DNA from: Trichodelitschia bisporula
Lineage: Eukaryota
DNA length: 64,000 nt
Assembly (NCBI GenBank): GCA_010356995.1
Contig: ML996687.1
Span: forward strand, 559,803 to 623,802
Reading direction: 5' to 3'
The notes beneath the pieces were generated by a model that saw only the letters and a list, made by a program, of their open reading frames with translations, searched no databases and was not told where the DNA came from. Below are positions 1-64,000 of the stretch, one piece after another (positions within the stretch are counted from its first letter, which is position 1; every line of letters begins with the position of its first letter). A program made the position numbers and the translations under genes.

Positions 1-1028
1 TCCAAGCCCTCTAAACGCAGTGCTTTCAGGATGGGGGCAACAGTCGGCGACTTGAGAAGAGGCGCATGAGAAATTGGCTCCTCGGTCTCGATGAGAAGAG
101 CATACAAGGGGTTGTCCGTCCACCCATAGGCGTGCAAAAGCGCGCTGTCGAGTTTGGGGAATGGTACTGCTATATCCTCTTTTACATAGTCCGAGGCTTC
201 CTGTGTGGTTCGTCGGTTCATCGCTTCATATGCCTTCCTTCCTCTGGATGCCAATTCTTCCAAGCCTTCGCTATTGGCGACAAGGGTACGACGGCGGGCG
301 GTAAACTGACGTGGTGGAATATCTTCATGCGATCCGTCCAACGGCGGAGCCTTCGAACGATGGCCTCTCTCAGGGGACCCAGGGATCTCATATATCACAG
401 GGATGTCGTTGAAGGAAACCTTGCGTCGGCGGGGCTCCAAATCATCGGGGTTCAGAGCCAGCGGGTCTTCAGTGTAACTTGGGTCCGAACTTGGTTTGAC
501 GGCGGGCTTGGGGACGAGTAGGTGAGAGAGTACAGTGGCCGCGATTTCATCTACATATGTTACTCCATCGTCATCGGCTCGCGTCGCAGGCCGAGTCGAC
601 CGAGATGCAGATCTGGCCAAAGGGGCACCGAAATCAATCATTTCCGGTGGAGAGGCCGCGATGTCCTCTACATATGTGACTCCGTCATCATCGTGTTGCT
701 TCGCAGGCCGGGCAGGCCGGGATGCAGTTCTCGCCAAAGGAAAGCCGAAGCCAGCCGTGTCCTGTACAGAGGCCGCGGTGTCCTCTACATATGTGACTCC
801 GTCATCGCCGTCTTGCTTCGCAGGCCGGGCAGACTGGGGTGCAGATCTCGCCATAGGATGGCCGAAGTCAATCACTTTCGAAAGCGGAGACTTTGATAGC
901 TCTCGCTCGGCGTCTTCATCAAGATTGAGAGACGTCGGGTCTTCAGTGGAACCTGGATTCGAGCTTGGTTCGACGGCGGGCCCAGTTTCGACCGGGTGAG
1001 AGAGTGGAGGGGCCGCGATGTCCTCCAT
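1..1028 (-). CDS. Partial hypothetical repeat-containing, probably disordered protein (runs off left window edge)
   Basis: Hand translation of the minus strand from ATG 1028 (MEDIAAPPLSHPVETG...) is open to position 1. Contains three 39-aa repeats and RRRKVSF. Absent from the ORF track because it has no stop in the window; the true start may be further upstream. Confidence 0.6.
   Translation of the reverse strand, partial: MEDIAAPPLSHPVETGPAVEPSSNPGSTEDPTSLNLDEDAERELSKSPLSKVIDFGHPMARSAPQSARPAKQDGDDGVTYVEDTAASVQDTAGFGFPLARTASRPARPAKQHDDDGVTYVEDIAASPPEMIDFGAPLARSASRSTRPATRADDDGVTYVDEIAATVLSHLLVPKPAVKPSSDPSYTEDPLALNPDDLEPRRRKVSFNDIPVIYEIPGSPERGHRSKAPPLDGSHEDIPPRQFTARRRTLVANSEGLEELASRGRKAYEAMNRRTTQEASDYVKEDIAVPFPKLDSALLHAYGWTDNPLYALLIETEEPISHAPLLKSPTVAPILKALRLEGL
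537..890. repeat. Three degenerate 117-bp tandem repeats (coding)
   Basis: ggccgcg(a/g)t(t/g)tc(a/c)tctacatatgt recurs at 537, 654 and 771 (period 117 = 39 codons). Confidence 0.9.
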
Positions 1029-1462
1029 GGCGAATATTGTTCCATATTCATCGTCTTGCTCCGCTGGCCGAGATGTATGGGATATCAAAAAAGGGTGGAC
1101 GGGGTCAATCATGCTGGGAAGCGGATGTACTGGCTAAGATAGATGGTCAAAGAAATACGGTGTACGAAGTTGGGTAAAAGCGGATGTCTGGGTAGATGTG
1201 GAGTTGAGAGGATTGCAAGCTCGCGAGGACATGTAGATCTGGCAGTGCCATCTCTGCGATGGCAGGTGTGCCAGGCAACGGGCGGTCTTTCCATGAAGGG
1301 CGGCTGTGGAGGGACGGATTGCGCCTGGAGAGAAGTTGAGGTACTTGGAGCGGAAATGGCGATGGAATCAGAATGTGGTCGCTAAACGGCAGGCTCCCCC
1401 ACGCCCGACAGGCTGCTCTACGGACCGGCCTACCGCTGATGTCGTCCATCCCATCCAAAATT

Positions 1463-1549
1463 GGTCGGTTAGCTCAGTTGGTTAGAGCGTGGTGCTAATA
1501 TGTATGTCATGTAACGCCAAGGTCGCGGGTTCGACCCCCGTACTGACCA
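1463..1549 (+). tRNA. tRNA-Ile (anticodon AAT) with ~13-nt intron
   Basis: GGTCGGT/ACTGACC acceptor stem, A-box TAGCTCAGTTGG, anticodon loop CT-AAT-A at 1495-1500, intron ~1501-1513, B-box GGTTCGACCC, T-run terminator at 1559-1563. Confidence 0.95.
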
Positions 1550-2414
1550 TCACCAGTCTTTTTGCTGCTGCTGCCATTTGAGGTACGCCGCTTTTTGCCC
1601 GCTGTCGACATCTGGCGTGGACAGAGTGTTGGCGATAGTCCCTTCCCCCATGCGGTACATGGCGGGCGGAACGCGGATGACGGCCATGGTCGTTCCGATC
1701 GACGGAGACTAGCTTCATCGTTCCGTTTGCATGAAGATTTGCAGCACATACTGTGTGACAGATTAGCATATACACAGTCCCCTTTGTTCGTGGAGCATCT
1801 TCGTGATGCAGTGAGTATCTTGCCGAGCACCAAATGGTAGTTGTAACGCGGTGACCCAACGATCGATATCATCAGGATCAAGACAATGTTTTAGCACAAG
1901 CTGTTCAAAGCATCACGGTATAATGAGCTCGGCTCAGTGGCGACAGAGTCGAGCAAGGCAGTACAGTAGTATGCACCGGTAAAGTGTGGAGAAGGAACAG
2001 AGGTGTCGCCATGTCTCCCGCGGAACCTCGTTTCCCCGACCGAGCATGACGTCGAAACGCCGCGAAAGTCGCGGCTGCTTGGCAGGCGGCGCCGTGCGGC
2101 GGGCCGGGCCGCGACTTTACGAACTGGCGTTTCTTAGCGTCGATGTTTTTAGACCTCGACTTCACCCCGCCATGCCATAGGTCGTCATGATATTAATTCA
2201 GGCGGCGAGGAATAGATAGGCAAACAGAGGTGACATCAGCGCTCCTACCGACTATCCGGCCATGAATTATGAATTACGCGCCCGATGCTCGGACTACAAG
2301 ACATTAGGTTAGAAATAGGACATCATCTCCGCGAGCCGACGCCAGACACCCGCTGAACCCCATCTACCACCGCCCATACCCGCAATCCAACACCTTTGCC
2401 GCCCATGTACCAGA

Positions 2415-3842
2415 CTACGTGCCCATTCCGCATAACTCACAATCTCCATCTACTCCCCCTCCCCCTCCCCCNNNNNNNNNNNNNNNNNNNNNNNNNNNNN
2501 NNNNNNNNNNNNNNNNNNNNNNNNNNNNNNNNNNNNNNNNNNNNNNNNNNNNNNNNNNNNNNNCCTGCCCCAACGTCCAGCTCTGCTCATCCCCCAGGAC
2601 CAGCGACCGCATCTGCACCTTAAGAAACAGCACCCACCAACTCACAAACCCCGCAAAAACAGCATAGACACCCACCTCCAACGCCGGCGCACTCCTCCCC
2701 GCACTCCACACCGCCAGGAACCGCACACCCGCCCACGCGCCTAGCCACGCCGTCCCATAAACCCCCGCCACAACCCCCCACCCCACCACCCTCATCCACC
2801 TAACCCACCCCCCTCCCTTCCCATGCCACTCCTCACCAACCCCCCCCTTAGCCCACGTCATCCTTGCCCACAACCCCGCAACAAGCACATCCTGCCTCTC
2901 CTCCGCCCTGATCAGCCACGCCCGACTCCGCTTCGTAAGACCCAACAGCAAGAAAAGCGCATAAATCGCCGACCCGGCTAACCAGAACAGATTCTGCGAG
3001 AACTCGCCCCCGAGCGCGGTGCTGACGTAGCATTTGCCGTCCTTGAGCGGGTTCCAGTGGTAATGTTCGCGGAGTGCGATGAGGGCTTGGAGGGGGACGG
3101 CGAGGAGGACGGAGAGGAGCATTGCGGCGTGGCGGGCGCGGGGGAGGGCGCGGGCTATACGAGATGTTCGCGCGCGGATCGAGGTAGAGACTGGCGGAGG
3201 AGGAGTATCCGTCGTGTCCGTCGAGCCGGTCGTTTTGGTCCTATCCGGCATCGTCGTTGTCGTTATCGTGTTTGTCGCTGGAGTACCCTGTCGACCTCTC
3301 CCCTCCCCATCCAAGCCCGAAACCCACATCGAATTAAGCGTCAACCACCAAAGATTGACTGCAATCTGCTCGTGGTAGAAGCTCATCCTGTGCAGTGTCG
3401 CCAGCGTCGTAACCACAACCACCAGCCCGGCCACAATCTGAACATCGCACAAGCGACGCGCAAGGCGATGCAGCGCTCCGGACCGCTGCGATATCCTCCT
3501 CTTCTCCTCCTCCGTCCCAATCCCCTCCCGCGCCCCCTTCAGCTCCAGCACCCCCACCAGCGCCCTGAACCCACGCCCCGGACCCGGCGCCGCGCGCGCC
3601 CAATGTTCACGTAGTATCGCACATGCGGGTATCGCAGCGAGGAGAACGCTCAGCCAGGCCGCGGCGAGGAAAGCAGCCAGCGTCCCAGGTCCAGCAATAT
3701 CTGGCCGCGCGTGGGTAGGAGCGGCGCAGGTGCATCCCGCAGGAAGCCGGTGCGCGGACCAGAGAGTTGTGCCGTTGGGGAGGGTGCAGGACTGAGGTTT
3801 GGAATGCGGGGGGAGGAGGGCGGGGTTGGGCGTTATAAACAT
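2415..3842 (-). CDS. Multi-pass membrane protein of unknown function (fungal); 3' end obscured by N gap
   Basis: 475-aa ORF with several hydrophobic segments and a PDIAGPG...DVQIVAG...FYHEQIA...WTLGQ pattern seen in fungal hypothetical membrane proteins. Ns at 2472-2563. Confidence 0.7.
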   Translation of the reverse strand: MFITPNPALLPPHSKPQSCTLPNGTTLWSAHRLPAGCTCAAPTHARPDIAGPGTLAAFLAAAWLSVLLAAIPACAILREHWARAAPGPGRGFRALVGVLELKGAREGIGTEEEKRRISQRSGALHRLARRLCDVQIVAGLVVVVTTLATLHRMSFYHEQIAVNLWWLTLNSMWVSGLDGEGRGRQGTPATNTITTTTMPDRTKTTGSTDTTDTPPPPVSTSIRARTSRIARALPRARHAAMLLSVLLAVPLQALIALREHYHWNPLKDGKCYVSTALGGEFSQNLFWLAGSAIYALFLLLGLTKRSRAWLIRAEERQDVLVAGLWARMTWAKGGVGEEWHGKGGGWVRWMRVVGWGVVAGVYGTAWLGAWAGVRFLAVWSAGRSAPALEVGVYAVFAGFVSWWVLFLKVQMRSLVLGDEQSWTLGQXXXXXXXXXXXXXXXXXXXXXXXXXXXXXXXGGGGGGVDGDCELCGMGT

Positions 3843-4451
3843 GGCAACGGAAGTGTCGTTGCCATGCGCTTCGGAATCCGACTTTGCGCTTTGCGCGGCG
3901 AGCGAGCGGAGAAGCCCGCGAGATACCGTTGTGCGCTTAAGTGCGTGTCTGCGATAATCCGGGAGGAGGCAGCTGGCGTATTTCTAGAAAAAGAGGATAT
4001 AAACGTAGCGAGAGGGGTAAGGTACGAGAGAATGAATCGGAGGATGGTGGTGGTGGTAGGCGGGGAGGTGAGCGTGGTGAGAAGTACGAGAGGTACGAGA
4101 GGTGGAGAGTGAGGGTGCGAGGTTTGTTGCGTATGATGAGGTCGGCGATGTGCTTGGGACAAGGAGGTGCCCTGATGAACCAGGTTCTTATGTCGTGCAG
4201 GGTGCAGGGGTTGGGGGTTTGCATGTGGTGTGTTTCCGTGTCAAAGCTTCGATGGCAGGATCGCGATGCTTGTCTGATCGTAGTTCATGTGTTGTGAGGA
4301 ACAGGCAAACGGGTACTTTTTGAATACCACTACACCTGCCTCCCGACAACCTGTGCGCCATGCTAACCCGTCCACACAAAAGCGTCCATTCCGCTCTAAG
4401 ACACACATGATCCCCACGATACCTCAACGCCATGAACTCCCCACAAACTTA

Positions 4452-6047
4452 CTATCCATTCAACCTCCTAAGCACCTCCAACATCAACCCCCTAACCTCA
4501 TCCACCTTCCCCTCAAGCGAATCCAACCTCCCCTCTATCCCCTCAATCCTCTCCCACTCCCTCCCCTCCACCCTCTTCCTCTTAGCCCCCCTAACCACTT
4601 CCCACGGCCCCGTCCCCCCGCTCGCAACAATAGCACTCCACCTCATCACCCCCTCCCTAAGACCACCAAGATCCTCCCCCCTCTCCACCTTCCCCTCCAA
4701 CTCCCTCATTGCCAGCGCACACCCCCCCGCACTAAGCATCCGCCCATGCGGCGTCCCCGGCTGGCTAGTCAACTCACTCGCCACAACAGCCCAAAAAGTA
4801 GTCGCCAGCACAAGCGGGTACAACCCCGCATGCGTCAGCGCCACATGCACCATATCACTCATCTCCCGCGGACTACTCGGCGCACTCGGTGGCAACAACG
4901 GCGGCGGCATCATGCTCGGGTAAACTACACTCGGCGGCACCGGCACCCCATCCCCATACCCCGCACCCGGCGGCACAACAACCCTAACCGCCTGCGGCGG
5001 TGCCGTAAACGCATTCGCCACAGTCGCCCCACTCGGCGCCGTATAACTCGCCGGGCGATCAAGCGGCGGCTTCGGCAGCGGCGGGATCGGCTTCGGCACC
5101 GCATAATTCCGTGCGGGGGGCGTGCTGCCCGGTCCCCGCGGGGGCGTGACCGCAGGTGTCGGGGTGTGGACTACACGCACGGATGCCGCGCCCGGCGTGG
5201 GAGGATTGACGACGCGCACATTCCCCGTGCCCGGCACCGGCACGCGGGGATTAACCTCGCGCCCGCCCGGCGTAATCGGCGTAGCCGGTGTAGCCGGTGT
5301 ATCATCCCCATCCAAATCTAGCGGACTATCCGCCGTCCCCCCAGCCCCGCCCTTCCCCCCCGGTGCACGCGGCGAAACTGTCCCGCCGCTACCCTGTGGA
5401 AAGGCTGGGTAGGCCGCCCCAGCCGAGGTGTGCGCAGGCGGGGCGACCATACTGCTTTGTTGGGGAGTGCGCGTGAGGAAGGTTTGGATGGGCGAGACTT
5501 GGGCTGCAGGCGGTGCCGGAGGGCGCGTGAGGGGTGTGGACGGTGCTGGCGGGGCAGGCGGTGCGGGAGGTGCGGGAGGTGCGACCTGTACGGGGAAAAT
5601 GTCGGCGGGGCGTTGGTCGGCGTGGGGATATGTATCGACGTTCCAATAGCGAAAACGAACGGGGCGGGGGTACGATGCAACGGGGGACGCGGCAGCGGCG
5701 GGCGTGGTGGCGGTCGGCGTAGCGACGGTCGGCGTAGCGCCGGCGGGCGCGGTAACTGCAGGCGTGGTGGGTGCCGTCAAGGTAGAAGCAGCAGGCTCCC
5801 CAGCCTGCGGATTCGGCTTCAACGGGAACTTAAGAATAACCGGCTGCGTCGTGGGGTCGAAGTTATAAGCCGCGCCGAGCCGCTCCTTGGTCCGCTGCTG
5901 CGCAACCCTAATTTTTTTGCGCGACGTCTCGGGCGTGACGTTGGGGACGAGTTCGTGCTGCGCTTCGTGGAGCGACCAGGCGACGAAGGTGCCGCGGGCG
6001 CCGGATTTGGTTAAGTGCTGGCCTTCGGTCGCGGGGCGGCGGGGCAT
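4452..6047 (-). CDS. Pro/Ala/Thr-rich hypothetical protein with C-terminal coiled-coil
   Basis: 531-aa uninterrupted ORF; low complexity; C-terminal heptads (ERIEGIEGRLDSLEGKVDEVRGLM). Confidence 0.6.
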   Translation of the reverse strand: MPRRPATEGQHLTKSGARGTFVAWSLHEAQHELVPNVTPETSRKKIRVAQQRTKERLGAAYNFDPTTQPVILKFPLKPNPQAGEPAASTLTAPTTPAVTAPAGATPTVATPTATTPAAAASPVASYPRPVRFRYWNVDTYPHADQRPADIFPVQVAPPAPPAPPAPPAPSTPLTRPPAPPAAQVSPIQTFLTRTPQQSSMVAPPAHTSAGAAYPAFPQGSGGTVSPRAPGGKGGAGGTADSPLDLDGDDTPATPATPITPGGREVNPRVPVPGTGNVRVVNPPTPGAASVRVVHTPTPAVTPPRGPGSTPPARNYAVPKPIPPLPKPPLDRPASYTAPSGATVANAFTAPPQAVRVVVPPGAGYGDGVPVPPSVVYPSMMPPPLLPPSAPSSPREMSDMVHVALTHAGLYPLVLATTFWAVVASELTSQPGTPHGRMLSAGGCALAMRELEGKVERGEDLGGLREGVMRWSAIVASGGTGPWEVVRGAKRKRVEGREWERIEGIEGRLDSLEGKVDEVRGLMLEVLRRLNG

Positions 6048-6671
6048 CGACTGCTACCCGGTGGGCGGTGGGTGGAGGAGAGACAGAGGCGTGGTGGAGG
6101 AGGTGCGGGTTGGTGGGTGATGTAGGGAGCGTGGGTATGGGGTGCTGCGGTGCTGCTGTCGGGGGTGGTGATGCGCGTTATCGTGGTGGTGAGAAATATT
6201 GGGGCTTGTGGACGGGAGCTTGTCTGCTTTTGGGGGGGTGGCGTCCGGATAGGGTTTAGTGCTGCTTCTTGGCTGGCCAGGGAGTGTCAAAATAAGTGCC
6301 GAACATCTTGGGCTCAGGACAGGAGTATCAGCTCGTAACAACGTAAAGAGAACTAACCAATTTGCTAGACGTAGCCTCAACATGTAGATGTACGCGTCGA
6401 CCAGTTTTTGGCATTTTTCTATCGCTTGTTGTGGTCGTAGTGTCATCACTGCCCTGGCGATCTGAAGTAAGGAAGCGGCCAATTCGGTCCACATATTCGT
6501 TCCCCTGCTGCTGGGGAGAGCTTATTGCCAGATTCGGAGGGACATGGATTGATTATTACCAGAGTTTTTGTTCTTCAGGCAGGACGCAAGGCTGAGCACG
6601 AGGGGCTAATTCTTTGATGGGGGCAACGGCTCATTACGTGCGAAGGCAACTGAAAAACCGAAGATTGAAGT

Positions 6672-6817
6672 AAAGACAACGAGAGAAAGAGAGTGAGAGA
6701 CTCTCAGGACTTAAATACATGATGCCAAGTATCTTCCCTTTGCTCCTTGCTTTTATCATGGGCACATTACATCATGAGATGAGTATGCTCCTTCCGGACA
6801 CAACAATGCTCCTTCCA
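6672..6817. repeat. Dispersed repeat copy A (similar to 56576-56760)
   Basis: Collinear similarity to 56576-56760 including exact ACAATGCTCCTTCC and three TGCTCCTT motifs. Confidence 0.6.
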
Positions 6818-7005
6818 TGGCGACATCGTTCTTGTAAATAGCCTTACCGTACGGATAGGAAGAGGACTTGGATCACTGGTGTGAAGCAGTCGTATATGTG
6901 CTTCGGGACCAACGGCCTCGTGGCGTGTCGTCGTCCTCATCACCCGCACGCCGGCCACGACATTCAGAGCTCTCTACTCTCTTCACCGTCTGTACTCCCG
7001 ACACC

Positions 7006-8021
7006 CTATCGCCCAAACTGATCATTCAAATAATCCACAAACAACGCCCCAATCCTCGCCTTATCCAGACTATGCTGCCGATTCAACGCAAGGAACTGCC
7101 TCCGTATGCGCTGCAACTGCGGCACAGACAGCGGCTTCGTCGGCAACTGCAGCACCTCCTGCACCAGCGGCACGCTGACCTGCCCACCCTCCTCGCCTGG
7201 ATGATCCTTCTGCCACGTCAGAATATGCGCTACAATCTCGGAGGTCTGCTTGTCGAGCTCGTAGAGGTAATCTTGCTGCGTGGCTGGGCGCTGCGGGTGT
7301 CAGCATATCAAATTGACAGTAAGGGAGAGCGTGGGCTCACGAGTACGGTAGCCGCGTTCGGCCGCACCATCTTCACCCGCCCGTCATTCCCGACCAAGGC
7401 ATCCCATATAGCCTCGCCCGGCGGTGCGGGATCATCGTACAGGACCGTAAACAGCGGACTGTCCCAGCGCGTCATCCCGTTCGGCTCCTCATACCGAAAG
7501 ACCAGATTGTCGAAAACCTCATCCGCGTACGCAGTTGCCGGATCTACCTCCCGGGCACGGAGGTTATTCTCCCTACACGTGTCGATCGGCGTACCAATGT
7601 GGACCTCTGATCTATCAGCCTCAACTCCCCACAATCAAGAACTCAACCCACCACGCAACTCGGCGTCTGCACCGCCTTCGCCTCACAAAACATCTGGTAC
7701 CGAAAGCCCTTGATATAATTCGGTGCATCGACGATGACAATTGCGTCGCGGGTCAGTTCGCGCTTGACCGCTGACATCAGCTCCGCGCGGGCGGTTTTCT
7801 CGGTTCGAGCTTCGGCATAGGCGCTGCGAGGGACGTTGAGTGTGTCGTCGGAGATGTGGATGGCGCGGAGGGGGAGGGAGGAGGAGGAGATGCGTGAGGT
7901 GAAATAGGTGTGGAGTTGCGTGCTGCGGTGGGTTTTGCCGGAGGATGGGTAGCCCGTTATCATGAGGAGCTGCGACGGGATTAGATCGGGGTGGCGGAAG
8001 GAAGGGGAGACGTACAGGCAT
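7006..8021 (-). CDS. KTI12: Elongator-associated protein KTI12
   Basis: Spliced: ATG CCT|intron|LLMITGYPSSGKT (P-loop), IVDAPNYIKGFRYQMFCEAK, FRYEEPNGMTRWDSPLF, C-terminal LQRIRRQF...FVDYLNDQFGR-stop at 7006; three introns. Confidence 0.93.
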
Positions 8022-9026
8022 TGTGTCGTTAGTGATGGCGATGGTGTATCGCTCAGTATCATGGCGTAGTCGAGATCATCTTGAGGTTTGGAGAATTGAC
8101 CGTGACTGTGGGGTCGCGTCGCAACTGTGGCTTGAATGCCATCCCGAGCGCCACACAACGGCGGGGCAACATATCCGCTAGAGTACGGAATGCAATGCAA
8201 TGCACAATCACATCACCACCCATCATATAAACAAATACCAAAGTAAACGCACCATACCTCGGACAGCACTCCCCATAGCCATACTTTAAATCCATTCCAG
8301 ACCCATTCTCGTACCCGGTTACATCGTCGATGCCACACCAGCCTAATTGAAACCCAAATTATCCCCTCCACCTCGGCAGCCTCATCCCGGCCGTGCGCCA
8401 AAGAGCACAAAGAATAAGCGCGTAGCCCGGATCCCGCGCCCCGTAGCCCTCGTCTCATCCGGTGCCCCCACAAAGCCGTGGGGTGCGCGTCGGGCATAGA
8501 ATATGCGTGCACACATAAACTGTGCAGGCGGAAAGTGACACGCGCGCACCGAGGCAAGGCAAGGCTCTGCAAATGCGGCCTCCGGTCAGCGGTGATCGCA
8601 GCTGCCGGGTACATATGACAAGGCGCGGACGCAGCGGACACGCGGGGAAGCGGTTATTGTACCTTCTGTCTGCGCAGCTAGTTGTTTCCGGCTTGTGATC
8701 CGCGCTTCTTACCAGTTGGGTGGAAACTGCAACTGCGGCCTTTTGTGAACCTTCCCCGCTAGCACCTTCGGTTGGGCGGATCCGCTGCGTTTGCCGGGGA
8801 TATATACTCCAGCTGCTGTGTCTTGCTGATCGGGCTCGGTTCTTTAAAACGTCACTCGCCGGTTACTTCTACGGTACCTACACGCCTCATCGTCGCCGGT
8901 TCCCCGCATTCAAAATCCGGCCCTTCACTCTCACCCTCGACCTCGCTTCGAACTCCTCGTCAGCCTCCTCCCACCTCAGCGTCCACTCTACTCCCCAGCC
9001 TCAATCCCACATTTACTACGATCATC

Positions 9027-9308
9027 ATGTCCGCTCCTCATTCCTCATCGTCTGCCTCCGTGCACAGCACCTCCACGCATAGCAGCCCGACGCTGTCAAC
9101 ACGCTATACACCGCACTACTCCTCCTACCAGCAATCAACCAGCTACGCAGCGTACACAGCGCCTCGCCCCGCCGAGCGGGCCCAGTCACAGCCTGCGAGC
9201 ACCGACAACACGGCTTGGTTCCTGCACCAGGGGGCGCTGCTTGCCGAGGCGGTGAAGAGGGCGGAAATGGCGGTTGTCATGCGGGACTTGGAGGATATGG
9301 GACTTTGA
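9027..9308 (+). CDS. Small Ser-rich fungal protein of unknown function (93 aa)
   Basis: ATCATG context; C-terminal LLAEAVKRAEMAVVMRDLEDMGL helix resembles a small conserved ascomycete hypothetical family (from recall). Confidence 0.65.
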   Translation: MSAPHSSSSASVHSTSTHSSPTLSTRYTPHYSSYQQSTSYAAYTAPRPAERAQSQPASTDNTAWFLHQGALLAEAVKRAEMAVVMRDLEDMGL

Positions 9309-10158
9309 GGACAATGGAGACGAAGACGAGCGAGTCTAAGTGACAAGAGTGGAGGTGGAGATTGGGCGACGATGCTTTTTTCCTTTATCGTTCTTCGATT
9401 CTGTCGCTGTCGTTGGTATGCCGGCTTTTGGGTGGACTTATTGTCTTTATGAATGGCGTTGGTAGAGGATATTCCCGAGGCGTTTGGTTGAAAGAGGAGG
9501 ATATGCGTCTTTGCATCGACTAGACTGCATCACAGGGCGGATATTGTTGACTTTTGGAAGTCCTCATGATATGAGGCATACTATGGTAATTCTACACCAC
9601 AGAGTTGAGCTCGTCCATTCTCAGCGGTACATTCACATGTCATATACCCATTTCCTCTTTTTTCCACGCTTCCCTCGCACAAGGCTGCACTCGTAACCTT
9701 ACTCGTATCTTCCCTGGCCTTTCTCCCCGTGAATATCACCATCACGGTTTTTCCCACCATCAGGGTTTTTCCCACCACCACCCAAAATCCCCACACCCAA
9801 ATCTCCGACCCCCGCCCAAACAATCCCCGATGACCCTCCCTCACAAAATCCGGGGAAAAGCGCTACCACATAGAGTGGGACTAGCCCCGGGAGGCGCGCG
9901 TGAGCGGCGCGCGGGGAAATGTAAAACCGGTTTCCAGCCTTCCAGGCTGAGGGCCATGACATCACCTGGGTCGGGGGCGCGGCGATCAGGGCCGATGATC
10001 ATGGAGCGGGTACATAGCTGGCACCGTAGACTGCGGAGGGACTTACGGATTTACGACACTTGATCGCTATACTAGACATTTACACTTTTCTAGTTTGAAT
10101 TAGTTGCATTCTACCGAACTTGAGTACTACCCAGTGACGGAGGCATCACCGATACACC

Positions 10159-10655
10159 ATGCCGAACTACACACAAACCCCCACCGCCGACCAGCCGACC
10201 ATGCCGCCGCAAGCGAATGAGCAGCAGCTGTCAAAGCAGCAGCAGAACGAGATTGCGCGGCAGATGATGCAGGGGCAGCCGATGCGGCGGACGGAGGTTC
10301 ATGAGGCGGAGGCGCATGCTGAGGCTCAGGTAGACGTCCCCAGCCCCGCTGGGCTATTCCGCCTGTATGATGCATATGGGCTAACGATCCTCAGGCCGGC
10401 CTCAACCTCAATATTTTCGGGGCGTTCAAGGGCGCGTACAAGGGCCGCAAGACGAAGACGACGGACACGAAGAAGGATGGGTCGAGTCATAGTGTTGAGC
10501 ATAAGGATGAGGAGGGGTATGGTGAGGGGTGGGCTAAGGGCGATATGCAGGCTTATGCCCACGAAAAGAGGGATGCGAAGGAGAGGAGGGGGGTGCAGGA
10601 GGTTGATCATCTTGGGTTGGGGGAGGTGGGGTTGATTGAGGGGAAGAAGAAGTAG
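10159..10655 (+). CDS. Small hydrophilic hypothetical protein (one intron)
   Basis: CACCATG start; intron GTAGAC..GCTAAC..CAG (~10330-10394) joins EAHAEAQ to AGLNLNIFGAFKGAYKGRKT...EGKKK-stop. Confidence 0.7.
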
Positions 10656-10959
10656 GTTAGGGGAAGAAGAAGTAGGTTAGGGGAAGGGATGTGTTGGTTC
10701 GGCGTTCGGGTGGTGGGCAATGATGTGATGATTATTATGGGTAGAGATGCCAAGTGTGGGAGGGTGTAGTGTTCTTCCCTTGGGCGGATTTAGCAGGTGC
10801 GACCTTTCCTTATGGCGTTGTCGGATTGACTTCTTCTCCACGTCTGGCATGAAGATAGATACTTGGATATCAACACATTTCTACAGCTGCATGAATCAGA
10901 TCACCGTATCATCCCGCCGGACTCCTTAGGCGCTCCGGTCTCTTACACAGGGGGGCATC

Positions 10960-13371
10960 ATGCCAGCCTTCCTCCGCAGGCTGAGGGCAAAGACCGCCAG
11001 CTCCAATTCCCGTAGCAGCACAGCCGAAGAGCCTGCCACCAACCCACCCGTCAAGCCTGCACCCGCCTTCGAAGGCGAGCCAACAGTACGGGAATGGATC
11101 CGCGACAAAGCGAGCAATGCCAGACCGCTCCGAGCGCAGTTCGCAGACCTCTTCCCCTTCACCCGCTGGATGGTGTTATATAACGCGCGCTGGCTCGTGG
11201 GGGACTTGGTTGCCGGTGAGTCGCCTCCGGGAACAAGCAGGACGTTCTGACGTGCTAGGTATTACGGCCGGGATGGTGGTTGTCCCCCAGGGAATGGGTA
11301 TGTCTCGGGCCGATGAACGAGTCCCCTTCTCACCCGCCCAGCGTACGCGAGGCTGGCCGGTTTGCCGATACAGTACGGGCTCTACACGTCCTTCATGGGC
11401 GGTTTAGTCTACTGGTACACCTGCCCTTTGCCATCCAGCTCATCCACCCCGTCTAACAGCCCCCAGGATCTTCGGCACATCCAGAGACATCGACGTCGGC
11501 GTACGCCCCCCTCCCCCCTCCCCTTCATCTCTCCCTAACCCAACCACAGCCCATCGCCGCCCTCTCCCTGCTAACACGGCACGCCCTCCCCCAAATCGCC
11601 GCCCACAACCCCAACTACCCACTCCCGATCCTCGCCAGCACCCTCTCCCTCCTCCTCGGCCTCACCCTCCTCCTCCTCGGCGTCTTGCACCTCGGCCGCC
11701 TAACCTCCCTCATCAGCCACCCCGCCGCATGCGCCTGCGTGACCGGCTCCACCCTAACCATAGTAGCCAGCCTGTTCTCCACCCTCCTTGGCATCTCCAC
11801 GCCCTCGGGCCCAACCAAAACTATAGTCCAACACCTCTTCCGCTCCCTCGCCCAAGCCCACCTCCTCAGCGCCACCCTTGGATTCTCCGCCCTCATCACC
11901 CTGTCTGCAACCAAGGCCATCTGCGCGGCCATGCACCGCCGCGGCCGCCGCGGGTGGCGCTTCGCTAGCACGCTCCGTTGCCCCGCCGTTCTTGCGTCGT
12001 GCACGTTGATCAGCTGGGCCGTGAATCGCCGGCGCCTGCAGCCCGCGTTCGCGCATATCGGACATATACCCGCCGGTGTGTTCCCCGCCTCTCCTCTCAC
12101 TACAAGACTAACGAACAGGTCTGACCACCCTCCACCCACCGCCGCTGACGCGCGGACTGGTAGCCAGCATCGCACCTGCGCTGCCCGCCCTCCTCCTCAC
12201 CGCGATAATCGAGCACGTAACCACCGCACGGCGCCTAGCCCGCACACCGGTCGACAGCTCCGCCGAGCTGCGCGCCCTAGGCGCCGTGAACGTCGTCGCT
12301 TCCTTCGTTGGCGCGTATCCGGCCTCGGGGTCTTATAGTCGCGGGATGTTGCGGAGCGCGGCGGGGACGCGGAGCCCGCTGGCTGGAGTGGTGAGTGGGT
12401 TGGTTGTGATGGGGGTTATGGTGTGGGGGACGCGGGTTTTGGAGTGGGTGCCAGATGCGGGGCTCGCGGCTGTTGTGCTGCATGTTGTGGTGGGTGGATT
12501 GACGGGGCCGAAGGTTGTGAAGAGGTGGTGGCGGGTGAATCCGCCTGATTGTTTCGTGTTTGTGGCGGGGGTTGGGGTGGCTAATGTTGTTGGGGTGAGG
12601 GAGGGGGTTTGGGTTGCGGTGGGGGCGAGTGTGCTTGTGGCTGTGGGAAGGGGGGTGTGGAGTGGTGGTGGGGGGGTTGTTGGGACAATAGAGGGGAGGG
12701 TGTTGGCTCCGTTGGGGAGACGGGTGGCCTTGGAGGAAGTGGTTGTTTTGCATCCACCTAAGGGAGTGTTTGTGTATCGCTTTGCTGGCGGGCTGAGCTA
12801 TGTTAATATCGGCCGATGTGTGGAGGAGCTCACTGCAGCGGTGGCGGTCGCGACAATCGATCCTGCCGCTGAGCCAGTCGGGCCGGAGGATCGGGCCGGG
12901 AAGGAGACCGAGCAGCGGAGGAGAAATTCCGGATGGCGACCATGGAAGCGGAAGAGTCGGGAGAGCGGGGAAGGGCTGGAGGAAGGGAAGATAGAGGACG
13001 AGCTTCCCTACCTCCGCGTCATCATCCTCGACTTCTCCGCCGTACGATCCATCGATCTCACTGCTGTGCTGGCGCTCGTGGAAATGCAGCAGCGACTTGA
13101 GGCTCGAGGCGGGGAAGTTGGTGTACGGTGGTGTTTTGCTGGCGTTGCGGAGAGGTGGGTTAAGAAGGCTCTTGTGAGGGGGGGATGTGTTTTCGTGAGT
13201 GAGAGGGGAGGGGGAAGGGGGGCGGAAGATGTGGAGGTTAATGGGGTTGTGAGCGGGGATATGGAGATGGGGCTGAGGGACGGTAGGGATGGGGGATTCT
13301 TCGTTGATGCTGAGGCGGCGCTGAGGTGGGCGGAGGAGTATGTTAAGGGGTTGGAGAAGGGGGTGATGTGA
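10960..13371 (+). CDS. SulP/SLC26 anion (sulfate) permease with STAS domain, divergent
   Basis: Spliced motifs GDLVAGITAGMVVVPQGMAYA, QYGLYTSF, FGTSRDI, YPASGSYSR, STAS motif VIILDFSAVRSIDLTA; five introns. Confidence 0.88.
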
Positions 13372-13573
13372 GGCGGGATGAGAAGCGGAGGGCGTCCATT
13401 CCTGAGCGGATCGGAGAGGGTGGCTATCCTTATTTCCCTGAAGACTGACGCAATTGAACCCTTTGATACCCTCCATTCTCCACGAAAAAGTGCAGGCTGA
13501 ACCGACCTCATGTGCTGTCATGATGGACTAAAATTCTCAACATTCGACATCAGCCTCGCCCCACAAGGCCGCC

Positions 13574-15097
13574 TTAACACGCCTTCTCCTGCCCCGCCGT
13601 ACCATACACATCCACCGTCGCGCTCTTCTCAAACTTAATCTCCGCCGAATTCGGCCCCCCAAGCAACACCACACTAGCCGTACTCTCATCATACCTCGGC
13701 CACCCCAACCTCCCCAACCCCCCCACCGGGTCCTTCGCAAATCCCGCCCACGCCCCCATCATCTTCTGAATCAAAACCTTCTCCTCCGCCGTATCCGCCA
13801 CGTGGGTAAACCGCTCCGTCGTCCCAAACCACAGCGGAATGTCGGCGGCGTGATACGCGCCCTTTTTGCCGATGTCCGCGTTCGGCCACTCCGCTTGGTA
13901 AATATACCGCCACGTCGGCACACCGGCCTTAGCTCTCGCCCCGGCTGTGCCTTTGGTAAGGCAATTGATCCCCGGCCCGGAGCCAGAGAACAAATTCACC
14001 TGCCCGAGCATCTCATACAACGCCCCCTCATTATTCGTATTCCCGACCAGCAGTGGGCGGTGTGCAAACTGGCCCCTCGCCCGCCGGGCCGCGGTATCTT
14101 CAAACACCACCCGTCCATCTGGCGTAGGCCCGAAAACGCCCACGCGCGGCAGCTCGCGTGTCGCGCTTAGGATCTGCTCCATGCTCTTCCCGCGGACGCA
14201 CGCCAGACTGGCCTCGCCGGCGGTAGCGTTGCCACATCCCAGAGCCTTGGACAGCGTCCACCACCCGGTCCCGGAGCCGGACACGCCGCCACGCGTAGTC
14301 GGTGTTATGGACCCGGAGCTGCTGATGAAGCCGGCGGCGATGGGGTCTGAGGCCCAGGCGTAAGTGTGGTAGTCGACGGAGAGGCCGCCGGCGGATTGGC
14401 CGAAGATGGTGATGCGGGTTGGGTCTGGGGGGTGTTAGCACGGGCGCAAGGCTGAGGGGGGGGGCGGAAAGGGGGAGCACGCACCGCCGCCAAAAGCCGC
14501 GATATTATCCCTTACCCACTCCAGCGCGAGACGCTGATCGAGCAGGCCAACGTTCTTGTCTGCCAGGAACGGCGCCCCGGGAAACCCAAACGCATGCACA
14601 CGGTAATTAATACTCACCACAACCACATCCTGCTCCTCCGCCAGTCTCGCCCCGTTATACACCGGACTATCACTATTCCCCGCATTAAACCCGCCGCCAT
14701 AAATCCAAAACATAACCGCCTTGCTCCGCTCCCCCGCCTCAGGCCGGGTCCAGATATTCAGCGACAAGCAGTCTTCGCCGAACACGCTCTCCGCTTCGCC
14801 GAGGACGGATTTCACGGTTTCTTTGACGGAGACGTAGCTTATGCTGCCGTTGGCGTGGACGTTGCCGGGACAGGTGGGGGAGAAGTGGGCGGCGGTGAAG
14901 GAGGCGTTTGAGGTGTAGGGGGCGGGGGGGGCGAAGCGCAGGGTGCCCACGGGGGGTTGGGCGTAGGGAATGCCGAGATATTCGGTGACCGCGGGGTGCC
15001 AGTTGGAGGCGTGGCCGAGGATGGGGCCGCTGGAGGTGCGGACGGGGGTGAGTGCTGGAGCAGCAGCCGCGATGGCGGCGAAAAGGAGGGGACGCAT
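13574..15097 (-). CDS. Secreted type-B carboxylesterase / cholinesterase-like
   Basis: Signal peptide, YLGIPYAQPPVGTLRF, EDCLSLNIW, WIYGGGF, nucleophile elbow IFGQSAGG (after intron ~14426-14482), GAYHAAD. Confidence 0.93.
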
Positions 15098-16498
15098 TTT
15101 GATGGGTGGCGGTGAAACGAGAGACTGGGTTGGGGAGGCATGATGGAGCGGTTTAGATGTTTATGAAGGTGATGGAGGCAATCTAGGTGTTAGTGACGTC
15201 GGGACATATTGAACTTCCGGGCGATGCGGCGAGTGCAATGTGTATCGGCAGCCCGATCCACGGGTTACAGTACTGCTGCGTAAGATAGAGGTGGTCTATT
15301 GGACGGGCCGAGAGATCGGATAGAGAAAATCTATAGAACTCATTTTGCTGCGGTGGGCCGTTGTCGGTGCTGTAATTTGGGCGACATTGGGGTTGTGTAT
15401 ATCAGGCCGATTTGTAATAGGTACGTCTACGCATCGGCTCGTATTATTGACTGGGCATATATTAGCCTTTCACTTGCTTAACTATCAAGAGGGCTAGATT
15501 GGGACAAGAGAGGGAACATATTAGTTGGAAACTGTACCGAGCAATACTACCAGTGGAGAATGCGGTAGACATGGACCTAGTTCCGTGGATCGATGGATCT
15601 GCATCAGGATCTACGATGTTGATCCGAGGCATGCTGTCAGCATCGGCATGGAGTCCAGAAGCCGAGACTGAGGAGGAAACGGGCGAACAGTCAGGGCATT
15701 AAACTCAAGCCCAACCCATACTCGAGACCAAGGCAAAGCCCTAGAACTAGTTCGTGCGGGGTGACGCCAGGAACAAGGCCTAAACAAGACGATGAGGCTG
15801 GACGTTCAGTATCAGCCTCTCCAGAGCATAAGAGATCTCACTGTTCACGACTCAATATCATCCAGATACAGCTCCACGCAGTTAACCATCCCAAAACCGT
15901 ATTAATTTGGGTATCACCCACCCTACTAGGCTCCTCGCCTCAGGTTCTCTCCCAAGCGGGAGCCTCAAGCCCAGCCTATTCCCCAATCTACGTAACCAAA
16001 GGCACCCGCCGTGCACAATTACTCTCCCACTAGAAATAAACCTCCGCGACAATCCCACAAAAACAAAGACCGTATTACGTACGCACCCAAACTGCCCATC
16101 CCAAAAAGAATGCAACCCCAACCCATGCAAGAAGAGCTCAACTCGCAGCAGCAGCGCCCAAGGTGCCCCTCACGCAACAACTCACAGCGGCAGAAAGCAA
16201 CAACGCAAAAGTAAAGCAAGAACGAAGAATCCGTCGCGAAGAACGCCTCGCCACAATACACAAGACCCAACCGCCCACAACCAGGCCAACCATCCGCACT
16301 CCAAACACCGAAGACTGAAAACATCAAAGCCGACAACCTCAAAATGAAGCAGACACAACGCCCCCATTTTAGTCCTTCCTCGGAAGCAGCGCAATAACGC
16401 AGCCTCGGAGCCAGAACAATGGGCGAAATAATAAATCTTCTGATTTACCCCGTCCAGTACGGTCCCTGACTTGGCCCAACCCCCCATTTCATCTCCAC

Positions 16499-19108
16499 TC
16501 ACATGCCAATCGGACTCAACGGCTGCAGTGGACTCAACTCCGGCGCAAGATGCGCAACCTTAGCCCCCTTCCCCTCCTCCTTCTTCTCCTCCATCGGCGG
16601 CGGGCGCTTCTTCTCACGCCCACGCTTCTCTTCAATACTGTAGTACTCCGCCTCAAGCATCCGCTGCGTCGGATCGTCCGCCGTAGGAGTCTGAGTCTGC
16701 ATCTGCGGCGGCGGTGTCTGGCGATCGCGGGTCTCGGAGCGCTCCGTCCGCGCCTGCGTATCCGCACGTAAGCCAAGTCCCTGAACCTCGCTCTCAGGAG
16801 GCGTACTCCGGCCATTAGAGCTCACACCTGTGATGGACGGCTTGCTGCTCTCGCTGGACGAGATGTTGCGTTTGTCGGCGGGAGGCAGCTGGGGCGCGGC
16901 GAGCGGGGCCTGCGTGGGGGTGCGCGGCTGCTGGACCTTGTCGAAGTGCTGCAGGGGCCGGGTGTAGCTGCCGGTGCCATTGCCATTGCCATTGTCGGTG
17001 CCACGCGACGAAGTGCTCCGCTGGCTGTCTTGCGCTGAGACGGAGCGGAGCGAGTTCTTCGGGCGGTGGGCGTGTGACTTGGACGATTGAGAGGAATAGA
17101 CGCGGGTATCGATCTCACGGGAGCGCTCCATATCGTCCAGGATGGCATATTCCTTTTCCAAATAGTCGCGCTCCGTGTTGCAGCCCTGCCAGCAGTTCTT
17201 CCAGTCGAGGATGAGCCACTGGAAGATCCACTGGTCCACCTTGAGACAGGGGGCGAAGCACACAACCAGGTTGCTGTAGTTCATCTTGTTGTCCTTGCTA
17301 CAGTTGTGCAGCAGCGAGATGTGGCATGTGATGGCGAAAAGGAGGTAGTAGTTCCACGGCGGGAGGTTCGAGATCTCGTCCTTGAGGTACTGCGGGGTCG
17401 ACGTGTACGCAGGCTCGTGATTGGCACACCGCGCAATGATTCGCTGCTGGACGTCCGAAGGGAACACATAATCCGGCAGGTGACGCAGCCATTGCTTGAA
17501 CATGGAGCTCACGGTATTGACGTCGTAGAGGTCCTCTTGGTCGAAGAGATTGATGTCGTGTTCTAAACGGTTAGCACTTCCCATAGAGAGAGAGAGAGCC
17601 GGGAGGGGCATACCCTTGTCAAAGCGCATCGTCCAGTACCTGACGTCCTTCTCACTACCCGGAATCCGATACAACCCCTCGGATGTCGTTCCGTGCAGGT
17701 TCAAGTAGTCAATGCATCGCCAAGGCAACGCAGGCATCCAAAACTCAGTCTTGTCCTTGCTCTTCTCAAGCCGCTTCGAGATGCGCGTGATGCGAGTCTG
17801 CTCAATGAGCGGCAGGTTGACGACGCGGTACTGGTAGGGCTCGCGGAGCATCATATCCCGCTCGCTTACCCCGCCATTGCGTGACAACTTCCCCAGCAGC
17901 CCTTTGCGCGCGCGGTTGACACCGTCGGCAGCGCGGAAACCGGACGACTTAATATTGTGAAACAGCGAGGAACTGGGGTGATTGGGATGGCTGTGAGGAT
18001 GAGGAGCATTTGAGCTCAAGGCCGATTGATTCGTGGTCGTGCTGCCGGTCACGGTCTGGTCGTCTTCGGACTCGTTGCGGTCGAGTGAGCGATTGCGCAT
18101 CGCCGAGCTCATGGCGGACCGGAAGCCGCGCTCCTTCTCTAACGGTGCAGTCCGCACGGCGCCCATGTCCTGCTGTGTGCGCGACTTTGACCACTCGGGG
18201 ATGTCCTTGGAACGTGTGGGAGTGCTAGGCTTGCCGATGACAGGCAGAGGATCGTCGTCCTTTATGGAACCTTTGCGACCGAGAATGTGCGGAAACTTGT
18301 GCTTGTCGCGTTTGCGATCCCTGTCCTTGGCTGCGTCAGTTCGGTGTTCGAGTGGCTCAATTGCCGTGGCGGGAGCATCCACTGAAACAGTTAGCCAATG
18401 TGAGCGACGCCTTTACCGCCACGCAGCCCTACCACTCAAAGAACTGACGCCATCCATGATCAAACTCAATTCAGGAGAAGACCCCTGTGCTAGACGGTGT
18501 CTATAAATCGGTCCGTTGCCGAGCGTCGGGGCGACTCTCGCAGAGGAATCAACCTTGCCGAGCTTCGTCGACGACTTCGAAGCCTTGTAGTTGGGGAAAA
18601 GGGACTTTGAGGTTTTGTGCTTGGGCGACTTGGGGGACGGCGGAACGGGCAGTACGCTGATGGGTGAGCGCAGGTGCAGATCGTAGCCTTCCGCAAAGGT
18701 CTCGCCCCCCTCCGGTTCCGTGCCCGGCAGCGGGGAGTGCGGTGTGTTTGGGGTCAACGGCGTCCGTGAGTTGCTGTCACCATCGGACGCCATGGCGGGG
18801 AGGATGATGGAAAGGGAGCTGGCTTTGGTCATTTTGCGCCGACTGCTGCTCGAAGTGGTAGTAGTGGCAGCGGGCTAGTTGTAACGTCAGGGCCGATTCC
18901 GTCGATGGCAGTAGCACGATTGCCGTACCTCTTCTACGTGATATTCAGACAAAGGAGCCACTGGTGTCGCCGGGCGCCGAAACGACAGGCTTCGAGTGCT
19001 GTTCGCGCGGGTGAGAGACGCTAGTGAGCGAGTGACATGCGGGCGGAATATGTCGAGGCGGCGGAGGGACGTGTGCCGTTTGATACCCGAATCGTGCTGC
19101 ATTGCCAT
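16499..19108 (-). CDS. RhoGAP domain protein
   Basis: KDKTEFWMPALPWRCIDYLN, EGLYRIPGS (arginine finger), MFKQWLRHLP, NKMNYSNL. Upstream exons join in frame from ATG 19108 (alternative start 18832). Confidence 0.88.
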
Positions 19109-22100
19109 CGTGTCAGCGTCAGCACTACCAACAGTGCTACGAGAGACTGTGAGGGCGCGCCTGTCTCGCAGTTGCGTAGAGAGAGAGCGAAAGACAAGAA
19201 GGGTATGACAGAGAGACAAACCGCTTCAGTTCAGCCCTTGGAGCCGCACCGGGGCGGGAGGGTGTGTGCTGCCAGACAACCAACTCAGGCTGAAAGGCAA
19301 CGACAATCCGCCAAGCCTAACTGTGTTGTCTCCAGGACGCAGGAACCCGTTTGTGGATGGGAGTGAGGGCGGTGGTGCGGGGGGTGGTGTGTGTGGTTGA
19401 TCGGGTTCCTTTGGGCGGTGCGACAGTGGATGGATTGTGTGCGGATAGCCGGGAGCAAGGCGAGTCCGACGGGGAGGAGGGGTTGTTGGATGTAAGGAAG
19501 TTGTGTGGACAGTGGAATTTTGAGGGGGAGAGACTGCTTGTTAGAGGCCGCGCTGTGATACGGTGACTGAGGAGAACGGGGAGCGAGGGAGTGGAGGAGT
19601 GGAGGAACGTGGTGGTACAGCCCTTTGGCGAATTGGGGAGTGGCCCGAGATGAGCTAAGCTTGTTTGCTTACTCCTGTGCCCCATGCCAAGCCACAGTGC
19701 AATACTACTCTCTAATATTCATACCAGAGGACAACGCGGGGGACATAAATACTGTGAGGGGTTTTGAACGCAGCCGTTCCATACCTTTGGGGGCGAGAAA
19801 CCTTCTGATATCTCCTTCTCAGTATGCATCGTAATCACTTATCCATTTGCTAGCAGTGATCATCATCGAAGGGAACAGCTTCCCTCGCCATACTCGGACT
19901 TACGGTTTGCAGGGTGAGCCAACCCTCCCTAGGCAAAGCGGCTAACCTTGTCTCATTCGTAACATTACAGCCAACAGTCAAAACGCAAAGTACCTGCAGG
20001 TGGCGGACAAGGGAGTGGAGACAAAGGCGCAAGGTGGTTTCAGGCCGAAAGAGGGGATTGCGAAGAGGTGTTGAAGGCATGACAATTGCGCAAGGTTGAA
20101 GCCGCAGGAGAGGAATGCGGGCGTTGAAAGTCGAGACGTACAATGCGACGGGCGTGGAATTGGTGATGCTGGCCTCCGTGACGGCGCCGGCAATGGTGGG
20201 CAAGGGTACTGTATGAGCAGCGGGCGGGCTAAAGTGGTGATGTGTTCTCAGCGAAATGGTCCAATATGTGCAGATACGCTTTGCACTCTTGACCTCTCCC
20301 CATAATACTCCGTAGATTCCAGAACTACCGTACGACAGAGCGCATCCGAGGTGCTTGCACAAGATTCTGCAGAGAGAGAGAGACAATCGCTCCAAACGAG
20401 GCGGTCAGGTACGCGGGCATTTTTCTGCATCCACGCGGGTATTGGCTGCGGCCAGAAGGGGGGGGCGCCTAAAATTCCAGAGGTTCCCTTGCGCCTTTTG
20501 GTGATCTTCTCTCTACGTCGTCATTATTGCTCCTCGCATTCTACTGCCGCTCTCTCTTGCGCATCCGCGAATATTCCCTTCCATTCGACGGCGATGGATT
20601 GATCAACGCGGTTGTTGATCGCTGTCAAGGCCAGGCCCCCCTCCCCTTTAAGCGAGATAGCATGCCACCACAGGCGCTAATTAAGGCTTCCCAGCATCCC
20701 AGTTAACTACCCGGCAAACTTCCGCATCTCCCACACTCAGCACGATGTCCCTTCGGCTGCCCCTAAGAGTATCAGCTCCCCAGCAACCCCACCTTCACCC
20801 CACCCGCCCCCGGATCTCACCAAACACGTATCTCTGCGAAAGAAAGGGGACCGCTCAGGTCCAGGCCCAGCTCTCCCTGCAGCGCTTGGCAGCGGCGTCG
20901 CAGCACCTCGCGGGCTGATTGGAGGGTGGGAGAGGCAGGATAACGACGTCTGCTGGCACTGGTGGCCGCTGAGCGGGCTGCTATAAGGTTAATGCTCAAC
21001 GGTTTGCGTCAATCGATCGCAGAGCGGTGGCCTGCGTGGCCGAGAAGCTGTTGGCACTTCTTGTAGCCGCGCGAGCCGCGTTTGTAGGCGGGGAAGATCC
21101 TCCGGGCAGCCTTAAGGCATTTGTTCTCCGAAGCCAAGATCCCGAACACGGCGAGATATCCTGCCGGCTCCGCAATATGGTAGACGTCGAGCGGTTCTGG
21201 ATTTGCGAGTTTTGAAACCTCTCCGCCGGAAGGGAGATAGATGAAGAGCAGAATATCCGTGTCGCTCTTTTGGATGTGATGAATATGATGAAGTTCAGGT
21301 CCTCTCACTCGTTGGAGCAGCGTAAAGGATCGGCTTTCTTCCATGGCGTAGGCATCCTTTTTGGCCCCATTGCCCTTGCTAACCCGCCTAGTTGTATGCC
21401 ACACCCGGTGCTGAGTGACGAAAAGAGCATGAGGAAGTAACCAAGATGCTGTTGTACGCTGCCGCAGGCAGTAGACGCCGACTCGCAGTTACTTGAAGCG
21501 CCTTAATCCTGGAGGTGGCCGTGGTCGACAAAGTGGCCATTTGGATGGATCACTAAGCTCGAGGTCGACCTGAGGTCAAAGCCGCCGTTCGCGTCTGTAA
21601 ACCGCATCAACATATTTCAGTCTCGTACCTCTTGCAATCTAATACCCCACGGATCCGTCTCATGGTCGCTGGGGACACAATGCGAGAGAAGAGCAAAAGC
21701 CTGGCCTATTCCTTCTCTGCCAATGACGCAGCTTCACTGGCGGTATGGATATGGTTGCAACATAGATTCACAGGGTTCTGCGTTGGTGGGCAGAAGAGTG
21801 AGAACAGCGATGATGGGAGCCACGCCCAGCACTAGCAAGCCGCACTGGCAAGCCGCAATGTCAAGCCGCAATTCAGAGCACAGGCCGGTTAAATGTGGCT
21901 CGACAGTGCGTGGTGCGTCAGGTGGCGGCAGACTCACGATGGCTTGGCAAAGGACTATAAATTCGAAATCCGCACTTCTGTTCTCCCTCACCGTCTTCCA
22001 TCGCACCTGCTACATTTGCGGAAGCTGCACTCTGCCCCACCTGCCCAAATCGACAACCTCAACCAACTGCGTACCTGCACCTCCTCCTGCGCATCTGCCT

Positions 22101-22369
22101 GTCAATCCAACGGTAAACGGAAGCCACGACCGACATCGCCAAAAGGTCCCCGCTCTTGTTCGAAGTTGAATGTCAACAGCTATCCTCTCCTCCCGACTCC
22201 GAATCTCATCTCATATCTTCCTTCTTCTCCCCCTCGTTAATCCCTCCTTCTCGTCTCTCGTCCCTCGCACCCCACACTCGTTTGATGTTTTTGTGATCTG
22301 CACTCACTCATTTGGTGCTCACTCACTTGGAATTGGGCGGGTTGGAAACACCTTGATTGTACCTGCATA

Positions 22370-24367
22370 ATGGCGTCACATACCATCCCGCTACTCTGCA
22401 ACATCTGTCCGAAGAAGCCAACTTTCTCCGACGTATCCCATCTACTCACCCACATCGCGAGCAAAGGTCACCTCTCCCATTATTACAAACTCAAGGTTCG
22501 TTCAGGCTCGGAGGCGGAAGCTCGCGTCCAACTCAACATTTACGACCAATGGTACGAACAATGGGGTGTCGAGCAGCTCATGTCGGACCGCATGAGTCTG
22601 AAGGAGAAAAAGCGTCCGAGAACACGTCTAGGTGAGTTTGTCTCTCAACCGGCCTCAGGCCTTTTTCATCTTCGAGCTTTGGTCTTGACTGGCGAAGCTC
22701 CGAGCAGGACGCCGAGTTCTTCGTACTCCGTCCAGCAGGCCGCACCTCAGCGTACGCAGTCTCGGGTTACAACCAACTCTCGGCCGACGCCTTCGGGCAA
22801 GCCTTCACCACTCCCCAGCTTCTTCGATCCTCGTCTTGTCGACCCCGTTATCAAAACCGAGCGCCATGCCACACCACCCCTTCAGACAGTGAATCCGAAC
22901 ATTCCCCTGCAATACCAGCCATCACGCTTGTCGCAATCGATGCAGAACAACCCGTATCTTGCCAATGGCGGCGGCTTTGGGTTCAGTGCAACTAACCGAC
23001 CAGATTCTGGCCGACGGACTCCTCTCACAGCGCGGGAGCTGTACATTTATGGAGATCCGACACCTCAACAATCCCTCCTTGATACGGTAGGCGACACGGC
23101 CGAGTGTGATGACGGGAATGATGACGAAACTTTCATCAAAACACCTTCCCCCCCAATCGCCGACGAAGAAACGTGTGGCGAAACGGATGCGAGCAGACTC
23201 AAGGGTGTCTTCTGGCCCGGGATGTCCATCTTTGACAGCGCGACACTGGATGCACGGCGTCGTCGCAACCAAAAGAAGGATGCGAGCATTGTGGAGCAAC
23301 TGGAAATCAATAGTCAAGTTGTCGAGGCCGACGAAAGGGTCTTCACGCCACGCGGGACTCTCAAGAAAATCAAGCGCATCAGCGGCATGGTTGATGAAGA
23401 CAGTTCCCCCATGGGCTCGCCGACTGAGGAGTTTCGAGCAACTTACATCGACGTCGAACTTCCTTCACGCCGTCCCAGTACTGATGTGAAGCAAGACTAT
23501 GATCCTTATGAAGGTGGCTTCGACGAGCTAGATCAGCTCTACTCCGCTCGTTTTAAGAGACGTCGCTTCAGTGGGTGGGAGGACAGTGCGGTGGGTGTTG
23601 GGTTGCTTGAGCAGGATAGTGTTGATCGCGGCTTCGGGCCGCAGATGGGTATGGAGTATTTGCAGCGGGGTTTCGATTATGGGAAGGAGCGGCCCGGTCC
23701 GCAGATGACGACTGGCCAGCAGGGATTCAGCAATGCATTTGAGCGCACAGATGCTCCTGCCAAGTCGGACTGTTACTTCGGGTATCCGCAATCTCAGCAA
23801 CAACACCAGAGCACCGGTGCACAGACCACGAACGGCATGGCGTCGCTCTTAAATGCAGTGGGCAGCAGCTCGACTTCTGCATTCCAGTCAGCCCCAACAA
23901 CCCCACACCACTCCGGTCAGCAAAACCACAATATGGTCCCCAGCTACCCAACCAACGCAAATACTCTATACCCCCCATGGCAGCACTCAACCGGTGTGCC
24001 AGCTTATAATCAACACTATCCATCGAACTCTCAAGCCGGCCAGCACCCATTCTCCACATCGGCCCCGCACAACCCTTATGGACTGGGCTCAGTGCCCACC
24101 CAAGGGGCAGGGTCGATGCCTCCCATCTCCGACTACGCGCTCCCCAACAATGGGTTCTGGTTCATTGACGCCGAGTCGACCGCCGACGGGTCCGCGGCCC
24201 TGCACCCCGACCTGACCGACCCTCGGCTTACAACCGGCATGGTCACCGGTCCGGTGGCTACAAACACCGGCAGCGGGCGCGCCATAAAAGCCGACATCCC
24301 GTCGGAAGGCGTGGCCCTCGAGGACAACGACGACCTAACCATCACCGCCCCGCCCACGCCTCTCTAG
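22370..24367 (+). CDS. Fungal protein with N-terminal C2H2-like zinc finger; putative regulator
   Basis: LLCNICPKKPTFSDVSHLLTHIASKGH (C-x2-C..H-x3-H-like), conserved-looking LKGVFWPGMSIFDSAT..RRRRNQKK block, Q/S/P-rich remainder; probable in-frame intron 22632-22697. Confidence 0.8.
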   Translation: MASHTIPLLCNICPKKPTFSDVSHLLTHIASKGHLSHYYKLKVRSGSEAEARVQLNIYDQWYEQWGVEQLMSDRMSLKEKKRPRTRLGEFVSQPASGLFHLRALVLTGEAPSRTPSSSYSVQQAAPQRTQSRVTTNSRPTPSGKPSPLPSFFDPRLVDPVIKTERHATPPLQTVNPNIPLQYQPSRLSQSMQNNPYLANGGGFGFSATNRPDSGRRTPLTARELYIYGDPTPQQSLLDTVGDTAECDDGNDDETFIKTPSPPIADEETCGETDASRLKGVFWPGMSIFDSATLDARRRRNQKKDASIVEQLEINSQVVEADERVFTPRGTLKKIKRISGMVDEDSSPMGSPTEEFRATYIDVELPSRRPSTDVKQDYDPYEGGFDELDQLYSARFKRRRFSGWEDSAVGVGLLEQDSVDRGFGPQMGMEYLQRGFDYGKERPGPQMTTGQQGFSNAFERTDAPAKSDCYFGYPQSQQQHQSTGAQTTNGMASLLNAVGSSSTSAFQSAPTTPHHSGQQNHNMVPSYPTNANTLYPPWQHSTGVPAYNQHYPSNSQAGQHPFSTSAPHNPYGLGSVPTQGAGSMPPISDYALPNNGFWFIDAESTADGSAALHPDLTDPRLTTGMVTGPVATNTGSGRAIKADIPSEGVALEDNDDLTITAPPTPL

Positions 24368-26801
24368 ACTTGTGGCCACAAACTGGGCCAACCCTGCGAC
24401 AAGCAAGCAGATTCTCGTGTGCTCTTCACATGAGAGATTTAGTGGGAAGGAGTGGTACTTGCGGTGGAATGGACAGCCTTATCTTGACAGCAATTAGCGG
24501 GCATCTCATGGGATATTTTTACGGCGCATCATCGGGGGGGAAATATGATACCACGGGGCATGGGAGGGAAAGGCGAATTGAAACTTGTTGTCACCCAAAT
24601 ATGTTATGGCTTGCATACTCTAAAGTGTTGCGCGGTCCCCAGCGTTGGGCTTTTTCCTTTGCGGTTGTGTTTACGGTGGGCTTTGTTTGTAACCTCATTC
24701 AAGTCTGCTTCTCTTCTCCTTCATCGCTTGTGCAAGTGCCTTTACTATTTGGCTTCTTTGTAACTTGATTTCGCCCGTAAGGTGTACCTCCAGTCTGTTC
24801 CGTTCCTAAAGCTTCGTGCAAGCTTCGTCCATGCGTAAGGGAGCCTTGACATAGTTCTGCATATGATTCTGCAAGCTCTCCTCGTTCCACACTGAGCGTA
24901 TCGTGTCAAAAAAAATCTGCAGTGCAGGCAAAACGCTCGCGCACTAACTTCGCACCGGTCGCAAGCTTTCACACGCAAGGCCAACCTCTCCAAGGCGAGC
25001 TGCAGTTAGGAAAACATGAATGCAATTCAGTTCTCTATCCCACAACTTTCCCTCCACCAGTAACCAGTGCAACGGCATCAAAATCGGCCCATTCCATCTC
25101 CTAAGAAGTGCAAGAAAATGAAATTCGCAACTTCACGCGATGGTTTCCCGTCTCTCCGCCCTCCGCATCCAAGTCGTCTGAATAAGCTTCCCCTAGCGCA
25201 CGGGCCGTCTATGCAGGCCTCTGTGGAACCAGTGGGGATCCGTGCTTTGCGGAGCCCCGGTTCAGCCGTGCCCCGCTATTTTTTGAGGGGATCGTAACAT
25301 GTATGCGAGTTACTGGAGGAAGGAACTGCCCGGTCCGATGAGTCTACGATACCGGTAGTGGGTGACTCAGAGCGGCTTTGCTGCATTTAGGGAGTTTGTG
25401 GGAGGATAGGAGGGCTGAACGGAAAATGGTAAGTTCAGCGGATGACGTGTGCTGGACACAAGTATCGATGTTCGGCGTCGATTTTTCTTCCTGCCTTTTA
25501 CAACATTACTCAACCGTCGCTCAGCCATCACCTATCGATATACTTCCTCGCCCAAATTTCACCATCACAAGATCGTCACTAAGATGTCGTATTTCACAAC
25601 TTATCCCCCCTCCCTCTTGAGATGCTGAACGTTGTGTCATTGACGTTCTGGAGGGCGATTGCGCTATGCGGACCAACTGTGAACAAGAGCATTGGGGCAG
25701 GCCACCCGACCATATGGTGCGCCGTCCACGCACACTCTGCTGTGTACGTTTAGGGCAGCGATGGCACATGGTCGAGGAAGTTAAATTCAGGCTGCAGTTT
25801 GTCATTTCGGCGGATGGCGCGGTGTATAGTCGCTCAGAGCCGTCTATCTCCTGGTGGTTCTCCTGGGCTTCTTCCTCGCTTGTTTGATAGAAAGATTGTC
25901 GATTGCGTTGATGCGCAAGTTTTCCCACCCAGTACCATGCAATGACTAACTGTAGCAGTTTCAAAATCGCCATGGTGCTTCCCTCCTACTTATATACTAA
26001 GTTCCTCGCTCCGCTCACTGCAGGCGCTACAGGACTTCAGTGATCCGTCGGGGTTCCCTCATGAACCGTGCACTCTGCCTTTCTGTGAGCGGAGCACCAC
26101 TCGTTTGTTGCCCTCCCTATCCGTCAGCTTCCACCAACCAGATCATTAGCACTGTGAACGACGCGAAAAGCGACAGACAGCTTATATACCATCTCCCACA
26201 CTCGATTGCCAGTCGTTGTTTCCCAGCAATCATTTACGACGAGCATCATCAACCTTCAACCACCAAACTGAAAGATTATATAGACTTTAGCAGGAGGAAG
26301 ACGCCCGGATCTGGCAGCTGGCTGACGAAACGAAAACCCGGCCGCTGACGGACATGAAGAAGATATTTTTTTACCTCTAGAAGCAAATAAGCTTTCCAAC
26401 AGCACTCTGCTTTCGCCGTGACCCTGCGCAGGATATTGTTCGCTGTTCCACAGCTTCCAGAGCACCTCCTGTTCGCAAACCGCGATCATCTCGAACAAAG
26501 TCAACAAGTCCAGATATCCACGAATGTATAATTAGCTTTCTTACATGTAAATATTAATCAACCATCGCCTCCGTCATCCTGTGTCTACGGAGTATTTCCC
26601 TCCCAAAAACTCCCCGCACAGCCTCGCCCCTCAGACCGTGACATCACCAACGCCACCGCCAAGCTCCAGCCGCCTTCCTTTGTCAGCACCGCCAGGTCCC
26701 GCTTGGCGGCGCAAGCTGTCCTTTTTGAATTCGCAAAATCACCACCTCGAGGCTGAAGCTCAATACACCCTCACCAAGCGGCACACATCAACACCGCAAT
26801 C

Positions 26802-28012
26802 ATGACTCGCATATCGACTCTCCTCGTTGCATTTTCGGCCGCATGGGTTGCCGCCGCCGGCTCTGCCGTCATCGACCTCATCCCCAGCAACTTCGACGAT
26901 ATTGTGCTGAAGTCCGGAAAGCCGGCGCTGGTGGAGTTTTTCGCGCCATGGTGTGGTCGTTAGTCTTCCTGGTCCTATCGTACAAACACAAGCTAATTAC
27001 TCTCCAGATTGCAAGACCCTGGCCCCCATCTACGAGGAACTCGCGCAAAAGTTCCAGTTCGCAGAAGACAAGGTCGTGATCGCGAAGGTTGACGCAGACG
27101 AGCACAAGGATCTGGGCCGCCGCTTTGGCGTCCAGGGCTTCCCTACGCTTAAATGGTTCGACGGCAAGAGCAAGGACCCGGTTGACTACAAATCGGGCCG
27201 CGATCTCGACAGCCTGAGCGCATTTATCAGCGAGAAGACTGGCATCAAGGCGCGCACCGCGCCCAAACCCCCCAGCAATGTCGTCATGCTGTCGGACCAG
27301 AGCTTCAAGACACTCATCGGGGGCGACAAGAACGTGCTGGTGGCGTTTACCGCGCCGTGGTGCGGACGTAAGTCTTCACCGCCTCCCGCGGAAAGTTCCC
27401 CGCTAACATACGCACGCAGACTGCAAAACCCTCGCGCCCATCTGGGAAGCCCTCGCCACGACCTTTAAGCTCGAGCCCAACGTCGTCATCGCCAAGGTCG
27501 ACGCCGAGGCACCGGAGTCCAAGCAGACGGCCCAGGACCAGGGCGTCACCGGCTACCCGACCATCATGTACTTCCCCGCGGGCTCGAAGGAGCCGAAGGC
27601 GTACGGGGGCGGGCGCGTCGAGACTGCCTTCGTCGAGTTCCTTAACGAGAATGCGGGCACGCACCGCGTAGCGGGCGGCGGGCTGACGGCGGCGGCGGGC
27701 ACGATCGCCACGCTCGACGCCCTGGTGCAGAAGGCGCTGGGCGCGGGCAAGGACCTGGGCTCCATTGCGGACGATCTCGTTGCCGCGGCCAAGAAGGAGG
27801 CTGATCCGCTTGCGGCGTACTATGGTCGCGTTGCCGGGAAGGTCAAGAGCAATGCTGGGTATGTAAAGAAGGAGCTTGGTCGTCTGGAGGGGATTCTGAA
27901 GAAGGGTGGGCTTGCGCCTGAGAAGGTGGATGAGTTGACGAAGCGTGCGAATGTGCTGCGGAAGTTTGTTGTTGATGTTGCTGTTGGTGACGAGGAGAAG
28001 AGTGAGTTGTAA
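26802..28012 (+). CDS. tigA: Protein disulfide-isomerase, ERp38/TigA type
   Basis: Signal peptide, two thioredoxin domains with APWCGHC (each split by an intron), C-terminal ERp29-like helical domain, KSEL ER-retention-type end. Confidence 0.93.
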
Positions 28013-29782
28013 ATGGATGTGATGGATGTATGGGCGTTAGAGGCGGTGGTCCTATTGACTGTGATTGCTGACCGGCGGCCGGTATCATGGATAGCGTCAA
28101 TGCTTGAGAGTACGTAGGTTACGCGTCAATGGCATGGGTGTGCAATTCTACGAAGTACTGTGCGACATGATCATTCGAATCAGCCGAACTTGTGGTTCCC
28201 CAGATTTTGTAGCTGTGCGCTGGTCCGGTCGCGTGGTGCGGCCTCGTGTTTGTGTGACCCGACGTGCGTTTACATATTTCAGAGGGAGACGCCCGTTTGT
28301 CAAAGGGATCGAATGGTCGGAATCCGGGTCCGCGGGAAAATGTTAAATGTGACGATATCGTGCCCCTTGGAGAGTCTCCTGGCATGAAGATGGGGGTTGT
28401 GCTCAGTTAATCTGCTTCTGGTGATCGAGACTCAACGAGACTGCACGTCGCTTGAGACATTGACGACATTTGAAGGCTACCGGCAGCTATCGCTAAACAT
28501 GGCAGACGAGCTGCATAGCATACGAACTGCATGGCATTACGAGTCGCACAATCGGGCGAATTGACATCGACACGATCGGCCCCCACAACGACGATGATCA
28601 GCATCCAAGACTGACGATTGTGGCCGCATCTTGGCCCTGCTCCGCCTCCACACTTCGTCCTCTTCCTGAGGCTCCAGGAACCTTTGCTTCCCGAACCTCG
28701 TCGCCTGAGTCAAGCAAATGCACATGACGCAAGCACAAAGCTCACAACAAAACAGCATATGCAGGTGAAGACATTCTGGACCAAGACAGCCTTGCGTCTC
28801 TGAATCCTGCAGACTGAACCACGGCAACGCGGGAAAGATGAGGCTACGCTAGTCTAGCGCGTATCTTAATTGCTTTAGTTCAGATGGGGCGGCCGCTAGT
28901 GTGAACATCAGTAAGGCCTTCATATTCGAATGACGAGAGATGATTCGAGGTAGTATGGAGTACGGACGCCTGCAAGGGGCGGGAAATTGGGTGAGTGAGA
29001 TGGGTCTGGCCGTCTGAATATATTTTGCAGGGCTGGGGGGGTTGACCTGGTCGTCGGAGGCGAAACGGGTGAGATTTTGCTGGTGTTAATATCGGATGAA
29101 GTTTGAAGGTGGTGGGGCTGAATGTCAACACTGTGCGACGAGGCAAGTGTATGGGAGAGAGGGAGTTGCTCCACAGCTTTCGAATCATCACCAATGAAGA
29201 GAAGCAAGATTCGACTTTGCCTTCTGCCCTCAGTTACTACGGGTATCGCAGGAGCTGAGCCACCCTCGCAGCAGCTGAACCAGCTCAGAACCCAGCGCAC
29301 CCAGTGCCTGTCCTGATTATCCCAGCTCGGCAACCCCTCTCCCGCATCAGTACGGTACAGCGCAACACCATGATCGTGTTTACAGCCGCCAATCACAAAC
29401 CCCTCACGTCAAAACGCCCCTCTTTTTTTGGGCCACCACAGGAAGCATAAGGCTGGACCACTCCATCATACCCCAGACGCCCCCCGCGCCGTGCCGTATG
29501 TGGCGCGCCACGGGTGGAACCAAAGCTGAACCGCATGCAAGGCGGGACGCTCAGGGCAGTCTTCTTGGTGTGTCGCCCGAGGCCGTATCGGGGGTGGTTG
29601 GTCTGCCATGCGGCGATCGCGCCGGTCAGTGGGGCAAAGCCGGGGGGTGGAGATGAAATGGGGCGCCTGTCGATGGGATATTAAACACCACACTTCCCGC
29701 TTTGATCGGGAGGCTAGGTCGACCCACGATTTTGCCCCCATTTATCCCGCTCACTTTGCGCTGTCATTCGTTTCGATTCGCG

Positions 29783-32377
29783 ATGCGAACAATCCTCCTC
29801 GGCGCGCTGGTTACGCTGGGTGTTGCGGCGAGGCGGCCGGGGGTGTATCATGCGCACAATATTGAGGGAAGGGGGCTCGTGGGGGATGGGCTACAAATCC
29901 GAGATTATGCATCACCGGAATCAGAAGAGGAGTTGACGGACGATGGAAAAGGAGGACGGGCTGCGCCGGATGATAGGTGGAACGCCGGCCCGAGCGCGCA
30001 GCCCTACGGGTATCCGGCTTCGAAGTCTGCGGGAACGGCGACAACGCAGCCAAGCGCATCGGGTTACAGCCCTTCGGCCTCGGCCCCGACCGTGGTATCT
30101 CCCTCACCATCCGGCACCAACTCCACCGGCTCCTGCGGCTACTGGTACGAATCCATCCCCAAACTCGGCATTGCCCCACTCGCCGACCCCGGCTACGCCG
30201 TGTACCGCAACGTGCGGGATTTCGGTGCGGTTGGCGACGGCGTGAGCGACGACACGGCTGCGATCAACACCGCGATCAGCAGCGGGAACCGGTGTGCGCC
30301 GGGGGTGTGTGGATCGACCACGCGCACGCCTGCGGTGGTGTATTTCCCACCCGGAACCTATCTGATCTCCGCGCCAATCATTGACTACTACTACACCCAA
30401 ATCATCGGAAATCCGAACTGCTTGCCCGTGATCAAGGCGGCGACGACGTTTCAGGGAGACTACATCCTGGATGGTGATCCATACATAAACGGCCAGCTGG
30501 GGTATGGCGCGACGAATATCTTCTGGCGGCAGGTGCGGAATCTGGTGCTAGATACACGAGCCGTGGCACCTGAGACGAACATCCGCGCCGTGCACTGGCC
30601 GACCGGACAGGCGACAAGTCTGCAAAACATCGTCTTCAAGCTCTCCGACGCCCCCGGAAGCCGGCATGAGGGTCTCTTCATCGAGCAAGGATCAGGCGGG
30701 CTTGTGACCGACCTAGTCTTCGAAGGCGGGCTGAACGGCCTCAATCTCGGCAATCAGCAATTTACCATGCGCAACCTAACTTTCACCAACGTCCAGACCG
30801 CCATCTTCCAGCAATGGGACTGGGGCTGGACATATACCGGGCTGGCCATCAAGAACTGCAGCGTGGGGCTGAACATGTCGTCCGCCAACCCCGCCGGCGC
30901 CTTAACCGTCAGCTCCGTCATCTTGATAGACAGCACCATCGTCGATACACCCATCGCCATTCTCACAGGCCGCACGCCCAACGCCAATCCCCCGGAGGCA
31001 AACAGCCTGATCGTCGAGAACCTAACCCTCCGCGATGTGGCTACTGCCGTCCAGGGTCCGAATGGCACCGTTCTCCTCGCTGGACCGGGGAGCGGCACAA
31101 GCATCACCCCCGCCTGGGCGCACGGCACACAGTACGACGCCTCAGGGCAGCGGACCGAGCTCGCGGACCCGATTGCGCCATTCCCGCGGCCCACTAGCCT
31201 GATCGACGCCTCGGGGCGCTTCTATGCGCGTTCTAAACCGCAGTACGAGAGGTACCCGGCAGGAGCATTCTTGTCTGCACGCGCGGCGGGCGCGGCGGGT
31301 GATGGGGTGGCGGATGATACGGAGGCGCTGAATGGCGTAATTTGGGCGGCCGTCGCGAAGGGCAAGGTTTTATTCCTCGAGGCGGGGACGTACCGCGTCA
31401 CCAAGACGATTTATATCCCCGCCGGAGCCCGGATTGTCGGCGAGGCTTATCCCGTAATCCTCTCGTCTGGGGATTTCTTCGCTGACGTCAACAATCCCCA
31501 GCCCGTGGTCCAGGTTGGCAAGGCGGGTGACGTCGGTCAGGTTGAGTGGAGCGACACGATCGTGTCCACGCAGGGCGCGCAGGCGGGCGCCATCCTCATC
31601 CAATGGAAGCTGCAAGCACCAAGCACTGCGCCGAGCGGGCTGTGGGACGTGCATACGCGGATCGGGGGTTTTGCCGGCTCGCAGCTGCAGGTCGCCGAGT
31701 GCCCGAAGACGCCGAACGTTACTGTCGGGGAGGACGTTCCTCCGCAATGCATCGCCGCATTCATGGGGATGCACATCGCGCCCTCGGCTTCCGGCGTTTA
31801 CCTCGAGAATGTGTGGAACTGGGTAGCGGACCACGACGTCGAGGACGCGAGTCTGACGCAGATAACCGTGTATAGTGGGCGGGGTCTGTTGGTCGAGTCG
31901 GAGAGGGGTGGGATCTGGTTCGTCGGCACGTCGGTGGAGCACCACGTGCTCTACCAGTACCAGCTGCGCAGCACGCGCGACTTGTTCCTCGGGCAGATCC
32001 AGACGGAAACGGCGTACTACCAGCCCAATCCGCCAGCGGAGATACCGTTTGCGCCTGTCGCAGAGCTGGGCGATCCGGTGTTCAGCGGGAATGCGAGCGG
32101 ATGGGGACTACGGGTTGTGGATTCATCCAGTATCGGAATATATGGCGCCGGGCTTTACAGCTTCTTCACCAACTACGATGTGCACTGCTCGGACCAGGGG
32201 AATGGACGGACGCGCTGCCAGGACCGGATTTTGAGCGTGGAGAAGAGCAGCATTGTGTTGTACAACCTCAACACGGTGGGCGTGACGAACATGATCACGG
32301 CGGATGGAGTCGATGTGACAACCTTCCTGGATAATCCGAATGGGTTTGTGAGCACGGTGGCGCGGTTTTCGAGTTGA
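29783..32377 (+). CDS. GH55 exo-beta-1,3-glucanase (secreted)
   Basis: Signal peptide; YRNVRDFGAVGDGVSDDTAAIN, VYFPPGTY, HWPTGQATSLQN, QQFTMRNL, second GDGVADDT repeat, WVADHD, IQTETAYYQ. Confidence 0.95.
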   Translation: MRTILLGALVTLGVAARRPGVYHAHNIEGRGLVGDGLQIRDYASPESEEELTDDGKGGRAAPDDRWNAGPSAQPYGYPASKSAGTATTQPSASGYSPSASAPTVVSPSPSGTNSTGSCGYWYESIPKLGIAPLADPGYAVYRNVRDFGAVGDGVSDDTAAINTAISSGNRCAPGVCGSTTRTPAVVYFPPGTYLISAPIIDYYYTQIIGNPNCLPVIKAATTFQGDYILDGDPYINGQLGYGATNIFWRQVRNLVLDTRAVAPETNIRAVHWPTGQATSLQNIVFKLSDAPGSRHEGLFIEQGSGGLVTDLVFEGGLNGLNLGNQQFTMRNLTFTNVQTAIFQQWDWGWTYTGLAIKNCSVGLNMSSANPAGALTVSSVILIDSTIVDTPIAILTGRTPNANPPEANSLIVENLTLRDVATAVQGPNGTVLLAGPGSGTSITPAWAHGTQYDASGQRTELADPIAPFPRPTSLIDASGRFYARSKPQYERYPAGAFLSARAAGAAGDGVADDTEALNGVIWAAVAKGKVLFLEAGTYRVTKTIYIPAGARIVGEAYPVILSSGDFFADVNNPQPVVQVGKAGDVGQVEWSDTIVSTQGAQAGAILIQWKLQAPSTAPSGLWDVHTRIGGFAGSQLQVAECPKTPNVTVGEDVPPQCIAAFMGMHIAPSASGVYLENVWNWVADHDVEDASLTQITVYSGRGLLVESERGGIWFVGTSVEHHVLYQYQLRSTRDLFLGQIQTETAYYQPNPPAEIPFAPVAELGDPVFSGNASGWGLRVVDSSSIGIYGAGLYSFFTNYDVHCSDQGNGRTRCQDRILSVEKSSIVLYNLNTVGVTNMITADGVDVTTFLDNPNGFVSTVARFSS

Positions 32378-33275
32378 TATTAGTAATGTTTTAGATTTTG
32401 GATAGGGGCGAGGCCATACATGCTCTACTTCCTTCGTCACGTCTCGCTCAACTGGTTGTGTAGCTGGACTGCGATTCTGTGATTGAGCCTTCGCGACCTG
32501 TGACCCACGATGTGTTATCAACGCGAGGCAGAACTCACCGAGGGGCACACGCGTTCCTTCCTCCCCAAGCACCAACACCATCTCAGAGCCGGAAAACCCC
32601 CCATCGAGCTTCCAAGCCCCCCTCTCGCTTAAGGGGTATAAATACCCCCCTCCCCCTCCTCTCCTCGTCTTCTCTTCTTCATACAAAACGAAGGTCAGGG
32701 CTGCCGCGCTTAAGAATGCGGAGCCTGCCAGGACACCCCCCGCATTGCACAGCGTGGGGAGGTGTACTGGTATGGGTCTCTGGCAAGGGACCACACTAGC
32801 ACAATTTTTGATGGCATACTTTCTTTTCATTGATATGTTCGCCTTTGTGCGGGCTGTTGAGGAAGAGTCGGGGCAAACCTGCGCAAAGAACAGGGTGCCC
32901 GAAGAGACACCTTCAAGCATCAATACTATTCTGGGAGAGTCGGTCGAGGAAAATATACTGTGCTGTTATGTGGTCGGCTTCGATGCCGTTCGACTAAATA
33001 TCAGTTCATCCTGAGAAGCACTTAGCAACAAAGATGTGAATGTGATTGGTAATATCAGGTCAAAGACAGAGCAAGGGGACATGAGATTCTTCTCCAACAT
33101 TAGTACAAGCATATACAGCCAGGACGAGTGTGCTTACGGGTATCTTCGCTAACAAACAGGTCACGCATCACTTCTTCCACGCCCAGTTCTTGACATCAAA
33201 GTGCACCTTGGATTCGGCCGCCGATTTGTCGACTGGAACAGCCATTAGCTAACATATATGATACAATGGGCAAAC

Positions 33276-34693
33276 TCAGGCCGTACGCTTCTTTCCCGAA
33301 TCTCCTCCGGCCATCTCCTTCGCCCTTTTAGCCTGCTTCTTTGCCTTTCGCCCCTTCGCCGGGGTTGTTTCAGCCGGCTCTGCCTCAACTGGCGTTGTGC
33401 CCGGCATCTCTAGGATTTTCTTGATGTCGCCGAGCATCTTCGCCTTCTGCCCGTACACTGTCTCTTCATCCGCCTCCTTCTTCGCCTCTTCACACTCCCT
33501 GTCAATCTGCTCCGATATACGCCGCTTTTTCTCCGCCTTCTCCACCGCACGCTTGGCATCAGCCAGCTTCTGTCCCTTTATCCGGTTCGACATCGGCGCG
33601 TCGGGGTCGCTCTTGCGTTTCTTGCTCCTCGGCTCGACCGGCTTCGGCACCGTGTCCAAGACTTGGTCCTCATCCGTCCACAGCTCCTCGGTCAACCAAA
33701 TTGGCAACGCCGCGCTGTCGGGCGTCTTGATGTGGATTGCACGGACGTTGTGCCAGCCCTTGGGGATGAAACGGCTTGTTAAACCTTCGACGACAGTGTC
33801 AACGTTAGCAACGAGGTGCTCCGCCGGCCAGCTCGCCCAGCCGACTCTGACGGAGGTGGTGGGAGATTGTGAAAGATGAACAAGGGTGGAGTCAAGGGCC
33901 TTCTGGATGGCAGCGCCAACGTCCGCCGGCGCACCAATGGTGGGCGGGCCGCCTTCCTCCTTGGTGCGCTTCGGCTTCGGCTTGAGAGGGTCCTTCTTTT
34001 CATCCTTCTTTCCCCACGTCTCCTTGCCCGTTAAGCATACTGGTACCGGGCGCTTCGTGGTTGAGCGGTAGAAGGTACTTCCAAGCACAGTCGGCAGCAT
34101 GTGTACGATGCGCTCATCAGCTAGGAACATGTCGTGCTCGGCTAATAGCTGACGCCGTCCTTCGAACGCGCGGAACTTGGACTTGATCTTGCCCATGGAG
34201 ACGACCTTCACAATTTGCTTTGCGAGGTCCGCTGGGAAAAGCGGGCTTTTGACAAGTTCCTTGTATACCTTGGTGTTCGACGCGGGCGGGTCGGCGGTGA
34301 TGATGCATATCCGTTGAGATGCGCCTTGCCAGAGAGAGTGAGGTACAGGACTGTGCGGTTAGCAATCAGTGGGCGACAATTAGAATGGGGCCTCGCGTAC
34401 ATCTTGCCTGGCTTTCTGCGCAAGTTAGCGACGTACCCTCAACAGCGGCATACAACGTACAGTTTCTTAGTATCTGAGATGTGCTTCTTGGCCGTCATCA
34501 CGAGCCAGATGGGCACCTCTTTCCCAGTTGATTCTTCATCCTCCTCGAGCAGACTCGGCTTCTTCTCCTCAGTTTTGGATGCCCGCTCAACGTGCGACTT
34601 GAGCGCCTGGACAGCGCGGAGAGTCTGTGCCTTGTCAAGCGAGTACGGCGAGCGCGATTGAGGCTTCTCGACAACTGGGGTGGAGGAAGCCAT
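33276..34693 (-). CDS. Ribosomal-protein-L1-domain nucleolar protein (CIC1/UTP30/RSL1D1-like)
   Basis: PIWLVMTAKKHI, ICIITADP, KFRAFEGRRQLLAEHDMFLADERI, PKGWHNVRAIHIKTPDSAALPIW, basic tail; two introns flanking a 15-nt micro-exon. Confidence 0.88.
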
Positions 34694-34767
34694 GATTGGG
34701 GGTGTAATGTGAAATGGAGCGAGATGGTGATATTCAGCTCTCGCGTCGCGGCTTGCAAAAAGTTCAC

Positions 34768-34928
34768 CTGAAAATTTCGAGCCGGGGTCTGAGATGCCAA
34801 GGGGCCAGGGTTCCCTGGCTCGTCGCGACTTCGGCGGAAAAAGAGCTTAACTGGACGCCAGGAGGGGCTCCTCCCCGCCAGGCTTCAACATCCCGCATTG
34901 CGACAAGTTTGCTGGTCTGAAAATTTCG
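34768..34928. promoter_or_regulatory. Two identical RRPE-like CTGAAAATTTCG motifs in divergent promoter
   Basis: Exact 12-mers at 34768-34779 and 34917-34928 between the L1-domain gene and SER2. Confidence 0.5.
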
Positions 34929-35031
34929 TTCTCTATCTGTCTTTAAGTCACTGTCAATCTCTATCTACAGCCGGCTATCGCCGTGTCTCTCTTGGTCGTA
35001 TCTCCGATCCTTACCGCTCCAAAACGTTGAA

Positions 35032-36045
35032 ATGACCGAACCAGCCTGGCACGAGTATGTAGCGACGCTCTTCTACAAGTCTCCATCCACAAGCGTCCAA
35101 CAACTGAAGGAGCTCTCCAAGAGCAACATCGTACAGAGCTTCGTGACGCCGGCGGCGTTGGCAGAATTTGAGGAAGTTCTCGGCCGTATCGCCACGGTCT
35201 CCTCCACCACAAAGCGCGCCCTGGACTCCAAGGATTCGCCCTACGTCGTCGAGGTCATCTTCACGACACCCACCGCCGTGGACATCGAGCATATGCGCAA
35301 GAACGAAGATGTCAAGCATTTTGAGTATGCATTCAAGATCGAGACTGTTTTCCAGTTGGGTGGCGCTTTCCGCCGGCACAAGCGCCTCGCTGTCTTCGAC
35401 ATGGACAGCACGCTCATCCAGCAGGAAGTCATTGATGAGATTGCGGCGAAAATCGGTGTACAAAGCGAAGTGGCTGCCATCACAGAGCGTGCCATGAATG
35501 GCGAGCTCGACTTTGAGGGATCGCTGCGTCAGCGCTGCGGCCTACTGGCCGGTGTGTCGAGCAACGTGTGGGAGGAGCTCAAGAGCGTCATCACACTGAG
35601 TCCCGGCGCGCAGGACCTCGTGCGCGCGCTCAAGCGTTTGGGATACAAGACTGCTGTTCTCAGCGGCGGGTTCACACCGCTGGCAACATGGTTGGCCGGT
35701 GAGCTAGGCCTCGACTACGTCCACGCCAACCATTTGGTCGTCAGCGAGGACGGGCAGACTCTCACTGGCGAGCTCACTGGGGATATTGTGCACGCCGAGC
35801 GCAAGCGCGACTTGGTGCGGGAGATCGCCGCTAAGGAGGGCATTACCCTAAGCCAGGTGTTGACCGTGGGTGATGGCGCCAACGACCTCCCCATGCTGGG
35901 AATTGCAGGGCTTGGTGTTGCATTCAACGCGAAGCCGCGAGTACAGGAGCTTGCCCCGACGCGCTTAAACACTTCCAGCCTTTTCGATGTGCTGTACCTC
36001 CTCGGCTTCTCCCGCGTAGAGCGCCAAGAGCTGTTGTCATCCTGA
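35032..36045 (+). CDS. SER2: Phosphoserine phosphatase (HAD family)
   Basis: FDMDSTLIQQEVIDE, ITERAMNGELDF, VLSGGF, VGDGANDLPML, AFNAKP. Confidence 0.96.
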   Translation: MTEPAWHEYVATLFYKSPSTSVQQLKELSKSNIVQSFVTPAALAEFEEVLGRIATVSSTTKRALDSKDSPYVVEVIFTTPTAVDIEHMRKNEDVKHFEYAFKIETVFQLGGAFRRHKRLAVFDMDSTLIQQEVIDEIAAKIGVQSEVAAITERAMNGELDFEGSLRQRCGLLAGVSSNVWEELKSVITLSPGAQDLVRALKRLGYKTAVLSGGFTPLATWLAGELGLDYVHANHLVVSEDGQTLTGELTGDIVHAERKRDLVREIAAKEGITLSQVLTVGDGANDLPMLGIAGLGVAFNAKPRVQELAPTRLNTSSLFDVLYLLGFSRVERQELLSS

Positions 36046-36719
36046 ATATGAGACACCAACCGTCCATTATCCACTTACTGCATCTGAAGATCTGGAAGGT
36101 TATCGGTCCTGAATGTAGATGTTCTCAGATCTCAAAAGCCGCAACCATCTGCCCTCCACCTCCCGTTTCGAGCGGGCCGCGGAGTGGTCTGAACCCATAT
36201 CCGCTCCGGTAGCCGGAAATTGTGGAACTGCCCCAGTGCCGGTCTGGCCTGTCCAACGTTTGGAGATTCCGAACGTACGAATGATGGTGCCCCGAAGTCC
36301 GGCCCATCGGATTTTCGTGCGTATGGGAGCGTGGTTGCAATATACCTCCTCACATTTCGCCAAGGCTCTCATTTGGCTACCCTGTGCGTTTTGTCTTTAT
36401 GATCAACGTCTTGTTCATTCTGCCCCGCCCTCCCAATGCGTCGATCTGGGTGGGTGCGCTTTGCTGCAGACGCCCATCCCTGTTCAGCCTTGAGGTGAGA
36501 TTGATTGCAATAGCATCTCCTCGCTCAACACTTGCTCTATAGCGTGCGAGTGACTGTGCTCCATAGCTCCTGCAATCAATAATCTCCTGACCTTGCCTGT
36601 GTCTCTCGGCCGAGTGCGTTAATGTTGAAGCTTTATAAACCCCCGCGGGATGCAGGAATGTAGTGTGTTTTCAGCAGCGGGGTTACCTTCATCCGCATTC
36701 CTTACTCTTCGTTGCAATC

Positions 36720-38163
36720 ATGAAGGCTTTCATCCTCGCAACGCTTGTGTCCGCCGTGCTGGTCCAGGCCGGGCCCGTGCCACCTGAAGTCCAAGCCGCC
36801 GTCGAGAAGCGCCAGGCGCTGGGGTATCTCACCACTCTGCTGGGTAAGTTTCGTAGTTTCGTTTCGACCGAAAACTAACTCCCGCAGGGAAGGGCGGCAA
36901 GGTCGCCGATCCGCCTGGCGCGGCTCCGAAGAAGCAAGTGATGAAGTCAGACTCGGTCCTCCCGAACGTCAAGCGCGTCAAGATGCGCTACGGGCCGTAC
37001 AGCGTGCCGAACATGAACAAGACCGGCTTGACGGGCGAGGCGGGCGCGCTCTGGAACTATCCCGATACAGGGATTCCGAAGCCTTGCACCGAGTGCACGA
37101 TTGTGAGCCAGCAGGCTGGGCTTGAGTACCCGAATGGTGACAATGCGAACATTGATACGGGGATGTGGCTGCACCACGTAGGTCTCTTTGCTAAGATGCT
37201 TTCGTAAAGCTCATGGATTAGATGGTCCACTTCACTATCGGCCCCGGCCGCTCCGACCCCACGTGCTTCGGGAGGAGCTCGCTACCGCACGTCGACGTCG
37301 GGACATCCCCCTCGAACGGCGAGCGCTACTTCAGCAGCGGCAACGAGCGGACGCGGATCATGATCGACAAGCGGGGCGCGGCGACCGACTTCGGCTACCA
37401 CCTGCGGACGAACGACAAGTTCGCCTTCATCGTCGACCTGATGAACATGAACATGGAAGACAAGACCGTGTACCTGACCATGACATACGACATCATCGAA
37501 GGCCCCCTGCCGCCCAACTGGCGCGAGCTAAAGACAGTCTGGTTCGACGCCAACCAATGCGGCACATCCGAAGTTGCAGCGGTCAAGCAAACGGGCTCAT
37601 ACACCATCACCGCGCGCCCCTGGAAGGCCAACTTCGAAGGCGAAATCATCGGCGTGGGTGGGCATCTGCACGACGGGGGCGTGGACCTGCAAATCCTGTC
37701 CGGCGAGCAGCAGCAGTGCAACAGCGTGGCCCAATACGGCGAGCGGCCCGAGTACCTCTTCCGCGGCAAGATGGGCGCCATGGCCAACTACGCCGACAAG
37801 CACATCAGCAGCATGAGCGCGTGTTACAACGAGGCGCTGACTGTGCGCCAGCTTGTGCCCGGCCAGGTGTGGACTATCAAGGCGAGATATGATTATGATA
37901 AGTTCCCGGGCAATCGCGATCATGCTGGCAAGCAGGAGAGCGTCATGGCTATTGCGCTTATGTATGTTGCGGTCAAGCCGGGCAGTGTGCAGCTTGGGGG
38001 TGCTAGCAGTGCACCGGCGGCACCAGGTGCTCCTGCTGCTCCTGCTGCGCCTGGTGCGCCTGGCGCTGCTGGTCCTCCCATGCCTCGCCCGAAGGGGGTG
38101 AAGGGTCTGCCGAAGCAGCCACGGGTTACGCCTGGAAGTGCGCCTCCAGAAGGAGGGGCATAA
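36720..38163 (+). CDS. Secreted protein with copper-monooxygenase-like (PHM/SURNod19-like) His/Met motifs
   Basis: Signal peptide + EKR site; WLHH|MVH, SGNERT, GGHLHDGG, HISSMSAC, VMAIALMY; two introns; Pro/Ala-rich tail. Confidence 0.75.
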
Positions 38164-41100
38164 ATTGCAGATTGGAGGTCGCACGGTGTGGGCGGTTGAG
38201 GGAGAGATAGGGGCAGCACGGTATGAAATTGCCAGGGCGCCGCGCAGGTTCCTGTACATAGTTCTTGAAACAAGGGTTCTGGTTTTCATATTCGCTCTGA
38301 TCTTGCTTGCGTCCCGCCCGGTCAGTAGCACATATCAGAGTGAAGTCACTGCACACCAAACCTAGCGTCCGTGACCCCGGCACTATGCGCCGCCTTGCCA
38401 TCAACATCCGTGGGCATGGCCGAGAGCAGGGGTAGCGGGTACGGCCGTATGCACAAACTATGCGGGAGGGCTTCAAATAGAGTGTCGATCACAGTGGTGA
38501 GGGTATGGTCGCCAGCCGGAAGGTGGGGGAGGGAGTTGATGCCGACTTTTCTGTTGAGGAACCGGAGTAATGGAAGGAGGCGAAGTGCAACGTGCGAAGA
38601 TAGAGGAGATGTCGAACCTTGTTGAGATCACGATGTCCCCTTCTTCTCTCCATTGTCAGAGTAGAGGGCATGCACTCATGGCTATGCATTTGAGGTGTGT
38701 TTCGAGGAGCTTGACCGTTTCGCCTAGCCGCCAAAGCGGTCAGTTACAAGCATTCCACTTCTTTAAAACAAGAATGCGGCAGAGTAGCATGACATCAAAA
38801 ACCGGGCCTCTATCGCGCACGGCCACCACCTGTTGGCTCACAGGCATTACAACAGGTCAGTGCGGAAACATTTATGTTGAGGTCCAGCCATATGCCTCAT
38901 CATCAATTCATTCATAAATTTGCCCACGGAGCCGTCCAAGATCACGACGCATGTAATGCGAGGTATGCAATTTCCAACTGGTTCCAAAGGCATCATGCCG
39001 CTCAACAAGATCGATGCCTGGCGGACAACACCTCTAGTATGTGCTTCCGCAACAAGGCAGGCCCGTACCCATCTCCATCAACAGCTTGCGACGATCGCCT
39101 AGTCGGAGGGGTAACGTCACACGCAGGACTTCACCCGCTAGGGAACGGTTAGAGTTCGGATTGCTTTTACCGGTACCTCGTGTGCGTGTGCATGGAGGAT
39201 TGCTCGGCCGTATTGGGGTAGTTCCGTACGGAACAGTCGTGCGCAGGAGGTGGGTCAATCATTGGGGCTGGATCTAGATCACCCAGTGCTACGGGCCGAA
39301 TCAAAGTCTTGCTTTCGTAAAGTTGGACACAGACGGCACGACAGAGCGGAGGAATGATGTATCATGTCATCGTGTTGCTATGAGATGCAAGGCGGGCTGA
39401 GGAGATCCTGCGTTCTGAGTTTGGAGCTGCAAAGAGACCGTGAATGGCGTGGCTCATTCGACGAAGGCTCAAGTCCCAGTCGGCACTGGAGCGTGATGTT
39501 TTCCGAATAGAAACATGAAGAATGACGATCAGCTCAAGTCGGTCTAGTGTCGCTGGCGGATGTGAGCTCTTTGAGATCCTTTCCGGGCCGTGTCGCCGAT
39601 CCGAACTCCTTCAATCCCGATCCGCTCGCACTTTCAAGAACCGGAGGATCGGCACCGACCGTGGATAGCCACTTAACCGCTTGCTTGATGGCAGTGATCG
39701 TCCGGCTCCGTTCGAGCACAGCGATGCGTTGCCGGGCTTCCGCAAGCCGCCACGACCTAATCCCTCATGGAGTGACAGCTCACGTTGCGGTGGCAAGCCA
39801 TGGGAGACATCAATGGCTTTCGCACCGTTGGTGAAGACTTGCATGGCTTCGCCGTGATGAAGCCTAACATGATGTCTCGCAGGGCTAGGCACGACAACGT
39901 GAGCTATCACTCCACAAAGGATCAGGGTGATGGCGGCTTGCTGAACATCTTTCACATCTCTCACATCTGCATGCCGACAGACGGATTCGCCAAACCGCTT
40001 GCCAGACCGAGACGCGCTCTGCTCATAAACAGCTGGAATCTTTCCTAGAATCGAATCATCAGAGTTCCTACCGTAATATACGGTACATGCTATCCACTTA
40101 CAGATGGACGAAGAGAGTGTCAGTTGGCCTCAACGCCCGGTCGATGCAAAGGTTTTGAATACGACCGTTGGAAACACTGTTGAGGGATAGTGACGGAGGC
40201 GGAGACAATGGAGAGCCGATGGAGTGATGTCGCCGGTACCCGTACTCGTATGCTTGTCCAGTCAGAGACCGGAAGAAAGTGGGACAACCTAGACCAGACG
40301 TGAAGTGAACGCTTACCTCGCGGACTTCTCGACTTCACGAAAGTTGATGCCGTGCATATCCGGGACACGCGCTGCTCCTGGAGCTTCCGATTCCACCCTC
40401 GATGATTTAAGACTTTAAGTGAATATATTGTCTGACGCGGGATGTCAGTGCAGCGCCTCGAGTGTCCCTGGATATACATACGCTGGATATACGTACGCTG
40501 GAGCACGAACGAGCGAAGAATGGATGGAGCGAGATGAATATGCTGGAGCTAGCGCTAGCGAGGGCTATATACGGTACCCCGACCAGTGTTTACACTGGTG
40601 GGGGCTGCTGCTATCCGTATCGTCGGCTGCTGCATGCAATACCGTAGCTGCTGCCATAATGACCTCGACACCGGAGCCGTAAATAATAGGCCCTCTCTCG
40701 TTCGCACCTCCCGTCATCAGCGGAGTATCTTTCCAAAATGAAGGACTAACTAAAACATTGGGGTCACGCTTCCAGAGTCAGTGACACGGAACTTGACGGG
40801 AACCAGCACTTCAGAGGGGATATAATCCGCCAGCTATCACCTCTCGCTCCCATCGCAGCCACCCAATATTGCCCGCCAAAAGAAATGGCCCAGCTTTCAA
40901 ACCCGAACAACCATTCCGAAATTTCAGGCCCAGGCCTCGCACTCGCTTGAGCCCAGTCGCGGATCTCCTGACGTAGGTACCGGCAGCCTTCCCAATCACC
41001 GCGCGCCCCAAATATATTGAAAAGTGGAAGAACAATCCCCCGGCATGCCGACAAGCCAGTAACAATTCGTCCAGCGCCTCCATCTTGAAACACAAGGCTG

Positions 41101-41366
41101 CGGTTACGAGCCGGACACACCGGTTCTAGAAGTGTGCATCTGTGCCCCTGGCGCCGATCAAGCATCGATCGCGCACATCCTCCCGAGATCTAGATCTGAT
41201 CGTAGCGTGGCCGGAACGAGATGCCCGTTGCCAGCCGCATGTGTCTAGGTTTGCGAGTCTCATGTCCCCGCCCCGCAGTGGTTATAGCTCTGGCGCGCCA
41301 TCTTCCATAGCGGGGTCGTCTTCTCCACCGACCACCCACTGACACCGACGCTGAGGACCCACGATC

Positions 41367-43238
41367 ATGCTCTGGCCGACCACCCTCGCCCTCCTGGCCC
41401 TTCTCGGCCCCGCTCTGGCAGCACAGGAACCACCCCGCTGCAAAGCTATCCCCAACGCACCCTCCTGGCCCCCAGACACCGCCTGGGCCGCCCTCAGCAA
41501 CGCCGTAAGCGGGCGCCTCCTCAAGCCGCCACCCCCAGCGGCGCCCTGCCACCAGGGGCCCTCCTACAACGCACAGCGCTGTTCCGCCGTGCGCAACGGC
41601 TGGGGCACAGCAGACTGGCACATCGCGCACCCAACAAGCGTGATGTGGCAGAACTGGGCGAATTACTCGTGTCCACTGGAGGGGCAAAGGTGCGATGGCA
41701 CGGGATATCCGGTGTATGTGGTTGCGGCGAAGACGGCGGAGGATGTTAGTGCAGCGGTGAGGTTTGCGGGGGCGATGAATGTGAGGATGAATATTAAGAG
41801 TACGGGGCATGATTTTTTGGGACGGTGAGTGGGGCCCCGGTGTGGTGAGGGTGGAGACTGATTGAGCAGGTCGATTCAGCCGAATTCGTTGTCTATCTAT
41901 ACGCAGGGCCTGAAGGGGATTCGCTGGTTTGATACTTCGTTTTCGCCGAAGGGGTGTGCCCGTCCGATCAACGGCCCTGCTGTGACTGTTGGCGCGGGCA
42001 GTCTTTGGTCGGAAATCTACGCATCGGCACGCGCGAAGGGGAATGTGAACGTGGTAGGCGGATATCGGGGATCGGTTAGTGTGGGTGGTTACATCGGCAA
42101 TGGCGGCCATGGCGAGCTGAGCGCGAAATATGGGATGGCAGCGGACATGGTGCTGGAGATCGACCTTGTAACGCCGAGCGGAGAGATCATCACCGCAAAT
42201 GAGTGTCAAAATCAAGACTACTTTTGGGCAATGCGAGGGGTAAGTTACCCGTTCCNNNNNNNNNNNNNNNNNNNNNNGAGACCCCCTTGTCTCTTTCACC
42301 CCTAACCCTCCTCCCAGGGCGGTGCATCGACCTACGGCGTAGCCCTCACCTTCACCCTGCAAGCCGTACGCTCAGGCCCAACAGCCAAGTACACCGGCTT
42401 CGTAGGCGGGTGGAACGAACTCGCCGCGCTCCACCGTCAATGGACGAAATTCGCCGCCGTCGGTGCGGGGGGGTACATAAACGGGTACCCGGCACGTGGG
42501 ACGGGCCGCCTCTCCGTCAGCGTCTACCTCGGAAACGCGACCTCAGCGGCGCTGCGCAGCATCGTCGCGCCCGTGATGGCGAATCTCCGCACCCTGGATC
42601 GAGGACTGGGGAACGGTACGGAGGAAGATGGGGAGTGGGTGGAGCCAGCGAGTGTCGGACGGTATACGGATCACGACACGTATGAGGATGCGATGGGTGC
42701 GCCGAATGATGTCGAGGCCATTAATGCCGAGAGTCCGGGGACGGGGCAGAACAAGCTGCTCGCGAGCTGGCTGTGGGGACCCACTGAACTCTCAAGTCCG
42801 AAGCTCGTGAACGCTCTACGGGGTGCTTTTGACGCGGATACGGAGATTATGACAGATGCGGTGTTCGGCGTAGGCACGGCGAATCCGCCGTTCATACGCG
42901 GGGGCGGGAACGCGGTGAACCCTGCTTTCCGGACGTCGGTTTTGAGGCCCGCAAGCGAGATACATTGGAGTGGGACGGATGCACGGGAGCTGGAGAAGAG
43001 GAGGGCTCAGCAGGCGAGGTTTGGGGCGAGTTTGAGGAGCTTGAGTCCGGCGGGGGGAACATATGCTTCGGAGGCGGATCCGGATACGCCAGGGTGGCAG
43101 ACGGCGTTTTGGGGGGCCAATTATGAGCGGTTGTTTGCTATTAAGCAGAAGGTTGATCCGAGGGGGGTTTTGTATTGTCGGGCGTGCGTGGGGAGTGAGT
43201 TGTGGACAGATGTTAATGGGGTGCTGTGTAGGAAGTAG
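41367..43238 (+). CDS. Secreted FAD-linked oxidoreductase (VAO/PCMH, BBE-like C-terminus)
   Basis: Signal peptide, IKSTGHDFLGRS (covalent FAD His), GGYIGNGGHG, FWAMRGGG, FWGANYERLFAIKQKVDPRGVLYC; two introns, second containing an N gap. Confidence 0.92.
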
Positions 43239-44524
43239 CATCTCAGGGGTGAGTGAGGAAATTTAACGTGCGTTCGGGTTTTTTCAGACCATCGTCGTGT
43301 TCTTAAAAGGCTTTCTAAGGTCTTCTACCAGGTCATGCATCTTCTGGGTGATCCTCGAAACTCTCTCATTCAGCAGGGAACTTGAACTACCGAACACCCT
43401 CAAACTCAACGCCTTGGAACACTTAACAAAGTATACACAGTACCGGGTATTGGGACCTTTCGACTATGCTCCAACGCTCCATCTCACTAAGCCCAGAGCA
43501 GATTCGCGGTCCAGGAGCCTTGCTCCGTGACTGTACATCTGTTGGCTTCTCGGTCTTCTGCCTTTCGGTATCGGTGTTTCTGGGGGCTGGGAGGGAGCGG
43601 AGATTACGACCGCCGTTCTCACACGAAGCATGGGCTACCCTGAAGAGTCATGGGAAAGGCGGATGAATGAGCTAGCTATAGAGCGGGGGCAGCTAGAAAT
43701 ACCCCTCCCAGGTGTTTGCACCGGGTGGGCAGATGCCAGCTCCAGATGATGGCTACTGCGTAATGACAGACGTGACTCCCTCTATAGCCTCTGCATGGAG
43801 AGTGGCACGGTGGGGCTTCCCACCCTAGGGGGAGAAGTGACCCACCGATACCCCCTGCTTCTGACAGTCGTTGCCCCGGTTGCACCAGCCATAGAGTACC
43901 GAGTCTAAATATGGGTTGTGGGGTTTTCGTAATGCTTGAACGCGTAGGTGGCCCTATTGCTCTAGCTTGAATCAGCCCGCATTCCGCTAACTGATCCCCA
44001 CACTCCTCGGAGTAGGGTGGGTGGGAGTTCTGGGGATTGACTTACGCGTCCGGGCACCTTGCCGATATCCCTAGGCATACAGGCCAGTTCTTCTCGATCT
44101 CCGAGTCTCGTATACTGCCATAACTCGGCAAACGGTCAGAAATGCTGGTCTCATAGTGAGCTGATAACTAGGGACTATCGGGATACTTTTTTTGCGGTCT
44201 GTAACGCACCCGTACAGATGTTTGATTGCTGGAAGTAACCAACACCGCGATACGGGACCCAGTTCCCCCACTAGCTTGAAATCTTCGTCCTGAGGCGGCG
44301 CGTGGACACCTGGCGGAGGAGACGTGGGTAGAGGCCCACGCGTCTAGGTAACGTGGACCAAAATGGCCACGCTCACAGTTGGGTGGCACGACAAAGATTG
44401 TGAAGAGAGTTGAAGTCCTTCCTTCGGGAAAGGAGCTCGCACACTGTATACACGATGTCTTCGTGTAAAAGCATTGTGGGGAAAAGCTCCTGCTGATGAG
44501 GCTACACCGTTTGGTGGAGCATGA

Positions 44525-45178
44525 TCTAAATAAAGTCCAACTGTTAGCACTATTCTAGCACTCGGGGAGCTAAAAAATACTGTCACGGAGCCATACCAGT
44601 TCAACGAGTACCGTGGTGATTCGTCTCTACCTCGACAGACACCCTTCATGAGAGCCCGAGGGGAGGCGAAGGTAGCACATTTGGCCCATGATTGTCGTGA
44701 ATGCCGCCTTGAAGGCGTCGGTGATTTCCAGTGGAATGCTCATGAGCCAGGTCAGGTTGGATCTCCCCATTTTGGTCCAAATCGGCCCCATCCGGTGAAT
44801 GAGTATGTGCCTTTGATGCTTGCCGCAGCGTCAAGGAATGATCCCGGAAGAGGGTTTCCCCATCCTCACCCTCTCGTAGCCAGACATGAACCAACTTCCG
44901 AGTATTGTTGGAGAGCATTCAATGCATAACCCCAAAGGCATCATGCCCGGAGGCATTTTTGGCATCCGAATGTTGAGCGGATCAAGTCCTCTTTGCTCTG
45001 CAAGCCGAGAAAGATCACCGGGGTATTTCCTGCGAGCATGCAAGATGTCCAGGTGGGCATCCGTCCATGCGGATGTTGATGCGAGGAACAGTTCCCTAAG
45101 GTCTTTGTCCTCGAGAACATCGTTCAGTCCCATCGTGCCCGAGAGCTTGCCGCTGTCGGACTTCGACCTGCGAGGCAT
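44525..45178 (-). pseudogene. Possible degenerate or orphan gene
   Basis: 115-aa ORF whose frame continues plausibly after TGA at 44831, followed by a canonical-looking GTATGG..GCTAAC..TAG intron (~44525-44596); no recognisable homology. Confidence 0.3.
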
Positions 45179-46119
45179 GTCGACTGTGCAGAAACTGGTG
45201 AATCTGTGATGGGCACCTCAAGGCCACAAAATGCACAATATAAACAAGATTGAATGGCTCTCAGAGAGGACGACGAGCCATCATCAAGAGGAAAGCTCCT
45301 AAGATAGTGCAGGCTGCGGAGCCTGAAGAAGATCGACTTCCTTAAAATACCTATGGATCCTTAGTTGCTGCGTCTTGCTTGTGTTTGAGGAGCAGTTTGT
45401 TATACATACGTGAATGGTGGTTGAGATGCAAGCTGAGGAGTCGAATGAACGCCGCTGTTGACTCTCTTCGGTGAAATGTGACTTGGAGACCTTGATAGTT
45501 GCAGATGATGAGAAATGCATTCTGATTATGGAATGAAGGAGCTTGAATGGTTTTGAGAGATGCACAGTTGCAGTGATGGTTGGAGTTGGGAGGAGATGGT
45601 TGAGAGTATCTGAGGGCGAAGCCGAAGTGAGGAGATGGAAAGTACGTACGTCAACAGACCCACAAGTGGATCCTTCGGAGGAAGGAGCCAGTCGTCAAGT
45701 GAGAAAGCGCGGGTTGAGCGCCTGACTGCCTTGGGGTGTGAGGCAGGACTGTGGAGGCAAGTGGTGGTGCGATATCGCTGCTCTCTGAGGCGGGGTGGAA
45801 GCTGCAGGCCTCTTGAGGAGATGTAACTAGGTTCGTGGAAAGTCCTGCAGTACTCTAAACTCCGCACGTAGTAGAAACATACCGTCTGTGTACTAAGTCT
45901 TCTGAAAAAGTTCGTTGCAGCGAGATCCGGGGCCCTCTATCACGCTGCGTACCGCAGCGGAATGAGGTCACGACTTCGAGACGCACGACCGGGCGTTGGA
46001 CACACTTACACCTAATAAAGCGAACATGGAGATGACCTACAGATGGATACCGCCAAAGAGCAATGCAACACGTTCCACTTTTGAAGACACAGTAAGACAG
46101 ACACCACAAGTCCACCCCC

Positions 46120-47760
46120 TCAACCCTGCGCAACCTGCCGCAGCGCCTCCCCCCTCCCCCACGCCGCCATCTTATACCGCGAGATGAAATCATCGCGATT
46201 AACTGCCCCCATTAGCCCAGCACTAGCATCCACCCCAGAAATACTCACTGTACCCCCCACACATACGCCTCTTCCCCGTAAACTCGCTCCTCCCATGCAA
46301 AACCCGCCAATTATCAAAAATCAATGGCGTCCCCGGCTTCAACTGCTCCCAATATTCACGGCGCCTAAGTATCTCCGTCCACGTCCGCGCCGCCGCATAC
46401 CACTTCCCAACCTCCTCAACCGGCGCATCCACCCTCGCCCGATCCGTCGTATTCCAGCGTACCTGCACCAGGTGCCCATGTATCTCATCATGCACGAGCA
46501 CCGGCATCGGCGTCACGGGTTGTATACTCGAATCCTCATTCCCGCTCGCATGGCTGTGAACCCGCACCGTGCTCAAGATTTCATACGCCTCCCGATCCAC
46601 TTCATACAGCTCAGCCGCTGCACCGAACCCGTCAACCAGTTGCGAGGCGCCCCCACTGCCGTCCGTGTGCGACAGGAGGTGGAATAGTTGCAGCCCAGCC
46701 GGGTCGGTGAAGTACGTGTTATCGGTGTGCGCGCCGATGCCGAGCTGTGTGTAGGCTGTGTCGCCTTTCGCCAGGTCGGCGGTGAAGTCGTAGAAGCCGC
46801 CGTAGTGCGTGTTGCGGATCGGCCCAATGAGATTCAGGAGCGCTTCAGTTGCTTCGGGGGTGGCGGGCGTGTTTGGGATGTAGGCGAAGCCGTAGGTGCG
46901 AATGAGATAGAGCCAGTCCCGCACGCCAGTGGGGGAGGTGGCTATTTCGTCGTAAGATATGGAGGGCGGGGAGGACTTGATGGAGGAGCCGGTCCAGAAG
47001 ACGGGTCTTGAGCGTTAGTATTTCGCTCGTGGCAAGGAAGGGGGGCGTACTCGACCAGGCCCTGCCGCTCAACGGCGCGGCTCGTCCTCTTGAGTCCAAC
47101 GTTCCGTAACCACTCCTTAGAGTAAAAGCTCTCATGGCCATCGTTCCCTGTTCCATCAGCCTTGCAACGGGGATCCGACGGACAGACGCACAGGTAACGC
47201 GGAAACCCTCTGCTTCCTCCCTTACGCCCTCGGGTTTAAAGGCGATGTCTTCCGGGATCTGGCCGTTAGTCGGGCTTCGACTGTCGTTGATAAACTTACG
47301 ACGTCAAACGTCTCGATCAACCGCTGCTTCGTGTCTTCGTGCACGCACTCCGCGCAATGGCAGTGATCGCGCAGAAACACGGCGGGTCTGTAGGTCAGCA
47401 CTGCCCCCGGTCTGGGAGAACAGGGCATACACGTCTACCAGCTGCCCGCTCGCATCGGAGTACACCTGGATGGCGCGGGCATTGAAGGCGGGCGCAACAT
47501 TAGGCGGATCTACTTTGGGAATCGAGGAGAGCACGTGTCGCGTCTGATCGTCAGCGAGGGCGCGGACTTCCACGCGGTGGACGTACCGGCTGCGCAAGCG
47601 GGTTACCAGTCGTAGCGAAGCACCGTCTCGGGACCCGTAAAATGCTGCGTTGTATGCGGGGAATTGGCCGGCATATCCTTCGTTGTTAGCACCCGCAGCC
47701 CCCTTTATTCGGGACTCACAGTATGCGGGAGGACAGCCTAGCAGCAGTCGAAGACGCCAT
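46120..47760 (-). CDS. Trimethyllysine dioxygenase (TauD/BBOX-type Fe/2OG; carnitine biosynthesis)
   Basis: FLRDHCHCAECVHEDTKQRL (GBBH-N), IGPIRNTHYGGFYDF, DTAYT, AHTDNTYF (HxD), DNWRVLHGRS; multiple introns; mitochondrial-like N-terminus. Confidence 0.92.
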
Positions 47761-48306
47761 TCTTATTTTCCTATTCCAACTTGTTCAGAATCCAAAAGAT
47801 AACTGAGCTAAAGAAAGAACAACGAGGTGCAGAGCATTTACATCACGCGACGCGCCCTGCGCCCTCCTTGTCCAGATGCGGTGTCGTCTCGATTCAGCGC
47901 CGTAAAGTGCCGAAGCCGGAATGCGACCCCCGGTTGCCGGGGCCGGGGCCCGAGCCGAGACGTTGGTTCCTGGCCGAGGGGCGGGGTGGCGCTAGCCTTG
48001 TGGAAAGTGACGTACGTGAAATTAACGTCTTCCACATTCTGTCGACATGATAAGTCACTATTTCTGGACCGTCGGGAGGAGATATCACCGTGGCCTACCA
48101 TGTTCTACTCGGGATACCCGTATGGCATTCGTCCTTCTCCAAAGCGGATGCATTCCCAAGCTTGAAATCGACACCGAAGTGAAGTGTCTGTCTACTCGAA
48201 CACAAACTATACCGTTTCCCAAGTCCTCGTACATCCATATCTATTCCATCAAGGGTATCCACCCGCGAGCCTGTTGAAAACGCCCGTGACCATCACCTCC
48301 ACCAGC

Positions 48307-49919
48307 CTATCTCGCCGCAATCCACCTCCCCTCAAGCACCTCCAGCGCCCCCCCAACAAGATGCAGACTCCCCGTAACTAGCACGACCGCCTCCTCCTCA
48401 CCCGCAACTCCCCTCGCCCTCCCCACCGCTTCCTCAATCGTACCCAGAACCTCCACCTCGGCCTCAGGATCCAACTCCCCCCACAAAGCCGCCAACTCCT
48501 TCTGCACCCTTAACGCCTGCACGTCCTGCGCATTCGCATTCCCCGCCGTGAGGTCAGGGCTATATCCCGCATCCTTGTACGTGACATTCGTCGTGAAAAT
48601 AACATGCGAAAACGGGTGGTCCGAGCCCATCGCCTTAGCAAGCGTACTATGCAGGCCACGGGCCAGCGCCCGCGCGTCCCGCGTCTGCTGGTTGAAGATA
48701 AGGATCGGTGGCGCGCGACCGCTGGCTACGCTGGCGAACCACTGTGCGCCGACTTCGAGGCTTTCGAGCGTGTGCCCTCCGTCAAAACACCAGGCGATCT
48801 TACCATCTATGTCGTTTCGCAAGTCGCAGCGCCCCGGCCACTTGACCAGCTCGAGGCCCTCACGGACGGCCGGCGGGAGGATCTGGCCGTCGAGAGCAGG
48901 GGCGGAGGGGTGGTTTACGGCCCGCAGGTGCGCGGCGACGATGGCGACGGCGAGGCTGGCGTTTGACTTCTGAAAGTCGCCCGCTAAGCCGAGCTCGACT
49001 TCCCCGCTTGCGATGGCCGGATGTGTGGGTATTATCTCCAGCGTTGCGCCCTGTTCTTCGGCGCGTTGCCGCAGTACAGCCATTGCGGGTTCGGGCTGGG
49101 GGACGGTGAGAGCGGCGGCGCCCCGCCTGAAGATGCCCGCTTTGTGCCATGCTATCTCCGGCAGTGTACCGCCGAGCATGCCGACGTGGTCGATGCCCAG
49201 GGCCGTGACTGCAGCGACGGTCTTGTGGATGAGGATGTTCGTGCTGTCGTACTCGCCGCCGATGCCGCACTCAGTCACCGCTGCGTCAACGCCCTCTTGG
49301 ATATATGTGTGGAAAGCCATGAGCGTGAGGTAGCGGAAGTAGACGGGCTTGGACCCGTCGGCGGTGGAAGAGAGCCGGTCCCACACCTCGAAGAAGTACT
49401 TCGCAAAGAGATCCTCGCTCAACGGTACGTTATTGATTTGAATCCGTTCCCGGACGAAGCGCAAATGGGGCGAGGTGTAGAGTCCGACTTTGCACGGGGT
49501 GCGATCTTCGGAGTGTACGGCTGTACGTTGCAGGATAGACGCGACAAAGGCGCTGGTCGATCCTTTGCCCTTCGTGCCAGCTATGTGGATAGGATTGATA
49601 CGATCGATGTCCTCTGGCTGCGACTATCAGTATTGCCCCACGGCGGTGGAAGAGAGTCGCACACCTGGTAACCCAGCCTACGCCAGAACTCGAGCATCTC
49701 GGGTATGGCATCTTTATTCATGCCCCTGCCGGACTTGCGAATGGCATCGACGATTGAGAAGTTGCTCTGCAGCGAGTTGAGCGCGGTAACGGCGGCCTGC
49801 GCGGGTTAGCAAAGTTCTCGCGGGCGGTGCGGGTGAGGTACATTGTAGTCTCGCGCAGCCATGGTGTGCAGTGCCCTGTGGACGGTTTGTCGCCAGAAGC
49901 AGTGCCGGAGTGTTAGCAT
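48307..49919 (-). CDS. MET7: Folylpolyglutamate synthase
   Basis: IHIAGTKGKGST, GLYTSPHL, VRERIQIN, ECGIGGEYDSTN, LGIDH, IAWHKAGIF, WPGRC, VLVTGSLHLVGG; in-frame ATGs at 49919 and 49862. Confidence 0.93.
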
Positions 49920-50283
49920 GAGGCCATCCGCAGAATTGAGTTGAGGGGGAGGAATTAATTCATTTCGGGACGCGGGGGCAAGTGACGCGAGCCGAGACCG
50001 GAGGATTGAGCACCAACATTTCGCGGGACGAATTGGCGATACTTCTGTTTACACTACTGCATCACTACAGTCCGCAGTACCAAACGTACTCAATTGTGCC
50101 AGTTGCTACACAAGTACGCCAAGTTATGTTCGTATCCTTCTGTACTGTGCAGCTGTGTAACCTAAGCTGATTTCTTCAAAAAAAGACGACTCTAGTCCAT
50201 CCAACGCTCTTCCCCCACCACTCATACCCCACCACTCCCACCCCTCATCACGAACTCCTCCGCAACCGCACATATTGCCCATC

Positions 50284-51272
50284 ATGGCAGCCTCCAAATC
50301 CAGCTCAGGCCTCACCCTGACCATCCTCGGCTGCGGTCCGTCTCGCCCCTCCCTAAATCCTTCCTAACACCAGCAGGCACAATGGGTATCGCCATCTCCA
50401 GCGGCATAATGCGCGCTCTCGAAGAGCTCAAGAACTCCTCCTCTCCGCCCGCCGATACACCTCCCCGCCTGCCGAATCGTATCATCGCTTGTGTCCGACG
50501 TGAAGAATCGGGCAAAAAGATCCAATCTGTCCTCGGGTCTTACGACACTGCTCTCGAAATCAGCATCAATGAGAACGTCCGCGCCGTTGAGGCCGCCGAT
50601 GTCATCCTCCTCGGCTGCAAACCATACATGGCGCAATCCATCCTCTCAGAGTCTGGCATGCGCAACGCGCTCCGCGGCAAGCTGCTCATCAGTATTTTGG
50701 CTGGCACGCCAGTGGAGGGTGTTGAGACAGCCATCTGCGGCGGCAGCTATGGCACGTACCCGACCGATTTGCCCCACGTTGTCCGTGTGATGCCCAATAC
50801 GGCTGGCTTCGTCCGCGAGTCGATGACCGTAATCGCGGCATCCAACCCGCCGCTGCCAGAGGAATGGAATAAGCTAGTAGAGTGGATGTTCGGACGCATT
50901 GGCCCCGTGGTCACGCTGCTGCCGCACCTTATGGACGCGGCCACGTCGCTGTGCGGCTCGGGCCCTGCGTTTGCAGCTCTATTTATGGAGGGCCTGGCCG
51001 ATGGCGGCGTGGCTATGGGAATACCCCGCGCTGAGGCGCAGATTATGGCGGCGCAGGTTTTGAAGGGTACTGCGGGGTTGGTGGCGGCTGGTGAACATCC
51101 GGCGGTGCTGAGAGAGAAGGTTAGCACGCCCGGGGGGTGTACGATTGGGGGGCTGTTGGTGCTCGAGGAAGGAGCTGTTAGAGGAACGGTTGCGAAGGCG
51201 GTTAGGGAGGCGACGGTTGTGGCGAGTAAGCTTGGAGTGGAGGGGACGAAGAATGTCAACGCGCCTCGGTAA
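50284..51272 (+). CDS. PRO3: Pyrroline-5-carboxylate reductase
   Basis: ILGCG|TMG Rossmann start across an intron, LGCKP, RVMPNT, LCGSGPAF, REKVSTPGGCTIGGL. Confidence 0.96.
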
Positions 51273-51635
51273 GGGACGGTCTACGGTTGGAGTTGAATAG
51301 AGACAGTGGGATGGTTCGGTGTGGGGGATTCGTGTGCTGTGATCACTCTGCACGATCAGCATCATGGCGTTGGGACCGGACTGGGGTATCTGAGCGTCAT
51401 ATCTTCAACCGAATATGCACTGCTCCACGAGGGGAGGTAGCCAGGCCGTTAAGTAGAGCTCATAACCGTCAAGCAGCCGCCAGAACAAGCCGTCCCGCCC
51501 GTCGCATATGCCCCATAGACAGACCCCCCAAACGCCAACCAGCCGAGACTCCAGCTTTTGATCTTCCATCGTGACAGCAAGCCAGATCTCAGTTCTCCGA
51601 CCCAGGCCATTAGACTCAAAGCACCTTCATCGACT

Positions 51636-52271
51636 TCACTTCCCCCCCTTAACCCCCCTCTTCTCATTCGCCCTCTCCTTCCTCTCCTGCCTCTTAACCC
51701 TCTCCTTCCGTTCCGCCCTCTTCTCCCTCCTCACATCCCCCGCCTCCCCGGTCGCCCCCTCCTTCTTCTCATCCACCTCCACCAGCCAATCGTCCTCGCC
51801 AGCCTTGTTCTTCCCTCCATATCCCCACTTCGCAACCCACTCCCCCTTCTCCTCGTCATACACCTTGTTCCCCTCGCGCTTCTTCGCCTTAATCCCCTTC
51901 TTCGCCGCAAACTTCTCCCACGTCGTCGGCTCCCTGGCGGCGGGGATGGGTTTCTCGCGTGGCAGTGCGGTGTTTGGGGTTGGGAGTTGGACGTCGACGC
52001 CTGTGGGAGAGGCGACGATGGGACACACGGTCAGGATTTGGTTTAGGAGTGCCTGCGCGCAGTCCCGCGCCGCGGCATCGATGTCGCTGTTTTTGGAGTT
52101 CGCGGGGAGGGGGTTCGAGTCGAACACGGCCAAGTGGCCCAGATCGAAGGTGTAAGGAATCGGTTTAGCGACGTTGATGCTCGCTTTCTTCATGTCCTTT
52201 GACAGGGCCGACATGGCGGTGTCGGGCGAAGCGATGTTCTCGGGCGCAGTGTCCATCTCGACGTCGGCCAT
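51636..52271 (-). CDS. RRS1: Ribosome biogenesis regulatory protein RRS1
   Basis: PYTFDLGHL, ARDCAQALLNQI, LPREKP, TWEKFAAKKGI, VYDEEKGEWVAKWGY. Confidence 0.96.
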   Translation of the reverse strand: MADVEMDTAPENIASPDTAMSALSKDMKKASINVAKPIPYTFDLGHLAVFDSNPLPANSKNSDIDAAARDCAQALLNQILTVCPIVASPTGVDVQLPTPNTALPREKPIPAAREPTTWEKFAAKKGIKAKKREGNKVYDEEKGEWVAKWGYGGKNKAGEDDWLVEVDEKKEGATGEAGDVRREKRAERKERVKRQERKERANEKRGVKGGK

Positions 52272-52503
52272 TGCGTTGCGTAGTGGCTTAGAGTTGTAAG
52301 ATTTGGTTGCGCAGTTTCACGCCCGCAAACCTGCCCCCCCAAAAGTCCGAAGAATCTCAAAAAAAAGTCGCGGAAAAAGTCCCGGCCCGCCCACACCCCC
52401 CCCGGCCGGACGCAACTTTTGCTAGCTATCCCAATTGTCAACCTCAACACCAGCTCCTTCGCAGAGCTCCACTGCATACGCGGAGCAATTGGCCCCCAGC
52501 AGA

Positions 52504-54074
52504 ATGTCCACCATCGTCATCCCCCCGGGGCGCTGCCTGCGTACGCTCCCCCGCGCTCTCCGCCCCTCCACCGCTCCCTTCTCAACCTCAACCCACCGTT
52601 CCCTCCCCGCCCCCGCAAAGAAAAAAACCGGCACCTTCGCCCCCCCCAAACGCGGCGAACGCACCCTCAAACTCAAAAAACGCGACGTAGTCCGCGAGAC
52701 CCGGCCCCCGGCACCGGGAGAGCGCAAGGCGGTGCGCAAGCGCATCGTGCTCAGCAATACGAATGCGCTGGAGCCGGCGGGGTTGGTAGATCTGACGGCC
52801 GACATGGCGGGCGCGGAGGAAGTGCGCGGGCGTGTGGTGGGGATACCGGGGGAGGTTGTGGATGCGTTGAGGGTGGTGGAGGGGTTTAAGGTTGGGCAGG
52901 GGTGGGCGTTTTTTAGACGGCCTGCGGCGTTGATGAGGAATGAGGTGGTGGAGTTGGCGAGGGAGATGGAGGGGGTTGAGCAGGCGCGGGGCGCGGATGA
53001 GAGGGCTGTGGGGAGCGGGGTGCGTGATCTCGGGGGTCAGACGCTGCGGAAACTGGTCTATGGTGAAAGGGGGACGGGGAAGAGCGTGTTGCTCCTGCAA
53101 GCCATGGCCACAGCCTTTCTGCGCGGCTGGGTGGTCATCAGCATCCCCGAAGGTATCCCCCCTCCCCCCAATCCCCATCCCCATCCCCATCCCCATCACT
53201 GTACACAACCGCTAACACAGCAAACGCAGCCCGCGATCTCTACCTCGGACAAACCGAATACGCCCCCCTCCCCAACACCTCCCCGGTCCAATACACGCAG
53301 AACGAATACACAGCCAAACTGCTCGCGCAAATCGCAAAGGCCAACCGGCCCGTGCTGTCTAAGCTCAAGCTCACGCATGCGCATAACTTGCCTATCAAGA
53401 TTAAGCCGGGCCTCACGCTCGACGCGTTCGCGGAGCTGGGTGTTAACGACCCTGAAATCGCATGGCCTGTCTTCCAGGCCTTGTGGACGGAACTCACGGC
53501 CCCGGCTGCGGAGGCGGACGCAGAGGGCAAGGCCGTTGCCGTGCCCCGCCCGCAAATCCTCCTTGCTATCGATAATGTGGCCCCGATCTTGAGGCCGACG
53601 CAGTACAAGACCCTCGATGCGGACGGGAAATTGCGCCCGATCCACCCGCAGGACTTTGTGCTTGTAAAGCACTTTCTGGACTACTTCCGTGGCGCGCGCA
53701 CCCTGCCGCAAGGCGGCCTCGTCCTCGCCGCGACCAGCGGAAACGAGACCGTTAAATCTGACGCCCTGTCCGTCGGTATCGCAATGGCGGAGGCGCGCGT
53801 TGCGAATCCAGAAAACAAACAGCTCAAACTAGGCGATTTCTGGAACTTGTACAAGGAGATGGACATGCGCAGCCTGGAAGCGGTGATGGACGTCGAGGCG
53901 CTGAAGCTGGAGGGATTGAGTAAAGCGGAGGCGAGGGCCGTGATTGAGTACTGGGCTGGCAATGGGATGGTGAGGAGTAGGGTTGAAGAGGGGTTTGTGG
54001 GGGAGAAGTGGACGCTTGCTGGGGGGGGTGTTGTGGGGGAGTTGGAGAAGGCGGTCGTCAGGATGAGGTTTTAG
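52504..54074 (+). CDS. RSM23: Mitochondrial small-subunit ribosomal protein mS29/DAP3
   Basis: Presequence-like N-terminus, PAPGERKAVRKRIVLSNTNAL, GWAFFRRPA, P-loop GERGTGKS, C-terminal EKWTLAGGGVVGELEK; one intron. Confidence 0.9.
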
Positions 54075-54661
54075 GGCCACCTTTGTACGATTTGCGTGGT
54101 AGGGTACATATGACATCGTGTGGAGCTCATGGATGAAGAATCTACAAAGTCTACAACATCGTCGTCGGCCCGTACCGTATTCGTATCCCGTGTCCAGCCA
54201 AGAAACGCCTATCAACCCCGCGTCCAACCCGGAGGTGCCGCCGCAACGCACGGCGCTCCCCGCCTCGGACTGGCGCACCCGAACCAGGCCTAGCGGCCCC
54301 GAGTTTCCCTGTCCCGCCAGCCAGCCTTGCGCAAGCGCGTGGTCAGCGCCGAGGGAGGAGATAATGTGCGGGACACTGACGCTGACCCGATAAGAGCTTC
54401 GCACCGAGCTAAGCCGCGCCTGCAGCTTCAGGGTTGCACCTTATCGACTTCTGGAGAAGGTGGAGGTGGGGGGTTGGGTGGGTGGGAAGCTCCCGCCGCG
54501 GGGGGGATAAGACGCTGGGGTTACCCAGCGGCTCTACTTGTGAGAGCTTTCCCGGTTTTTGGGTTGCTTTGCTTGTGTTTCCGCGATTCTTGAAGATTTT
54601 TGGTAATTGCGACGAGATTTACTTTGTACGAGGTATACGGGTACGAGTACATCGAGAAATC

Positions 54662-56445
54662 ATGGCGACGACGGCAGACGAGCCCGTGCTCCACGAGACG
54701 GCGAACCAGATCGAGGCGCGCGACGAGGCGAAGCTCGCGGAGCTGGGGTACAAGCAGGAGCTGCAGCGCGACTGGAGCGTGTTGCACAACTTCGGGGTGT
54801 CGTTTTCGATTATCGTGAGTTGCTACCCTTTGGACCGGCGCATGCGGGACTGACTGGGCGCAGAGCGTGGTTACGGGCATCACGACGCTGTTCAGGTGAG
54901 CGCTTCGTCTACTTCCACGGGAGCGGGATTGACGCATCTCAGCTACGGCCTCGCAACCGGCGGCCCCGGCGTCATGGCCTCCGGCTGGCTAATCGGTACA
55001 TCGCGCTCCCCCCCCCCCCCCCTCACCGCTAACCCCGCGCTCCAGTCTCCTTCATGACGCTCTTCGTCGGCCTCAGCATGGCGGAAATCGTCTCCGCAAT
55101 CCCCACCTCGGGCGGGCCCTACTTCTGGGCCGCCATCCTAGCCCCCCCCCAACACGCCCCCTTCTTCAGCTGGCTAACCGGCTTCCTGAACCTCCTGGGC
55201 CAGGTCGCAGTTACGACGGGCATCACATTCGGGTGTGCGGGGCTCATATCCACGCTCGCGACGGTCAAGAGCCCGGATTACACGCCGACGGCGGGGCGCA
55301 CGCTCGGCATCTATGCGGCGCTGCTCGTGAGCCATGGGCTGGTGAATACGTTCGGCGTGCATATCCTGCGTTATCTGAATAACACGTCCATTGTGCTGCA
55401 CAGCCTGGGCGTGGGGTCGCTCGCCATCGCGGTCGTCGCCGCGGCGCCAACACATCAGTCCGCGAAGGCCGTGTTTGGGACGTTCTACGACGGGACCGGG
55501 GATCCGGGGTGGGGAGTGCGGGCATCGCCGGCCTACGTCGCCATCTGCGGGATTCTGCTGTCCCAATACACGATCACGGGCTTCGACGCGAGCGCACACA
55601 TGTCCGAGGAAACGCGGAGCGCAGCGCGCAGCGCCCCCATCGGCGTCATGACGAGCATCGGGGTATCTGCAATCTTCGGCTTCTTCTACCTACTGTGCCT
55701 GCTCTTCTCAGTGCAAGACTGGGACCGCGTCCGCAACTCTGATTACGGCCAACCCGTTCTGCAAATCTTCGTCGACGCATTTGGGGTCAATGGCGCGGTG
55801 GTGGCGATGACGCTGGTGATTATCTGCGTGTGGCATTGCGGGCTGTTCAGCCTGACGAGCAATTCGCGCATGATGTTTGCCTTCAGCCGCGACGGGGCCT
55901 TGCCGCGGTATTTCAACTCCGTGGATAAGAGATTCAGGAGCCCCATCCGCACGATCTGGCTCGCCGCGTCGTTGGCGTTCCTCCTCGCGCTCCCGAGTCT
56001 CGGGAACTCAGTCGCCTTCGCCGCAGCCACGAGCATCGCGACCATCGGGCTGTACCTATCGTACGCGCTGCCCGTGCTCATCAGCATCATCTGGCACAAG
56101 CACTTTGTGCGCGGGCCCTTCAATCTCGGCCGGTTTTCGCGACCCGTGGGGATTGTGACGTGTACCTGGGTTACGTTTATCAGTATCGTGTTTTGTCTGC
56201 CGACGGTGAATCCGGTCAATAAGGACACGCTGAATTACACGCCCGTGGCGGTGGGGATTGTTCTCGTTGGGACGCTCGGGAGCTGGTTCCTTTGGGCGAG
56301 GAAGTGGTTCACTGGGCCGCGCAGGCAGATCGAGCTTGCTGCCATTGGGGTCGATGTTAATGATCCCGCTGCTGTGGTTGAGGCGGAGGAGGCGGGCGTA
56401 CTGGATGGGAAGGGGAAGGTGGGGGAGAAGGAGGTTAGTAGTTAA
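54662..56445 (+). CDS. Amino-acid/GABA/polyamine permease (APC superfamily, UGA4-like)
   Basis: LAELGYKQELQR, NFGVSFSII, MAEIVSAIPTSGGPYFWA, GFDASAHMSEET, SRMMFAFSRDGALP, GPFNLG; three 5' introns. Confidence 0.93.
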
Positions 56446-56575
56446 GTGGGAGCGGGGACGGGAGGGCTTCGGTTGACTGAGGAGCGGGAATCGGGAGCGG
56501 TTGGATACCAATGGAGTAATGGCAGTATAGACTTGACACGCGCAATTGCTATGGTGTAAAGTGAATAGTTTGACA

Positions 56576-56760
56576 AAAGACAGAGACAAGAAGAGGAGAG
56601 AGTTAGAGACTCGAGAGACTAAATGCACCATGATACCAAGATGACATAACAGTGCTCCTTCCTCCCACCATGCGCACATTGCATGATATTCTTTCATCAG
56701 ATAAGTATGCCCCGTGCTGACATCACAATGCTCCTTCCTAGCATAACAATGCTCCTGCCT
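56576..56760. repeat. Dispersed repeat copy B (similar to 6672-6817)
   Basis: Collinear similarity with copy A; ACAATGCTCCTTCC at 56725-56738. Confidence 0.6.
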
Positions 56761-57421
56761 TTTGTCTAGAACTACATCGTGGAGTACCTTTGAGCGGGGA
56801 TGACGTAGGTAGTTTTTAATGATGATTCGTCGTTGCCATCGGAGTGAGCGAGGGACGAATTCAAGTGCTCATTAAAGAAGACGGCCCGATTGGGAATGTG
56901 CGCAGGTTCCTAGGCGTCGTTGATATCAAGGGAACGCTACCCGGGATCTGGTGTGTTTGTGACGATTCGTCCGCGAGACTCAACCTCTGTGGGATAAGCG
57001 TACGGGACGCTCACTATCACAAGATCAGGGGCGGCTGTTGAAGTTTGGTAATTCTAGTCTGCACTGTTGAGGGAGTCCCCGACAGACTCGTTATCCAACG
57101 TCAGCACTACGCCCTGTTCTCTGCATCTACCGTCGTTACTGTTCAAGAGGAGACTGAGCGGCTCCTGCCAGTCCAGGTAAGGGTTCCACAGTGAGCACCC
57201 TTTGTTCTCAACTCCTGATAGACTGTAGGATGAGCACAACTATCTAGTCCTCAACTATGCATGTAGAGCTTTGTCCACGAGTTGCAGTCTTCTATTAAGT
57301 GGTAGTATGGGAAGCCACGTCATTGACCCCGAACAGCTAAGTAATTACGGCTCTTACCTACGTACATACCACGAGCCCAACGATAGACATACACAGAACG
57401 CCTCCCCCCAAACCCCCGCCG

Positions 57422-59107
57422 TTACTCCTCATCCCTTAACTCGCTGGACTTAATTTCCGCAGTCTCACACCCCCCACACCCCCTCTTCAAAATGGGCCAC
57501 GCCCCAGATCCCAACCGACGCACATGCCACCACTCAACCCACTCCCTATCCCACCTCACACACTCCCTCCCACAATCATCGCACACGCGGCCCTCAGCCC
57601 TCGCCGCCTGCGCCTCCTCCAGCGCCTTGTGCAACACACTCGGCGGCTCGTGCGGCAATCCCCCATGCAGCGTCGGCAGCCGCGGATGACGCGCGCAGGT
57701 ACCGAGCGCCAGGTCGAAGAGCGAGCGAACGCGCGCGCGGGGCGGCGGGGCCCAGAATTTGATAAAGTCGCCGTGGTGGGCCGTCGAGAGAGTCGTGTAG
57801 GCAGGGAGCGACGTGAATGGCGACCCGGGCGGGAGGGCGGAGGGGGGCATGCGCTCGGGCCAGGGGAGAAGGGACACGGGTGCGGTGCGCGCGAAGAGGG
57901 CTTCATGGCTCCGCCGGCCATCCGGGTCGCGCAGATTGTGCAAGGGAATGCGGGCCTCGAGATCTTTCATGATCGGGGTGAATTTGGGGTCGGTCTCGAG
58001 GAAGGGATTGGGGGTGAGGGTGACTTTGAGGCGCCGGGCTTTGCGCAGGAGGGTTAGGAAGGCGTAGGGGAGGGTGGTGAGGCGGTTGTTGGCGACGCTG
58101 AGCTCCACCAGGTTTTCCAGCTGTGCGATGGCGGGGGGGAGAGCGGTCAGCTTGTTGTTGCGCAGGATGAGGACGGTGAGGTTCGTGAGGGAGAAGAGGG
58201 TGAGTGGGAGGGTGCGGAGGCTGTTATTCGCGAGGTACAGCTGAATTCGCGCCTCGAGAGACTCGTAGTGCGTCTCCTCGAAAGACTCGCGGAGCTCCTT
58301 CATAGTCTCGGGGCGCCTCCCGAAACGCCCGTGGTGCGCCTCACTGGCTAACTGCTGAGAGTTGAGCGGGACGTGGTCGAAGTGGCGTGGGACCTTGATG
58401 ATAGAGCGGAGGGGCGTGAGGAGGTCAGAGGGGAGCGTTTGGAGGTCGAGGTTGCTACGTGGGTTAGGTATCTACTTCAACGACGGGGGGGTGACGTACT
58501 CAAGCTCCACAACGGGATTGTTCTCGTCAACACACTCCTCCACCTTGCGCCTCGCCAGCACCAGCGGACTCTCCGCACGGGCAACCGTGCCAAAGATCAA
58601 GCCGCCGCCGAGCTCGCTCGTCAACGTCGTCTCCTGGACGCCCGTCTGCGGCTGCACCTCGCTACCACCGGCCCCCGACGACTCCGGTACTTCGCCCTCT
58701 GGCAATTCGCCCTCGTCCGTGTTGTCGCTCAGCATGTACACGCCGCTGTCGAAGTTGCGTGCAAAGTTCGACTTGGCCTTCGGGGTGGCAGAGGACGGAG
58801 CTTGGGCAGGCGAGAAGGCAGACGCCGATGCCGACGCAGATACGGGGGTTTGCGAAGGCGCACCGGCAGCCCAGTAGGGCCCGACATGGCGCCGCTTTGC
58901 ACGCGGTTTTTCGTAGAGCTCGACAGAGGGGTCAATAGGGTCGGAAGAGAAGCTGTCTGGTTCGGAGGAGGGGGCGTCGTCGAGGGGAGGGGGTGCGGTG
59001 AAAGGGTAGGAGCGTTTGGTGGGGCGGAAAGGCGGGGGTGAGGAGGGGATGTTGGGCGAGGGTGAGGAGGGGATGTTGGGGGGGGAGGAGGGGAGGGGGG
59101 ACGACAT
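57422..59107 (-). CDS. Leucine-rich-repeat protein with Ser/Pro-rich N-terminus and C-terminal Cys cluster
   Basis: LYLANNSLRTLP, LILRNNKLTALP, LSVANNRLTTLP LRRs; NFDSGVYM; C-terminal CDDC...CGGC; one intron ~58456-58498. Confidence 0.8.
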
Positions 59108-60223
59108 GGTGTAGCAATGGATGGTGTGTCTAATAAAGGGGAATGGAGAAGAATTGGATTTGACGATGCTGGTTGTCGTGGGGGTGAAGGTGGAGGAGAA
59201 CTTTAAGGTGTTCGGAAGTGCGTGACGCGTGGTTGGCGCGTCCACCACGTACAGTATTCTGTGGCGGGGGGTGGGGAGCGTGGCGGGGCGGGGATTGGGG
59301 AGCCGACTCCATGGCCGTGGGTTTTGCTGGGCTGAAGGACAATGGCAATTGATTGTGAAATACCTCCGTACGGAATACGGATTGTACATGCAAATGCTCT
59401 ACCTCCGTATGAGGGGATTTAGAGGCGGTTTGTGATACCATTTTGGACTTTTTGATGGCTTGCGTACCAAACGCTGATGTCGACTGCCCGGAGGTATCTC
59501 CAGCCTCCCACAACTCAGATTCTTCACCCAAGAAAAATCTGAACCGAAATCACGCTTCGAAGCGGCAAGCAAGGGCCTACCGAGTGAGAGTCGCGAAAGC
59601 TCTGAATGGGTACATACCTCCCGGAAGGAAGAGAAAAGAGAGGGAATTGGTCGAGTATGCCGTATGCCACAGTCACTTCCACCGAACAGAGCAAGGCTGG
59701 GCACAAGCCTGATGTCTTATTTCCGCAAAGGCTGAAGCAAGGAGGCCCGAGACTCGAACTAAAACGATTTAACGCGTTTTTTCCAGCATCGATGACGGAA
59801 AGAATCGGGACTATCGCGAGGCTCTCGCGACGTGCTGACTGCGCACCCAGACCCTCAGTCACGCCAATGCCTTCACAGCCCAAAGCAGGAGTAAAGATGA
59901 CTCCATCAAACCCCTTCACGGCCTTCAATCCACATCTTCCACATCACAATGCCTCAGTGTCGTTCTCCATCCCCCATGGCTAAACACACGCACACTCCTA
60001 AACAAACCGTGCCTGCCAAGAAACATGTGACGGAATGCGGGGAATCACCGCCGAGGGGATCCTTTTCCGCACCGACATCCCCCCTCTCACCTCAGCACCT
60101 GAAAGCTCCACGAATTGAACCTCTGCAAGCGCTGACCGGAATCCACAATGTGAAGCATCGACGTCAACAGCTCGGCCTCGTCCCGCGCCCAAACGTGCGG
60201 TACGGTTTGCTTTCGGCCCGTTC

Positions 60224-60224
<1 letters not shown>

Positions 60225-60309
<85 letters not shown>
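60225..60309. repeat. 85-nt poly(C) homopolymer
   Basis: Uninterrupted C run directly visible. Confidence 0.95.
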
Positions 60310-60310
<1 letters not shown>

Positions 60311-60470
60311 CAATCGGAGCTCTATTCCCAGCCGTTATTCCCGGCACGCCGCCGCGACATCGTCAGCTCCCCATGCAGGAGTTTATATAGAACCGTGGCG
60401 GTCGTCGCAATAATCCTCACCTCATGCATCCTTCCTTTCACTTATAGACCGTAATACCCCATAGACTACC

Positions 60471-62537
60471 ATGCTGCGCACCCTCCCGCGGTCCCCCCGC
60501 CCCCACACCCGCCTCTTCTCCTCCCGCCGCACCTCGCCCTACGAAAGCACAATCGCGAACCTAAACATCGGCGCCCACACCCGCGTCATCTTCCAAGGCT
60601 TCACGGGGAAACAAGCTACGGCCAATGCCATTGAGTCGCTGGCATGGGGCACCAATATCGTCGGCGGCGTGAGACCCGGCAAAGAGGGCGAGCACCTGGG
60701 TCTGCCCGTGCTGCCCTCCGTCCGCCGCGCAATGGCCGAGCTGAAGCCCGACGCAACGGGTATCTACGTTGCGGCGCACCAGGCGCCGGCGGCGATTGAG
60801 GAGGCGATTGAGGCGGAGGTGCCGCTCATCGTCGCGGTCGCGGAGCACATCCCGCTCCACGACATCCTGCGGGTGCACCCCTCCCAAACCTTCCCGGCTC
60901 TCAAAATCACCAACTAACCACTCCGCCAGATCCACTCCATCCTCCAAACCCAATCCAAATCCCGCCTCGTCGGCGCCAACTCCCCCGGCATAATCTCCGC
61001 CCTCGGCAAATGCCGCATCGGCTTCCAACCCCTCCCAACCTTCTCCCCCGGCCACGTCGGCATAATCGCCAAATCCGGCACCCTGAGCTACGAAACCGTC
61101 GCGGCATTGACAAGGCAGGGCGTGGGGCAAAGCCTCTGCATCGGGATGGGCGGCGACGTCGTCGCAGGAACAGACTTCGTCGACGGCCTGCGTGTCTTCG
61201 AACACGACACCGACACCCACGCCATCATCCTCGTAGGCGAAGTCGGTGGCACGGCCGAAGAGGAGGCCGCGGAGTGGATCAAAGCGTATCGCGCCCGCAC
61301 GCCGAACCCCAAGCCGATAGCCGGCCTGGTTGGCGGGCGGACGGCCCGGCCTGGCACCGTTATGGGACATGCGGGTGCGTGGGCGGGGCCCGGTCAAGCG
61401 AGCGCGGCGGAGAAACAGCGTGTCCTGGAGGAGGCAGGCGTCGTCATGGTTGACCACCCGACGAAGTTCGGCGGCCTGATGAAGACGCTGCTTGCGCAGC
61501 GCGGTGCTCCCACCTCTGCGTCCAGCGGGGGCGGAAGCGGAACCATCCCCGCCCAGGCCCGCGGCTTCCACACCCTGCGCCGGCCGCACGTGCGCCCCGC
61601 CCCCGTGATGCAGAAACGCAGTCTCCACCTCCGCGCCGACCAAGCCGCCACCCTCCTCGCCGAGCACGGGATCCGCACCTCCGCCCTGCCCGCCGGGACT
61701 CCGCCCCGCAGCCTCGTGCTGACAATCGACCGGACCATGCGCTCACCCGTGCTCATCGCCTCTTCCGGCACCGGGCCTGCTACACATACCCCCTTCTCCT
61801 ACGCCGGCGGCCCGTCGCCGAGCGAAGCCATGGCCGCAGTGCGCGCGCTGGATCTCGACACAGCCACACCGGCCGCGGCAGATGCACTAGAGCTGATCGT
61901 CGCGCTGTGGGGGCTGTTTCGGCAGTACGAGGGCATCGAGCTGCGATCCCAGGTAGGCGTCGCGGCGGGGAAGCTGCTGGTTGCGGAGCCCGAGTTCACG
62001 TTCGACGACGCGGCGTTCCGGTCGAGCGGGCGGCATGCGGAGCTACATGGGCAGCGGGACGTGACGGGTGTTGATCCGATGGAGCTTGCAGGCGAGGCAG
62101 CGGGGATCGTGTACGTGAAGCTCGACGGGGAGGACCGGAATATCGGGACCGTGGTCAATGGCGCTGGGCTGGCGATGAACACGGTTGACGCGCTAGAGGC
62201 GCAAGTTGGTGGTCTTGCGACGAATTTTCTGGACACGGGTGGGAAGGCGACGAGTGAGACTGTCAAACGGAGTTTTGAGCTTGTGCTTGCGGATCCGAGG
62301 GTTAAGGTTGTGTTTGTGAATATTTTTGGCGGGTTGACGTTGGGGGATATGATTGCCCGGGGAGTGGTTATGGCGATGAGGGAGTTGGAGGTTCATGTGC
62401 CGGTTGTGGTGAGGATTCGGGGGACGAGGGAGGAGGAGGGTCAGGCTGTGATACGGGAGAGTGGGTTGAAGGTTTTTGCGTATGATGGGTTTGAGGAGGC
62501 GGCGCGGAAGGTGGTTGAGTTGGCCAATCGGTCCTGA
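60471..62537 (+). CDS. Fused succinyl-CoA synthetase-like alpha+beta protein (~669 aa)
   Basis: Alpha: RVIFQGFTGK, LVGANSPG, KSGTLSYE, GQSLCIGMGGD, GEVGG, MGHAGA. In the same frame, beta: IGTVVNGAGLAMNT, NFLDTGG, VNIFGG, VVVRIRGT. One intron 60873-60929. Confidence 0.92.
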
Positions 62538-62977
62538 ATGGGGGTTGCATAGCGTTCCTGTTGGGGATAGAGCGGTACTGAGGCTTGTATGGCTGCTCTT
62601 TGGCCGTGGGGGCCAAATATGAACTTGTATATGATGCATCTCGCGATTCGCGCTGGAGGCAAAAATGTGCTCACTGCAGGAGCCTTAACTGGCCTGATAT
62701 ATGCCAGAGTTGATGTTTTGGCTTCCCTATTCCTCACATGTAGTCGCCGGCTCCCGCCCAGTAAAGTGACATATCTTGCAGATGAATCTCAATGTACGCC
62801 TCCAAAAGCGCTGCAGCCAAAACTCGCCGTTCATTTTCCGCATCTCAACCTTCCCAGTTGGGTAACCGAGAGTTTGGCCATCACCGGTCACCTGACAACG
62901 CGCAAATGCGCGACATGAAATTTGATATCCCCCCCTCATCCCTACCACCAGCCTTCCCCGTCCGCAATTCCCACAAT

Positions 62978-64000
62978 ATGGACGACTTCACCCACGCAAC
63001 AGAAGCCTACCTCTCCTGGCTCCGCGCCTCCGGCATAACCATAAGCCCCAAAATCCACCTCGCCGACCTACGCTCCCGCAACGCCAGCCGCGGCGTCGTC
63101 GCGCTGTCCAACATCGCGCCCGACGAGGAACTCTTCCGCATCCCCCGCTCCATCATTCTAACCCCGTCCTCCCTCCCTTCCCTCCCCGCCGACGCCGACC
63201 CCTGGACCGGGCTCATCCTCTCGCTAATCGCAGCACACAATGCCGGGCCCGCGAGTCCCTGGGCGCCGTATCTCGCCGTCCTGCCCCCGCTGGAGGCGTT
63301 CAACACGCTGCTGTTCTGGACTGAGGGCGAGCTGGCGGAGCTCCAGGCCAGCCCGGTGCTTGGCAGGATTGGGGCCGCTGAGGCGCGGGAGATGATTGCC
63401 GAGCGTGTGGTCCCGGTGATTGAGGCTGAGCCTGCGAGGTATGGGTACGCAGCTTCGCCGGGGCGGGACGAGATCTTCGCGACTGCGAACCGTTTTGCTA
63501 GCATCATCATGGCGTACGCATTCGACATCGAACGCGACCCGGCGGAGCGGCAGCCCGACGAGGAGGGGTATGTGACGGAGGACGAGGACGCGGAATTGCC
63601 GAAGGGCATGGTGCCGCTGGCGGACGCGCTGAATGCGGATGGCGAGCGGAATAATGTTTCCTTTCCAAACCCCGTTTCGTATTCTCTTTGGCTGATACAG
63701 CTAGGCGCGCTTGTTCTACGAGCCCGATGCCCTGGTGATGAAGGCTATCAAGCCGATCCCCGCGGGGGAAGAGTGTCTAAACGACTACGGCGAGCTGCCA
63801 CGCGCGGAGGTCCTGCGGCGGTACGGTTTCGTCAGCCCGACATATGCGGCGTGGGATGTGGCGGAGGTTGAGCAATCGCTTATCGACAGCGTTCTCCGCG
63901 CCGGTGGCATCGACATTCCTTTCTACACCTTCGCAGCCGAGCGGGTACGTCTCCCGCGCACATCTTACTCACTAACTCAACCGCCGCAGAACGCTTTGAT
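62978..64000 (+). CDS. SET-domain protein-lysine methyltransferase (RKM4/SETD6-like), partial
   Basis: DLRSRNASRGVVA, ELFRIPR, WAPYLAVLP, IMAYAFD, MVPLADALNAD, then after an intron NDYGELPRAEVLRRYGFV; continues beyond window. Confidence 0.88.

What the first reader, a model, noticed from the sequence alone, without database searches (positions are those of the whole stretch)
60471..62537. SCS alpha-beta fusion with an internal mitochondrial-presequence-like linker: candidate MPP-processed polyprotein
Seen: one reading frame carries a complete SCS alpha (with phospho-His MGHAGA, 61362) followed by a beta-like domain. The linker (~61495-61632, TSASSGGGSGTIPAQARGFHTLRRPHVRPAPVMQKR-SLHL) is Arg-rich, has no acidic residues, and ends in KR-S-L-H just where a mature beta subunit starts (typically ...R-N-L-S-I/L-H-E). 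Known: canonical eukaryotic SCS uses separate alpha and beta genes, MPP cuts at R-2/R-3 sites, and fungal mitochondrial polyproteins such as Arg5,6 are split by MPP. Inference: this is a second, uncharacterised SCS-like system made as a tandem precursor and possibly cleaved in the matrix to give 1:1 subunits. I recall similar fusions among ascomycete annotations but know of no functional study.
Basis: partly seen in the sequence, partly recalled or inferred. Interest (0 to 1): 0.85.

Follow-up and report, generated by a model that had tools for sequence, protein, structure and literature searches.

The report
Fused, truncated succinyl-CoA synthetase paralogue
A fungal gene fuses the two subunits of a succinyl-CoA-synthetase-like enzyme through a leftover mitochondrial import signal that may be cut out after import, and the second subunit has lost its ATP/GTP-binding part, so it cannot work as the normal Krebs-cycle enzyme.

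Summary
Assembled contigs of two public runs skip the 57-nt GT..AG intron. They also run unbroken through alpha, linker and beta, so this is one transcript.

The alpha part is complete, including the phospho-His loop. The beta part is not. It lacks about 85-95 residues of the ATP-grasp, including the Lys and GGRGKG nucleotide-binding elements. The remaining site-II residues are unconserved, while the CoA-ligase domain is nearly invariant.

The fusion is conserved in Dothideo-, Eurotio-, Leotio- and Sordariomycetes, and in Mycena.

The linker is disordered in the model (pLDDT <50), Arg-rich and almost acid-free. It carries two near-invariant motifs, Q-x-R-G-Φ-H-T and Q-x-R-x-L. The second aligns with the presequence/mature junction (Q-x-R-x|L-S-L-H-E-Y) of stand-alone fungal beta precursors, and the folded beta part starts exactly there. 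The linker is therefore most likely a retained beta presequence.

Excision by MPP at both motifs, as in yeast Atp25, is plausible but untested. The strict yeast MPP consensus is not met.

I found no published study of this family. Its function is unknown, but it is probably a nucleotide-independent site-I reaction.

The parts
60426..62682 (+). Extent of the transcript as covered by assembled contigs of runs X1 and X2
   Evidence: pieces at 60426-60537, 60477/60508-60871 and 60929-62670/62682. One 2118-nt and one 2137-nt contig bridge the intron and the linker.
60471..60872 (+). Exon 1 (residues 1-134): N-terminal presequence and the CoA-binding domain of the alpha part
   Evidence: PF02629 CoA_binding covers residues 36-126, E 3e-16.
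60471..60518 (+). N-terminal mitochondrial-type presequence (residues 1-16, up to R14-L15-F16|S17-S18)
   Evidence: pLDDT <50 for residues 1-20. The orthologues listed mostly have Arg/Ser-rich N-termini ending in the conserved F-S-(T/S)-S. F16 and S17 are conserved in 90% or more. The cleavage position is inferred.
60873..60929 (+). Intron, 57 nt, GT..AG, with an in-frame TAA
   Evidence: Sequence. Contigs of X1 and X2 skip 57 nt with GT..AG ends (table 5). The spliced product equals P0003.
60930..62537 (+). Exon 2 (residues 135-669 plus the stop codon)
61047..61487 (+). Alpha C-terminal (flavodoxin-like) domain with the phosphohistidine loop
   Evidence: PF13607 covers residues 174-320. VIA-align: model 23..331 against human SCS alpha 2..309, Z 26.8.
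61368..61370 (+). His281 codon, the phosphohistidine of the G-H-A-G-A loop
   Evidence: G280, H281, G283 and A284 are invariant in 71 orthologues. This residue aligns with the catalytic His of human SCS alpha. The role of His246-alpha is taken from PMC10342173.
61524..61622 (+). Disordered Arg-rich linker (residues 333-365), read as a retained beta presequence
   Evidence: pLDDT <50 for residues 333-363. Composition. The best internal presequence-like 20-aa window lies here in 61 of 71 orthologues.
61554..61574 (+). Linker motif 1, Q-A-R-G-F-H-T (residues 343-349); candidate upstream MPP site (R345-G-F|H)
   Evidence: Q343 in 66, R345 in 69, H348 in 70 and T349 in 68 of 71. A conserved R-x-Φ starts at this column in 68 of 71.
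61611..61625 (+). Linker motif 2, Q-K-R-S-L (residues 362-366); homologue of the beta presequence/mature junction and candidate MPP site (R364-S|L366)
   Evidence: Q362 in 64, R364 in 69 and L366 in 70 of 71. It aligns with Q-x-R-x|L-S-L-H-E-Y of stand-alone beta precursors. The folded domain starts at residue 366.
61623..62534 (+). Beta-type part (residues 366-669): a remnant ATP-grasp scaffold plus the CoA-ligase domain
   Evidence: VIA-align: model 366..669 against E. coli beta 1..388, 295 residues aligned, Z 25.6. HMMER: query residues 397-666 against human SUCLA2 chain residues 120-394.
61665..61718 (+). Short connector (residues 380-397) standing in place of the deleted nucleotide-binding part of the ATP-grasp
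   Evidence: The gap lies between residues 380 and 381 and corresponds to residues 16-110 of bacterial-type beta P0340, which include V-V-K-S-Q and G-G-R-G-K-G. Canonical sequences hold a median of 85 residues there; fusions hold a median of 0.
62151..62516 (+). Beta C-terminal CoA-ligase domain (site I half)
   Evidence: PF00549 covers residues 542-663, E 2e-44. Many columns are invariant, for example N544-G-A-G-L-A549, F567-L-D-T-G-G-K-A-T575 and N598, F600, G601, G602.

Best explanation
This is a nuclear, one-intron gene for a mitochondrial tandem precursor. It arose inside fungi by joining a duplicated SCS alpha gene to a duplicated beta precursor gene, with the beta presequence kept as the linker.

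Shown: there is one spliced transcript. The alpha module is complete, with the phospho-His loop and the Glu208-alpha equivalent (E238). The beta module keeps the CoA-ligase domain but lacks about 85-95 residues of the ATP-grasp that carry the nucleotide-binding elements. The linker is disordered in the model, basic and acid-poor. It ends in the same Q-x-R-x|L junction as stand-alone beta precursors.

Inferred: after import the matrix processing peptidase removes the N-terminal presequence and excises the internal presequence by cutting at both conserved R-x-Φ motifs (about R345-G|F and R364-S|L), as shown for yeast Atp25. This would give alpha' (about 36 kDa) and beta' (about 33 kDa) in 1:1 amounts, and these would assemble like an SCS heterodimer.

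Inferred: the enzyme has only 'site I' (CoA, acyl or carboxylate, phosphate and phospho-His). It therefore cannot couple to ADP or GDP and must carry out some nucleotide-independent acyl-CoA/acyl-phosphate/phospho-His chemistry on an unknown acid.
For: Gene and transcript. The contigs are 2118 and 2137 nt long, skip the 57-nt GT..AG intron and bridge the linker.

Family: the top 120 hits are fusion-family proteins at 53-63% identity. Most are 600-760 aa, and about a dozen are shorter models of 513-568 aa that lack the CoA_binding hit. They come from four ascomycete classes plus Mycena, and the tree follows the classes.

Origin: the alpha part scores best against human and pig mitochondrial alpha (E 3e-79) rather than E. 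coli (1.5e-68). The beta part scores best against human SUCLA2 (6e-44) rather than E. coli (1e-34). Its consensus is co-linear with fungal stand-alone beta.

Loss of site II:
- There is no ATP-grasp_2 hit.
- Only SucC profile positions 154-386 of 388 are matched.
- 295 of 388 residues align structurally.
- The gap covers V-V-K-S-Q and G-G-R-G-K-G.
- At the E-I-N-P and L-D-x-K columns the fusions keep E in 39, N in 4 and D in 12 of 71. The canonical set keeps them in 51, 43 and 43 of 51.

Site I kept: H281, E238 and the CoA-ligase loops are invariant. Between fusion and canonical beta, 55 conserved columns are identical and 10 are conserved but different.

Linker:
- pLDDT is below 50 for residues 333-363.
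- The best internal presequence-like window lies in the linker in 61 of 71 orthologues, with a mean score of 12.4. The N-termini score 13.3 and the rest of the protein 6.9.
- Only three conserved R-x-Φ columns exist in the whole protein. Two are in the linker and the third is a buried strand.
- The junction is homologous to that of 45 beta precursors.

[quoted passage not shown] Arg5,6 and other composite precursors are described in PMC8734313 (passages).
Against: No experiment or proteomic datum on cleavage was available. TargetP, MitoFates and iMLP could not be run.

The strict yeast consensus [R][AFR][FLY]|[AKLS][HSTQ] is met in the linker in only 1 of 71 sequences. His at +1 in both motifs is not in that consensus.

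H348 and T349 are more conserved than MPP recognition alone would need. This hints at another or an additional role.

For this window's own protein the linker's composition score is barely above the next best internal window (7.6 against 6.4).

A linker of 33 or more disordered residues could simply tether the two halves, so cleavage is not structurally required.

I could not show that the same organism has canonical SCS genes, because no genome is held. T. bisporula was not among the 120 listed relatives of P0313.
Confidence: 0.5

Rival explanations
1. The protein stays a single uncleaved chain. The relic presequence is kept as a flexible tether. It may also serve as an internal MTS-like import or chaperone-binding element, or as a basic segment with a role in the mature enzyme, for example in binding phosphate or a partner.
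For: H348 and T349 are conserved in 70 and 68 of 71 sequences, beyond what MPP usually needs. The strict MPP consensus is not met. The linker is long enough to tether the halves. Many fusion enzymes, for example ATP-citrate lyase with its SCS-like modules, work uncleaved (PDB titles).
Against: The linker is modelled as disordered and not docked. Its end keeps the exact presequence junction of free beta precursors, and the beta fold starts at the predicted +1 residue. Depletion of acidic residues has been held across four classes. A plain tether would not need that.
Confidence: 0.35
2. It is a catalytically dead or decaying SCS paralogue, that is, a pseudoenzyme with at most a structural or regulatory role.
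For: The nucleotide site is lost and the site-II residues drift. NCBIfam scores are far below the equivalog cut-offs (191 bits against 336 and 370).
Against: Conservation is strong over large evolutionary distances. Mean column identity is 55%, and the phospho-His loop, E238 and the CoA-ligase loops are invariant. There are family-specific invariant substitutions such as N551, and K573 is invariant in the fusions. The gene is covered by spliced contigs. A regulatory role that still needs site I is not excluded.
Confidence: 0.1
3. Two separate genes or transcripts (alpha and beta) have been wrongly merged.
For: None in this window. In the databases many short gene models of the family exist.
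Against: The frame is continuous from 60930 to 62537. Contigs of two runs bridge 60477/60508 to 62670/62682 with only the 57-nt joint. The short models come mostly from short contigs or lack exon 1. Met361 just before motif 2 is not conserved.
Confidence: 0.02

Closest known systems
Canonical mitochondrial succinyl-CoA synthetase (human SUCLG1/SUCLA2, PDB 6G4Q; pig GTP-specific enzyme, PDB 2FP4; E. coli SucCD, PDB 1SCU/2SCU)
   Same: The alpha fold matches (TM 0.87, Z 26.8). The phospho-His loop, the Glu208-alpha equivalent and the beta CoA-ligase domain are present. The start of beta aligns with residue 1.
   Different: The subunits are fused in alpha-to-beta order. About 85-95 residues of the beta ATP-grasp are missing and the site-II residues are unconserved. 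Scores fall below the NCBIfam equivalog cut-offs. Several site-I-domain columns carry family-specific residues.
Yeast Atp25 composite precursor (PMC5063612; abstract and passages read)
   Same: Two mitochondrial precursors are fused in tandem. An MTS-like stretch lies between the two parts and is flanked by two candidate R-x-Φ sites. In Atp25 MPP cuts at both sites and splices the internal MTS out.
   Different: The proteins are unrelated. Cleavage is demonstrated for Atp25 and only inferred here. The motifs here do not fit the strict consensus.
Arg5,6 of yeast / arg-6 of Neurospora (PMC8734313; abstract and passages read)
   Same: It is a fungal mitochondrial polyprotein of two enzymes that act together. 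It has an internal iMTS-like segment and an R-2 type site at the junction, and it is conserved across fungi.
   Different: The Arg5,6 halves are two distinct enzymes. Here the halves are the two subunits of one enzyme. Arg5,6 has a single internal site in the passages read, while here there are two conserved motifs.
ATP-citrate lyase and citryl-CoA synthetase (PDB 6HXH, 6HXQ)
   Same: Both are SCS-superfamily members, and animal ACLY has its SCS-like modules fused in one chain.
   Different: ACLY has the order beta then alpha, a full ATP-grasp and a citrate-synthase-like domain. Its match to the alpha part here is much weaker (Z about 20, 21% identity).
Fused NDP-forming acyl-CoA synthetases (acetate-CoA and 4-hydroxybutyrate-CoA ligases, ADP-forming)
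   Same: Alpha- and beta-type domains lie in one polypeptide, and the chemistry goes through phospho-His.
   Different: The NCBIfam matches are very weak (24-60 bits against cut-offs of 567-1300). Those enzymes have a different domain order and keep their ATP-grasp.

Membership tests
Succinyl-CoA synthetase (SCS, alpha/beta) | Alpha subunit: CoA-binding Rossmann domain plus a C-terminal domain with the phosphohistidine loop | tested here: met
   PF02629 and PF13607 are hit. SucD profile positions 5-289 of 291 are covered. The G-H-A-G-A loop is invariant. Z 26.8 to human alpha.
Succinyl-CoA synthetase (SCS, alpha/beta) | Beta subunit C-terminal CoA-ligase domain that forms site I with alpha | tested here: met
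   PF00549, E 2e-44. The domain aligns with human SUCLA2 to chain residue 394.
Succinyl-CoA synthetase (SCS, alpha/beta) | Beta subunit N-terminal ATP-grasp with a nucleotide site (Lys, the G-G-R-G-K loop and the Glu197-beta region) | tested here: not met
   There is no PF08442 hit. The segment holding V-V-K-S-Q and G-G-R-G-K-G is absent in all 71 fusions (median 0 residues against 85 in canonical sequences). The E, N and D columns are unconserved. The role of Glu197-beta is taken from PMC10342173.
Succinyl-CoA synthetase (SCS, alpha/beta) | Score above the curated equivalog cut-offs (NCBIfam SucD and SucC) | tested here: not met
   SucD scores 191.3 bits (exon 2) and 89.8 bits (exon 1) against a cut-off of 336. 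SucC scores 191 against 370. The models are built for bacteria and archaea and were given the exons separately, so this row is weak.
Succinyl-CoA synthetase (SCS, alpha/beta) | Catalyses succinate + CoA + NTP <-> succinyl-CoA + NDP + Pi | not testable with these tools
   This needs enzymology.
MPP-processed composite mitochondrial precursors (Arg5,6; Atp25; Etp1; Rsm22-Cox11) | N-terminal matrix-targeting presequence | tested here: met
   The orthologue N-termini listed are mostly Arg/Ser-rich. Three aberrant ones were left out of the training set. pLDDT is below 50 for residues 1-20. This rests on composition only; no TargetP was run.
MPP-processed composite mitochondrial precursors (Arg5,6; Atp25; Etp1; Rsm22-Cox11) | Internal presequence-like segment exactly at the junction of the two parts | tested here: met
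   (61 of 71). The segment is homologous to the N-terminal presequence junction of free beta precursors.
MPP-processed composite mitochondrial precursors (Arg5,6; Atp25; Etp1; Rsm22-Cox11) | MPP recognition motif at the junction | tested here: inconclusive
   A loose R(-3)/Φ(-1), or equally R-2, pattern is conserved at two places (68 and 69 of 71). The strict consensus quoted in PMC5063612 is met in 1 of 71.
MPP-processed composite mitochondrial precursors (Arg5,6; Atp25; Etp1; Rsm22-Cox11) | Demonstrated cleavage into two mature proteins in the matrix | not testable with these tools
   This needs tagging, import assays or N-terminomics.
ATP-citrate lyase / citryl-CoA synthetase | Full ATP-grasp, a citrate-binding domain, and (in ACLY) a citryl-CoA lyase module in beta-to-alpha order | tested here: not met
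   No PF16114 or citrate-synthase-type hit was found. The order here is alpha to beta. The matches are weaker (E 1e-11 to 1e-31; Z about 20).

The most novel reading that the evidence does not exclude
The family may be a new kind of SCS-superfamily enzyme, a 1:1 alpha'/beta' pair released from a polyprotein by excision of an internal presequence. It would work without its own nucleotide site. One option is that it shuttles CoA between two acids through acyl-phosphate and phospho-His intermediates, a CoA-transferase by a ligase mechanism. Another is that its His281 is charged or discharged by an outside phosphodonor or acceptor such as mitochondrial nucleoside-diphosphate kinase. A link between SCS and mtNDPK is discussed in PMC10342173 (passages).
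Probability: 0.2. Interest if true: 0.8.

Novelty: new variant of a known kind. Interest (0 to 1): 0.62.

Why it matters
If the linker is really excised, this would be a widely conserved MPP-processed polyprotein. It would also be the first one I know of that delivers the two subunits of one enzyme in fixed 1:1 amounts. The origin of the internal signal would be plain to see, since it is the old presequence of the downstream partner. That makes it a clean natural test case for how gene fusions between mitochondrial precursors arise and how MPP recognises internal sites.

Separately, an SCS-type enzyme has kept its phospho-His/CoA site under strong selection across at least four classes of filamentous ascomycetes while discarding its ATP/GTP site. 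This points to unknown acyl-CoA chemistry in the mitochondria of many plant- and human-associated fungi, including Aspergillus, Penicillium, Alternaria and Botryosphaeria.

Current annotations such as 'succinyl-CoA ligase subunit alpha' are misleading for metabolic models.

Tried and rejected
1. Whole-genome search for canonical SCS genes in the same organism. No genome is held (errors). It therefore stays open whether this is a 'second' system in T. bisporula itself. Rhizodiscina lignyota has both a fusion (P0008) and a stand-alone full-length beta (P0313).

2. Search with the beta part alone to reach canonical beta subunits. All 120 listed hits were fragments or short gene models of the fusion family.

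3. Search with P0313. T. bisporula is not among the 120 listed. The P0313 group is patchy in its taxa and may be an accessory paralogue rather than the housekeeping beta. I used it only as a set of full-length beta-type precursors with presequences.

4. The Fusarium cluster around P0329/P0398 first looked like a split form of the fusion. It is a different beta-like paralogue, and the 706-aa model merges it with a neighbouring membrane protein.

5. The look-up of sequencing runs listed no RNA holder. The kind of the two runs is a guess. I rely only on what their contigs bridge and make no claim from depth.

6. Literature searches. No paper on this fusion was found.
- The 'succinyl-CoA synthetase-like protein' in PMC9031566 is BBA_8607, listed beside ATP-citrate synthase subunit 1, and is apparently another protein.
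- One search used an A. fumigatus locus tag guessed from memory and found nothing.
- Subscription journals and supplements were not searched.

7. Earlier scan notes: nothing on this family.

8. The strict MPP consensus scan was essentially negative in the linker.

9. The maximum-likelihood tree did not finish in time, so a FastTree tree was used instead.

10. Gene neighbourhood: P5C reductase, mitochondrial ribosomal DAP3, an amino-acid permease and an LRR protein. There is no metabolic cluster and no clue to function.

11. Complex prediction was not used. The two halves would pass by likeness to solved SCS structures.
Full report
**Observation**

The finding's coordinates match a real gene. 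An ATG at 60471 opens a frame that meets a TAA at 60915-60917. Removing a 57-nt intron (60873-60929; GT..AG, CTAAC branch site) joins it in phase to the long frame that ends at 62537.

The spliced product is 669 aa. It is 100% identical to database protein P0003, which NCBI names 'succinyl-CoA synthetase-like protein [Trichodelitschia bisporula]'. This species is a Dothideomycete of the order Phaeotrichales.

Two public runs hold the stretch (their kind is only guessed to be RNA). Their assembled contigs of 2118 and 2137 nt skip exactly these 57 nt with GT..AG ends. Otherwise they are co-linear with the window from 60477/60508 to 62670/62682. One spliced molecule therefore covers alpha, linker and beta, and no further exon is spliced in.

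MGHAGA starts at 61362 as stated.

**Anatomy**

Pfam finds three domains:
- CoA_binding at residues 36-126.
- The SCS flavodoxin-like domain at residues 174-320.
- Ligase_CoA at residues 542-663.

There is no ATP-grasp_2 hit. NCBIfam's SucD model is covered over positions 5-289 of 291, but the SucC model only over 154-386 of 388.

An AlphaFold2 model built on 71 orthologues has mean pLDDT 82 and pTM 0.83. Only residues 1-20, 156-160 and 333-363 fall below pLDDT 50.

Structural comparison gives the following:
- The alpha part superposes on human SCS alpha (model 23..331 against chain 2..309, Z 26.8).
- The beta part superposes on E. coli SCS beta from its very first residue (model 366..669 against chain 1..388).
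- Only 295 of the 388 beta residues have a counterpart.

**Missing ATP-grasp segment**

Sequence alignments place the missing piece. After the first strand and helix of beta (residues 366-380), the fusion jumps straight to the L-x-x-T-I-D-R strand.

The gap corresponds to residues 16-110 of a bacterial-type beta (P0340). That stretch holds V-V-K-S-Q and G-G-R-G-K-G. The 51 canonical sequences have a median of 85 residues there (range 74-112). The 71 fusions have a median of 0 and at most 5.

Downstream, the columns of the E-I-N-P and L-D-x-K motifs also differ. The first contains the Glu197-beta that stabilises the phospho-His at the nucleotide site, according to passages of PMC10342173.

| Column | Fusions (of 71) | Canonical (of 51) |
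|---|---|---|
| E of E-I-N-P | 39 | 51 |
| N of E-I-N-P | 4 | 43 |
| D of L-D-x-K | 12 | 43 |

The specific nucleotide and Mg contacts of these residues are recalled knowledge and were not tested here.

The rest of the catalytic machinery is well kept:
- The phospho-His loop (G280, H281, G283, A284), E238 (the Glu208-alpha equivalent) and the glycine-rich loops of the CoA-ligase domain are invariant in 71 orthologues.
- Between fusions and canonical beta, 55 conserved columns are identical and 10 are conserved but different, for example N551 in place of Ala.
- K573 is invariant in the fusions.

The family has thus kept site I under selection and abandoned site II.

**Distribution and origin**

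The top 120 hits to exon 2 are fusion-family proteins at 53-63% identity. Most are 600-760 aa, and about a dozen shorter models (513-568 aa) lack the CoA_binding hit. They come from Dothideomycetes, Eurotiomycetes (Aspergillus, Penicillium, Emergomyces), Leotiomycetes and many Mycena species. Sordariales have the family too.

A FastTree tree recovers Eurotiomycetes, Leotiomycetes and Mycena each as one group.

- The alpha part is closest to mitochondrial alpha of mammals (E 3e-79, against 1.5e-68 for E. coli).
- The beta part is closest to human ADP-forming beta (6e-44, against about 1e-34 for E. coli).
- The beta consensus is co-linear with fungal stand-alone beta-type proteins.

The simplest history is a duplication of mitochondrial alpha and beta precursor genes within fungi, followed by fusion and then loss of the nucleotide subdomains. 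The order of these events was not tested.

**The linker**

In 71 orthologues the core from Q343 to L366 is 22-34 residues long, with a mean of 28.

| Measure | Linker core | Family-wide |
|---|---|---|
| Asp+Glu | 0.9% | 10.4% |
| Arg+Lys | 24.3% | 10.8% |

Of the 71 cores, 55 have no acidic residue, 14 have one and 2 have two.

Seven columns in this disordered stretch are nearly invariant:
- Motif 1: Q343 (66 of 71), R345 (69), H348 (70) and T349 (68).
- Motif 2: Q362 (64), R364 (69) and L366 (70).

Both motifs read Q-x-R-x-Φ-H.

I trained a composition log-odds score on the family's own N-terminal presequences. Three aberrant N-termini were left out, which gave 1853 training residues. This score puts the best internal 20-residue window in the linker in 61 of 71 proteins. 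The mean scores are 12.4 in the linker, 13.3 at the N-termini and 6.9 elsewhere. For this window's own protein the margin is small (7.6 against 6.4).

Across the whole alignment only three columns carry a conserved R-x-[FLYMI]. One is R38, which lies in a buried strand. The other two are R345 and R364.

**Where the linker comes from**

I took the relatives of P0313 that were full length (395-470 aa), began with Met and had a recognisable start of the mature part. That left 45 of the 120 retrieved. P0313 itself is annotated as the mitochondrial ADP-forming beta subunit of Rhizodiscina lignyota.

In these 45 the presequence ends Q-x-R-x just before L-S-L-H-E-Y. R is at -2 in 44 of 45 and Q at -4 in 41 of 45. 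Bacterial-type beta subunits begin at that L/M-x-I-H-E position.

Motif 2 of the fusion aligns with this junction without gaps, and the modelled beta fold begins at L366. The end of the linker is therefore the old presequence/mature boundary of a beta precursor. The core of the linker is also about the length of one such presequence (most of the 45 are about 23-26 residues).

**Is it cut?**

This cannot be decided here.

In favour:
- The presequence character and the R-2 type junction have been maintained across classes, which a plain tether would not require.
- The second motif, Q-x-R-G-Φ-H-T, repeats the pattern of the first and lies 10-22 residues upstream of it.
- Yeast Atp25 shows exactly this design. 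It consists of two precursors fused in tandem, and its internal MTS is removed by MPP cuts at two sites (PMC5063612, abstract and passages).
- Arg5,6 is another example of internal MPP processing conserved across fungi. The composite precursors listed in the passages I read do not include any SCS protein (PMC8734313, abstract and passages).

Against:
- The strict yeast consensus quoted in PMC5063612 is met in the linker in 1 of 71 sequences.
- His at +1 is unusual.
- H348 and T349 are more conserved than a protease site needs.
- The linker is long enough to serve as a tether.

I put excision at about one in two, an uncleaved fusion at about one in three, and the remainder on other outcomes.

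**Function**

Without the ATP-grasp nucleotide site the protein should not perform the NDP/NTP-coupled step. The conserved site I would still allow acyl-CoA + Pi <-> acyl-phosphate + CoA and transfer of the phosphate to His281.

What happens next is open. It could be hydrolysis, transfer of CoA to a second acid by running the half-reaction backwards, or exchange of the phosphate with another protein such as NDP kinase. The gene's neighbours give no hint: P5C reductase, mitochondrial ribosomal DAP3, an amino-acid permease and an LRR protein.

**Novelty**

The fusion is annotated in hundreds of genomes under SCS-type names. Eight full-text searches found no study of it. Subscription journals and supplements were not covered.

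I found no prior description of the loss of the nucleotide site, of the two conserved linker motifs, or of the linker's homology to the beta presequence junction. I class it as a new variant of known kinds, namely the SCS superfamily and the MPP-type composite precursors.

Noticed in passing
window 60225-60309: An uninterrupted run of 85 C lies about 160 nt upstream of the start codon, in the promoter region. The contigs of both runs break at it (60215-60319). It could be a real homopolymer or an assembly artefact.
   Followed up: no
alignment A1 / tree: All 11 Mycena (Basidiomycota) proteins form one group (support 100). This group is nested among Botryosphaeriales-type Dothideomycetes (Saccharata, Phyllosticta, Botryosphaeria, Lasiodiplodia, Diplodia; support 96-97). 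This suggests transfer of the gene from an ascomycete into Mycena. The tree is a FastTree tree only and the root was not tested.
   Followed up: partly
proteins P0316 (Cordyceps), P0324 (Fusarium oxysporum), P0329/P0396 (Fusarium graminearum FGSG_13240): These are stand-alone beta-like paralogues in Hypocreales. P0316 and P0324 have their own N-terminal presequence and keep roughly full length. All of them lack the G-G-R-G-K loop. This would be a second, independent case of SCS beta losing its nucleotide site.
   Followed up: partly
cluster of P0053 (Aspergillus fumigatus): Some A. fumigatus gene models of 890-903 aa sit in the same cluster as a 280-aa member named adenylylsulfate kinase. The long models may merge the fusion with a neighbouring gene, and other models are truncated. 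Annotation of this family is unstable, and the names given ('subunit alpha', 'CoA-ligase', 'ATP-grasp fold subdomain 2') are inconsistent.
   Followed up: no
window 62792-64000 (+): The downstream gene is covered by a separate contig and has no Pfam hit at E <= 0.001 for the 359-aa frame. From memory, its C-terminal part looks like a SET-domain lysine methyltransferase. This was not tested.
   Followed up: no
tree, row P0003: The T. bisporula protein has the longest terminal branch of the 71 (0.61 against a median of 0.17). This copy is the most diverged member sampled. That fits its weaker linker score and its Q-A-R in place of the usual Q-R/K-R.
   Followed up: no

Follow-up and report, generated by a model that had tools for sequence, protein, structure and literature searches.

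A fused fungal paralogue of succinyl-CoA synthetase that has lost the nucleotide-binding lid of its beta half and probably does chemistry other than making ATP

Substrate-level phosphorylation in the TCA cycle has its textbook example in succinyl-CoA synthetase (SCS), whose two active sites are connected by a swinging phosphohistidine loop. A gene of Trichodelitschia bisporula, located on the plus strand at 60471–62537 of the analysed stretch of DNA (64 kb, hereafter the window), encodes an SCS paralogue in which a complete alpha is fused to a shortened beta, and an earlier note had pointed out that the beta half lacks the nucleotide-binding motifs. The question raised by this locus is what such a protein can still catalyse. 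The gene has a single 57-nt intron, and its 669-aa product is identical to the deposited protein; residues 1–134 are the same as residues 1–134 of P0001. Exon 1 (60471–60872), delineated from the ORF list, Pfam and the identity with P0001, encodes leader residues 1–23 and the N-terminal CoA-binding domain of alpha up to residue 134. The leader contains six Arg and zero Asp/Glu; it is presequence-like, apparently of the mitochondrial type, and would place the protein in mitochondria. The sole intron (60873–60929), with GT..AG ends and a ctaac branch-site-like motif, is followed by the remaining part of alpha (residues 135–325, 60930–61502), recognised with the sucD profile, Foldseek, VIA-align and invariant columns. 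This part carries KSGTLSYE, GEVGG with Glu238 and the phosphohistidine loop MGHAGA, the CAT codon of His281 within GHAGA being at 61368–61370. The neighbours of the gene, namely, an LRR protein, an amino-acid permease, a DAP3-like protein and two ORFs without a family, provide no functional hint.

The same architecture is found in many Pezizomycotina (Aspergillus, including Aspergillus fumigatus, Penicillium and Dothideomycetes) and in Mycena, so that the family spans several fungal classes. Family counts given below refer to 30 members, with nine canonical betas as the reference. A missed exon or a frameshift in the gene model or assembly could hide a normal ATP-grasp domain, and the earlier note had made its reading depend on there being no such exon. 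None was found. The reading frame is unbroken from 61107 to 62537. One sample provided two runs (X1 and X2, marked as RNA by a guess; only the spliced joint is used), and their spliced contigs start at 60477 or 60508 and reach beyond the stop codon. They contain one joint only, at which 57 nt with GT..AG ends are skipped, and otherwise no inserted or omitted letters. As coverage of the coding sequence starts at 60477, six bases past the ATG, and includes a single intron, no exon has been missed. The contigs also indicate that the gene is expressed. In a tblastn search of the window with four canonical betas, only this gene was recovered, and an N-terminal ATP-grasp segment was detected nowhere. 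Finally, the same short spacer described below is present in all 30 independently predicted orthologues. An artefact is thus refuted for practical purposes and has a negligible probability.

The beta part comprises residues 364–669, or 306 of the 669 residues, close to the length of about 300 aa estimated before. Its first element, SLHLRADQAATLLAEHGI (residues 364–382, 61617–61673), matches the canonical MxIHEYQAKxLLxxxGV in the alignment with nine canonical betas and forms a strand (366–368) and a helix (370–379) in the structural model. The helix is joined almost straight to the 'DR' strand: QAATLLAEHGI, ending at residue 382, is followed by RTSALPAGTPP, by RSLVLTIDR, ending at residue 402, and by TMRSPVLIASS. 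In a MAFFT alignment with the canonical betas, the spacer between the first-helix Leu and the 'DR' Arg is 24 aa in this protein and 22–29 aa in 30/30 family members, versus 102–111 aa in 9/9 canonical betas, so the jump from AATLLAEHGI to LVLTIDR seen earlier is real. An 11-residue connector (residues 383–393, 61674–61706), defined by the spacer counts and the gapped columns and poorly conserved across the family (mean column identity 0.27), replaces the lid subdomain of ATP-grasp, that is, about 80–90 residues including K46, the GGRGK loop and the hinge. The columns of K46 and G52–G55 are gaps in 16/16 family rows aligned, confirming the reported absence of KAQ..GGRGK. Profile searches, which the earlier note had proposed as a check, matched Ligase_CoA, but not ATP-grasp_2 (PF08442), in this protein at E ≤ 1; ATP-grasp_2 was matched weakly in 6/30 family members, with a best E of 1.2e-05. 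Similarly, the NCBIfam sucC equivalog NF001913 aligned over profile positions 154–386 of 388 only, with 191 bits against a cut-off of 370. In structural comparisons, the beta half aligned over about 295–303 columns of betas that are 385–420 residues long, and a structural search of the Atlas yielded TM scores of 0.86–0.90 by query, with 293–297 residues aligned to canonical betas of 386–432 aa. A complete N-terminal ATP-grasp of the SCS beta type is therefore not found in this protein. The lost segment is internal and corresponds to the small 'lid' subdomain. What precedes and follows it, namely, the first helix and the large ATP-grasp subdomain, has been retained, and in the AF2 model (pTM 0.78) this beta remnant is well folded (pLDDT about 90).

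The half of the nucleotide site that has been retained is also changed. The large ATP-grasp subdomain (residues 394–530, 61707–62117), delimited by pLDDT (about 83–96) and column identity (mean 0.58), carries ELRSQV in place of canonical EINPL and EPE in place of DAK, the degenerate motifs noticed before, and these positions are unconserved family-wide. At the columns of E197, N199 and D213, this protein has R, Q and E, respectively. The equivalent of Glu197-beta is Glu in 15/30 family members, and Asn199 is kept in two, Pro200 in none, Asp213 in four and Lys215 in three of the 30, each being present in 9/9 canonical betas. The set of nucleotide- and Mg-binding residues of SCS beta (K46, GGRGK, E197, N199 and D213) is accordingly missing here. 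With the lid deleted and the other residues of site II drifted throughout the family, ordinary substrate-level phosphorylation coupled to NDP is very unlikely on this polypeptide, judging from its sequence. An ordinary NDP-dependent SCS, in which the nucleotide is bound by the remnant or by a new pocket, would agree with the name succinyl-CoA ligase or synthetase that all databases give to the protein, with the weak ATP-grasp_2 matches in some members and with an FDDAA..R segment that is invariant in the family and common to canonical betas. However, every known class of residues contacting the nucleotide phosphates or Mg is deleted or unconserved, the Pfam ATP-grasp match is absent from this protein, and the fold residues of the lid are absent from all members, making this explanation highly improbable. 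Because the large subdomain is still kept and moderately conserved, it may serve some function, for example, docking of a partner that brings a nucleotide or another phosphoryl acceptor, which counts against the reading preferred below.

By contrast with site II, site I is conserved without exception. His281, Glu238, K182-S-G-T-L, N544-G-A-G-L-A and N598/F600/G601/G602 are each present in 30/30 family members. Averaged over columns, identity reaches 0.82 in alpha and 0.78 in the beta C-domain, versus 0.41 in the linker between the two halves. The C-terminal CoA-ligase domain of beta (residues 531–669 and the stop codon, 62118–62537), defined by Pfam and column conservation, contains NGAGLAM, NFLDTGGKAT and NIFGGLT. 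Its NGAGLAM, NFLD and NIFGG motifs are invariant in the family, as are 50 of its 139 columns, and where a column is conserved in the family as well as in the canonical betas, the residue is nearly always that of the canonical consensus. Together with the Ligase_CoA match (PF00549, E 1.5e-44), this identifies the C-terminal CoA-ligase domain of an SCS beta, which had rightly been described as intact. As expected for SCS alpha, CoA_binding (PF02629) was matched at residues 36–126 (E 2.7e-17) and in 30/30 family members; the only other Pfam domains in the protein are Succ_CoA_lig and Ligase_CoA. The phosphohistidine (GHAGA) and stabilising Glu (GE.GG) motifs of alpha are both present. By these motifs, used in the case of the Glu in place of a numbered alignment, we take His281 to be E. 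coli His246 and Glu238 to be E. coli Glu208-alpha. His246-alpha, the homologue of His281, is the phosphorylated histidine of SCS according to a passage in PMC10342173. The alpha half superposes on SCS alpha chains with a Foldseek TM of 0.93 and rmsd of 1.9 Å, and with a VIA-align Z of about 36; when the whole model was submitted to VIA-align, the match list was filled by matches to the alpha half and gave no information on the beta half. Exon 2 covers positions 113–289 of the 291 positions of the NCBIfam sucD profile. The SCS-alpha equivalog NF004230 was not reached by exon 2 (191.3 bits) or exon 1 (89.8 bits), the cut-off being 336; the exons were scored separately, and their summed score, about 281 bits, is likewise below the cut-off. 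V-M-G-H precedes the catalytic His in 24/30 family members, versus canonical R-M-G-H. The family also has GGKAT for GGGA, GGLT for GGI. and AMNT for AMAT. Apart from these last replacements, the acid-binding motifs are almost canonical and thus do not point to a second substrate, which counts against the reading preferred below.

In a phylogeny of the beta sequences, the fused family and accessory fungal SCS-beta paralogues of the P0196 type form a single clade (SH-aLRT 96), with four eukaryotic and eight bacterial betas outside it. The stem branch leading to the fused family is long (0.93 changes per column). These paralogues occur, for example, in Rhizodiscina, Fusarium and Colletotrichum, and several of them are also devoid of GGRGK, EINP and DAK. 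Unlike the fused proteins, they stand alone without alpha, are about 400–430 aa long, and most have a full-length ATP-grasp, PF08442 being present in all of the at least 120 matches listed for P0196. Among these same matches no protein of T. bisporula occurs. The P0196 clade was considered as the source of the housekeeping beta and rejected; it is a patchily distributed accessory paralogue. The nucleotide motifs have been lost independently in the fungal beta-like paralogues P0199, P0200, P0207, P0212 and P0221, suggesting relaxed constraint in the paralogue group. In P0246, a beta-like protein of 301 aa, the first helix is followed by the 'DR' strand after a similar jump. None of the genome and metagenome contigs scanned contained a locus with the P0246 junction; the contig matches to P0246 were ordinary sucC genes only, covering residues 22–301 with 62–71% identity at best. 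The independent losses in the five fungal paralogues, the long stem and the loss of one of two active sites speak for a non-catalytic derivative, i.e. a sensor of CoA or succinyl-CoA, or a regulatory or structural protein with an SCS fold. Yet the catalytic His, the stabilising Glu and every site-I loop are kept in 30/30 members across several fungal classes, although the histidine is not needed for binding alone, and both alpha and the beta C-domain are conserved like housekeeping enzymes. We consider a non-catalytic protein unlikely, as the invariant phosphohistidine and the full complement of site-I motifs argue for an active enzyme. The functional proposal of the earlier note is upheld in its structural part: the nucleotide half of ATP-grasp is deleted and site II has drifted throughout the family. 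Its alternative of a pure pseudo-subunit is argued against by the invariance of site I.

Comparison with characterised relatives shows that the protein descends from eukaryotic SCS and not from the ADP-forming acetyl-CoA synthetases (ACD). Its alpha half is 44–46% identical to human, pig and E. coli alpha, its best beta match is the human ADP-forming SUCLA2 (residues 120–394), and it shares with SCS (SUCLG1/SUCLA2, yeast Lsc1/Lsc2 and E. coli SucCD) the phosphohistidine motif, the CoA-binding domain, two CoA-ligase domains and a near-canonical beta C-domain. It differs from SCS in having alpha and beta on one polypeptide, alpha first, in the deletion of the beta lid subdomain with K46, GGRGK and the hinge, in the unconserved Glu197-beta, Asn199 and Asp213, in the change of R-M-G-H to V-M-G-H in 24/30 members, and in missing both NCBIfam equivalog cut-offs (191 versus 336 for alpha and 191 versus 370 for beta). 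ATP-citrate lyase (ACLY) and citryl-CoA synthetase are similar in that SCS-like modules are fused in one chain, and the alpha part aligns with ACLY residues 487–816 (Z about 28). However, in ACLY beta comes before alpha, the ATP-grasp is complete, and a citrate-binding insert and a citryl-CoA lyase domain are present, whereas the fused fungal protein has none of these features: the protein ends at the beta C-domain, and Citrate_bind was marginal in just one of the 30 members. ACD and other NDP-forming acyl-CoA synthetases belong to the same superfamily and have domains 1, 2 and 5 on one chain and phosphohistidine chemistry, but they have a complete ATP-grasp (domains 3–4), fused or on a second chain. 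In the ADP-forming acetyl-CoA synthetases, domains 1-2-5 and 3-4 are on different chains.

On this pattern, the protein could instead be a ligase that depends on a partner: a phospho-enzyme would form at site I, and the phosphoryl acceptor site would be supplied in trans by a separate protein, as in ADP-forming acetyl-CoA synthetases. A full-length beta paralogue could contribute its ATP-grasp, or the partner could be a nucleoside-diphosphate kinase or a different ATP-grasp protein. The domain content (1, 2, a remnant of 3/4, and 5) resembles an ACD-type alpha chain, TIGR02717 (AcCoA-syn-alpha) was matched weakly (E 1.2e-16), the large ATP-grasp subdomain is kept and folded, and in Rhizodiscina lignyota, a related Dothideomycete, the beta P0196 with complete ATP-grasp is found beside the fused member P0006. 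However, the TIGR02717 score of 60.5 bits is far from the cut-off of 567, so that the protein is not of the ACD type; the surface with which alpha usually binds beta is already taken up by the beta C-domain fused to it; in the retained half-site, neither Glu197-beta nor the Mg ligands are conserved, which would be unexpected if the lid came in trans; and the 64-kb window contains no ATP-grasp gene. We know of no partner with ATP-grasp for the fused fungal protein, and the partner-dependent mechanism appears improbable.

The disordered linker between the two halves (residues 326–363, about 38 aa, 61503–61616), recognised by low pLDDT (below 50 at residues 330–363) and by the alignment, contains a conserved RG[YF]HT motif and ends with QRR.LHL. 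H348 is present in 30/30, and R345 and T349 in 29/30 family members. In the alignment, the linker falls opposite the presequences of canonical eukaryotic betas, and its QRR.LHL end represents what is left of the presequence and mature N-terminus of beta. The protein may be a polyprotein cut by the mitochondrial processing peptidase at RG[YF]HT and RR.LHL, and such cleavage may produce equimolar alpha' and lid-less beta'.

As the CoA/succinate site is kept and the part binding ADP or GDP is lost, the protein probably does chemistry other than making ATP. Our preferred reading, which we hold tentatively and at somewhat less than an even chance, is that site I works alone as half of an SCS: acyl-CoA and phosphate would yield phosphohistidine without transfer to NDP, and the protein would act as a phosphate-dependent CoA transferase or as a thioesterase. 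That site I is catalytically competent, and which net reaction results, are predictions from sequence. Site I consists of the CoA pocket of alpha, the phosphohistidine loop, the N-termini of two 'power helices' and the acid-binding beta C-domain. Acyl-CoA and Pi would be converted there to acyl-phosphate and CoA, and the acyl-phosphate would then phosphorylate His281 with release of the acid. With site I intact and site II gone, this first half-reaction of SCS could still run, and the phosphoryl group would not be handed over to a nucleotide. One of two net outcomes would follow. In a phosphate-dependent ping-pong reaction, a second acid would receive, via the phospho-enzyme, the CoA of succinyl-CoA or of a closely related dicarboxyl-CoA. 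Alternatively, hydrolysis of the phospho-enzyme or of the acyl-phosphate would amount to net hydrolysis of the thioester. A difficulty is that, without an acceptor, a free-standing phospho-enzyme would go no further unless it were hydrolysed or discharged by a second acid; such resolution was not found for any SCS relative in the literature searched. The open-access full texts and preprints searched yielded no description of a fungal SCS that is fused or lacks the lid, and no biochemistry of any family member was found in the open-access literature searched. A more specific version, in which a nucleotide-free mitochondrial half of SCS, possibly a processed polyprotein, moves CoA from succinyl-CoA to another acid by way of catalytic phosphate and the phosphohistidine, is rather unlikely.

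In this family, one site of SCS has been cleanly excised and the other is invariant across several fungal classes. Should the protein prove inactive, current annotation misnames a well-defined pseudo-enzyme 'succinyl-CoA ligase subunit alpha', and metabolic models would count it as a second SCS. If it is active, it would represent, within the NDP-forming acyl-CoA synthetase superfamily, a branch that works independently of nucleotides. It would also mean an unrecognised CoA-ester step in fungal mitochondria, with possible roles in control of the succinyl-CoA pool, in protein succinylation, or in activating or detoxifying organic acids. CoA transfer through phosphohistidine, if true, would add a third mechanism to those of the known CoA-transferase families.

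The beta half of the fused succinyl-CoA synthetase (SCS) lacks part of its nucleotide-binding domain. Pfam matches in the database protein of this gene, P0001, are CoA_binding (E 2.7e-17), Succ_CoA_lig and Ligase_CoA, the last over two stretches, with the best at residues 542–663 (E about 2e-44). The alpha part matches the NCBIfam sucD profile end to end and shares 44–46% identity with alpha subunits of solved structure from human, pig and E. coli. The beta part matches the sucC profile only at positions 154–386 of 388, scoring 191 bits versus a cut-off of 370, and no ATP-grasp family is matched in Pfam at E <= 1; thus, the N-terminal ATP-grasp domain is incomplete, in keeping with the earlier note, in which its nucleotide-binding motifs were described as absent. 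The best solved-structure match of the beta part is human SUCLA2, from chain residue 120 on. An AlphaFold2 model with 30 family sequences as input reached a pTM of 0.78, with residues 1–27 and 330–363 disordered and the ATP-grasp remnant (residues 364–530) at pLDDT of about 83–96. In Foldseek comparisons, the alpha half superposes on SCS alpha chains (TM 0.93 by target, rmsd 1.9 Å) and the beta half aligns over about 295–303 columns with SCS beta chains 385–420 residues long. A structural search of the ESM Atlas aligned 293–297 residues with canonical betas of 386–432 aa (TM by query 0.86–0.90).

Sixteen family members were aligned over their beta parts with nine betas carrying canonical motifs. 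The family retains the first beta element, SLHLRADQAATLLAEHGI, equivalent to MxIHEYQAKxLL..G, and then resumes the canonical sequence at a strand ending in 'DR'. The spacer from the anchor Leu to the Arg is 22–29 residues long in 30/30 family members (24 in P0001) versus 102–111 in 9/9 canonical betas. The columns of Lys46, invariant in canonical betas, and of the Gly52-Gly-Arg-Gly55 loop are gapped in all 16 family rows, bearing out the reported absence of the KAQ..GGRGK motif. The lost piece is presumably the small ATP-grasp subdomain that, in the E. coli structure, closes over the nucleotide. In P0246, an unnamed, bacterial-looking beta of 301 aa, the first helix also jumps directly to the 'DR' strand; scans of two contig collections found no genomic locus with such a junction.

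The deletion is unlikely to reflect faulty gene prediction. Exons 1 (60471–60872) and 2 (60930–62537), both on the forward strand, flank a 57-nt GT..AG intron with a ctaac motif (60873–60929), and their conceptual product of 669 aa matches P0001, 'succinyl-CoA synthetase-like protein [Trichodelitschia bisporula]', letter for letter. Contigs of two public runs, which come from one sample of one study and whose RNA label is a guess, cover 60477–62670 and 60508–62682. Their sole joint is the predicted intron, with 57 nt skipped between GT..AG ends, and no further joints and no inserted or omitted letters are listed in the contigs of either run. Contigs that lack the intron show that a spliced transcript form occurs and that splicing neither adds nor removes a segment within 61614–62140. 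The missed exon that might have restored the ATP-grasp segment is thus contradicted by the run contigs, and we regard a gene-model or assembly artefact as extremely improbable. An unbroken tract of about 85 C (G on the opposite strand; 60225–60309) precedes the start codon by about 160 nt, and a 172-nt contig of one run (X1) terminates within it, at 60300. The tract may be genuine promoter or 5′ UTR sequence, or an anomaly of the assembly.

What remains of the nucleotide site (site II) has decayed. With bacterial P0219 as the reference, which is numbered as in E. coli at E197, N199 and D213, five residues present in 9/9 canonical betas are retained in at most half of the family members: Glu197 in 15/30, Asn199 in 2/30, Pro200 in 0/30, Asp213 in 4/30 and Lys215 in 3/30. 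In P0001 these columns hold Arg, Gln, Val, Glu and Glu, respectively. HMMER pairs the 'IE' of IELRSQV with the 'IE' of IEINPM via a two-residue gap, so retention of Glu197 in P0001 itself varies with the alignment chosen. The absence of conservation across the family holds either way, and the EINPL and DAK motifs are indeed degenerate. Ordinary SCS activity of the fused protein is very unlikely.

By contrast with site II, the CoA, phosphohistidine and acid site (site I) is intact. Invariant in the 30-sequence family alignment are His281 of MGHAGA, Glu238 of GE.GG, Lys182-Ser-Gly-Thr-Leu, Asn544-Gly-Ala-Gly-Leu-Ala, Asn566-Phe-Leu-Asp, and Asn598, Phe600, Gly601 and Gly602; together with the Ligase_CoA match, this upholds the description of the beta C-terminal domain as intact. 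Mean column identity over the same sequences is 0.82 in alpha, 0.78 in the beta C-domain, 0.58 in the ATP-grasp remnant, 0.41 in the linker and 0.27 in an 11-residue connector. A non-catalytic derivative appears unlikely. Near-invariant columns of the beta C-domain differ little between family and canonical betas (T for C at 541, S for A at 582, L for I at 603; by eye also AMNT for AMAT, FLDTGGKAT for FLD.GGGA and GGLT for GGI), so there is little sign of changed acid specificity, although some change may be present. At residues 278–283 (61359–61376), 24/30 family members have Val two residues before the catalytic histidine (VMGHAGA), whereas the canonical alpha residue is Arg (RMGHAGA), a difference that may be connected with losing the half-reaction at the nucleotide site.

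The two halves are joined by a linker (residues 326–363, 61503–61616) that is disordered in the model and bears two conserved motifs, RG[YF]HT (R345 29/30, H348 30/30, T349 29/30) and QRR.LHL (R364 and L366, both 30/30). The latter aligns with the presequence end and mature N-terminus of canonical eukaryotic betas. Mitochondrial processing-peptidase sites have Arg at −2 or −3. Because both motifs resemble such sites, the fused protein may be a candidate processed polyprotein, cut into alpha′ and beta′.

Among the matches listed, at least 120 homologues have the fused architecture (about 640–760 aa), and the taxa are Dothideomycetes, Eurotiomycetes (for example, Aspergillus fumigatus Af293 EAL90410.2 and Penicillium), Leotiomycetes and the basidiomycete genus Mycena. 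A sordariomycete, Thermothelomyces, also has a fused member (P0271). A quick maximum-likelihood tree was built from 41 rows of the shared beta region; it took in four unnamed betas from eukaryotes and eight from bacteria, but no named housekeeping fungal Lsc2. In this tree all 15 fused rows group together (SH-aLRT 100), with a long stem (0.93). Their clade is nested in a larger one (support 96), apart from those 12 betas, that includes the P0196 type (a stand-alone fungal beta paralogue of patchy occurrence, with complete ATP-grasp), stand-alone forms with degenerate nucleotide motifs, P0187 and P0164. In Rhizodiscina lignyota, P0196 coexists with a fused member (P0006), so at least one relative carries the fused gene as an additional paralogue. 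Fungal beta-like proteins without the GGRGK, EINP and DAK motifs are P0187 (817 aa, a fusion in the reverse order, beta then alpha), the tandemly duplicated P0164 of Atractiella and the stand-alone P0199, P0200, P0207 and P0212 (Aspergillus sclerotioniger, Cordyceps, Fusarium) and P0221; nucleotide-site decay seems to be recurrent in this paralogue group. In P0361, P0365 and P0413, full-length accessory betas of the P0196 type, short-chain dehydrogenase domains (PF00106, PF13561, PF08659) have been added by fusion or merging. Mycena members are 56–60% identical to P0001, and one, P0014, is its sister in the quick tree (SH-aLRT 99), within Dothideomycete members, pointing to either an ascomycete donor or contamination. 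Some Aspergillus fumigatus models of 890–903 aa (P0279, P0280, P0283, P0288) share a 90% cluster with a 678-aa orthologue. Since a 280-aa member of this cluster is named adenylylsulfate kinase, they may be the orthologue merged with an adjoining kinase gene; no such neighbour lies within the 64-kb window.

It is established for SCS, and outlined for example in PMC10342173, that site I converts succinyl-CoA and phosphate to succinate, CoA and phosphohistidine via succinyl phosphate, after which a loop moves the phosphoryl group to the ATP-grasp domain. As site I is invariant and site II is deleted or decayed, the simplest reading is that the fused protein would still form the phospho-enzyme, NDP phosphorylation being impossible. 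Three acceptors might then discharge it: with a second carboxylic acid, the net reaction would be phosphate-dependent CoA transfer; with water, the protein would be a thioesterase overall; the third candidate is a partner protein. We tentatively favour a nucleotide-independent active enzyme; a partner-dependent ligase is a candidate that we consider more doubtful than a non-catalytic derivative. No description of fused or lid-less fungal SCS was found in full-text searches of open-access papers and preprints, and databases label the family as ordinary SCS alpha subunit.
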